Below are positions 1 through 64,000 of a stretch of DNA of 64,000 nt, in pieces. Each line of letters opens with the position of its first letter. Position 1 is the stretch's first letter. Both the position numbers and the translations under genes were made by a program. Under the pieces are notes generated by a model that worked only from the letters and a program-made list of their open reading frames with translations, was not told the DNA's origin and searched no databases. This DNA is from Sphyrna mokarran (Eukaryota), in contig JAGIQG010000016.1 of NCBI GenBank assembly GCA_024679065.1, positions 14,074,001-14,138,000 of the forward strand, in the 5' to 3' direction.

Positions 1-819
1 TTTGGCCAAAGCGAATCCTTACAATCAATAATAATACTTTCGAAATATCAGCATATGCATCTTACAATCATAATCACTCGTTTGATGAAGTATTACGCCT
101 CATGTGCGTCAATTACTTCTTGCAGGTTCATAAGCGCATGTTAAACTCATTTAACTGAATGTTGCTAGTTTTGTCAGTGCCTTAATTTATAATATTTTAA
201 AAATCTTTCCACTCTTTTAGGGATCCCATTTACAACATCAGTATTTAAAAGACTATTTATCATGTATGTTTTGTTCAGCCTTGCAACTTGAAGTCATAAT
301 CATTGAACCTCCCTCATCCTTCAGTCAATCGCATGTTTTCTCCATTGTCCCTTCTCATAACCACTTATTATTTTGGTTGTGACAAGAACGAGGCATTTGC
401 ATTTCCAGCTCAATCCATATCTGAGAAATGTCCATTCACATAAAAATATCAATTTCACCAATAATTCATTTCATCTGGGTTGTTGCAGATTCCCACTTCA
501 CATCAATATGCTTGATTTTAGTAGACAGGGTGCAAATTGCAACATGCTTCATTCCGGGCCCGATATCAAAGCTTAAGGAAATTTCAGTGATCACTGAAGA
601 CTAGCACTTGAGTGTTGGGCCCCAATGCAGGCAGTTTTCCATCAAGAGAAATGGAGTTAAAACATTTGTATCATTCTATCATTGAGTGCAAACTCACACC
701 CTGGTGCCTTCTTGTGCCTTCTTAATTCTTTTGGATTTACCCATAATTTTGGGATCTGTTGTAATTTTACCAACAATTTAAAAAGAACTTATGAGGTGTT
801 CTATTTTCTTTCATTACAG

Positions 820-855
820 AATGCTCTACCTTGAAAGACGCACTTGCTGAAAAGA
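820..855 (+). CDS. Coiled-coil microexon 1 (36 nt, phase 1-1): (E)CSTLKDALAEK
   Basis: ctattttctttcattacag|AATGCTCT...GAAAAGA|gtgagc; open frame; joins next exon as AAT (N). Confidence 0.8.
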
Positions 856-1081
856 GTGAGCTCCAAGAGTATACCGTGTGAAAACGCATGCCTATAATTG
901 ATATCAACTCAATGCAAAATACCTTGCAATAGTTGTATATGCAATTCCTTGTCATACAAATTTTAACATAATTTATTATTTAGACTACAGTTGATCAACT
1001 GAATAAAACTTTCGAATTTGACGAAAAATCAAATCATTCAACTGCTACAATAATTGCTGTTCACCTTTCCTCCTCGGCCAG

Positions 1082-1108
1082 ATAACGCCTTGTCTAAAAA
1101 AGAAAAAG
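1082..1108 (+). CDS. Coiled-coil microexon 2 (27 nt): NNALSKKEK
   Basis: cacctttcctcctcggccag|ATAACGCC...GAAAAAG|gtagga; KEK ending shared with exons at 17846 and 42675. Confidence 0.8.
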
Positions 1109-2475
1109 GTAGGAGTGGCACGACATATCAGCGAGTGTTACTCAGTATCTAGTGTTGTTGTTCTATTAATGATACACTCTCCCTGTTTATATGCTATGTC
1201 ATGTTTTATCATCCATGTAATAATGTATTTTATATTGACTTGTTTTAAGTTTGCGTCTGAACAATTGTTGCTGTGCATATTTACGGTTGTTTTATCTGTG
1301 CAAGCTTAATTTATTTTTGTCTTTCGTAGTTGTATATGTTGTATCATCAGTTGAATTCCCTGCAGTATCCCTGAAATATTGAGAAACTCGGATGATTTTG
1401 CAACATCTTTCACAAAATATTTAATAGGGTGCTCTCCGAATAATTTGATAGTAAGTTTTATCCAAGAGCCAACCAAGGAACAGTTGAAACTATGCAAGAC
1501 AGGGTTATGAAGATCACAATGTGATTGAATTTCCCATAGTTGGAAGTAAGGCATTATACATCAAAGTTTAGAACTTTAATTCTGAAAGAGGACTCAGCTG
1601 AGCACAAGAACGTGCACGTGGCTACAATGACGCATCAAACATTCTAAGAAATAGACAAGCAACGATGCAACTGCAGACATGTTAAGGAATACTACGGAAA
1701 AGCAGATATATCAAGTAAAAGAATCAAAGCTGCTGAATCGAGAATGCCGTGAGACTATAAAAGTAGTAATCATAATGTCGTTTAAGGCAGAGGCAACGGG
1801 AAGTTGTTTTCTGTAACCTGAAAGTTAGCCTTTAGATCTCCTTTCTTCTAAGAAAAACAATTAAATTAGTGGATTTGAAGATTTTTAAGGCAAGCGTGAA
1901 TAGTGAGTTACTGTTTTTGAAGGTTACAGTCAGATTAGAAATAACCAGAGTGTCACGACAGCTTCTAGCAGCTGGATGGGCTGCTGGTGATCCTAATTCG
2001 CATGTGGAGGCACAAATAAATAAATGTTTTAAACTGATTTCTGCTTATACAAAGGCACACTTGCGTATACATACTCTAATAAGAGAATGCATAGAGCAAA
2101 TTTACACAGACAAATATATAGCTAAATTTCCCATTAGGACATATAGAGAATCAGAAAATAACAGACAAATACCCCCTGATAAATAGTTAGGTCGATGGGT
2201 GTATGGCTGGATGGGTGGACGGACGGACGGATAAGTAGACGACCTATAGTGTCGATCATGTATAAATCTAGAGCTCCGTAACAAGGTATTGAACAAATTA
2301 AACAGTCCATCTTGAACAGCGAATTCTGAATTTAGTTTGGCGTCCCGGTGATGGGAAATGACCAGGAGGAGCTGTCAGCATTCGTCCAATTTAATGAATG
2401 GTGTACATGCAAATTCACGTTCAGCGGAATATAAGATAAGTATTCTTAACTATTGATTAAACACAATTATTTTAG

Positions 2476-2502
2476 AACTCAGGAGATGTGCTGAACAAGG
2501 CT
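2476..2502 (+). CDS. Coiled-coil microexon 3 (27 nt): ELRRCAEQG
   Basis: attattttag|AACTCAGG...CAAGGCT|gtaagt; consensus donor; in frame with neighbours. Confidence 0.75.
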
Positions 2503-2569
2503 GTAAGTAAGAAATTATCAGTTTGTTTTATTCTTGTTTTAAGCAAAAGAAAAAAAAAATGCGGGGAAG

Positions 2570-2765
2570 TATGAGCAGGCCTGACAGCATCTGTAAGGAG
2601 AGAAAAGAGGTGACGTTTCGAGTCTAGATATCCCTTCAGCTTTGACGAAGTGTCATCTGACTCGAAATTTCAATTCTTTTTTCACCTTACAGATTGTGCC
2701 AGAACTGCTGAGATTTTCCACCATTTTCTCGTTTGATTTCAGATTCTAACAGTAATTTGCTTTGA
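2570..2765. mobile_element. Palindromic Penelope-derived terminal-repeat element with degenerate hammerhead core
   Basis: Roughly 50-bp imperfect inverted arms (2574-2624 vs 2659-2709, including tttcgagtc/gactcgaaa); TTGACGA...GAAA core at 2642-2667; related pieces near 27450-27590, 54370-54530 and 63850-63960. Confidence 0.6.
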
Positions 2766-4680
2766 CTATATGATAGTTATGCCTTACTTTGTTCGTCAAT
2801 AGGTCGTTACTTGACATTTCATGTTCTTCAATATGATGCTATCTCGTTTAACTTTTTGGTACCTTAGTAGAGACAGACATTTGTTAATGCCACTTGGAAT
2901 GCGTCGGACTGCTTGTTTCAATAATTCAGTGGAGGTTTTGGTATGTAAGTTGAACAGAACTTACATACGAGCTGCAATTTGGTATTACCAGAAATAAATA
3001 CAAAATGCAAATACCAGTGTTTCTGGTATTTATTGTGGTGGAGATGTAGTTTCATTGTACTTGAACGAATTGTTTTCCTTATGTCATTAATCAAAATAAA
3101 ATGTCAATTCTGTGCTTGTGCTGGGAAGGCCCATCCGACATATCCTCCATGTCAATGGCGAACATTACCTCCTGTAAATGTGGCACTTCACTACGAGAAA
3201 TGGAATCCCACGCAATTAATCCATTGACCGTGGAAGAAAACGATAAAAGAAATTTATCGCATTTTCAGTCAGAAAGAATTGTGTTAAATTACAAACCCAA
3301 ATATTTAAATGGCAATTCAGCATTTCAGTCCAGTGAATTAGAGAAGCAAAATCATGATTCTGCTCGCCATGTCTTAAACTTTAAATTTGAACCACAATGA
3401 CCCTGTCAACTGATCGGAAAGGATCGCCAAACTATTTTTGAAACGCAAAGACCGTGCGAGTGCCGGGAATCACCGGCAGCGGGTATCCCTCAATAAACAA
3501 ATAAAGCACTGAGATTTGTGGGAGGTTTTTTTTCATAAAGTGGTTAGCTTGTGTCCTAGATTAACGGAGTTTCGGCAGAGGAAAAAACGATAATTGTCAG
3601 AAATATCGAACTTCTTACAATGTATCAACGGAAAACTAAATTACGCATAATTAGATGATCCAAACAACAAACGCTAACCGTAAGGGACAGTGCTGAAACT
3701 TTCTGATTCGAATTCTGTTCAACTTACAAGAAATGATGGTTGTCGTATTCTGACAATTGCGACACTTTATCTACCACATGTTTTACGCAGTGCCTCTCAT
3801 TCCGTCATTCACGGAATTTGATCAGGAGAATTATCACCTGTACCATGCACCAAGTATTGAATCCTCACCTGATAATATTTGGTAATAAATGGCTGGTGCT
3901 TGAGCAATTGTGATGGGAGCATTTGCTCTCCGACCACAGCAGCGGCTGCGCAAAAAATGCTCCCATAGTGAGCACCAGACGTCATGAGATCCTGAGCGGC
4001 CTTCCGTAAATGCCTGCCTTCAATCAAAAAATCAGTACACTGTAAGTTCTCTTGACACTTTTCAGTCAGAAATGATTTATATTAATGAGATGGTGTTTTC
4101 AGGTTTTCTTCACTTTCTCAAGAAATGTGCAACCTAGAGAAGTGGCATGAGAATACATTCAATTACAAATACCACTTTTGGTTAGGTAACAATTGTAACA
4201 CGTTAACTAGAGTAGGATTTTTATATATATTTTAATCGATGTCTAAATATATAAATCACATCATGAATAACGCACATGATGCCCTTCTATCAGGCGTTAT
4301 GCAGTAATTTTAACGTTTATCCGAGGGACAGATGCAGGTCTTCATTAAAAAAAAAACATAAGAACGCACTTCGAAACGACAGCATTGCCTCCAGAAGTAA
4401 CGTACTGGAGAGATAGCCTGGACATGTCTATTCAACGGAGTCACAACTGACTTACTAATTGAATAGCGGACACAGCCTCAGATGTAAATGTTCGGCGTCT
4501 GCTTCTTGCATTTCTTTTTTTTTTCATTTTAAAGTTTCATATAATTCGCAGGAGCTTTTCATGTATCTCAACCGTTCTTCTGGTCAAATTTCAAAAAACA
4601 ATGTGCAGCTGCCTCAGCATTTTTTTTTTTGCTTCTCTGAATGTTACTGAAAATCACCTAAACGTGCTTTTCGTCCACAG

Positions 4681-4707
4681 CATCCGAACTGGAGGAAACG
4701 GCATATG
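4681..4707 (+). CDS. Coiled-coil microexon 4 (27 nt): SSELEETAY
   Basis: gtgcttttcgtccacag|CATCCGAA...GCATATG|gtaaag; junction codon T+CA = Ser. Confidence 0.75.
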
Positions 4708-6212
4708 GTAAAGACAAAATACATCGTAATCAATTTATGTCTTCACTAACTTTCTGCAGTGTAAATAAATGTAAAATCTGCTTGGGCATAACTAAGCAAA
4801 GATAACATTGAATTCAAAACAATACCGTTAAAATGCAGTTAACTTTTCCTTCTGAAACAACAAAGAAACGTTTAACACAGTTGCGTAATATGGTATCCAA
4901 CGCATTCAGAGAATCACCCACAAACATTATATTGAAGGGAAAAGACTAGCAAATAATTTGAAGCCTTGACAATAGATAGATATTAATGGCTGTCTTAGAT
5001 ACGGAGAGACATGTGGACGAGCAGAGACATGCATGGAAAGAATAAAATAATACTTATAGCCATACGAATATAACCATTCCGGATCACTGCCACAACCCTA
5101 AATGTAACCAGTCCTTTTGTAAGTTATATTCACTTCGCATAAGGATACATCTTTTTGATTATCACAAATTGCATCTATGCTTCATTTTCACTCCCATTGA
5201 TTTTCATTTGTATTTCACGGCTACGGATTTTTAAAAAATCAAACTTGCCCTGAAGACTTATTATGTCTTGCTCGAAGTCACACATTTGCAGTCACAGAGT
5301 TATTAGCAACATGTCAAGAAAATTACACTGTTGGTTAAATGTATTTATGCACCAAGCAACAGCCAAAGCCTGGGAATTACTGATAAAATATGTGTAACAA
5401 TGTGTAATATGTGCTTGAAGTCTCGACAGAAAGAATCATAGAATCAGAGCGTCTCTACAGTGCAGAAGAAGACTATTCGACCCATCTACTTTGCATTAAA
5501 ACACTTCCACCCACGCCCTATCTCTGTCGTGTCCTATCCACGTACCGTGATGACATTCGGGCCAATGCAGCCGGCATGAGTTGCACCCAATCCATCAGCT
5601 TATAATTTACTTAAACCTGTATGGATGCACAAAGTCAATGGCATGATCACATGTTAGATTCACTGTTCTAAATTTCTAAGCTTCCTCTGCCAGCGTTTCT
5701 GAAACCGATGAAATATATCACGTGGGTACGCAAGAGCAATAGCTTCCCATTGCACCAGCACCTACAGCTGGTGACTACAGCTCTGCCTTCAACGCCATCA
5801 TTATTATGAAACTCGTCTCCAAACTCCATGGTCTCAGCTTCTCCCACCGCGATTAAGTCCTGAACTTCCTAATCCACAAAACACAATCAGTAAGGATAGG
5901 CAACAACACCTCGTCCACGATCATCCTCAACATCCGTATCCCGCAAGGCTGTGTGCTCAGGCCCTGCTATACCCGTGTGACTCTGTGGCCAAATTTCCAT
6001 CCAACTCGATTTTCAAGTTTGCAGATAACATCACCATAGTGGGACGGAATTCAAAGAATGACAAAACAGGAATGAGATAGAGAATCCGGTGAACTGCTAC
6101 AACAAGAAAGATATCTGCCTCAATGTCAACAAAAGGAAAGAGATGATCATTGACTTCAGGATGCGTAGTGGAGAACACGCCTCAATCTACATCAGTCGGG
6201 ATGAAGCAGAAA

Positions 6213-6574
6213 TCCATAAAATCTATACAACCCTTAACGTGCGCAAGATCATCATTCGCCCCATCAAGATTGCGCCGACCATAATCCAACTCAGGCATTA
6301 TATTCATAACCCATATATTTACCCCACTGATCCCCCTGACACGAGAGTCAATTCGTCACGAACAACGGGGCGGTTCGATAGCACAGTGATTAGCACTGCT
6401 GCTTCACAGCTCCAAGGTCGTGGGTTCGATACCTGGCTCGCGTCACTGTCTGTGTGAAGTTTGCACATACTCCTCAAGGAGTGGGTTTCTTCCGGGTGCT
6501 CCGGTTCCCCCCCTCCCCAACACCCCCCCAGCCTCCCCCCCCCCCCCCCCCCCCCCCCCGCCCCCCACCCCACC

Positions 6575-6605
<31 letters not shown>

Positions 6606-6966
6606 ACAGTTCAAAGATGTGCGGGTTAGGTTGATTAGCCGTGCTGAGGAACTGTCCGTTCGTGTCCAGGGATGCGTACATTAGAGGGATATGTAGGGAT
6701 ATGGGATAGGGCCTGGATGGGGTTGTACTCTGTGCAGACTCGATGGGCCAAAGCGTCGTCTCTTTCTGCACTGTAGGGTTCTATAATTCTCTGAACGTAA
6801 CCGACACGTCTTTGGACTCTAAGAGGAAACCATAGCACCTGGAGGAAACCCACGCAGACACGGGAAAATGTATAAGTTCCAAATTGGCAGTGAACCGAGG
6901 CAACAATTGAATCCATGTCCCTAGTGCTGTGAGGCAGCACGCTAACCACTGTGCTATCGTGCCTCC
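6213..6966 (-). mobile_element. HE1-type V-SINE (minus strand), split by a second SINE
   Basis: Tail at 6213-6365, V-domain/head at 6795-6966 (ggaggaaacccacgcagacacggg; gctgtgaggcagcacgctaaccactgtgc). Confidence 0.75.
6367..6790 (+). mobile_element. HE1-type V-SINE with internal poly-C/(CA)n expansion
   Basis: tRNA-like head gcacagtgattagcactgctgcttcacag...gggttcgat; V-domain ccgggtgctccggtt; tail gactcgatgggccaaa...ctgcactgtagggtttcta. Confidence 0.88.
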
Positions 6967-8304
6967 CCAGTATTTGAAATAATCGAGAGCTTCATGTTTT
7001 AGAAGTCCTGTTCCCCCAGTGGCGACACTGTAATTAAGAAAGCCCTCCAACATCTCTACCTTCTCAAAAGACTAAGGAACTTTGACATGTCAGCTACGCC
7101 TCTTACCAGCTTTTACAAATGCACCATAGAAAGCATTCTTTTTGGTTTTATCAGAGTTTGGTACTGCTTCTGCTCTGGCCAAGACTGCAAGAGACTACAA
7201 AAGTCGTGAATGCAACCCAACCCATTACGAAACACAGCCTTCCATCCATTGACAATGTCTATATTTGCTGCAGCCTCAGAAAATCAGCCAGCATATTAAA
7301 GACCCCACGTACCTTAGGCATACTCTCTTCCACGTCCTTGCATTGGCAGAAACATAGACATGTCCGAGGTCGCGTAACAGGGGACTCAAGAACCGTTTAT
7401 TTTCTGCTGCCATCAGACTTTTGAATGGACCTACATTAAGTTGGTCTTTGCCTGTACCCTAACATTGATTGTAGACTGCAAACTGCATTTTCTCATTTCC
7501 TTCTCCATGAACGCAATGCTTTTCCTTTATAGCGCGCAAGAAACAATAATTTTCTCCGTATTACTAAGTATTACTAATACCAGTGACAATAATAAATCAA
7601 ATTTAATCAAATCAACTCACCTGCCAGTTCCTCTACAAGTCACGCACTGTTGTGACCTGGAAGTGCCTACACTGTCACTGGGTCAACATTCTCGGGCCTC
7701 CTGTTTGGCAAAATTAGTTGTGTTCCTGAGCTGCGAGGAGTTCAGTAGTATTGGCAGGCGACTCATCACTATTTATTGAATACAAATAGCAATTACGGAT
7801 GCCGCAAACTTGTTGGCTTATCAAAGGGTTTTCACAATCCATGAATGATTTAAAATATCTGAATATTGTGTCTCTAATTACTATCTTATGCGCAATAGCA
7901 TTTGCATGTTAAACACATGGGAAATTCATCTTCCTAGCTCTTCCCCTGGGTACCCTTCAAATTGGCTAATCGAATGTACGATCATTATTCTTGTGTTTAG
8001 GAGGTACAAACCAACTTCTAATATCTATTCATTGTATTTCGTTAAGTGTGCCGGCTGCAATGTGATAAATCTACCCAACAATTCAATGAAGTTCATTAAT
8101 TTTTAACATAACCAGCCCAGATAATCCAATAACCAGCACAGCTGGACAGAAATTGAACACAACTATTTAGCCTCCTTGGTAAAAATGTCAGAATGACTAT
8201 ATGTGATTTAAATTGATCAGGTAAAAATAATCTGAGTCTCAAGTGCACAGCAATGAATCTGAAATGAAAACAAGTCTTGAATTAACATACTTTTTTACTT
8301 ACAG

Positions 8305-8340
8305 AAGTGGTAAGGCTGAAAGAATTGTTGGAAGAATCAG
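8305..8340 (+). CDS. Coiled-coil microexon 5 (36 nt): EVVRLKELLEES
   Basis: ttttttacttacag|AAGTGGTA...GAATCAG|gtaatt; heptad-patterned peptide. Confidence 0.85.
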
Positions 8341-8699
8341 GTAATTATGTTCAACAAGTAACTACTGCCAATGTAGTCAATGAGCTCAAAATTTTAATAG
8401 CGAGTAATGTATGCAACAGATACCACTCTGGAGTTCCAATTAGTTTGCGTCAAAAGTGTGCGAATGCCAGCCAATATTCCGGATACTCTTATGCACCTGG
8501 CATTAGACAGGATACAAACAAAAATCAAATGACTCAGGAACCCTATGCATGTCGACTTCCGTCCGTATACGAAAAAAAAATTGCAAAGGATATCGTTAAA
8601 ACAAATGAAGGAAAATTTTCTAAGGTCAATATTTATCCGGCCATCCGCAGACCAAACTAAGAACTTGGATGTTTAGCATAATATTATCAGTGTTTCACC

Positions 8700-9180
8700 A
8701 GCTTTGGGAGTCACTGAAATTGACTTGGACTATGGCCATGGCCTAACGCCCTTTGATGTTTTTGATGCATCGTTTGATTCAACAGTGGAATCTGTGCTTC
8801 GAAGGTACATAATCAGCAAGGATTAACTGCAATTTCAGGAGTTAAAAGCAACACTGACGAATATACATCGGAGATACATTCAAGTGAGGATAGCGTAAAA
8901 CTTGGGACGAAAAGTTGAGGTGCTTGTGTACCAAACAAACTGGCTACTATCACAGCTAGATCGCAGAAGTCGGAAATTTGAGATTAGTTCACGAGTAAGC
9001 CTGTTGAAGTCGCTGCCAAACATCAGTTGAATTGAAGTCAGCTCCAAAACTGATGAGCCGCATTCAGAAGGAACCAAAATCCAGTTTTTGGGGCAAAGCC
9101 AGGTTGCAGCATTGTCTGAGTATTTGGATGTTATTCTGATTTCACAACTCCAGTCTTTCACAACACACTTTACGTCTGAG
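8700..9180 (+). mobile_element. Possible highly decayed Gypsy-type protease region
   Basis: Weak, frameshifted resemblance to ELDTG, YTGE and SLLG...LNW motifs. Confidence 0.25.
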
Positions 9181-9904
9181 TTTAGCTCAAAACTATCTTC
9201 CCACAAAAGAAATCCAGGTTATTAGTCCCATCATCTTCATGTCACTCCTATGAAGAATCAATTCAATTAAGCTCTTGCATTCTTAGGCATGTATCTAATT
9301 GTTTTTTTTTTTTGAGTACGTTGATTAAGTCTGCCACCACGATAGCCTCAGGTTGGTCATTCCAAATGCTAATTATATTCTGCTTAACTTTTTTTATTCA
9401 CATCGCAGTACCTTACTTTGACAAATGGCTTAAATCTGTGCTCTCCACTTGTTGTTTCTTCTTCTGCTAACGACTGATTTCCCTATAACTCTGATACAGG
9501 TTCTTCATAATTTGTAATTACGAATTCAATTTCGGCTCACCCATTCAACCAAGTTCTTCATGCTTCATAAACACTTCTGTCCATAATTTTTCACTGCCTC
9601 CAAATCTTTCATATTGTCTGGTGCACAAAATTTTGGGAAAAAAATCACGAACATAAATGTGTTTTGTCAAGGTGAACATAAATATTTTGCTTTGTATTCA
9701 ATTCAATAAGCCATTTTGCAACAACGCTTACATTATCCTTCCGCTCCTAGTAATTTATGTGCATATACACCACCAACTCCTGCCCCAACATCAATCATGC
9801 TCCCAACTGCTGCACCAAGATTAACATCCATAATATACGTACCAAAGTACATAGAATTAAAGAGCAGGAGTAAGCATTTTGCACCCACCCACCCCCCGCC
9901 CCTT

Positions 9905-10233
9905 CGTAGAATCATAAAATCCTACAGTGCAGAAGAAGGTCATTCGGTCCATTGATTATGCACTGACCACAATCCCACCATATCCACATAATCCCATGCA
10001 TTTGCCCTAGCTAGTCCCTTTACGTAAAAGGACAATTTAGCATGGCCAGTCCACTAACCCACAAATGTTTGGACTATGGGAGGAAACGGAGTACCCGGAG
10101 GAAACTCACGTGGATGCGGGGACAATGTGCAAAGAGCAAACTCTAGGCAGACAGTGTCCCAAAACGGGAATCAAACCCAGGTCAGCTGCATTGTGAGGCA
10201 ACAATGCTAACCACTGTGCCAAGGTACCACGCC
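9905..10233 (-). mobile_element. HE1-type V-SINE
   Basis: Reverse-complement tail catagaa/cctacagtgcagaag, V-domain gggaggaaacggagtacccggaggaaac, head gctaaccactgtgcc. Confidence 0.88.
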
Positions 10234-10239
10234 TGTTTC

Positions 10240-10301
10240 TCTTTGCAATAATGTCATTACTGATCAGATTTCTTTGCAATAATGTCATTACTGATCAGAT
10301 T
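10240..10301. repeat. Perfect 31-bp tandem duplication
   Basis: tctttgcaataatgtcattactgatcagatt twice (10240-10270, 10271-10301). Confidence 0.95.
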
Positions 10302-10317
10302 GCAACTTCTCTTGCAT

Positions 10318-10650
10318 GGATGGCATTGTAGAACAATGGTTAGCACTGCTGCTTCATAGCTCTAGGGACCTGAGTTTGATTCCCCGCTTGGATCACTGTC
10401 TGTGTGGAATTTGTACATTCTCCTCCTGCTGCGTGTGTTCCCTCCGAGTGCTCCGGTTTCCTCCCACAATCCAAAGATATACAGGTTAGGTTGATTGGCC
10501 ATGCTAAAAATTGCCCCTTAGAGTCCTGAGATGCATACGTTAGAGGGATTAATGGGTAAATATGTAGAGATATGTGGGTGAGATGGTGGTCTGTGCAGAC
10601 TCGATGGGCCAAATGCTCTCTTTCTGCACTATAGAGTTTCTATGATTATT
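10318..10650 (+). mobile_element. HE1-type V-SINE
   Basis: ggttagcactgctgcttcatag...gtgctccggtttcctcccacaatccaaagat...gactcgatgggccaaatg. Confidence 0.9.
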
Positions 10651-10756
10651 ATGATAACATTTCACCATGTTGCCTATCAATTGTGCCGCTACATTTGAGA
10701 TATTCAAAATACTTCCTTCCATCTCTTTTGAATAATAAAGAGGTACAAGAAATTTG

Positions 10757-11070
10757 AGCGGCACTGCGGCACAATGGTTAGCACGGCTGCGTCACAGCAC
10801 CAGTGATCTGGGTTTGAATTCCTGCTTGGGTCTCTGTCTGTGTGTGTTTCCTTTGGGTGCTCCAGTTTCCTCACACACTCCAAAGACGTGCGGGCTAGGT
10901 TGCCTGGTCATGATAAATTGTCCCTTACTGTCCCGGATGGATAGCTTAGAGGGATTAGAAAGATAGATACGTGGCGTGATGGGTACAGGGCCTAGGTGGG
11001 ATAGCTGTCGGTGCAGACTCAATAACACAAATGGCAGCCTTCTGCAAGATAAGGATTCTACGATCATATG
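10757..11070 (+). mobile_element. HE1-type V-SINE
   Basis: gcggcactgcggcacaatggttagcacggctgcgtcacagc...gctccagtttcctcacacactccaaagacgtgcggg. Confidence 0.85.
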
Positions 11071-11619
11071 ACTTATTACCAACTGAAAACATACGCTTAC
11101 CTTGGTCTTAAATGGCAAGTACTCAACTGTAAACAGTAGACCCTAGTTCCAGATTCTCCCACAATGGGAACGAACCACGCATTCTACACCGATTCCATTA
11201 AAACCCCTCAGAACCTTACGTCTGTCATTCAAGACTACTCTTATTACTCCAAGCTGAAGAAAATTCAAGTCCAGCCTGTCCAACTCTTCCCTTCAGACTG
11301 CCCGCCCATTGGAGACATTATAATGCATTGCCCATATATTGTTTTCAGTCAGATAAAACTCCAGGGGTTCCACTACAAACATTTCTCCAGTCCTATCCAT
11401 TCATCACAGTGCTGTGCGTTCTATTACTTTGCCAACTTAATATCTACAATTGGATGTTCCATTTCATTCCATTGCTATCAGGTATTGGTGAGTTGCTTTA
11501 GGAAATGCCTTTGAAAGAACACTCAGAACACTGCAACAGTATTTTATGTTTTGACATTTCCTTACAGTTCATAAAAAAATCTCTCGCAACTTTATTGAAT
11601 TTGGTTTGGTTTGCCTTCA

Positions 11620-12175
11620 CTTGATTTGCTTTAATTTGATTTATTATTGTCACAACTATCCGTATGCAGTGAAGGGTACTGATACTTGTGCATTAAACTT
11701 ACAAAGTATATCGTTCATACCGTATGTAGAAGAGAAGGAGAGGAAAGGATGCAGATTGTTTTGTTACAATCGTAGCTAGTCTGTAGAGAAAAATTAGTTG
11801 AATTTAATGTAGGTCAATTCAAAAGCATCAGGGCAGAAGTTACTCTTGAATCGGTTGCTACGTGATCTCAGACTTTTGTATCTATTTTCCTGTCACAAAA
11901 AGGTGGAAGAGATTGTATCTGGGATGCGGGGTTCAATAATTATGCTGGAAGCTTTTCCAAGGCAGAGGGCAGTGTATCCGGAGTCAATGGATGGCGTGCA
12001 GTTTTGCGTGATGGAGTGGGATGCGTTCATAACCCTTTGTGGTTTATTGCAATCTTGGTGAGAGCAGCAGCCATATTAAGTTGCGATACATCCTGAAAAC
12101 ATGCTTTCAATGTTGCATTTGAAAAAAAATGATGAATCATAGAGCCAACATGCTGAATTTCTTGAGCTTCCAGGC
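11620..12175 (-). mobile_element. Rex1/Babar-type LINE 3' fragment
   Basis: Reverse tail gatttgatttattattgtcac; homologous to 7050-7617 and 44700-45260. Confidence 0.75.
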
Positions 12176-12179
12176 GCGA

Positions 12180-13740
12180 TTATTTCTTCCGCCTTTGTCA
12201 AACTGACTATTATCTTGATCCGAATATATCTTCAAAAGATTCGCCACCATTCTGGTAAACTTTGCTGGTCTGTCTTTCAATGGCATATTTCAACATACTG
12301 TTTGAATGATGTTATCATGTTTGCAAAACTTTTTGTGTCCTGGCGCTAAGTCCCAAAAAAATGAGAAAATAAAATCGATTCCTCCTGCAATGTCCTAATG
12401 TGTTCCGAACCTTCTATATGTGGCTGTGTTGTCAAGTCTGTTTTCTCCTCATCGATCATATAAACACGTTTTCTGAGTCGTCATTGCTTCATTCAACATT
12501 TAATGCACTCTGAATGCATATATTCCGTTTTTGCAATTCGTAGGGCTATAGCTTGAAAGTGATCGAAGTATCTCTCCTTAAATACAGTCATCCTTTAACA
12601 GTTAGCTCGTCTTCTCAATCGCTGATATCAATTCCTCTGAATCTATTCACAATCTTCTATAAGTTATGCTTCATCGGGATATTTGTTCTGAACATTTGAA
12701 TTGTGAAGCTACAATTAATGAAATATGGATTGATATTCTGCTGTATATCCCTCCTGACTATTAAACACTTGGTCCTATTCCATTCTCAAAAACGACACAC
12801 AGATGATTTCTTTCCCACATGGCTAAAAACATACTGTTGGAATTCAAACTATTATACATGCCTTGCAATTCTTAATACTTTCCTTGGTAACTTGTTCTTC
12901 CACATTTACTTCACTATTTGCTGGCATTGGAACTAGAATGAGCACATCTTGTCCATCCTCTCCATATTCTGCGTCCTTACCTTTAACCAACATCCGCTCA
13001 TTTAAATATGCAGGGCATTCCCTCCCTTCTCTTAGCAACACTATTACGTTCCCTTTAATCAATACGGTCGGCTCCCACTTTTGTTCCTTCCCATCTTTCC
13101 TGAAAACCTACATAAGGGAAACATTTAATACCTAGCACATTCCTTCTTTGATTCACATTCTTTTAACGTAACATAACGCATGTATTAAGCATTCAAATCC
13201 TACTATCGCTCTTTCTCTAACACCAAACACGTTGCAAAAAATATACATCCACGCAATCCCAGTTCTATTGATGTTGCTTAAGAGTAATGACTTTAAATTG
13301 TATTGTCTCAAATAATATTTTATTCATTCGCCCACACCTTAAATTATCCCAAAATGTTGTAGACAGAGAGATGGATCCGCAATGCCCATCAGCCAATCAG
13401 CACAGGTCTTTTCTGTGAATGTTGTAGTCTGATTTTCTTTGTGCTTCTGCTTCTCAGTGCTCCAGAATTGAATATCAAAAATCCAGCTTTGTCTCGCAGT
13501 GATCCTTCTCTGCTTCACTCTGCTCACAACCACCACTGCTGTGTTTCTACTACGGCTATTTTCAGTCTTGACAAGCTTCTCATCGATCCATATCCGCTTC
13601 AACAATAATCCTGCTGTGCGCTGCATGGGCCTGCAAGCCCTGACGTTAACCTCAGCGTTTGCGCATAGATTGTGGTTGATGCTATCATTGAGAATGGAAA
13701 TGTTCCTGGGGCCTCCTTCTCCTACAGTAAATTCTTAATT
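12180..13740 (-). mobile_element. Highly decayed CR1-type LINE (ORF2 5'/endonuclease region)
   Basis: Weak translated remnants and typical CR1 composition; boundaries approximate. Confidence 0.4.
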
Positions 13741-16074
13741 TGCCTATCACATGACCAAAGAGAGTACGAATTGGGACTCTAATCATAAAAAGTTCTTTCG
13801 ATTCTGATCCTTGCCATGCATAGCTTATGTGTTGTGACTTCACGAGGTAAACAAGCCGGTGGTGGTATGCTGGCTGCTATTCTTGTCGCTCTTTCTAGTA
13901 CACATGTAGAAGTGTAGATGAGCGGATTAAATCTGATGACAGCTTGTGGAACATACAGGAGCTATGAGGTTACTGGTTGTGTAAAAACACAGTTGGTCAT
14001 CTAATGATCGTTCGAGGCATCTCAGGGATGGGCCGTTCTAAGCTTTTGTATCTGTTCATAATCTAGCTCCATAATCTACTAGTAATGTCACAAACAGGGT
14101 AGATGCTGTGTTCAGAAGGAAGAGTGGTCTTTGCTCCATAAGGACTAAAACTGAAACTTGATACCGTTATATAGTGCAAATATTTGCCTTAGAAATGTAT
14201 TTTTAATGAACAACAATGTAGTAGGTTTCAGCCTCGAGTTGCTACTCTCATCATCTGCTGCAACCTGTTCTTTTGCTCTTCACGACTCGATCAGCACAGT
14301 AATGGTTCGGCCTTGAACGATAATTGATGCACAGTGAAGTCTCTACTCAGAGATATTTTGTACTTTGAACGTTAATTTCAATGTGCTTTAAACATATTAG
14401 CGTGTGGATGTAGCAATTAAGGTACACCATTAGATGGTCATCAGTAGCAATTATATCTGTCGATGCTTTGCCGTTCCCCCATTACCCAGCTTGCAGAACA
14501 CTACGTTCCTACCTCTCAGTGGGTTTTAGGAGCTATTGTTGATCAGTTTGTAGAAAAGTTCTCTCAATTTTGTGCAATTGACTAGTTTTTAGTAAGGAAA
14601 TCTTTCCATGGTACAAACAAGCCGGTGTCCTATTGGCATCTTCGAACCTAGTGCCTACATTGATCTTAATTATCCTTTCAAGTCATGTAATGTATTATTG
14701 GTTAGCTTAACATCTTTGAAAGATCTTAGTATCTCAAAAGGAATAGTTAAGACTGAACCACATGGAATTGGCATGGTTCCACATATGTGGCCAAACCAAT
14801 TATGGTGCTACATTTTCTTCCCAAATGTGAAGTGCTCTTTACATCGTTCAATTACTTTCATGGTCAACATTACAGGTGCTAGCTTTATTTTGTTAGCTCC
14901 AAATCATATTACTTCCATTTTATCGTCTTCATTTACATTTGCTGAACTTCCGACCAATGTCAACAGGAATTTCTAATAGCACAGCATCGAAGATATTATG
15001 AAACATTTATCACTCTATGGATAATTATATTGCTAAAAGTTTGAGATAAATATAACAGAGAGCTTGTGATAATGAATCAGCACCACACGATTGTTCCTTG
15101 GAGCATAGAATGTTAGAATTCCTACAGTGCTGAAAGGGGGCAGCTTGTCCATCTAGTCTGTAACGACTTGTTGAGCATATGGTTTTGTAAAGATGAGTAG
15201 AGTAATTGTAGTTTGAAAAGTAGAATGCTAGAACTTGATGTTTGTAAAATTGTAAAATGCTAAGAAGAGAACGCGTTGCATGATTCTGATAAAATGATTC
15301 TTTTGTGCTTAAGTTTAACAATTCAAGCACATAGACTGCCCAAAATGAAACTTTTTTTTCAAAAACCTGAGCAGTAGTGTTACCAAGGCAAGAGTCTTTC
15401 AACCTTTTGATTTTTTTTTAAATTTAGGTAATCAATTTGAATTAGGCAGTTAGATACCAAAAACATATTAAGTTTAAACCTTAAGGTTTTGACAATATAG
15501 GATAATCCTTTTGTGGGAAATATTGATATGGCATCACAGGTATAAAAGAAGGGGGCAGTGAGACAAAATGAGAGAGCAACTACCCCGTCATAGCTGACAG
15601 CGCTTAACTCAAAGCCCCATCTAGACAGTAATGGTGCCAAAGAAGAGAGAAGAATGCACAGAGAAGGCTCAAAGTATTCCAGAAAATAGGCAATCTAGAA
15701 AGTAACTACATTATTTGTTTTTGTTAGTGAGTAGAATTTGTATTAACTCGAACAGCATGTCATTAGGATTTGTTCTATTCTGTCTGTTAATAGTTTTATG
15801 AAGCTGCTGTCTCTTAGTTAGATAAGTAGGTAAATAATTTTAGACTGAGAGTCAGGCATGTATTTCGAATTTAACAACCAGCAGTTTATGACGAGTAATC
15901 ACACCATTTCACACACATGTTTTACAGATTATGGGGTGAGGTACTCTTCTTTGAGGTTGTTGGTGTGTTTCCTCAGAGATGGGAATAATTTCCGCTTTGC
16001 AAAAATGTTCATATTTTCTGGTATTTCCAAACATTACTGAAGTGATTCCCTTTTCACAGCCAATCCATGGATAA

Positions 16075-17400
16075 CTCACAGTTATCCACTTCTCCAGCTT
16101 CCGCTATAAGAATGTTAAATATGCCATCACCCACAGACAAGCTCTGCACACACAGTGGACCTGCTCGGATGAAGAGAAACGCGATAGACATCTTCAGACA
16201 CTGAAAAATGCCCGCATAGGAGCAGGATACGATTTGCAACTCATCGAGCGAATATTCCAAACTGCCTCTACGAAATACTATAACACTGTACTCAGGAGAC
16301 AGATGCAGGACAAGAACGGCAGTTTCCTCGTCATTGTTCAATCCTTCCCAGAGCAGAGAACTGCACCAGCTTTTTGCAGTCTTCAACCTGATATCAATTA
16401 CGACAAAAATCTTGCCAAGTGAATCCCTGCATCTTCACTACTCACCTTCAAACAACCACCTTAAGCAAACCATCGTTTTCAGCCCTCAGAACAGCAGTTG
16501 TGACGCCATACAGTCCTCCTACGGAAACCACTGCTGGACATGCCGGATCATCGATCAAATATCACCATCACACGAGAAAACACGACCTACCAATACACAG
16601 TAAGTACTCATGTGATTCGGTCAATATAGAAAGAATGTCACAGGACATGGTATATCAGCGAAACCGGCTAGATATTATGGTAATGGGTGAAAGAAAACCA
16701 CACAGCAACCGCCAGGCAGTTGTATTCCCCCCCAGTTGGAGAACACTTCAGTTGTCAAGGACATTCCGTCTCCGATCTTTGAATAAGCCTTTTGCTAGGC
16801 AGTCCTCGAGGCGCATAACAGTACCGAATCGCCGAGCAGGAACAAATGAACAAGTTCGACCTGAACCGTAACCTTAGGTTCCGATCTCGCTAAATGCAAC
16901 CCCACCATTTTGTTTGATGGAGGAAGAATCTCGCTAACTGTTCTGTTATAACACCATGGACGCGTTGAATATGGGTGACGATTACTCCATCTGATTTATT
17001 CTGCATTGTGTTTCACAACATCTCATTCTTTGATTGTTTATAATTTTCTCTCGGCCTTAATTTATAAGTTCTTAGGTAATTCCTGCACTTACTATTCGGC
17101 TGTTGAAACGTTGCATATACTGATTACACAACTGTTTGCATTTGTCGATTAGCGCTCGTGATTACTTGTGAAGCCCTGTTATTCAGTCAATCTGCACTGT
17201 CTGTGCTTATCCTTTGATATTCTGTCGTTACTTCACCGATGTATTCTGTGTCTGTGTATCTCGCTTCACTTCACCTAACGAAGGAGCAATGCCCTCAAAC
17301 CTTGTGATTTCAAATGAGCGCATTAGTCTGTAACCTTGTACTGTGTGACCACTCATCTTGTCCAGCCTAGTCCAACTTCGACATCTGCACGTCATGCCAT
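16075..17400 (+). mobile_element. Decayed Penelope-like element (RT thumb, GIY-YIG region, 3' terminal repeat)
   Basis: Remnants CSDEEKRDRHLQTLKNA, AGYDLQLIER, FKQPP, CWTCRIID, KYSCDSVN, PVGEH; terminal repeat with decayed hammerhead core ctaacgaaggagc...caaa at about 17275-17300. Confidence 0.85.
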
Positions 17401-17845
17401 TTCAATGTTCGCCGAAGAAAACGGTCTGAAAAGAGTACGACAAAAAACATTGACATGCTTTGGACGTTGATTCAGAAATCGAACTCAGCTTCTGGCGCAT
17501 AAGAAAAGGTTATCGCGTGGGCTGCTGGCCTAATGTTTCAATTCGTCTCTCAAAATAAACAACGAGGATCGTCAATAATGTAACTATCCACCTTGCATTA
17601 CTAACCACTCCCAGCCCGTATTGCCTCATAGGCTTATCATCTTCCAAACTCTGTCATTGGAAGCTGCTAGGAAACTGCAAGAAGTGATACAAACATCACT
17701 GGGTTTTTGTAATAAAGCAAGAGGAAAGACAAAATAAGGGATAATTACACATCCTAAATTGATTCAAATCAGTGGTTTAACGGAAACCTAATGAGGCAAG
17801 AACGACTTATTTGTAAAACGTTTGCATTATTTATCTTTCTCATAG

Positions 17846-17872
17846 AACAAAATCATAAGCAGAAGGAGAAAG
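17846..17872 (+). CDS. Coiled-coil microexon 6 (27 nt): EQNHKQKEK
   Basis: ttatctttctcatag|AACAAAAT...GAGAAAG|gtaaga. Confidence 0.85.
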
Positions 17873-18892
17873 GTAAGAATATCCCAACAAAATAAAATGA
17901 CCCTTATTATGTTGACACAGTCCATGAAAGACCTTTGAACACCCCTCAATAATGCTTCCAAAAGTTTCGACGTGCGGAGAATTTTCACCATGAGGCTTTA
18001 AAAACTATGCACGAAAAGTCCAACCAAATATTAAAACAGATGACTTGTTTGTAACCCGCTAAACAGAAACTACATGTAGAAAATCTCAATCTGCCTCCAT
18101 TGTCCTGATGTTTATTATACTAATCGGAAGGTATTTCTCAACAGATTGCCTATTCCTGTGTCGTTGTTCTTATGCTAATTTTTTTTTAGAAGTCATTTCT
18201 ATTTATCAAATGCCAATTTGACTGTCACCAGTAAGTCTCGTGTATGCCAGAGAGAACATATTTCATCCTAACATCTGGTAACTTCGTTTTAACCTGGGGT
18301 AATGCAATCTGGTTATTTGAGTGTGCTATCCTGGGGTTCATAAGAGTGGGGTCTGAGTAGATTCATTGACAGGAAGAGTCGTGTCACTGAGTGTGGCCAG
18401 GCTCACACAGACAACCAAGCTCAGTTGTGCCTGGAACCTCTAGGAAAAAGTATGTATCTATCTATTTCAATTTTCTGGAGATTGGAGCCTGGGAAAGAAC
18501 AGAATATAAGATTATTTATCTGAAGTTCCGCTATTAAAGATTGATCTGTCTCTGGAGTGCGTTCAATGGCCGTTGGAATACATGCATCTGTTTGTATTTC
18601 TGTCCAGAAATGTTAGGCTGAAAGTTTAGCATCCAGAAAATCCTAATGTTTTGTACCAGCTGCTGCTGAAGGGGTATTTATATTGTGGGTAACTGCTGGA
18701 AACAGTCCATTTTAAGAAAAGATATAAGAAGCAATTTAAACAGTGACATTCGGAAGACGATAATTGATAAGTTAAGGATAGACATTCGCTGGCGAATGAT
18801 TAAAGATAAGTGGATTAGATAGCTGACTATTCCTTTTTCTTAGATGTTACTGTTATGATCCACTAACTGAATTGCTTCTTCATTGTGCTGGT

Positions 18893-19130
18893 ACGGTGGA
18901 ACAGTGGTATTGACAGTGGGCAAACGATCCAAAGATAATTCGCTGGGGATACACATTTGAATCCTACGTTGGAGATCTTTAGTTTTGAATTTAAATATAT
19001 ACGATGATGTTAAAGTTGTTGTTTATAGTAATCGAATTTTGGTTCACTAATGTGATCTGGAGAAGAAAACCTGGCATGTTTAATTGGTCCAGCCAACACT
19101 TACCTCTAAATTGACTGCAGTGAGGATAAC
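18893..19130 (+). mobile_element. Decayed tRNA-headed SINE (SacSINE1/DeuSINE-like)
   Basis: A/B-box-like gtggaacagtggtatt...tttgaatccta followed by tttgaatttaa and ggttcactaatgt; similarity recalled, not computed. Confidence 0.4.
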
Positions 19131-19230
19131 TAAAAGCCATTTCTATGAAAGGATCTAGCAAATCAGTCACTTCAAGTATATGTATATACATGTATGTATA
19201 TACAATTATAATATATATATTATATATATA

Positions 19231-19231
19231 C

Positions 19232-19267
<36 letters not shown>
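19231..19267. repeat. (TG)n microsatellite preceded by AT-rich low complexity
   Basis: Direct reading. Confidence 0.95.
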
Positions 19268-19271
<4 letters not shown>

Positions 19272-19756
19272 CGGATTCATTCTCATTCTACACAATCCAT
19301 GACAAAAAAGTCCAATCTCTAATTCCAACTTGTTTCCCACATTTAGTTGTTGTTTTTCTGATTTTATAAGCATGTCGTACTTCAAAGACTGGATTATGTG
19401 AAAAGTGTTTCCGCTACTGTCATGAAAATTCTCATTACAAATTAAATTTGTGTTATTTTATTTGACGAAATTTCTTCTATTTCTGAGATACAACAAATGC
19501 TCGGATGATGCTGAACACGAATGATTTCAAAAGAAAAATGTAATTCTACACAATTTAATAATAGAACAGAAAACACACTTATAACAATTATTTTTGGTGT
19601 GTGTTTCAGGAACCTCTTTTCTTCAACCTGCCAATTAATGCTCTTGGGATCATCTGTGCATTTCAACATTGGGAGTTTATCTGAATTTCAATGTAAAGAT
19701 ATTAGATGTTATTATCTTATTTAATAATATAAATGTCAGTATTACCTCTTTTTTAG

Positions 19757-19783
19757 AATACAAAGTTCTTTTGCAAAACTGCA
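19757..19783 (+). CDS. Coiled-coil microexon 7 (27 nt): EYKVLLQNC
   Basis: acctcttttttag|AATACAAA...AACTGCA|gtaagt. Confidence 0.78.
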
Positions 19784-21499
19784 GTAAGTATAACAATCGC
19801 AATAATCGTGACTCTGTCTGGACACTTTCTCCAACATTTGGTATATTATGGAATTGTTGGTTGAATTGAAATGTATGCTGCAGCAAAAAATCGGTAAATG
19901 TGAATTTCTAGCAAAAGTGCTTAAAAAAGTTTTTAGCTGAGACCATTATTAATGTGAGGTGATGGATAGCGCGACTGGTGGGTTAAGGTGAAGGAAATTA
20001 GGATGCACGTTATGTACAGTACATGGTCATGGAAAGACTATTTGCAAAGAATGGACGATTATTGTGTTATTGAATTTGATTGAATCGATCGGAATCCACT
20101 GAAAGGATAGCATTACCATCCAACCTCGTTATAAGTACAAAACATGGTTCACGTACAGCGATGAAAGAATTGCATTCAGACCATGGATGGCGTTCATGGA
20201 ACGGATAGCACATGAGGCACCGAACTTGCTACCATCAAGATCTAATTGAGCCAAAGGTGCGGTGCATATTCGGCAAACGAATGTAATTGCACCACACTGA
20301 AATTAAGTGCAAATCATGTTTGAACGGTTCGAGAAGATAAAGGAGAGCAATCCCATGCCGATCATAACCACTGCAATAGACCAATTTGGAAAAGGAGCCA
20401 CTACTTGCGCCAGAAATATTTTGCAATCGTGAGATATAATGCGGATCAGTAAGGGCAGAGAGCCCACGTTCCCGACTGAGGCTATAAAGGATTAAGAAAA
20501 AAAAGTTGCATGTACTGGTCACTATGGAATACAGAAAATGCTGTCCAGATTACAAGGGCCTTGAAATTCTAAGATTGAAGGCAGCATACAAGTTTTTTTA
20601 CAAACATGGATGAGTAAAATGGAGTACTTCGTGTGAGGGTAAATGGCAGATGAAGGAAAGTATAGTAATGTAGAAATAAGATGACTGATTTCTAGTTTAA
20701 GTGAAGAAATATACACATAGACTGTGACTATTAGGAGGGCTATAATATGGAAAACGTGCATTGTTACTAGTAACATTGGTAGGATGACCGTGGGTACAAT
20801 TACAAGAATGTTGTTCTACAAAGTGGCTCAATGTCACTCTTTATATATTCTGATGGAATTATTGTTGTTGAAAGCCTGGGGAATGCACTCATTCAAAACA
20901 ATGTCTCACTATAAAACGTTTCTTTTTTTGGAATTCAGCAAGTTTATTAGCAAATTATGTATGAAACATATTTCAAGTTCTAATATTGTAGAATCATTGC
21001 ATTGTTATTGACTTGTGCAAATCAATAAGCTGGTATAATGCAAATGTGAAAGGCAAACTAAACAACTAATTTGGTAGTTCTAACAGGGGCGATAAGCTTT
21101 AATATTAGAGAAAGATCAAAACAAACGTTATGCAGCTCAATGAATTTCTACTCATATCAAACATGCCCCAATGTCAGTTAGACAAAGAGAAACTGAGATT
21201 AGAGTCATGTGTTAGCAATCAACAAACGCATGTACGGGCAGTGCAATTTTCCTATCAAAGCATCACGTCCCAATGATATTTCCCATGAACGTTACAAATA
21301 CAATTTGACTAAAAAAAAGACAACCGAGGTATATTAAAACATACAATGTATATTTCGTACCTAATTGAAACACATCAGTTTTAAGCTGAAGATTCAAAAA
21401 TGAGAGTGGGAATTTCAAGTGTTCTCTGAATGTACAGTGCAGCCGCCAGTTGATAATAATCTTGTTAAGATTGGGATCTGAAAATGAACGAAGGACGAG

Positions 21500-22120
21500 A
21501 ATAAAGAAGCATTTAAAAATAGCAGCAGGAGTGGACTATTTGGTCTATCGAGCCAGCTGCACCATTCATTATGATAAAAGCAAATTATTGCGAATGCTGG
21601 AACATTTATTATGGCTGATTATCTATCTCTATCTAAATCATAAGAACTTCTCTCCCCTTACAACCTTCGCTGTCCACAAATCTATTAATTCATATTTAAA
21701 AAAAAACATTCAGTGATCTGAACTCCACAAAATGACTGATCGTAAGACATGAGTGTGTGGCCTCTTTCCGTAGCTGTGAAGTTTACCTACACTGCTTCGA
21801 ATTCAAATTTGTAACTTCTTAGATAAGGAGACAAAAACTGCACAGGATGCTTCAGGGCCCTGTAAAGCTGCAACGAGACAACCTTCCTCCTGTATGCGAA
21901 GAATCTTCCAATGAAGCTGAATAATCTATTTGTCTTCCTAACTGCTTACTGTATCTGCGTGCTTCCTTTCGACTGTTGTACAGAGGAACCCATGTTCTTT
22001 TGTATATTAACATTTCCCAATATATCACCATTTATTCCCAATATATCACCATTTAAATAATGTTTGGCGATGCTCTTTCTCCCTTACACTTATCCAATTT
22101 ATGCAGCATCTGACATGCAT
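21500..22120 (-). mobile_element. Decayed CR1 LINE 3' fragment
   Basis: Reverse tail atagcagcaggagtggactatttgg; cttagataaggagacaaaaactgcacag (QFWSP-like on minus strand). Confidence 0.55.
22014..22055. repeat. 21-bp tandem duplication
   Basis: ttcccaatatatcaccattta twice. Confidence 0.9.
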
Positions 22121-22682
22121 TTTCATGTAAAGTGGACTCCGTTCCTAACAGCACTATATGTGCACCAGTACGTTAGTGTCCGCAGCGGTTCGAAAAGGCA
22201 TCCCACCACTCCCTTCTAAGGGTTACTAGTGATGGGCAATAAATGCTGGTAACTGAAATATAACTTAATGTTTCCTCTAAATGAAATTGGCCCTCAATGA
22301 ATTCTAATGGAAAGGAATCCGTTTGCATTGTGTCCTTCACTAAGATTAATATGTTTAATGTGCCTTCAAGCTAGGTCGATAAGACTGGGTACAGATTATT
22401 TGAAAAGAAAGTATTCAAATGTGGGAATATTAAATGCTTTGAAAGTTTTAATGATGGGCATGTCGGTCTTCAATTATATAATCATCAACGCCTCCCCCGC
22501 CCCCTCGCCGCAGCTTACCAGTTGCGGGGGAGAAAAAAAATAAGCAGCGTTGAATGGGAAACACGATTTGGCCTGTCGAAAAAGTGAAAACTGGCACCTA
22601 ATTTTCTATTAGAAAAATCGATGAGAGAGAGAGAGCAGCGCAGAACATGGGGCTCAAGAGTTCTCTTTTCGTTGTTTTGCAG

Positions 22683-22709
22683 AGGAAGAAATAGAGGGAA
22701 AAAAATCAG
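22683..22709 (+). CDS. Coiled-coil microexon 8 (27 nt): KEEIEGKKS
   Basis: ttctcttttcgttgttttgcag|AGGAAGAA...AAATCAG|gtaaat; junction A+AG = Lys. Confidence 0.82.
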
Positions 22710-23976
22710 GTAAATGATAACAGCTAATTCCAATACTCTGCTCAACCGATGGGAAGAATATGTGTGAAATTCCATTAACGGAAAAGATTGAGAGGAATGA
22801 GCAGATCTTCTCTCTCTCTAGTAAGTTAGTTCAAGATCGTTGTTTACTGTTTTAATAACCCGTTAGGCTGTTGTTATTATTATTATTGTAATAATAATTG
22901 CTATGATTATCATCATTACCATCATTCTTCTAGACTAATATTAGAATAGCATATTACTGAGTAAAGTTAGAATAGTTTACAAACCAGAATTATTGTGATC
23001 TTTGTAAAAATCCTGAATTGTTCAGTAAAACAATATAACTGCTGAACAATAGGTCTATCCTATTTCTGTCCTGCATGACAAAGACACAAAATGTAGCTAA
23101 AATCCCATTTGGAATTTTAGCCATTGACATGAATGCTCAACATTTACGTATCGTGCCGTTAATTGAGATATATATAAGAGATGTAGCGACCGCTTTGGTA
23201 CACATTCGTATATGCCCACATAGAAGTTCAGCCTTTAAGTGTTCGTGGTATCTCGGCTAATATTACCAAGGACAAGAGTTTAGGATGCACTTCTCGAATA
23301 AATTCAAAACTACGATAATATTTTGTGTGGAGTGTTTTGAGGCCAATAACTGCTCTCTTGTTTGCAACTCCTGCTGCATAATGTTGAGAGAGAAGCATAA
23401 TGGAAAGTTCATGCAACAACTTGTAACCAAGGAAGTGACATTGTTCTAAATATCCTCATGGGTAACTTTTGCAGAATTCCAATTAGAGGGAACAAAGCGT
23501 GTTTCCATTCAAGACTCATCACTGTGCTCGAAATAACAGCAATACCATTCAGATAAATGCTTGATTCAGTAGTGAAGGAGCCAACATCTTGCATTAGACG
23601 TTACTTCAATGCGCAGTATGCCCTTGAAACCTGCAATATAGTTTCAGTGTGAAATTATTACATGCTAGGAAAAAACTCTAGAAACGGAAATATTCCATAG
23701 CATCCGTCTCAGCATTATTGTCAGTAGTACAATCCATTTAAAAAATAGTAAAGTTAGCCGCTCGCCATCTCTATACCTTCCTGTAAGTAATCCATTTGTT
23801 TCAGCAGAATGCTTTATAAATACCTGAAGTGTTTTGCAATTCCTATAGATAGCCTTAGGTGATAAATAAATTTGCAATGACAGAGAGTACAAAAGGTTGT
23901 CAATTAACTCGTTATTTTTAAGCATTGATGATCAGTGTGCTTGAATGCCAGATGTATCTGATAATAGAGAAAGAAG

Positions 23977-24156
23977 GCCAAAGATGCGCGGGTTAGGTTG
24001 ATTGGCCATGCTAAAATTGACACTTAGTGTACTAAGATACATGGATTAGCGGGCAAATTATGTACGGATATTGAGGTAGGGTCTGGGTGGGATTGTGGTC
24101 GGTGCAGACTCGATGGGCCAAATTGCCTCTTTCTGCACTGTAGGCTTGCTATGATT
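23977..24156 (+). mobile_element. 5'-truncated HE1 SINE (3' half)
   Basis: ccaaagatgcgcgggttaggttgattggccatgctaaaattg...gactcgatgggccaaattgcctctttctgcactgtagg. Confidence 0.88.
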
Positions 24157-27100
24157 TCCACGAAGGTTACATCAGTATATCGATAGAGTTACTTGGTAAA
24201 ACCGAATGTCTTCTCGAAAATCCATTGTTATCGGACAACAAATTTGATGAAATTGGGCACAGAATATGGAAGCAGACTAAAATCACACTCAGAGCCTCTC
24301 CACTAAAAAATCACAGGCTAACAGGCAGGAGGATGCTTTTAGAATGCAAATGAGAGCTAGCACACAGGGGAAGTTGGTCAAATTTTCCTGGCACCCCAAG
24401 AAATAACTTAAAAAACATATCCCCACCCCACTAAATCAGCACTTCTAAACCAATCAAACAATCTACGGAGACACCTTCAGATTAGCATAGCCAAGGAAGC
24501 ATCCTTGGTCCCTCAAACTCACCTATTGTTCAAGCCTCGGAGATTCCAAACCATTGATAACTAATCAGACAAAAACGATTAATACATCCTTTATAAAATC
24601 ATCCCAATACTTAAATACATCTAGACAGGATGGCTAAAGTCAAATACTGTAAATAAAGCATTAACATTTGAATCGCATACTACACCAAAATTCCGGTATA
24701 ACTATAGCCCGTTACGGCGGGTCTTTAGAGTGCTTTCGGGACAGTTCGATTGTATGTCCTGACTGCATCTCCGTCGGCGTAAAAGAAAATAAAGCTGTAC
24801 CGTTGTTGAAGTGTAGTGGTCGTTTCGCCCACTCGCGCTAACACCATCAATTAATTACCTACTCTTTTTTTCTATATAATTTAATTGCTAATAGCGATAG
24901 AGATAGGCTGTTATGTGCACGTGGGTCCAAAATTCAGGATTCAGAAATGTATAGGTCAAGCAGCATTGCAGCCCATCTAAAAACAGTTTGGATAGGCATG
25001 TTGTTCGTTAGGCAGGAATTAACAATGCCAGCTTAAATTGATATTTAGAAACGAAAAACTGATTGCGAGTCCTTTTTATGTTAAATTCTATCGGCTTGAC
25101 CAAAACGGTGCGGACAGCATTCTTTGTGCTCCTCCAGAGAAATTCTAATACCCAACCAATGAGTTTATTTGAAAGGGGGTTAAAGTATTAGTAAGTAATT
25201 TGTCGCTAAATATAAATGTCAGCGCGTGGGACAGTAGAGTTTTAGGTATTTGGCAAGCTTTGAATTTTCAAGCATACTTTTCTTAGACTCCGTACCAGAG
25301 TGTTTTTTTTTCTTTTTGTATGAAGTCTCTGTCCCCTGATCAATCAGCAGCTAAAGTTCATATTATATGTTTCTGTAAAGCACAAGTATATAAGAGTGTG
25401 TAGCTTTAAAACAAACAAAAAAATGTGGTGAATTGCCCACATGAAGATTCAATCTAATTGCAGGACCTGTTGCCATTACAGGACAGAAAATGAAACTAAA
25501 ACAGGAACATGTAGAAATCCCCAATGACATGATCATGAAACCATATGAGCGTCGCTTGAAACAACCATGCAACAACTTATCTATATAAGCTTTACGTGCA
25601 TTTCTCGGTTCTTCGGGCACAATTCCAGTATTTATTAAAACTTCCCAGAGGTGAGAGTATTGATTTGAGAAGAAGTTGTTACGCTGGAATAAACCAATCT
25701 TCCATGCAGACATATAATTATTTTGTTCAGAACCCAGCAATAAAAGTAAAATGTGGTTGCACCTGATGCATGCAGGAAAATAGCAGAAAATATCCATAGC
25801 AGAATTTCAGAAATCACAAGCAAATTAAATGTAAATATTAATGGAATTTTGTTACAGTAATAATTTCTTGGAACGCGGTCAAGATAAACATTAGTGTCAT
25901 GGAGGACAATTTAAATTATGCTGTAAAGAACTTTCTCGACTTGTGTCTTCTGAGTCCAGCCAGAAACATGACATTGCTAGACCTATATTGAGCGATAAAG
26001 CAGGGCAAATGGGCTGAGTTACTGCGTGTAAATGCTTGGTTAATTGCTATCATCATATCATAAGGCTTTAATGCATGACGGAGAATAACAATGATAAAAC
26101 TAAAGAAGAAATGTAAATCTATAAGAACACTGTGTTCAGAGGGCTACAAGTGGATCTCACAGAGTAAAGCAGAGGCAAATGTGGATTGGAAAATCTATTA
26201 ACGAAGATGTGCCTTCGAAGAGGAATTACTGTAGGGAGAATTTGGACAGATCCCTGAGCGATTATAAGTTTTGAAAAAAAAACAAATCCAGAATCAATAA
26301 TTGGCAAGGGAGATAGAAATATAGAAACAGAAAATAGGAGATGGAGGAGACCATTCTCTAACATTATCGAACCATGCACATATGCAAAACGTCCCTCTGC
26401 TCCATTAGCAGTTTACCCTGTATATTATATCTTTTCTCCGTGTTCCTCCCATCAAATTGCGTGGTTTCATACTTTGTTGCATTGAACCTCGTTTATCAAT
26501 ACACCAAAATGACAATTTCAGTTGAAAAAAAAATGAGCTTTTCTCTCATAGTTCGCAACGATGCCCTGATTCTCATTATTGGGAACTTAAAATTGTGTCC
26601 TGTACGCCAAAGTCTGAGTAATGAACATATTTCACAAATATCATGCATTAGCACACTCCGAGCCAAAGGCTTGCGAGAAAAAACATCTGGTGCAAGAAAC
26701 AACATGGCATGTAACTTTTAGAAAGAATTAAGGAGAACAGGAACACGTTTGTAAAAATGAATTGTTTCCCGCGAATCCAAGGGGATTATTGGATGAAGTC
26801 GTAGAAAATGTAATGGACAGAAGTTGAACTTTTATGATTTTAAGAAAAGCATTTAGCAAAATGCATTTAAAAATGCAGTGTAAGAGAATTAAGGATCATG
26901 AAGTTGGAAGGTCAGTGTCAGCTAAAAACGAAAATCAAACACTTAAAAAGAGAATGCAAGGAACAGTAATGAACGATTAGCTTTCACATATGAGGATTGT
27001 ATATATGTTGGAATATGGACAACGTTATTCGCCTAGTGAGTTGTGGCCTCTTCGGAATTCTCTAACAACAAGATTTTGTATTCTCTGACTGTGAAAGATC

Positions 27101-28025
27101 GACTGATTTCTATATGCTTAAACTATTTAAGTAAATTCGTGATCATGCCGATTTCCACTTGAAGATCACTCCTGGCCGTCTTGAGTAATGGATCAGTAAC
27201 GAAAAGCCAGTTGTTACGCTTTATTCCGCTGTTCATTTTTTGTTTGTGTGTTTTTGTATCTGTTATCGTCTTATTTGCTTGTGATAAACATTCACGAGGA
27301 TTATTGATTTTACTATTGTGACATGAGGCCATGCGATTCCATAGTCACGGTGTTAGTTTTTTGAAGAAGCCAATCATTTCAAACCACTCCAATTTCTACT
27401 CACATTGGACGAAACCTCCTTCCTTTTCAGACAGTAAATCAATTGTCATAGATAAACGCAAAATGTTACGGATGCTGGAATATTAGAGAAAAACAGAAAA
27501 ATGGTGGAATATCTCAGCAGGTCTGACAGCATTTGTGGAGAGACAATAGAGCCAATGTTTCGAGTCTAGAGATAACCCTACGTCACAACTGAGAAGAAAG
27601 AGAGAGAGAGCAGCGATTTATGCAATGTGGTTAGGGGCGAGTGGTGGAATTGCACAAAGTGAATGTCAATGAACATATACAATGCTAATTAGGTGTTGAA
27701 AGTTTCCATTAAGCGTTCAGTTAATGGCAAAACAAAGTCGCATTTTGGTAAAGGACTGCCTACGTAGTGTGGTAATCAGCCTGAAGAAGGAGTGTGGGAT
27801 AGAAAGGAGGGCGATAACATGGAAAATGGGATCAAATGAAAAGTAATCTAATTACATTTGAATAATTTGAGTGAAACGAACTCCAACGCGATTTTTTAGA
27901 AGACATTTGACCTTTTCAACCCGCTCACTGCATGAAAGTTTTCATTCACATCCCGGCCTTGCTGATTGGGTAATTAACTTATACATGCACGCCTTTGTTT
28001 TCGATTCTTCCACTCGTGGTATATA

Positions 28026-28370
28026 GGACGGCACAGTGGAACAGTGATTGGCATTGTTGCTTCAGCGTGCCAGGGACTCGTGTTCAATTCTGCCTTCAGT
28101 AACTGTATCGATTTTGAGCGTTGTCGCCGTGGGTCTCCTCCTGGTGCTTTCGTTCTCACTGTAACTGTCCTCCGGATGTTCGTGTTTTCTATTGTCCAAA
28201 GTTATACGAACTGGTTGGATTAATCATGCTAAACTGCCTTTCAGTGTCCGAAAATTACAGATTCGGAGATCTAGCTTTGGATAAAATCTGAGTAAAGCTG
28301 GATTGAAGGGTCAGTGCAGACCCAATGGACTAAATGGCCTCTCCTTCCATACTATAAGGATGCTTTGATT
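28026..28370 (+). mobile_element. Diverged HE1-type SINE
   Basis: ggacggcacagtggaacagtgattggcattgttgcttcag...gcagacccaatggactaaatggcctctcc. Confidence 0.75.
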
Positions 28371-28665
28371 GTGCTTATCCCCACGACATTCCCTTATTGA
28401 TTTGTTTGCATTTGCATCTTCATTTTCTGATAAGACTTTTGTGAGGATATTTCTTCACGTGCTATTATGTAACTAAAAGTTAAACGTTGACCAGTAGTGC
28501 AATGCCCCAGTATGACCAGATCCTTTAGGCCTCAAATCAACTTGGCGCTGTCATCATGTTATCCGGAAGTTCGCTTTTCAGTATGCATGGCTTGCTTACT
28601 TGAACTACCTTGTTTTGTCCGATTATGTTTTTTTTTTAATTTCAATGTGATCATTGGTTTTTCAG

Positions 28666-28701
28666 AGCTGGAAGTTTTGCAGAAGAAAATTAGTGGGTTA
28701 G
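28666..28701 (+). CDS. Coiled-coil microexon 9 (36 nt): ELEVLQKKISGL
   Basis: ttggtttttcag|AGCTGGAA...GGGTTAG|gtgagt. Confidence 0.88.
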   Translation, partial: SWKFCRRKLVG

Positions 28702-29452
28702 GTGAGTTGTTGGATCTGTAAGCTATTGGAAATCATACCTTTGCCGTCCAATCACTTACCACGCAGACTTGGAAATATGTCGGCCGTTCGTTCATTGCTG
28801 CTGGGTCAGTATCCTGCAATTCCCTTCATCGCAGCACTATGGGTGTGCCAACATCTTAGGGATTGCATTTCGCGAAGGCGGCTCAGCACCAATTTCTCAA
28901 GAGTTTGTCAGAATTGATAAAAAAAATGCTGATCAACCAGCAATGCCCACAACCCATCAATTGTTGTTTCTTTTGGAATTACTACTACACAGTATGCCAT
29001 TGTGGCATTGTGTTCCCGGTTTCCTTCATGGTCTCAATATAGTGACAAAAACCATGTATTAGCTAAATAAAATACATTTTGAAACATGTGACAATGTATT
29101 TAACCCCATCTCCATATTCGATTATTCATCCATTTATCGTTGAACTCTATAATAAAACCTCGAGGAGTCTAACGTTAATGCTTCCCCTGTATTATATTGC
29201 CGTTACCATTGCGATTTTTTGCATCCTTTTATTAGTGAGCACACTCAAAAAAGAGCAGCCTTTCATCCACCCTCACGTCAAGCCATTAGATCCGTTCTGA
29301 CTCGGCGAATGGTCGAACAACCGGATCAAATCGCTCTTTCGTGGCATTCAGCGATTTTTAAAGTCACTTGCGTGTGCAGTTACGTGCGCATAAGCAACGA
29401 ATTCAACGTCATGTCCACATTGAATACACGTCCTTGTTTTACAAATTAACAG

Positions 29453-29470
29453 AAGACAAGATAAAGGCTG
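29453..29470 (+). CDS. Coiled-coil microexon 10 (18 nt, shortened type): EDKIKA
   Basis: tccttgttttacaaattaacag|AAGACAAGATAAAGGCTG|gtgaga; fills the expected slot in the alternating pattern; acceptor weaker. Confidence 0.6.
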
Positions 29471-30799
29471 GTGAGAACGGAATTGTAATTTATTTGAGTC
29501 CAGCATTCGTATCGTTTGTTTGTATATATTGTTGTTTTTGTTCAACTGTCTTTTTGCTCTCCCATCTTGGATCCTATCAAAAACACTACGTCGTTTCACA
29601 AGCAGATCATTTTTCAGGAAAACTTATTTAAGGAAAGATACATTGTTCGAAAGGTTTTTCACAGGAGAACAGTGAAATATACATGTTTGAACAGATGAAT
29701 GGGTTAAGAATGTTGTACTTACGAAATAATCCAGATATTCACAGAGTTCACTCTGGAATTTCAAATCCAGATCCCTTCCCTCCGCTCCCATGAAGTAACT
29801 TCCGCCATTTTGTTGACGTATACGAAAGCAATTTCATACAGGAACCTCAAAGCGCAAAGGCAAACAGATGCTTATACTGCTTAATTTGTGAAGTATTATT
29901 TGCCGGTTATTATGGTATACCGTGCCAACAATGATTCAGATGTAATCAGCCATCCACAGAGTACACGGTTAACATGTCTCAATCTCCTTACTGGAAATTT
30001 GAAATTTACCGTGACTTTTAACCGCAAGCAGTAAGGTCAAATCTGATCCAGAAATCTATGGTTTCGAGCCACGGTCTGGCGACTTCAGGCAATGAGGCAG
30101 GTTGACTTTTCCAGTCCAATACTGCAAAAGGACTGTTGTATTCTCGGAGATGTCTTCAATCGGATTTAACATCGGATTTAGTTTCAGACTACCAATCATT
30201 GGGAGTGTCCTCTGACTTCGATGTTCCTGGTAGCGTGCGCTGATATACAGCTGCAATTGAAACTGCACAATTAAACGAGCTGATAGAAGCGCTGTGCTGT
30301 TTTTTTGAATATTGTGATAAGCCGATTAGCTGCCTCTTTTTGCTACATGATACCTGCGACTGCATTTAAAACAACGAATCCATTTAGTGCGGAGATTAAT
30401 AACAATTTACAAAATAGAAATTATGTTAGTCCTTGCCTTTTCGACCATAAGCTTATGCGGTCTTTGTTATTAATATAATTTTTGACGATCTGCAACTTGC
30501 GCCCGCAGCAGTATGAAAAATAAAGTGTCACAATCCGTGCTGTTTAAAAGTATTCGCATTTGTATAATTTAAACAGACGAAATAAGTCTTGAGAAACTGA
30601 GAGGTATGTGTTTCTTGTGCATTTTCCATGTTTAAATTTCCATTGGAGAGTGAGAGTCATTGGTTGTTTCTGAGCAGGAAGGCAGCATTGGAAATAAACG
30701 ATCAAAATGTGCAATTGTTGTACTTGCATCTGTTTCTTTTTTGGCGATAGTTAAATCCAGGACTGCTCTTCTGATCTATAGTAAAGAGCATTTTAATTA

Positions 30800-31120
30800 A
30801 GATAAGAAAGTCGGAACTTCCCAGGGTGGAAATGTCAATTTCTAGAGGATGTGCGATAAGATAAAAGGAGGAAAGTTTAAAAGAGTTGTGAGAGATTTTC
30901 TCTTTTGCGCAGAGGTTGTTGAGTACCTAAAACGCAATGTCAGAGGAGATGGTACAAACAGATACAAAACCAATGTTTAAGCAGCATTTTCCAGGTACAT
31001 GAATAAGAAGAAATAGTGGGAATCATATGTAGGCAAAATCTACTTAGTTCAGAGTGGCGTCATTTGCCAGCACAGGTTTAGCCGCAGGAGCTAACCCTGT
31101 CCTCGTGCTCTGTTCTATTA
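30800..31120 (+). mobile_element. CR1 LINE 3' end fragment
   Basis: ttcccagggtggaaatgtcaattt...ggaggaaagtttaaa...gcacaggtttagccgcaggagctaaccctgtcctcgtgctctgttcta. Confidence 0.7.
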
Positions 31121-31150
31121 TCCATTCCACGACAGGGCCTGACGCGTATA

Positions 31151-31228
31151 GGAATAAGAAAAGCAGCTTGACAAGCAAGATTGGGGTATGGAATAAGAAA
31201 AGCAGCTTGACAATCAAGATTGGGATAC
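31151..31228. repeat. 39-bp tandem duplication (3 mismatches)
   Basis: ggaataagaaaagcagcttgacaa(g/t)caagattggg(g/a)ta(t/c) twice. Confidence 0.9.
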
Positions 31229-32132
31229 GTGTCGTGAAAAAAAATCTCTACCAGTTTCTCAAAAAAAACGTGATTCGCTGTTTTATCCACTTTCGCTTGC
31301 AAAAATCCTTTTATATATTGTATTATATAATTCCCTTTCGGAAAGTGATTCCTGAAGTGTCTTAACATAGTTTCAAATAAAACATTCCCGGTGGTCAAAA
31401 TATGCTCCCTGTAAACAACAACGGTAAAAATATGAATATCCCGCCAAGAAACATTGTGAATTCAATTGTATTTTTCTGGTCATATTGATGCGGAAAGCAG
31501 TTACCGCAACCATTCCATAAAGCTCCGTCTCGATTTGAATAGATATTGATTCTGACAAATGACACATAAGTCTATTAAAAAAGAAACTGAGAATCCCGAG
31601 TAAGAACAGTCATTCCCTAAATCGACACTAAAACAATATAGCATGACTGGAAACAGCGAATTGTGGCAAATGTTCATTCTGAAACTTTATTCGAATGCTA
31701 CCAAATTTGGAGTTTGGGAAAGCAGTGAGAATGATTTAATTCGCCTTTCATATGATGCATAAACTAACAGAGCCGTTGGCAAACACCAGAAAATAGTCAT
31801 ATAGAAAAGTCCATTTGATCTGGCATGCATTTTGACAGAAGGGATATAGAAGCAGCATAACTTTAATAGCAGAGTAATGCAAGAACAGACAGAACAAGGG
31901 AGCAGGGATATCCTGTGAAGATGGCAGAATAATTTGACAGTAAGTAGCAACGTTATGATCAAAGGCATTGCGCATTCAACAAAGGAAATTTATGGTGCAC
32001 CATTCGAGAAATCTGGCCAGGCCCCAACTGGGGCATTGTTTTCATTATCGAGCACCACATTGTGGAAGTATGTGAACGTCCACGAGAGTGTGCAAAAGAA
32101 AACCAGAGCGTTTTGGTTCAGAGTTTGGTTAT

Positions 32133-32957
32133 ACAAAGAACAAAGAACAACACAGCACGGGAAACAGGCCCTTCGGCCCAACGAGCCCCCCGCCAACTCG
32201 ATGTTCCCGCTTCCATCCATGACCCTTGTCTACGTTTATAGAAATCTGCATTGGAACCAATTTAGCGAGACAATTTAGGGAGAATTTGTTTTGCCAATCA
32301 GCCTAAGAGCACATCTTTGGGGTGTGGGAGGAAACCGGAGCACCCGGAGAAAACCCACGCAAGCAAACCCAAATCCATGTATCTGCACAGCAACAGTGAT
32401 AGTCACTGAGCTGTCATGTTGCCCACCAACTGGTCCAGTTCAAGCGTACACTAACGATGTGAAGCACTAGACTACTCTCGAAAAATCCAAATCCTTCTCA
32501 TGACCCATCGCGTGTCTGCTCCTTGTTTTACCTCTAGGATAAAAGAGAAATATATTAATATCATACACAATTTACTCAATTCCCAGGGACGTCCCAAGGC
32601 TCATGATCCCTATTTTAAATCAGTCTTCTTTATCCCTCCATTCCTATTCTACTCATGTGCCAATCCGAACATCTCTTAAATAACTCCAGAGTGCCTGCCT
32701 CCACCACTTTACTTGGCAGTGCGTTCCATACCCCCACAACCCTCTGTGTGAAAAAACTCCCTCTAGCATCCAAATTATACCTTATCCCCCTCACCCTAAG
32801 CCCGTGGCCCCTCGTGATATTTGATTCCAGCCTAGGAAAAAGCTTACCACTGTTTACACTATTGTATACCTCTATTCGATCTCCTCTCAGTTTACAACTT
32901 TCAAAAGAAAACAACCCCAATTTGCCTAACATTTCCTCGTAACCCAGACCTTCCATA
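32133..32957 (-). mobile_element. CR1 ORF2 C-terminus + long 3'UTR containing a V-SINE body (chimeric element, copy 1)
   Basis: ORF 32630-32956 MEGLGYEEMLGKLGLFSFE...RGDRIEVY...FFTQRVVGVWNALP; 3'UTR collinear with 51536-52228. Confidence 0.85.
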
Positions 32958-34146
32958 TCATAAAAGACGGGATTGCATCTGTTTGCATTAGAGTAATGGC
33001 AGAAGATCCTGTAGAAATACTGGAGATTTTGACGAATGTTGATGAAGTAGTATAGAGAAAATGTTTCCGTCTGAATGATATCCCATAGGCAAGCAGAAGC
33101 CGACCTAACAGTCCGGCGCGTAACGCAGGGAGATTCGAGGATATTTCAGTATTCCTTAATCAATGAGTGGTAATGGGGGTGGTAGAAGAGGCGTGGTAGG
33201 CTAAAGATGGGCGACTTGTGAATGAAATGATCAGCCCTAACAGGACTCAACACTGCTGGTCTTTGAGAAGGTCAAAAGGACTGACCCGATTCATCTGTGG
33301 AGAGCCTATGGAGAGTCATTGACTCAATTACCTAAATGTCACCTTTTTCTTGCAAGAAATGCTATATCATCTCTGTCAACTCCACGTTTACCCTTCTCTG
33401 TTCGAAAGAGTAGAATCCAAGTTTTTGTAAACTCTCAAGATGACAGAAGTCTCAGGTCAAGTATTGGAAATAATCTCGGATACCCCGAGTGTTTGTGAAT
33501 TTTCTCTCTCAGATATGTAGTTTTGTCGCTTGCCTTCCGCAAAAGTGTGGTGTTTTGAAATCGGTTGATGCATGTGACCACCAACGAATTGTCTGGGTGG
33601 ATCACGGACAATATTCTTTTCACGGTAATGTAACGGAAAACAGTTTCGAATAATGATGATGAATGCATGAACATATAGAAACAAAGTGTAGACAATGCGA
33701 ACTTGTTTCTTCCTATTAACCGGTAATATAATGACAAATGAATGCAGATTTAAGATTTTAAGAGATATAGGTGCGCATACACACACATATTGAAAAAAAT
33801 GACTTTATATTTAATTTATGCATTCTAAAGAAGAAGGGTATTGGAGAACATGTATGCGGCTACGTACTATATTCCAATGCCCAACCCGACTGAACAAGCG
33901 GCATTGCCTATAAACGAATAACCATTATGTGTAGTATAATGTGCTGTCTTAGATTCGTTTCATCCCTCGAAAATGTATCGAAAGATTTAGTAGTTATAGC
34001 TGAGTGTAATACGACGAATTTTTTATATACTGCTGCTGTTGATACACTTGTCAGTTGTTGGATCACTATCCAACAATTAACGCGACCAAGGTACACACAA
34101 GTCGTAAATTTTTGTAATCGAGTATTTTTTTCTACTTATTTCACAG

Positions 34147-34182
34147 AGTTAGAGAAAATGAGGAATGAATGCCTAGCTTTAC
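34147..34182 (+). CDS. Coiled-coil microexon 11 (36 nt): ELEKMRNECLAL
   Basis: ttttttctacttatttcacag|AGTTAGAG...GCTTTAC|gtgagt. Confidence 0.88.
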
Positions 34183-37100
34183 GTGAGTGAACCCTGTGGA
34201 TCCTTGTTTGTGTTTGCAAGTCCTACACTCATTCACCTCAACTCTCTCCACCTCCACCACCCCCATTCACTGCAATATATTCGTGTTTTCCTATCTCCTT
34301 GATATTGTTTTTATTTTGGTTTCGTTCAGTCGTAAAAGGGGTGCTTGTCTGCGACTTGCATTTGACTCATCAAAATCACTCTCGCGAAATCAGCAACGTT
34401 TTGGTGATCACTAATCTTATCATTAATGTCAACATCACAAAAATATTTCAGGCTGCAGTGCCCTAATGGCACGCCTTCTATTTGGTTCACCGATTATTCC
34501 TTTGAAAATGATGTCGTTAGGCATACATTTTATATATTACAGTTGTGGACTTTTGATTGTAAAACCATTGCAGGTATATTCATCAGGAACAGCATCATAA
34601 TTAACAGCAGATTTCTCAGAATTTCTTGTTGCCAGGTTCTGGACATATTTATAGATTAGTACCTAATTCTGGCTTTGTCAGCGATCCTCAGGTACCAACA
34701 ATAAACTACAAAACAAAGTGACCGAAGAGAGTTTGAAATGTGCGTGGTCCAAGTGGAAATCTGTCACGCGAAAATGGACGGGTTTGAGGAATGGAAGAAA
34801 CCCAGATAGATGAAAATTTATGCAGATTAATTTACATCTGCAATGTTTATACATACAACAATGAGAGTCAGTAAAATAATACAAACAACATTTCGCACGC
34901 GGCTGCACAGTGGACTCATCGGACAATTGCCATACATATATGGTTGACAATGGCGGGGGAAGCTGCTGGAAACACAAACGGGGTTATTGGGCTGTATAAA
35001 CTGTAATCGAAATTGTCCGATGTGAGCAAGAGAGGGGAATTTAGCGCTCAACCAAATCTTTCATAGGGAGATCCAAAGAATCACAGCCCCAGATAAGGGT
35101 ACGAAATGCTGGTCAAGTTAAAAAGCCGAGAAAGAAAAGGATATTCTGAACCTTCATGAAACATTCTACTGCCCAATTGGACGAATAATGGTTTTAAAGT
35201 TCCGTTCTCCATGGGTTACATCTGGCTGCACATTTAAAGAGGTGCTAAACATCACCAGAGATATTATCTCAAGCGTGGTACAGGAATTTCCCTGGAAGTT
35301 CAAACTTTGGTTGCTAATAATTTTGCATAGAAAGCCATGGATAATGTGATCTAAATTGGGACTTCGATCCAGTCTCTTAGCGACAGAGTTATACAGTGTT
35401 ACGATGCAGAGGTTGATCCCCGTTTGAGACATAATGCTCTATCCTTCAAAAAAGAACTGTTCACCTCATAATCTTTTAAAATTAACGAATAAAAATACCG
35501 GGCACTCACTTAAAGTGAACATTTAACTTTTTTAAGGGAATTTTAACTAAACAAGGAACATATCGAATAAGATTCAAATGTATTCATGTTTAAATAAATG
35601 CAATGTCTATTCATTAATAAAAAAAATCAAATAACAGAAATTAGTCACTCTGAAAAAAATTACAACCAGGTTTTGCGTTTTTCGGAACTTCCTGGAGTTT
35701 CATGATTAATTCCATTGTATCTACATTCTTTCAGATTTGGTACATTTTACTGGTTACATGATGTCTTAAGGGATATCGGAAGCTGGCAGAGGGGAAAGCT
35801 GTTGTCTCCTTCTCGGAACTTGAGAGGTAGAAGTTGCTATATCCTAGTCCCCCCGCCCACTTACTTTTTATTTTATGCGTATGCTGACTTACCAATTTCC
35901 CTACAGTAGGATTGACATGATTTTGTCAACATTGTCAAATTCAAATATTACACTTCCGTGGTAACTGTGTGCCTGCTTCAAACTGATTGGTGATTGAAAA
36001 AGCTAAGAGGTTGGCTGATCAAAACTATGGCTTGACTTTTGATGCAAATGTTTCAGCTTGGATTCTGTGTGCTTTGCATTTTAAGCCTCCAAGCACTGAA
36101 ACAAACATTAGTTTTTAAAAGGACCACGCAATGTTTTTCGTTTCTCTCCTCCAGCATTTTCCAATTCTTTATATTTTTTAACATCAAATTGTAACCTCAC
36201 AAATTTACATTCGCCATAGCAGGCAAATTCGGAAGTAATAAAACCCCTTATGAATAACTATTTTGAAGTGACCACTAAAGCAACACAATCTCCAAACTTT
36301 AAGCCTGCAGTATTCCAATCCATAGAATGCGTTTTCAGCACTACTACCAACTAATACGCAATCAAGCGCCTGGCCTATCCGTCCTATTACATGCAGGACA
36401 AATAACATACACAGAGAAATCCTGATCACAAAAATCACCCCAGCATCATGACAACATTTCACTTCATTTGAAAACACCTTCTTCCAAAAACTACGCACCG
36501 GACTGCCCTGTAAATAACAGACAACGCACCCAACACGGCCAGGACCCGACCAACCACAAATTACCCTCCATCCGCAGTTGCAATGAACTCGTATCTCCAG
36601 TCTACGCCAGACCTCTTAACCAGACCTCTATCTAGGCATAAGATAGAGTGCCTTGCGCACAAATTTCACTCTACTGCACAAGGTAGATTTTGACATTTAC
36701 ATTGTGGTAACTTCCGGTTTGAACTTCTGAATCTGAGATTTGAACATATAAATATTCTAAACTCGGGTATACCGAAATAATGCATGAACATCTGGTGAAG
36801 AGAAATAAGTAACTTCTTTAACGGAATCACAGAACTAGAAAAGCAGAGTGCAGAAGGAGACCGATCTCCCAAATTTAAACGTGTTTGTTGTTTTATGAAA
36901 TAGTACAAACAGTGGAATTTTAACGGCGCGTAGGTCCAAGTTTCGTACAATACCGCTGGAGACCAATGGAGAATGCTGTCCTTCGAGTCCAGCCCGTCTA
37001 CGGAATCAAAGGCGGTGCCGGTAAAATTCCGGCCACAGTATCGGAGTTTGACCTGAAACTTGCAAGTCAATATTCCAATGGGGCATATCTAACAGCTTTA

Positions 37101-37573
37101 CACAATATTCAATCGCATCTGATGCCACGCACTGATGCTGCTAAATCGTTGCCTTCCTGCATCAATGTAATAAAATTATCCATTTATTGCTTTCTTGCGG
37201 ATCAAGCTACACTGCTATACCCTCATTGCTGTCTATGTCAATCTACTCCGCAACCCCTCCTAAAAATTCCAACGTGTGTCTTCCCGTAACGAAGCAATTA
37301 TCCTGCTGCACTTAAGAAGAGATTTTTGTACGTCATCATGACTTCATAATTTCAATTCTTCATAATGATTTAGAAATCTGATGGTCCCAGATATTTCTTT
37401 CAAGCATCAATATCAATTTGCCCTAACATCTTCAATGTATGAATTCCGTCCCCGATAGGTAAATGCTGCAAATATTTGCATTCAACGTATGATAACGGCG
37501 ATGTATTGAGAGACACAACTATTCATTTATTTTGAATAAATGTGCAATCATCATTTAAATATTCTTTGAACAG

Positions 37574-37600
37574 AAATGACGCTCAATCAGAAAGTGAAGG
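37574..37600 (+). CDS. Coiled-coil microexon 12 (27 nt): QMTLNQKVK
   Basis: attctttgaacag|AAATGACG...GTGAAGG|gtaagt; junction C+AA = Gln. Confidence 0.85.
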
Positions 37601-39708
37601 GTAAGTAAAGTAAATCACTTCGAAATCGATTTTGCGTTTTTTTTTATCACTGCCGTTTGAAAGCTTCTCAAAATTGGTTAAGCAATACATTATTTTGTAA
37701 ATGAAGGGCATTCAGAAAAATGCAGTGCATAAATGAAACAATGATGTATAGGAGGACCATTCATAAACGGCAGAAAGACAGGATGAAGTTAGAAAACAAA
37801 ACACCTGTTGAAACCTGTTGGGAATGTAAAGATTATCGCTTACGTTCCTGCAACTTTAATAGATAAAAATATAATAACTTGAGCATTGAACCGACTCCGG
37901 ACAATATTCTAAAAGAAAATAGCAATACGAATAAACCAGCCTTGCTGTTGAAAATTCATTTGTGCCAGTCGCCAGAAGACGGCAATGATTTCGGGCATTC
38001 CTTTCAGTTTAATGAGAAATCAATTACTGCAGAACATTTACACTATCTTAACTGAGACTACGTATATTAGAGGAAATTAACATATTAAAATTGGGGCAAT
38101 TGCCTACACCCAAGTTGTTCCTATTGAAATGATATTATTTCAAATGCATTTATCATAACCAGGGATAATTTTGAAATTCGGCAATTTTTGAGCAGAAAAT
38201 TGAATATAAAGTTATGTTATTTTAGAAAGCTTCGGCCAATCTACTATTTCTTTTGAAAGATAAAAGTACTTAATCATTAAATGTACGGTAAATGAGTACT
38301 TGTGCAGTTTGAACCCTTAAGGGAGACAATAGATACAAATAGGGTATCCAGAGTTAGCTTACGGTAAGAAATATGCAACAGGCCTGCTTCCCAAAAGGAC
38401 TGCCGAAATATCATTGATAAAGATGAATGTAAGAGATGAATATAGAAGATCAAAAGTCATCAAATCTAAGACAAATCCTTGAAGGAGAAAGATGATTAAT
38501 ACCTTGTACAAAACATATTACAAGTGAAATATATAATGGTTCTGCGACTTCGACGGTTCTCAGTAGCAATTAACGGTTCAAAAAGCACAGTAAAGATTTA
38601 TATTTGCTGATAACACAAATATTAATGCAGCGAAGGGAAAAGTTGGTAAAGAAATAATATGATGAAATAGATAAATGGAGTAACTGAGTAATCATAACTG
38701 TGGCAGTCAGCTTTTCAGGCAAAACAATGCTCATTCATTCGTATTGCATAATGATGATAGATGGCAGAAGTCCCAAATTGCAATATGCTCATACATTATC
38801 TTCAAGTGCCAAGAAGATTTGGCAATCGCTGAACGTCATTTTGAATGTTTAAAGGGCTGGAATGTACATGTGAAGATAGAAAGCTCGGTGTGTTGCTTCA
38901 TTTCCCCCAATCAAGAAGTGATATATTTCCCATTGGAAGATTGGAGCATAGGTCACACTATGTTACCAGGCATTAAACGAACTGGGCGAGAGGAGATTTG
39001 CGTTGCCTGGCCTTATATGGAATTCAAAATTTTAAGTGTAAATTCATTAGCTGTTTTATTTGTAGAAGGAGATTGATAGAGCGTATTTTCTAAATTGTGA
39101 CAAGTCACGAGAAAGGTTAAAAAAAATCCATAAAATTATCATATTCGAAAAGCAAGTAGTAAAAAAAATGCCTGCACTAACAGCTGACAGGAATGCGGAG
39201 CTGGGTCGCATTGCATGCTCAAATGGTCATTAATTAAGGTTAGGGGAGACTACCCCACAGGTAAATGCAAATTTCACTGATGTTGGCGAATTGACAAGTT
39301 CAGTACAACGTTCCAAAACATTGCTTATAAGCAACAACATGTGACCAAGATCAACATTTGATTTGATAAGTGGTAAAGATGATCCCGCCGCACAAAATTC
39401 AAAAAAGACAATTTTGGCAAGAGTGAATCAAAACTGACATTCACATTCAGCAGCAATATCAACGCTGACCCCCCACCACCGTCAAACACACTACTACCGG
39501 CCTCACCCCTCCCCCCCGGCCCCACTATACACACAAAGACACACGCACACGCATATACAAAACCCACACGATTCCATCCACCATCCCGGCATCACTTTAA
39601 GTTGCATGTGGAGAGTGAGGTTTGATGTTTCATGTTACATGCGTAAATAAATGCATCCGTCTCGTACAACATTTATCCCACAGAAATATTTCTCAATATC
39701 TTTCAGAT

Positions 39709-40560
39709 ATAAGAACACAAGATATTCAGCAGAATTAGGCCGCTCGGCCCATCGAGTCTGCTCCACTATTCAATCATGGCTGATATTTTTCCCGCATCAT
39801 TCTACTGCCTTTTCCACATAACCCCGATCGACTTATTAATCAAGAACCTATCTATCACTGTCTTAAAGACATTCAATCACCTGGCCTCCAAGCCTTCTGC
39901 GCAGAGTTGCACAGATTCATCATTCTCTGGCTTAATAAATTTCTCCTCTGGTTTAAAGGATCATCCCTTTAGTTTGAGGTTATACCATCTGAACTTGTTT
40001 TTTTTTCCCTACCAGCGAAAGCATGCAATCCATGTCCACTCGATCTAGGCCTCGCATTATCTTGTAAGTTTCAATAAGATCTCCCCTCATCCTTCTAAAC
40101 TCCACCGAGTACAGACCCAGAGTCCTCAATCGTTCCTCATATGACAAATATTTCATTCCAGGGATCATTCTTGTGAATCTCCTCTGGATCCTTTCCAAGG
40201 TCATCACTTCCTTCCTAACATGTGGGGCCTAAAACTTCTCGCAATACTCCAAATGGGGTCTCACCTGAGCCTTATACAATATTAGAAATACATCATTGTT
40301 CTTCTATCGTAACCCTCCAATCATGAATGTTAACATTGCATTTACCTTCTTAACTGCTGGCTGAATCTGCCCATTAACGTAAAAGGAATCTTGAATAAGA
40401 ATTCTTAAGTCCCTTTGAGAGTCTGATTTCCTCAGAATTTCCCCATTTAGAAAATAGTCTACGCCTCGATTCCTCCTTCCACAATGCGTAACCTCACACT
40501 TTTCCACATTATATTCCATCTGTCACTTATTTGTCCACTCTCCCACCTTGTCCACATTCT
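39709..40560 (-). mobile_element. CR1/HER1 LINE 3' fragment
   Basis: Minus ORFs MEYNVEKCEVTHCGRRN and LERIQRRFTRMIPGMKYLSYEERLRTLGLYSVEFRRMRGDLIETYKIMRGLDRVD. Confidence 0.92.
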
Positions 40561-40574
40561 TCGGTTGAACAGGG

Positions 40575-41083
40575 CAATACCGATGATGATGACGGTGGTG
40601 TCAAAACTAGCACTTGATTTGGATTAAAGTGAGGGAGAGTTGCACAGCGTCAGCCTCTCTCTATCTTCCCAATTCCCATCTGGATCCAGTGGCAAGACAA
40701 GAGTCAAGACGGCTGGAGATGGGACTAGGTGCAATGGATGACCAGGATATCAGTGGTGCCTTGTCCTGCTTTTCGCATTCTACGATGCTTGCACAGACTG
40801 CCTTCTTGACCATTAGTTCCATCCGCTAAATGCACTGGAGTCTGTTTTCACATGCTGGGATAGGCATCTCCCTATCTCACCGAGGGTTGAGACCCGTCGG
40901 CTACTCTCACTTGGTTTAGCTGGCTTGTCGAGGCCTTTGCCCGGGGTTTGGCCGTTGTCGCATGCAAACAGCTACGGGGAGCCACAGATGAGAGCTGGGT
41001 GCCAGGTGGGGGCAAAGGGTGGAAAAGGACGCTACATGTTCTCTCACCAGAAGTACTACCCCTCCCTGACACCCCATACACCC
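40575..41083 (-). mobile_element. GC-rich non-autonomous element, probably derived from an RTE-clade LINE 5'UTR
   Basis: Sharp GC-rich block with (CAT)n-like 3' end on the minus strand and an HDV-like fold at its 5' end; family assignment from recalled similarity. Confidence 0.6.
40904..41075 (-). ncRNA. HDV-like (nested double-pseudoknot) self-cleaving ribozyme, partly degenerate
   Basis: Minus strand: P1 GGGGUGU/AAACCCC, P2 CUCUCAUCUG/CAAGUGAGAG, P3 GGC/GCC, L3 starting UCC, J1/4 GGGCAA, P4 GGCCU-cgac-AAGCC, J4/2 GCUAA with candidate catalytic C at 40919. Confidence 0.6.
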
Positions 41084-42035
41084 TAGCACCTAGGCATTTA
41101 AGAAAGACAGGCTCCTATGAACAACACTATTAATAAAACCTCTCCTTCGAAACTGAAGGCATACTGACTTAGAACCATTTAACAATTACGTCCCTGCCCA
41201 GCAATGAACGTGTACTCCAATTGGAGCATATTAAACGAATTAGACATTACACCCTTTTAGTGTAATTTCTAACCATGTCGTGGACTTTCATACGAGGTCA
41301 CTAAATCACAACAAAAATAATATTTGTGAATTTGATAAAAAGTAATGTTAATTGGTGTGCACGATTGTTCATAATTGTCATGGTTACTTCAGGTAATGCA
41401 ACCATAATTTATTTGGCCCCTTGTGATATTTACATTTGTTTAGCGTCTAAAAGCAATCATGGGATGTACAAGAGCGGGATTGTAAAGGGAAAAGGAAGTT
41501 AATTCGACAATTTCGACAGCCCTGCCATCATGTTCATTGTGTTGACACAGATGTTGTCCAATGAATTTTGGGTTGCTACTGCAGTACATCTTGCCATTGG
41601 CACATATTGCTATCACTGTGTGACAGGAGTGGAGCAATGTCGTGGGTGAAGCAGTAAGTGTTCAGGGAATGATGTTTTCTCCTAATAACATGGAGTTACT
41701 TCAGCGTTGTTGGAGCTACATTTATTTGGCAAATTGGGTCTTTTTTTATAATTTGTAAACCTTACCAGTCTCTCACCCGAACTTGGGGCTACAGACATAA
41801 CATGACCAAAGAAAAGTAGGGTTCATATCATGCAGACATAAGGCTGTTTATGCTGAAAACTTGAGAAAACATTTTCCCTGAATCACAAGTGAGTTAGAGT
41901 TGGGTGTCCCAATGTTTTTAGAGATTGCCATTTTGGGTGGCATGAATAATCATTGTTGAAGTTCAACTCACGTCAGAATGCAATTCAAGACTTGCAACAT
42001 GTAAGTTCATTTAGTGTTTCACAAATTTGTTGCAG

Positions 42036-42071
42036 AGGTAGACACTGTAAAGAACACTCTGCGAGACGTAG
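42036..42071 (+). CDS. Coiled-coil microexon 13 (36 nt): EVDTVKNTLRDV
   Basis: aatttgttgcag|AGGTAGAC...GACGTAG|gtaatt; found in the slot predicted by the 36/27 alternation. Confidence 0.82.
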
Positions 42072-42674
42072 GTAATTAGACATCAGTTTGTTATTCTGCA
42101 CTCAAATGTTAATAGGATATTTTTATTATTCACCACCGACTGTGAAAATGAAGTGGAGATCATTTGCCTTCATTAATTAATTGGTTTGACTCATCATTCA
42201 GCGATCATATTCAGGACGTTCAGGAAGTTACAAAGGGTGATCAAGCACATGAGTATAATGGCTGATAGCTTATATCATTTTTATGTTTCAATTCTAAATG
42301 TCGAGTGCAATGTCGCAAAAGTAGTGAAGATTGGTTCATCTGCGATTTTAAAAAAAAATCCCCATAAGTGAATGGAAGCAAACAACTTGGTGAAAAACAT
42401 GGTTGATGCAGAAAGATGTATTTGATAACTGTATTTGGTTTTGGAGGCGATTTCATCTAATTGACTCCATCACTAAATGTTAGGAACCATTCCTCAGAAA
42501 TTTCACTCATGTTTCTTGTTTCAGTCATATGTTACCTTGACCAATTTTATTGATACGGTTACAGTAATGTAGCTTTTTTTTCAAAACTAAATGTTTCTAA
42601 AATCTTTTTGCATACCTCAGTTATATTTTTCCCCACTAGCATTAACTGACACTGTAAACCTTCCAACATTTTAG

Positions 42675-42701
42675 AGAAAAAGCTAACTCAGAAAGAGAAA
42701 G
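42675..42701 (+). CDS. Coiled-coil microexon 14 (27 nt): EKKLTQKEK
   Basis: cttccaacattttag|AGAAAAAG...GAGAAAG|gtaagt. Confidence 0.88.
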
Positions 42702-42998
42702 GTAAGTACGCGAGAAACACCTACTTGAAAGTATTGAAATTCGAAAAAAAAACGATAAAATATTGTTCCCGGTGTTTGTAAGATTTTTCAAATCTTCAAC
42801 ATTTTATAAACGTGTGAATACATTTTTTAGGACAAGCATGTGCCACCTTGACAACTTCACATTTAAATATCATGATCTTAATGTCTTTGTTCTGTATGGA
42901 TGGAGGTAAGATTTATCGAAAAGCCATAAATACAATGATGTATTCATGTATAATTCTGTGTATCTGTGTGTGTGTGCGCGCGCGTGCATTATTGCCTT

Positions 42999-43684
42999 GT
43001 GGGCTTCTCTTGGGAGTGGTTATTTCTGCCGTATTCTCCCGACTTAAAGCAGGCTGAGAGCAATTGAGTCTCAGTCTTGGCTCTTGAATAAATGAGTCTC
43101 AGTAAAGTTCAGGCAAATATGCTCAGCAAAGATTATAACCTTGTGTATAACCTTCACTGCAGGAAATTCCTTTAGTAAATCAATATTAGATGCCCCGGGC
43201 TGTCATGTATGTCCCCTCTTTAGGTCTTAAATGAACGTGTTAACTTTGCTCCTCCAAATATGCCTGCAAAGGAACAATAGAACTGAATGTTACAACGAAA
43301 TTGGAAATGAGCCAGGAATAACAATAGAACCATAGAACATTACAGCACAGAACCAGGTCTTTTGGCCCTTCTTAGCTGTGCCAAACCACTTTTCTGCCTT
43401 GGCCTACTGACCTGCATCTGGACCATACCGCTCCACATCCCTCCCATCCAATTGCCTATCCAAGTTTTCCTTAAATGTTAAAAATGAGCCCGCATTCGCC
43501 ACTTCATCTCGCAGCTCATTCCACACTCCCACCACTGTCTGTGTGTGTAATCTTTGCTGAGCATATTTGCCTGAACTTTACTGGAACTCATTTATTCAAG
43601 AGCCAAGACTGAGACTCAATTGCTCTCAGCCTGCTTTAAGTCGGGAGAATACGGCAGAAATAACCACTCCCAAGAGAAGCCCAC
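42999..43684. repeat. 137-bp inverted duplication (42999-43135 vs 43548-43684), 135/137 identical
   Basis: Base-by-base reverse-complement comparison; the only difference is ctgAGact vs ctgGAact. Confidence 0.95.
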
Positions 43685-43805
43685 TCCCCTAATATTCCCT
43701 TTAAACTTTTACCTCTTAAGCCTTAACCCGTGTCCTCTAGTTTTTTTTCCCGAGCCTCAGTAGAAAAAGTCTGCTAGCATTCACTCTACTTATACCCATC
43801 AATAA
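43322..43805 (-). mobile_element. CR1 LINE 3' fragment interrupted by the 137-bp insertion
   Basis: Reverse tail atagaaccatagaacattacagcacag; gcagctcattccacactcccaccactgtctgtgtgtg | tcccctaatattcccttta. Confidence 0.85.
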
Positions 43806-44073
43806 TGTAGGAAAATACTGTATTGGAGGATGTTAGAATGCAAATCCTACTGTTTAAGGATGAATGTTGGTAGTGAACTGGAAGGCGGGCTTGGTAGACG
43901 TCGCCATACATGCACATTACAGCCGAAATATCCTAAAGGGCACGTGGAACTGAAGTTCATCAAGATTTTCCCATTTGTCCACATCTGCATGCAAATATTT
44001 ATGTTTCCAAGACTCATTATATGAAAGATTATGAGCAAGATAGAGGTCAGCTCAGATTACAAACAGCAGATAT

Positions 44074-44630
44074 CATAGAATTTCAAATGTACACAATGCA
44101 GTAGAGGCCCTTCAACAATTCGTGTGTGCACAGACAGGCGTGAATCACCTGGTCCATTTACCTGATACCAATTACTAGTGATTCGCCATAACCTTGAATG
44201 TTATGGTGTATCAAATAGTCCTCCAGGTATTTTTTAAATTGGAAAGCAAACCGTCTCCAGCACCCTCACAAACAGCACATTATAAACCGCCTCCACCTTT
44301 TGGGTAAAAAGGTTTTCCTCAACACTCTCCGCCTTTAACCTTCTGACTCTTGCATTGAACTTGTGTCCACTCGTGACGACGTTCACCGAAAGGAACAGCT
44401 GCTCCTTATGCACGCTACCGTGCTCCTCATAGCCTTACATATCTCGATGATGATGCATCCTCTGCCCTATCTGCTCCAACGAAAATAAACCGTGATTTTG
44501 CAATCTCCTTCGGAACAAGAATGTTCTGTTTAGGGTAACATTTTGGAAAAGATCCTCTGCAGCCCAATGCAGTATCATACTTCTCACGCTAATTATAATA
44601 GATCCTTCTTATAATATTCCATAAATGTAG
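44074..44630 (-). mobile_element. Decayed CR1 3' fragment
   Basis: catagaa...gtagaggcccttc; ccaccttttgggtaaaaaggttttcctc; gatcctctgcagccc. Confidence 0.6.
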
Positions 44631-44639
44631 CATAAGTTA

Positions 44640-45260
44640 GAATTGGTCGAGAGCTTCATTTTTTTAGGAGTCCATATCACCAACAATCTATCTTGGTCAT
44701 CTTCATGCCGAGGCTTTCCTTAAGAAAGCCCACTACGGCTTCCACGTGCTCAGAAGACTAAGGAATTGGGCATGTCAACTAAGATTCCCACCAAGCTTTT
44801 CAGATATAGCATAGAAAATATTGTTCTGTTTGTATCACAGCTCGATATGGCTCTTTTTCTATCCAAGACCGCAATAAACTACATGAAGTCGTAAATGTAA
44901 CACAGCTTCCTATCCAGTCATCTTGTCTACACTTCCCGCAGCCTCAGAAAATGAGCCAGCATAATCGCGGATCCCATGTACCTTTCTTCCTCTCCTGTCG
45001 GGAAAAGTATATAAAAGTCTGATGTCAAGTATCAAAAGGCTCAAGGACTGGTTCTTCCCTGTTGTCCTGAGACTTTTGAATGGACCTACCTCGCACTACG
45101 TTGATCTTTCTCGACATCCTAACTATAACTTTACATCCTGCACTCTCTCCTTTCCTTCTGTGTGAACGCTTGAACGCTATGCTTTGTCCATATAGTATGC
45201 AAGAGACAATAATTTTCACTGCATACTGATACATATGACAATAATAAATCAAATCAAATT
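44640..45260 (+). mobile_element. Rex1/Babar-type LINE 3' fragment
   Basis: gtcgagagcttcatttttttaggagtccatatcaccaacaatct (ESFKFLG-like) through to gacaataataaatcaaatcaaatt. Confidence 0.82.
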
Positions 45261-47794
45261 GTATCAAAGAAGCCTAAGTGATGCGCGCATTGTCAGGGGA
45301 GATTCCGATATGGGGTTTTGGCAAATGAAGTGGTAAAACCGGAAGTGGTGCCCGGTGCTAATGTGCTTACCGCCGAAGAAGCAGATTGACGCTAGCAATT
45401 GTGTGGTGGATAAGTGAGGTGCGTGGGGCACTGTAGACAGTAAATGCACATGCCATAGGGATGGTACATCACCCTTCATTCCTCCAGTAAGATGAAGCTT
45501 CAGGGAAGAACAGATTCTTTTCAACGGGCAGCTGTAAACACTGTCAAAGCAATAGCGTCATGCTCGAGCAAGGATGGGGTGGCGCAAGAGAAGGTCGCAA
45601 AGGGATTTCCAACAAGCTCATTAAATGAGAAAGACTCAGTCCAAGCAATTAAGTTTACAGACCGTAGCTCATATATCTAATAGTGTGAGAATAGCAGTGT
45701 GTTTGAAGGTCGTCCCTATACAGAGAGGTCATCACAGACTTTGTGCTGGACAGAACGGCGAGTGGGGCAAGCATCTGACAATCATTTTCTGCAACCTGAA
45801 GTTTATCGTACTGTTGAACTTTCATTGCTCTGATCACTCTAGCAATACATTGAAGATTGGTCTGTGATCTCACTTCTGATTGTTTTCCAATGCATGTTGG
45901 TGACCGCCATTGTTATCCTTAAAGGATTGAACAACATGTTAGAATCGATATTGAGACATTTTTGCTCATTGTGCTCAAGGATTGAGTTTCAACCCTGCTT
46001 TGCCACAAGATACGGTGAAAAGGATTTCACATTTGCAGCTAACAAGCTCCCACTGAGCAGAGAAATAGACAATTGCACGGACATTCCACCATTCAATATG
46101 CAATAGCCAACTACTCAAAGAGGCTGCACGGTTACATGGAAGCAACAATATTAGAGTTCCCCAAATGATTTTCCCTCTCTATGCTTTAAGGATAGGTCCG
46201 GCATGACAGAGTTCGACATATTGACCAATATCCTGACGAAGATTTTGGGAACTCATACACTGCTGCAGCACAGCGGTAAAACATCTGTCACAGCGCAATG
46301 AGTTCAACAGTCCAGCAGTTACAACACTTTGACAGATATAGTTCAAATCATAAATATTTCTTGGGAAGTTATATACAAAACTCCAAAATTTTGTGCTGAC
46401 TTGTGCTGTTCTAACAGAGGGGACAAAACATCCGAAAACGTTTCTGGGAGGTTGACTATTTTGCTGACTATGCGGGGTTTAACCTCTGCATTTTTATTTG
46501 ACAATATTCAGCCGCATCAACTGAAGGCAAAATTGAAGAGATTGAGAATAGTTTGCATCTCACATTCAGGGCTGACAACATTACAATCACTTGCAATATC
46601 TAGACCATGTATGATGTGCCAATGCCAGTTTAGTTTGGTACGGAGGCGAGTGAGATAGAAGTTTCCTATCTAGACGAGTACAAAACACCAGTGGGCAATT
46701 GAAATTTGATGAGAGGTGTCGTCAACGTCGGGTGCCTTGTGAATACAATAACAGAGCCTTTCTTGAGACAGCTGTAGATGTCGAATTTGTCAGTTTCAAA
46801 TCTTTGGAGCAAAGTCCACAGAATTTCATGAGCTATTCATTTTCCTATGCTTTGGCAAGGATGAACTGATCCTAATATTTTGTCCTGAAATGTTCCCTGC
46901 ATTCCCATCACCACCAAGCACCACTGCGGAGAATCAGCTGGAAAGTATAAAAGGAGACACTGTTTCTGGGATAATTGTCTCAGCCACATGACGTAAACTA
47001 TTGAGAAGAATCCAATCAGTAAATTCCGTATGGACCAGACTAAAAGAGATAAGTATGTTTCAGGACATGATTTATCTCTTCGTGAACATTGGACACACAT
47101 TATATTCCAGAAAGTGCACAAGGGACGTATATTATTACTTCCAAATCGATAGCATATGCACACAGAATACTGGCATGAGCATATATTCATCACATTTGAA
47201 GGCATTAACTGCACAAACGTTGTAGCCAACATCATTGTTGAATTTATCAGTACGATTGTTTCCATAATCGTCACATAGATCATGTGTGGAAACGGTCACA
47301 ACGTACTGGTAATACCCTGGAGTGTATAAGCAATGGAATCACTTTAATGAGTTGTTAGGAATATCCTTTACAATATTGATTCTTAAGAAGAACTGGCTCC
47401 CATTCTGTCCATGGTCTTTTCATGGACTGATTGCTTAATTTTATTTTCATGTCACTGTGAACAGCATATTTCTGACTCTCTCGTGAGTTTTCTTTCATCG
47501 CCAAAACGCCCACTTTAATTCCTTCAATTGTCTTTATACATCAACCTTGAACTGTTGCACAGCCAGCTACTTCACTTGTAGTATTCGTTTTTCTCTCCCA
47601 GGCTATTTGTTTTGGATCCAGAATCGTTCATTTTTCAGCTTGATTTGCCAGACGTAATGCCAACTATGATCGAATGCAGTAATGGGAACATGTGTTTCTA
47701 ACATAGACGATTTTACTTGATCCCGCGAATATTGGATCCTGAAATTGAACTGCATATTTCAATGTTTTTCAAATTGTTTATGTGTTGCATATGG

Positions 47795-48133
47795 ATAGAA
47801 TCCATAGCGCCCATAGGATCCTTGTAGTGCAAAAGGAGGTCGTTCATCTCATTGAGTCTGCACCAACAGCAACCCCACCCCAAGCCTTATCCCCACAACC
47901 CCAGACATTTACCCCACTAATCTATCTAGCCTGCACATCCTCGGACATCAAGGGATAATTTAACATGGCCATTCAACCTAATACGCACATCTTTGGATCA
48001 TGGAAACACCAAGAGGAAACCCAAGAGACACGGGGAGAATGTGCAAACTGGCAATGACCCTATTCGGGAATCGAACGCAGGTCCCAGAATTTCTGATGCA
48101 TCAATAACAACCATTGCGCCACCGTGCCGTCCC
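47795..48133 (-). mobile_element. HE1-type V-SINE
   Basis: aatttaacatggccattcaacctaatacgcacatctttgga...gacacggggagaatgtgcaaact...ccattgcgccaccgtgccgtcc. Confidence 0.88.
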
Positions 48134-48194
48134 TTGTGGGGAGCTGATTTAATGTTGAGATATTAATCTTCTTCCTATGTATTTTAGAGAAAAT

Positions 48195-48415
48195 TACATT
48201 TTGTCGAAGCTTTGTATCTTGCAATTATCTGAACAATCGCATGAATACCAAAGGAAACATTGACTTCACACGGTATCAGAAGAAGTGCTAGCTGGTTTGC
48301 AGCCTGAGACTAGTTGCTGAAAGCATTGCGATGGAGAATGGAACAACGGTTACTGACAGTTAATTATCAATAATTATTTGAAAACTTAAATCAGGCAACT
48401 TAATGCTAATTAACG
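48195..48415 (-). mobile_element. Decayed Penelope-type terminal repeat fragment
   Basis: ttttgtcgaagctttgtatcttgcaattatctgaacaatcgca resembles the reverse complement of a CTGATGA...GAAA terminal repeat; recalled similarity. Confidence 0.4.
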
Positions 48416-48913
48416 AAAGTATTACATATTGAGGAACGAAACAGCAAATGAATGTCAATTATTTTGTTCCGCGAAAACAGCCACAAAATGCATACTTTAT
48501 TTCTATCTGCAAATAATATCACCCTTGCATACAAGTGTAAGCAAATTCCTGCATAGGCAAGATGCTGTAATGTGCGTGCGACTGACCATACCAAATAGGT
48601 TGTTGGAGGAATTTTTAGTACACTGAGGATTACTTTGCAAGAGTTCTCCATTCGCAACACTTGATAACCGTTTTAAGCATCCAAACTCCTTCTCCATGGC
48701 CCTTTTTTTTATTCATGTGGTTATTTCAGTTGGTGCCATAAGCTTATATGCTTCTTTCAGCACGTTCTTTTCTATTTTAAGTCTATAGAAATGTAAAATT
48801 GGGCAAGATACAAAGTCGACGAGGGCATCGCCCCAGAACCCCAGCTGGAGGTGTAAGACAGAGAGTGAGAGAGTTCAGTAAATGCGTCTGAGACTTTTGT
48901 TATTTAATTACAG

Positions 48914-48949
48914 ATGTCAATGCTTTGAGGGCGAGTTTGCAAGATGCAG
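48914..48949 (+). CDS. Coiled-coil microexon 15 (36 nt): DVNALRASLQDA
   Basis: cttttgttatttaattacag|ATGTCAAT...GATGCAG|gtcagt; found in the predicted slot. Confidence 0.85.
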
Positions 48950-49465
48950 GTCAGTCCCACAGTTGGGCAATCATGGCTTGAATAAATCATGGTCTCTATA
49001 TTGCTGTCAAATAAAAGAAATTTGCACTTACTCCATGTAATCAAACAACTGAAATTTGAGTTGAGAACAATGCTGTCTGGTTAAATTGTTTATCAGGATT
49101 CACCTGTTTCCATCTCTTAAACATGTTATGTTCCTTAGAAACAGCTTAGTGACCACTGGCAATGTCGATGTGGATTTTTTTTGTTTTCTTTCGGGATTTT
49201 AGATTTGGAGGTTGAAACAGGGTAAATGGAGATGGGTTAAAAAAAACAAGAATTTCATGGAGCACAGAAATCGTCATCACTGACATTAGCAGTTGATCTA
49301 TATTAATAATGCGTTGGAAACTACCAATTGAATTTTGAGTTACCCGTTTATGGATTTTCGATGTGCAATTATGTTAACAAATTGCAAAGGCATCTATGCT
49401 GAGTTTTACTTTGCTCATACTGTACCTTTTTGATGTCATTGTATTTTTCTTTATAATTCAATTAG

Positions 49466-49492
49466 AGGCCGCTCTGCGAAATCACGTGAATG
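49466..49492 (+). CDS. Coiled-coil microexon 16 (27 nt): EAALRNHVN
   Basis: tttttctttataattcaattag|AGGCCGCT...GTGAATG|gtaaat. Confidence 0.82.
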
Positions 49493-50219
49493 GTAAATGT
49501 GGCTATGTTATTATACGTCTCTATTTTTAGCACAGGCATTCTATTTTTCACGTGCGTGCAGTGATCACCTCTTATTGTGCTGGCATTTTTTTTTCATTGA
49601 AAGAAATAGAAGTATATATGTTCACCGCAGGGCCTTGACAATAATACTATATAGTAAGAATAGTAACAAAACGAAAAAAAATACAACGAATGAGGTGGTC
49701 TCAGCAGTTCTATTTGAATCTTGCAAGACAAGGACTTCAATAGCTTAATGGATGTATACTGTGTTGTGGAAGGTTGTGGGTGGATTGATACAAGTAAGAT
49801 GTCTCTACCTGATGTAGGGTGCAATTTTTGGCAAAATATACAAACTAGATCTTTGTAAATATTAGAAGGAATTTAGGATAAACGTTTGCTTTTAATTAGG
49901 GAGTAACTGACATATGTAAAACATTGAAACGAAAGTACCTGAAATTGTACAGATGAGTTGATGACACTTAATTAATCGAACATGAAAATTAAAATAAGGT
50001 AAAATTAAGAGAACTGGCATTTTGATAAGAATGCCGCGTGAATCATGGAGCCAGGCATAGAACTTTTATGTTCATGTAATTGCATTTGCTAACTCCATGG
50101 TATCAGTCTGTTCAGTACGTTTGCGATAATTAAATATTATTATCATAATTATATGATTCATCTTTATACATTTGAACCGTTTGAATTTGCTGTCCATTTT
50201 GATAAGATGATGGCTGATT

Positions 50220-51530
50220 GGATTGTTGCTACAAGTCCACTTTGCTGTATACACACTATCCAGTTTCACTTTTTTAATGAAAATACTACCTGCTTGTTCA
50301 TTGAATATGTTCGGTAACCCTGCTTCCAAAGCCCTCTGAGGAAGAAAAATCCATAGATCAGGACTCGTGAGAGACAGGACCCCCATCCATCGCCGTGACC
50401 CATTATTATTAAGCTGCTACCCCTCATTCCAGTTTCTCCTACAAGGGGAAGCATTCTTCCCTCCGATGTTTATATATTGCCATTTTTTCAAACGTTCATG
50501 AAGACAAACTCAAGCTACACTTCCTTTCCCAATAACGTAAATAACTGATTCAGGGATTTATCGAATGAGTGGCGTCAAATGCAACTGCATCTTGCCACAA
50601 ATTAACAAACACAAGCTGCACATCATTGCTAAGATGTCGTCTTTCCACAACTCCGTGAATCTGTCGTAAGATGTAAGAACATGGTAACATCTGAACATGA
50701 GAACATAAACAGCCCTGATTTTCTATCACTCATGTCTATCACAACATTTCGTTTCACTTCCTATCCATTTGTTCTAACTGCATATATTCGACGCTTTTAA
50801 TTAGAATACTAGAACACCCAGATACCTTCGCAACATAGAGTTTTGTAATCTTTCTCCATTAAATGCCTTAGTGTTTTTTCTATTATCTCTCCCAAAGTGG
50901 ACAGGTCAGATTTTCCCCACAATATAATTACATTTAAAAATTACCCATTCACTTACCTCACTGTTTCACTTTGCAAACTCATTTTGATCTCTTTTAAAGT
51001 TACTTCCTCAACACATCTAGCAGTGACCCATTCTATCCTTTCATCCAAGTTGAATTTAGATTACAAACAGTTAAGGGTCCAGCACTCATATTTGTGCAAA
51101 GAAATTTTTAGCAAATTAGTAAACAGAAAATGCCCCATTTATGCTTTCTTTCTGTTTCCCATCAGCCAATCGATGTTCTTTCAATGCCAGTGTGTTACAC
51201 CGAAACCATCTGCTTCTATGTTGTCTTGCACCTTGTGAAATGCCTCCCGCATCTTCACATAAACCACAACCACCGGATACACGTTGCTTGTTACTTCCCA
51301 ATAAAGAAAACGTAATACACTAAGCAAGTATGATTTTCCTTTCATAAACCCACATTGGCTCTTCGTGATTGCATTGGCATTTCCTAGGTGGTATGCTGCA
51401 ATCTTCTGAATATGTGGTTTCTGTCTCCTCCCTTCCTTCAGTGGAACGTTCGCAGAGTTGCAATCTAATAGAGTGTTGAAATGACGGTACAAATGTATTG
51501 CTTATTGCAACAGCTCTCTCTCCAACATAT
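50220..51530 (-). mobile_element. Decayed CR1 LINE RT region
   Basis: Minus translations SQCGFMKGKS, VVYVKMREAFHKV, PLVGETGMRGSSLII, LWIFLPQRALEAG. Confidence 0.65.
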
Positions 51531-51535
51531 ATATA

Positions 51536-52228
51536 GAGGGAGTTTTTTTTCACACAGAGGGTGGTGGGGTATGGAATGCACTGCCAAGTAAAGTGATGGA
51601 GGCAGGTACTCTGGAGTTATTTAAGAAATACTTAGATGGGCACATAGAATGGGAATGGAGGGGTATAGAAAACTGAGTTAAAATAGGGATCATGAGCCTT
51701 GGGAGTCCCTGGGAATTGGGAATTGTGTAAATAGATGATGATATTGATGTACTTGTTTTTACCCTAAGAGTGCTTTGGTCCATCTTGTTGTCTAACGAGG
51801 GGCATACACGCGATGGGTCATGAGAGGACTGCTCTTGGATCTTTTTCGAGAGTATCCTACTGCTTCACATCGTTAGTGTATGCTTGACCTGGACCATCTG
51901 ATGGGCAACATGACAGCTCAGTGACTATCGCTGTGCTGTGCAGATACATGGATTTGGGCTGTGTTGTGTGGAGTTTGTGCATTCTCCCCGTGCTTGCGTG
52001 GGGTTTTCTCCAGGTGCTCCGGTTTCCTCCCACATCCCAAAGATGTGCTCTTAGGCTAATTGGCAAAACAAATTCTCCCTAAATTGTCTCAAATTTGGTT
52101 TTTAATCCATAGATCTATAAATATGGACAGGGATCGCGGGTAGAGGTGGGAACATCGGGGTGGCGGCACGGGCTCGTTGGGCCAAAGGGCCTGTCTCCCG
52201 TGCTGTTTTGTTCTTTGTTCTTTGTTCT
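51536..52228 (+). mobile_element. CR1 3' end + 3'UTR containing a V-SINE body (chimeric element, copy 2)
   Basis: FFTQRVVGVWNALP segment, shared spacer, degenerate tRNA head gggcaacatgacagctcagtgactatc, V-domain gtggagtttgtgcattctccccgtg...ccggtttcctcccacatcccaaagatgtgc, (TTTGTTC)n tail. Confidence 0.85.

Positions 52229-64000: not shown

Follow-up and report, generated by a model that had tools for sequence, protein, structure and literature searches.

In the HDV topology, helix P3 continues straight into P1, and one ribozyme of this fold, drz-Agam-2-1 of Anopheles gambiae, is linked to RTE elements. HDV-like ribozymes are known at the 5′ ends of RTE, R2, R4, and Ingi/L1Tc elements (PMC5786205; PMC6765202; PMC3774820), and in the RTE, R4, and L1 clades cleavage is reported to coincide with the 5′ junction (PMC3774820). 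Residues G25 and U20 are described as crucial in HDV (bioRxiv 2022.09.22.508989; PMC3774820), and in drz-Agam-2-1 the combination of P1.2 and an extended P2 is reported to speed the ribozyme (PMC4908430).

The locus described here lies in a window of 64,000 nt from the shark Sphyrna mokarran (assembly GCA_024679065.1, contig JAGIQG010000016.1, positions 14,074,001 to 14,138,000), the whole stretch of DNA that was analysed and to which all coordinates refer. Its minus strand carries a motif that shares with the ribozymes of retroelements the location at a non-LTR 5′ end, the nested double-pseudoknot order, the catalytic C, and the predicted freeing of the element from a co-transcript. Compared with those ribozymes, as far as the accessible parts of the reports describe them, the shark family differs in having a 28-nt L3 with a hairpin and a duplicated P1 strand. 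The likeness to drz-Agam-2-1 extends to a short linker, a long P1.2 within J1/2, a 4-nt J1.1/4, a J4/2 of G-C-U-A-A, and an extended P2, which has 12 bp there and 11 bp in the shark family (PMC4908430), whereas L3 measures 7 nt in drz-Agam-2-1 against 28 nt here, and P4 is long there against 4 bp here. With the genomic HDV ribozyme, the family has in common U20/G25, a two-pair P1.1, and GCAA after P1.1, a J1.1/4 stretch given as typical of the genomic HDV form (bioRxiv 2022.09.22.508989); it differs in having G1-C37 or A1-C37 for G1-U37, in its large J1/2 and L3 inserts, and in being non-viral.

The RTE fragment and the family it comes from

Two repeat pieces adjoin each other on the minus strand of the window:

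40563..41084, minus strand: 5′ fragment of an RTE LINE, ~520 nt, 5′ UTR only, 80–82% identical to the first ~520–545 nt of full-length copies
39710..40562 (lower end approximate), minus strand: CR1-like LINE piece, 5′-truncated, adjoining the RTE fragment, with broken RT-tail frames and matches to repeats at many loci

The clade of the second piece, whose end motif lies at 39750, is presumably CR1, and we take the motif to be that of a CR1 3′ end. Comparison of the window with full-length copies revealed no other part of the RTE element within it. A genome search returned 966 candidates for the RTE fragment, and among the 40 that were scored, 39 others are 80–84% identical. The majority of 30 fetched copies continue beyond the length of the window fragment; 14 of these, chosen for running past it, were fetched further, and 11 were recovered with both ends. 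Full-length size, as measured in four uninterrupted copies, is 4055–4075 nt (~4.06 kb). Full-length copies carry interrupted coding sequence for an APE endonuclease and for a reverse transcriptase (RT), with 52–71% protein identity to APE+RT proteins of ~1060 aa; the Pfam matches of these decayed fragments to APE and RT all fall below the cut-off. The family ends in an (ACA)n tail and is flanked by TSDs of 9–12 nt. Judged by these sequence features, the carrier family is an autonomous RTE LINE in build (~4 kb, APE+RT, tandem tail, TSDs), the assignment to the RTE clade being made from the build of the element and a by-eye likeness of its UTR to RTE-11_PSi rather than from an RT tree.

The motif had originally been predicted as a ribozyme at the 5′ end of a short, non-autonomous elasmobranch retroelement. 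An HDV-like fold does lie at an RTE-type 5′ end, yet the terms short and non-autonomous are not supported: what the window holds is ~520 nt from the 5′ end of an APE+RT family of ~4.06 kb. An elasmobranch element is faintly suggested by a shark entry, which at 71% has the highest identity among named proteins; frog, lizard, turtle, and coral proteins are 65–69% identical. Bipartite RTE derivatives are already known (PMC5786205), and in this genome short derivatives of 540–580 nt that combine a 5′ part with the 3′ end, tail, and TSD occur elsewhere (L098–L102); 6 of 41 matches span their 5′+3′ junction, five of which were inspected. Within the window, the copy has neither a 3′ piece nor a TSD. 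It is an ordinary decayed repeat fragment of an old, once autonomous RTE LINE.

Positions 371–529 of RTE-11_PSi resemble the family 5′ UTR (window 40723–40575, minus strand) at near-equal offsets, with ~85% identity by eye (PMC5786205). The likeness to RTE-11_PSi and to the RTE group behind WALLSI and MAR4_MD, which also covers the 3′ ends and the matching spot at which bipartite 5′+3′ derivatives are joined (PMC5786205), rests on regions outside the first 200 nt, that is, outside the ribozyme region. The accessible portion of the Kojima supplement contained no homologous ribozyme stretch. The name RTE-11_PSi suggests a turtle host. Taken at the level of sequence, the UTR likeness to RTE-11_PSi together with the protein matches in frog, lizard, turtle, and coral would fit horizontal transfer.

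Several further observations concern the structure of RTE copies. Short derivatives comprise L098–L102, G000:C335:19000737, L023, and L193, with clear TSDs in L098 and L100 and weak ones in the others. Their junctions lie a few bases apart, as if such deletions had arisen independently several times. In the derivatives, the 5′ part ends just past a 9-nt stretch that is complementary to a 9-nt stretch where the 3′ piece begins, a hint that RT may skip a looped-out RNA. A duplex between the 5′ and 3′ UTRs as the driver of the bipartite deletions is not supported, the duplex ranking 23, 174, 32, and 205 of ~378 in four decayed copies. Internal deletions of 0.1–3.4 kb are present in many both-ended copies (L182, L184, L185, L186, L190, L192, L193), and L038 and L193 have rearranged 5′ junctions with short duplications of the first bases. 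CR1-like pieces lie at or beside a (CAT)n run ~500–520 nt into the RTE element in L008, L011, L018, and L023, as well as at 40563 in the window, and in L008 and L018 the RTE sequence resumes past the CR1-like piece; an insertion hot spot or template-switch chimeras are possible explanations.

The genome also contains a second, young RTE family (L078–L097), the copies of which are mostly 95–98% alike and have one open frame of 1085 aa, with ~49% protein identity to public relatives. Two of its members, L096 and L097, have inverted 5′ pieces. Its unrelated 5′ UTR is GC-rich and structured and starts with two similar G-rich units; neither the HDV descriptor nor any Rfam ribozyme model matched this UTR. 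Truncated twisters have been mentioned at RTE 5′ ends (PMC7761336).

The HDV-like fold and its L3 hairpin

Read on the minus strand, the motif is composed of the following parts:

41078..41084, minus strand: leader AGGGUGU, proposed as the true P1 5′ strand from the class-B leader, TSD-flanked starts, and energies
41075–41069, minus strand: inner GGGGUGU, originally predicted from the sequence as the P1 5′ strand, more probably the 5′ side of the P1.2 hairpin in J1/2
40997..41074, minus strand: P1.2, the long hairpin domain of J1/2, with a 10-bp base (41074–41065 with 41006–40997)
40994–40984, minus strand: P2 5′ strand, with 11 bp in the majority and 10 of 11 here
40983–40981, minus strand: P3 5′ strand, GGC
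40980–40953, minus strand: L3, 28 nt, with U20 at 40980, C21-C22 at 40979–40978, and G25 at 40975
40972–40954, minus strand: hairpin inside L3, after U26-A27; four of five outer pairs here, five of five plus G-U in the majority
40952–40950, minus strand: P3 3′ strand, GCC; P3 (40950..40983) closes L3
40949–40943, minus strand: P1 3′ strand (family sequence ACACCCC), one pair being lost here through the A at 40948
40942–40937, minus strand: P1.1 3′ strand GG and J1.1/4 GCAA
40936–40921, minus strand: P4, short, three of four pairs here
40919, within 40916..40942, minus strand: C75 equivalent in J4/2 G-C-U-A-A
40915–40904, minus strand: P2 3′ strand

All helices named in the original prediction are thus present on the minus strand where it had placed them. 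Its description of this copy is likewise confirmed as regards the single mismatches (inner P1 6 of 7, P2 10 of 11, P4 3 of 4) and the gap of ~28 nt between the P3 strands with a hairpin insert. The window copy is short of ~12 nt of P1.2.

In the column majority of 43 copies, every helix is fully paired (P1 7/7, P1.1 2/2, P2 11/11, P3 3/3, P4 4/4), and U20, G25, C75, A77, A78, and GCAA are retained. The features that define HDV-like ribozymes are found in part: the five helices P1, P1.1, P2, P3, and P4 occur in nested double-pseudoknot order, and C75 with A77/A78 and the U20/G25 pair are in place (C at 40919, U at 40980, G at 40975); L3 has 28 nt family-wide instead of 7–8 nt, with 8 nt only under an alternative P3, and no HDV-type model of Rfam matches. 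The majority L3 consists of U20-C-C-C-Y-G25-U-A, a hairpin of five Watson-Crick pairs and a G-U, and one G. Its catalytic part keeps the canonical spacing, with the insert placed after position 27, on the U27 side. The 28-nt L3 with its hairpin is a family trait. The literature search, which covered sources other than the primary papers of Ruminski 2011 and Webb 2009 and their supplements, yielded no relevant paper on an L3 hairpin, and the hairpin may represent a new variant of the HDV-like fold.

A chance resemblance in a GC-rich UTR was weighed with descriptors of different stringency. A loose HDV descriptor has four matches in the window against ~4 cores per shuffled window (20 shuffles); being equal to chance, it was rejected as evidence. 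This count, like the finding that Rfam reports no ribozyme family in the window or in three loci, is what a fortuitous motif would produce. By contrast, a strict descriptor, composed post hoc once the motif had been seen, matches the window copy, and does so only once in the window; it is passed by 1 of 5000 local shuffles and has one match in 40 shuffled windows, and the family majority passes a still stricter version which 0 of 5000 shuffles pass. Moreover, the motif lies exactly at an RTE 5′ end, where such ribozymes are reported (PMC3774820; PMC5786205). A fortuitous match thus has next to no probability: as measured with the post-hoc descriptor, the HDV-like fold is real and beyond chance. 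Folded under a model that leaves out pseudoknots, the 196 nt have a stability in the ordinary range (z −0.39).

It is also conceivable that L3 is not expanded at all. P3 would then be formed by GGC with GCU at the start of the hairpin, leaving an 8-nt L3 of exactly canonical size and ~20 extra nucleotides between P3 and P1; in the nested model this alternative is only 1.8 kcal/mol worse, and during transcription it would be expected to form first. It exchanges a G-C for a G-U pair, breaks the outer stem of the hairpin, and gives 30 broken cells among the copies against 17. It also puts the insert where P3 meets P1 directly in HDV-type folds. In drz-Agam-2-1, too, the P3-P1 junction is described as direct (PMC4908430). 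We regard an unexpanded L3 as very unlikely and retain P3 at 40950..40983, with the hairpin inside L3. A shifted P1 register borrowing C30 from P3 was rejected by inspection, as U20/G25 would be lost.

When the majority is folded without constraints, a different long stem results (−83.7 kcal/mol) and neither P1 nor P3 is formed, a caveat for any activity claim. This free fold, so unlike the ribozyme fold, would suit a non-cleaving or very slow relic in which the L3 hairpin or competing pairings disable catalysis, an internal promoter sets the 5′ end, and the structure helps to protect the RNA or to initiate translation. The 28-nt L3, far from the 7–8 nt of HDV, CPEB3, and Agam-2-1, points the same way, and IRES-like activity has been proposed for such ribozymes (PMC6765202). 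Against such a relic, the majority has all catalytic residues and five helices intact, a state that would hardly have persisted had the masters not been under selection, and the 5′ boundary coincides with the start of P1 in two different leader variants. We therefore consider a relic unlikely, though less so than an unexpanded L3, and proceed from a family motif that was probably active in the past.

The 5′ boundary of the element and the predicted cleavage site

The original prediction had placed G1 at 41075 and the cleavage site, accordingly, at the element boundary. Neither position is supported: copies start 9–10 nt further upstream with a near-duplicate of the P1 strand, and this is where the family boundary lies. 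When 43 and then 88 5′ ends were aligned, the conserved sequence was seen to start 10 nt upstream of the inner G. A pattern downstream of the two candidate sites gave 63 matches; in the first 30 of these copies, four or more of the last six leader bases are kept in 23, two more copies show a shift of one base, and at most four look like inner starts. A survey of TSDs examined 39 loci, 27 of them with a 3′ end and 16 with a clear TSD (score at least 7). In 13 of the 16, the start lies 7 nt or more upstream of the inner G, and some extra bases are often present; the remaining three start at most 3 nt from it, one of which has lost one look-alike unit.

The leader occurs in two forms. Form A, GGGYGTGTAT, is found at 49 of the 88 5′ ends and form B, without the C, at 18, with 21 unclear. 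Class-B leaders have A at position 1 in 13 of 18 cases and are linked to a subfamily site (p=0.005); in L182 and L186 the leader starts directly after the TSD, leaving the first A outside it. The P1 3′ strand can pair with either form, with form A by way of a bulged C, and with form B through six Watson-Crick pairs and A1-C37, the substitution described as the most effective replacement for G1:U37 (PMC1874588). The inner strand thus offers a perfect P1 that is off the boundary, and the leader a P1 at the boundary with A1-C37 or a bulged C; for the bulge inside P1 that the commoner leader needs we have seen no precedent. The window copy belongs to class B, and its leader P1 retains five of seven standard pairs.

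In the free fold, the strand at 41075–41069 pairs with 41006–40997. In a nested model with forced pairs, which leaves out the pseudoknotted P2 and P1.1, the energies (kcal/mol) with the leader as P1, with the inner strand as P1, and with no P1 are −64.3, −59.0, and −60.3 for the majority, −63.3, −58.9, and −57.2 for class B, and −52.1, −40.9, and −50.5 for the window copy. The leader is favoured over the inner strand by 5.3, 4.4, and 11.2 kcal/mol, respectively, and forcing the inner strand of the window copy into P1 is 9.6 kcal/mol worse than having no P1.

These data bear on the possibility of a genuine ribozyme that cleaves at the inner G (41075), the leader of 9–10 nt stemming from uncleaved RNA or from the transcription start. 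The inner strand is a perfect 7/7 match in the majority, with G1-C37 and no bulge; the full-length copies L041 and L044 start at or beside the inner G, and up to four of the 30 unbiased copies may do so as well. Most copies, however, carry the leader between unrelated flanks. A cut at the inner G would remove it, so that leaders present in most copies would not have been templated by RNA cleaved there. In the models, moreover, P1.2 sequesters the inner strand, which as a P1 strand is also less favourable in energy than the leader. Cleavage at the inner G is, in our estimation, distinctly unlikely, slightly more so than a relic. Since the window copy is of class B, the site predicted by the leader reading is 5′ of A41084 at an A1-C37 wobble, 9 nt upstream of the earlier placement, and this is the likely cut site.

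Decay of the copies and the proposed role of the motif

Copies differ from the majority by about 7–16%, and non-CpG substitution amounts to 6.7% at paired and core sites, 7.8% at other ribozyme sites, and 7.0% downstream. Across 88 copies, the L3 hairpin pairs comprise 340 unchanged, 34 still paired, and 42 broken cells, and the catalytic C is kept in 80; the catalytic core is kept in 11 of 43 copies, including that of the window, few of which also have a full P1. Copies decay neutrally from a few masters, and covariation among them cannot therefore test the fold. The covariation test proposed with the original prediction could be carried out on 88 copies, and its outcome speaks neither for nor against the fold: double changes are rare, and paired sites mutate like others, as expected of neutral drift. 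Searches for a homologous 5′ UTR outside the genome gave one locus with an unrelated UTR in metagenomes, none among viral contigs searched by protein, and two loci in prokaryote genomes, both without a 5′ UTR; pattern scans of viral sequences returned 0 and 53 matches, none of the 53 being BLAST-similar. RTE-like APE/RT coding sequence was also noted in two bacterial MAG records (L046, L047), where it is probably animal contamination.

The window copy has lost pairs in P1, P2, P4, and the L3 hairpin, and its ribozyme is probably slow or dead, to judge from these changes. A crude scan identified plus-strand candidates for 36-nt exons at 8305–8340, 53729–53764, and 63038–63073, which flank the RTE fragment; the three encode similar helical peptides (VVRLKELLEES, LENLKEICSDK, IENVKKLVSEL). 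The earlier claim that the motif is antisense to a host gene finds slight backing in these candidates, and the fragment is a probable antisense resident of an intron. Most likely, the window copy has no present function.

Given the observed sequence, pairing potential, family boundary, and element build, we infer that the ~190 nt at the 5′ end of the RNA of active masters would fold as an HDV-like double pseudoknot. By analogy with the known role in RTE and R2 elements, the ribozyme would cut the element out of read-through host transcripts and so produce the 5′ end of its RNA. The first 7–8 nt would constitute P1: in the subfamily to which the window copy belongs they read AGGGUGU and include an A1-C37 wobble, and in the commoner one they read GGG(C)GUGU, a single C being bulged. 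The inner GGGGUGU, 9–10 nt inside, would close the long P1.2 hairpin, and P1.2, short linkers, and the 11-bp P2 would pinch P1 and P2 together, as described for drz-Agam-2-1 (PMC4908430). With the L3 hairpin on the U27 side, U20/G25 and the P1.1 core would stay intact, and the insert would presumably be tolerated. Taken as a whole, the reading of the locus as the 5′ fossil of a once-autonomous RTE element, with an HDV-like ribozyme, a leader P1, and an L3 hairpin, appears to us reasonably probable. Only tentatively do we go further and propose that a vertebrate RTE had an active, hitherto undescribed HDV-like ribozyme with a stem-loop in L3 by the active site, in which a duplicated P1 strand, by forming P1.2, steers cleavage to the first base, and which standard descriptors and Rfam miss.

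If this proposal is true, J1/2 and P4 would be joined by L3 as a third site at which the HDV fold accepts natural insertions. Should the majority RNA cleave, the fold would tolerate a hairpin in L3, and engineers would gain an additional insertion site; the UTRs of RTE-1_MD are reported to serve in gene-insertion tools (PMC13708176), by which we imply no kinship of the shark family to RTE-1_MD. Cleavage of the majority RNA would also mean that searches for a short L3 and the Rfam models miss a set of retrotransposon ribozymes, and it would reveal the way in which elements of this RTE group obtain their 5′ end.
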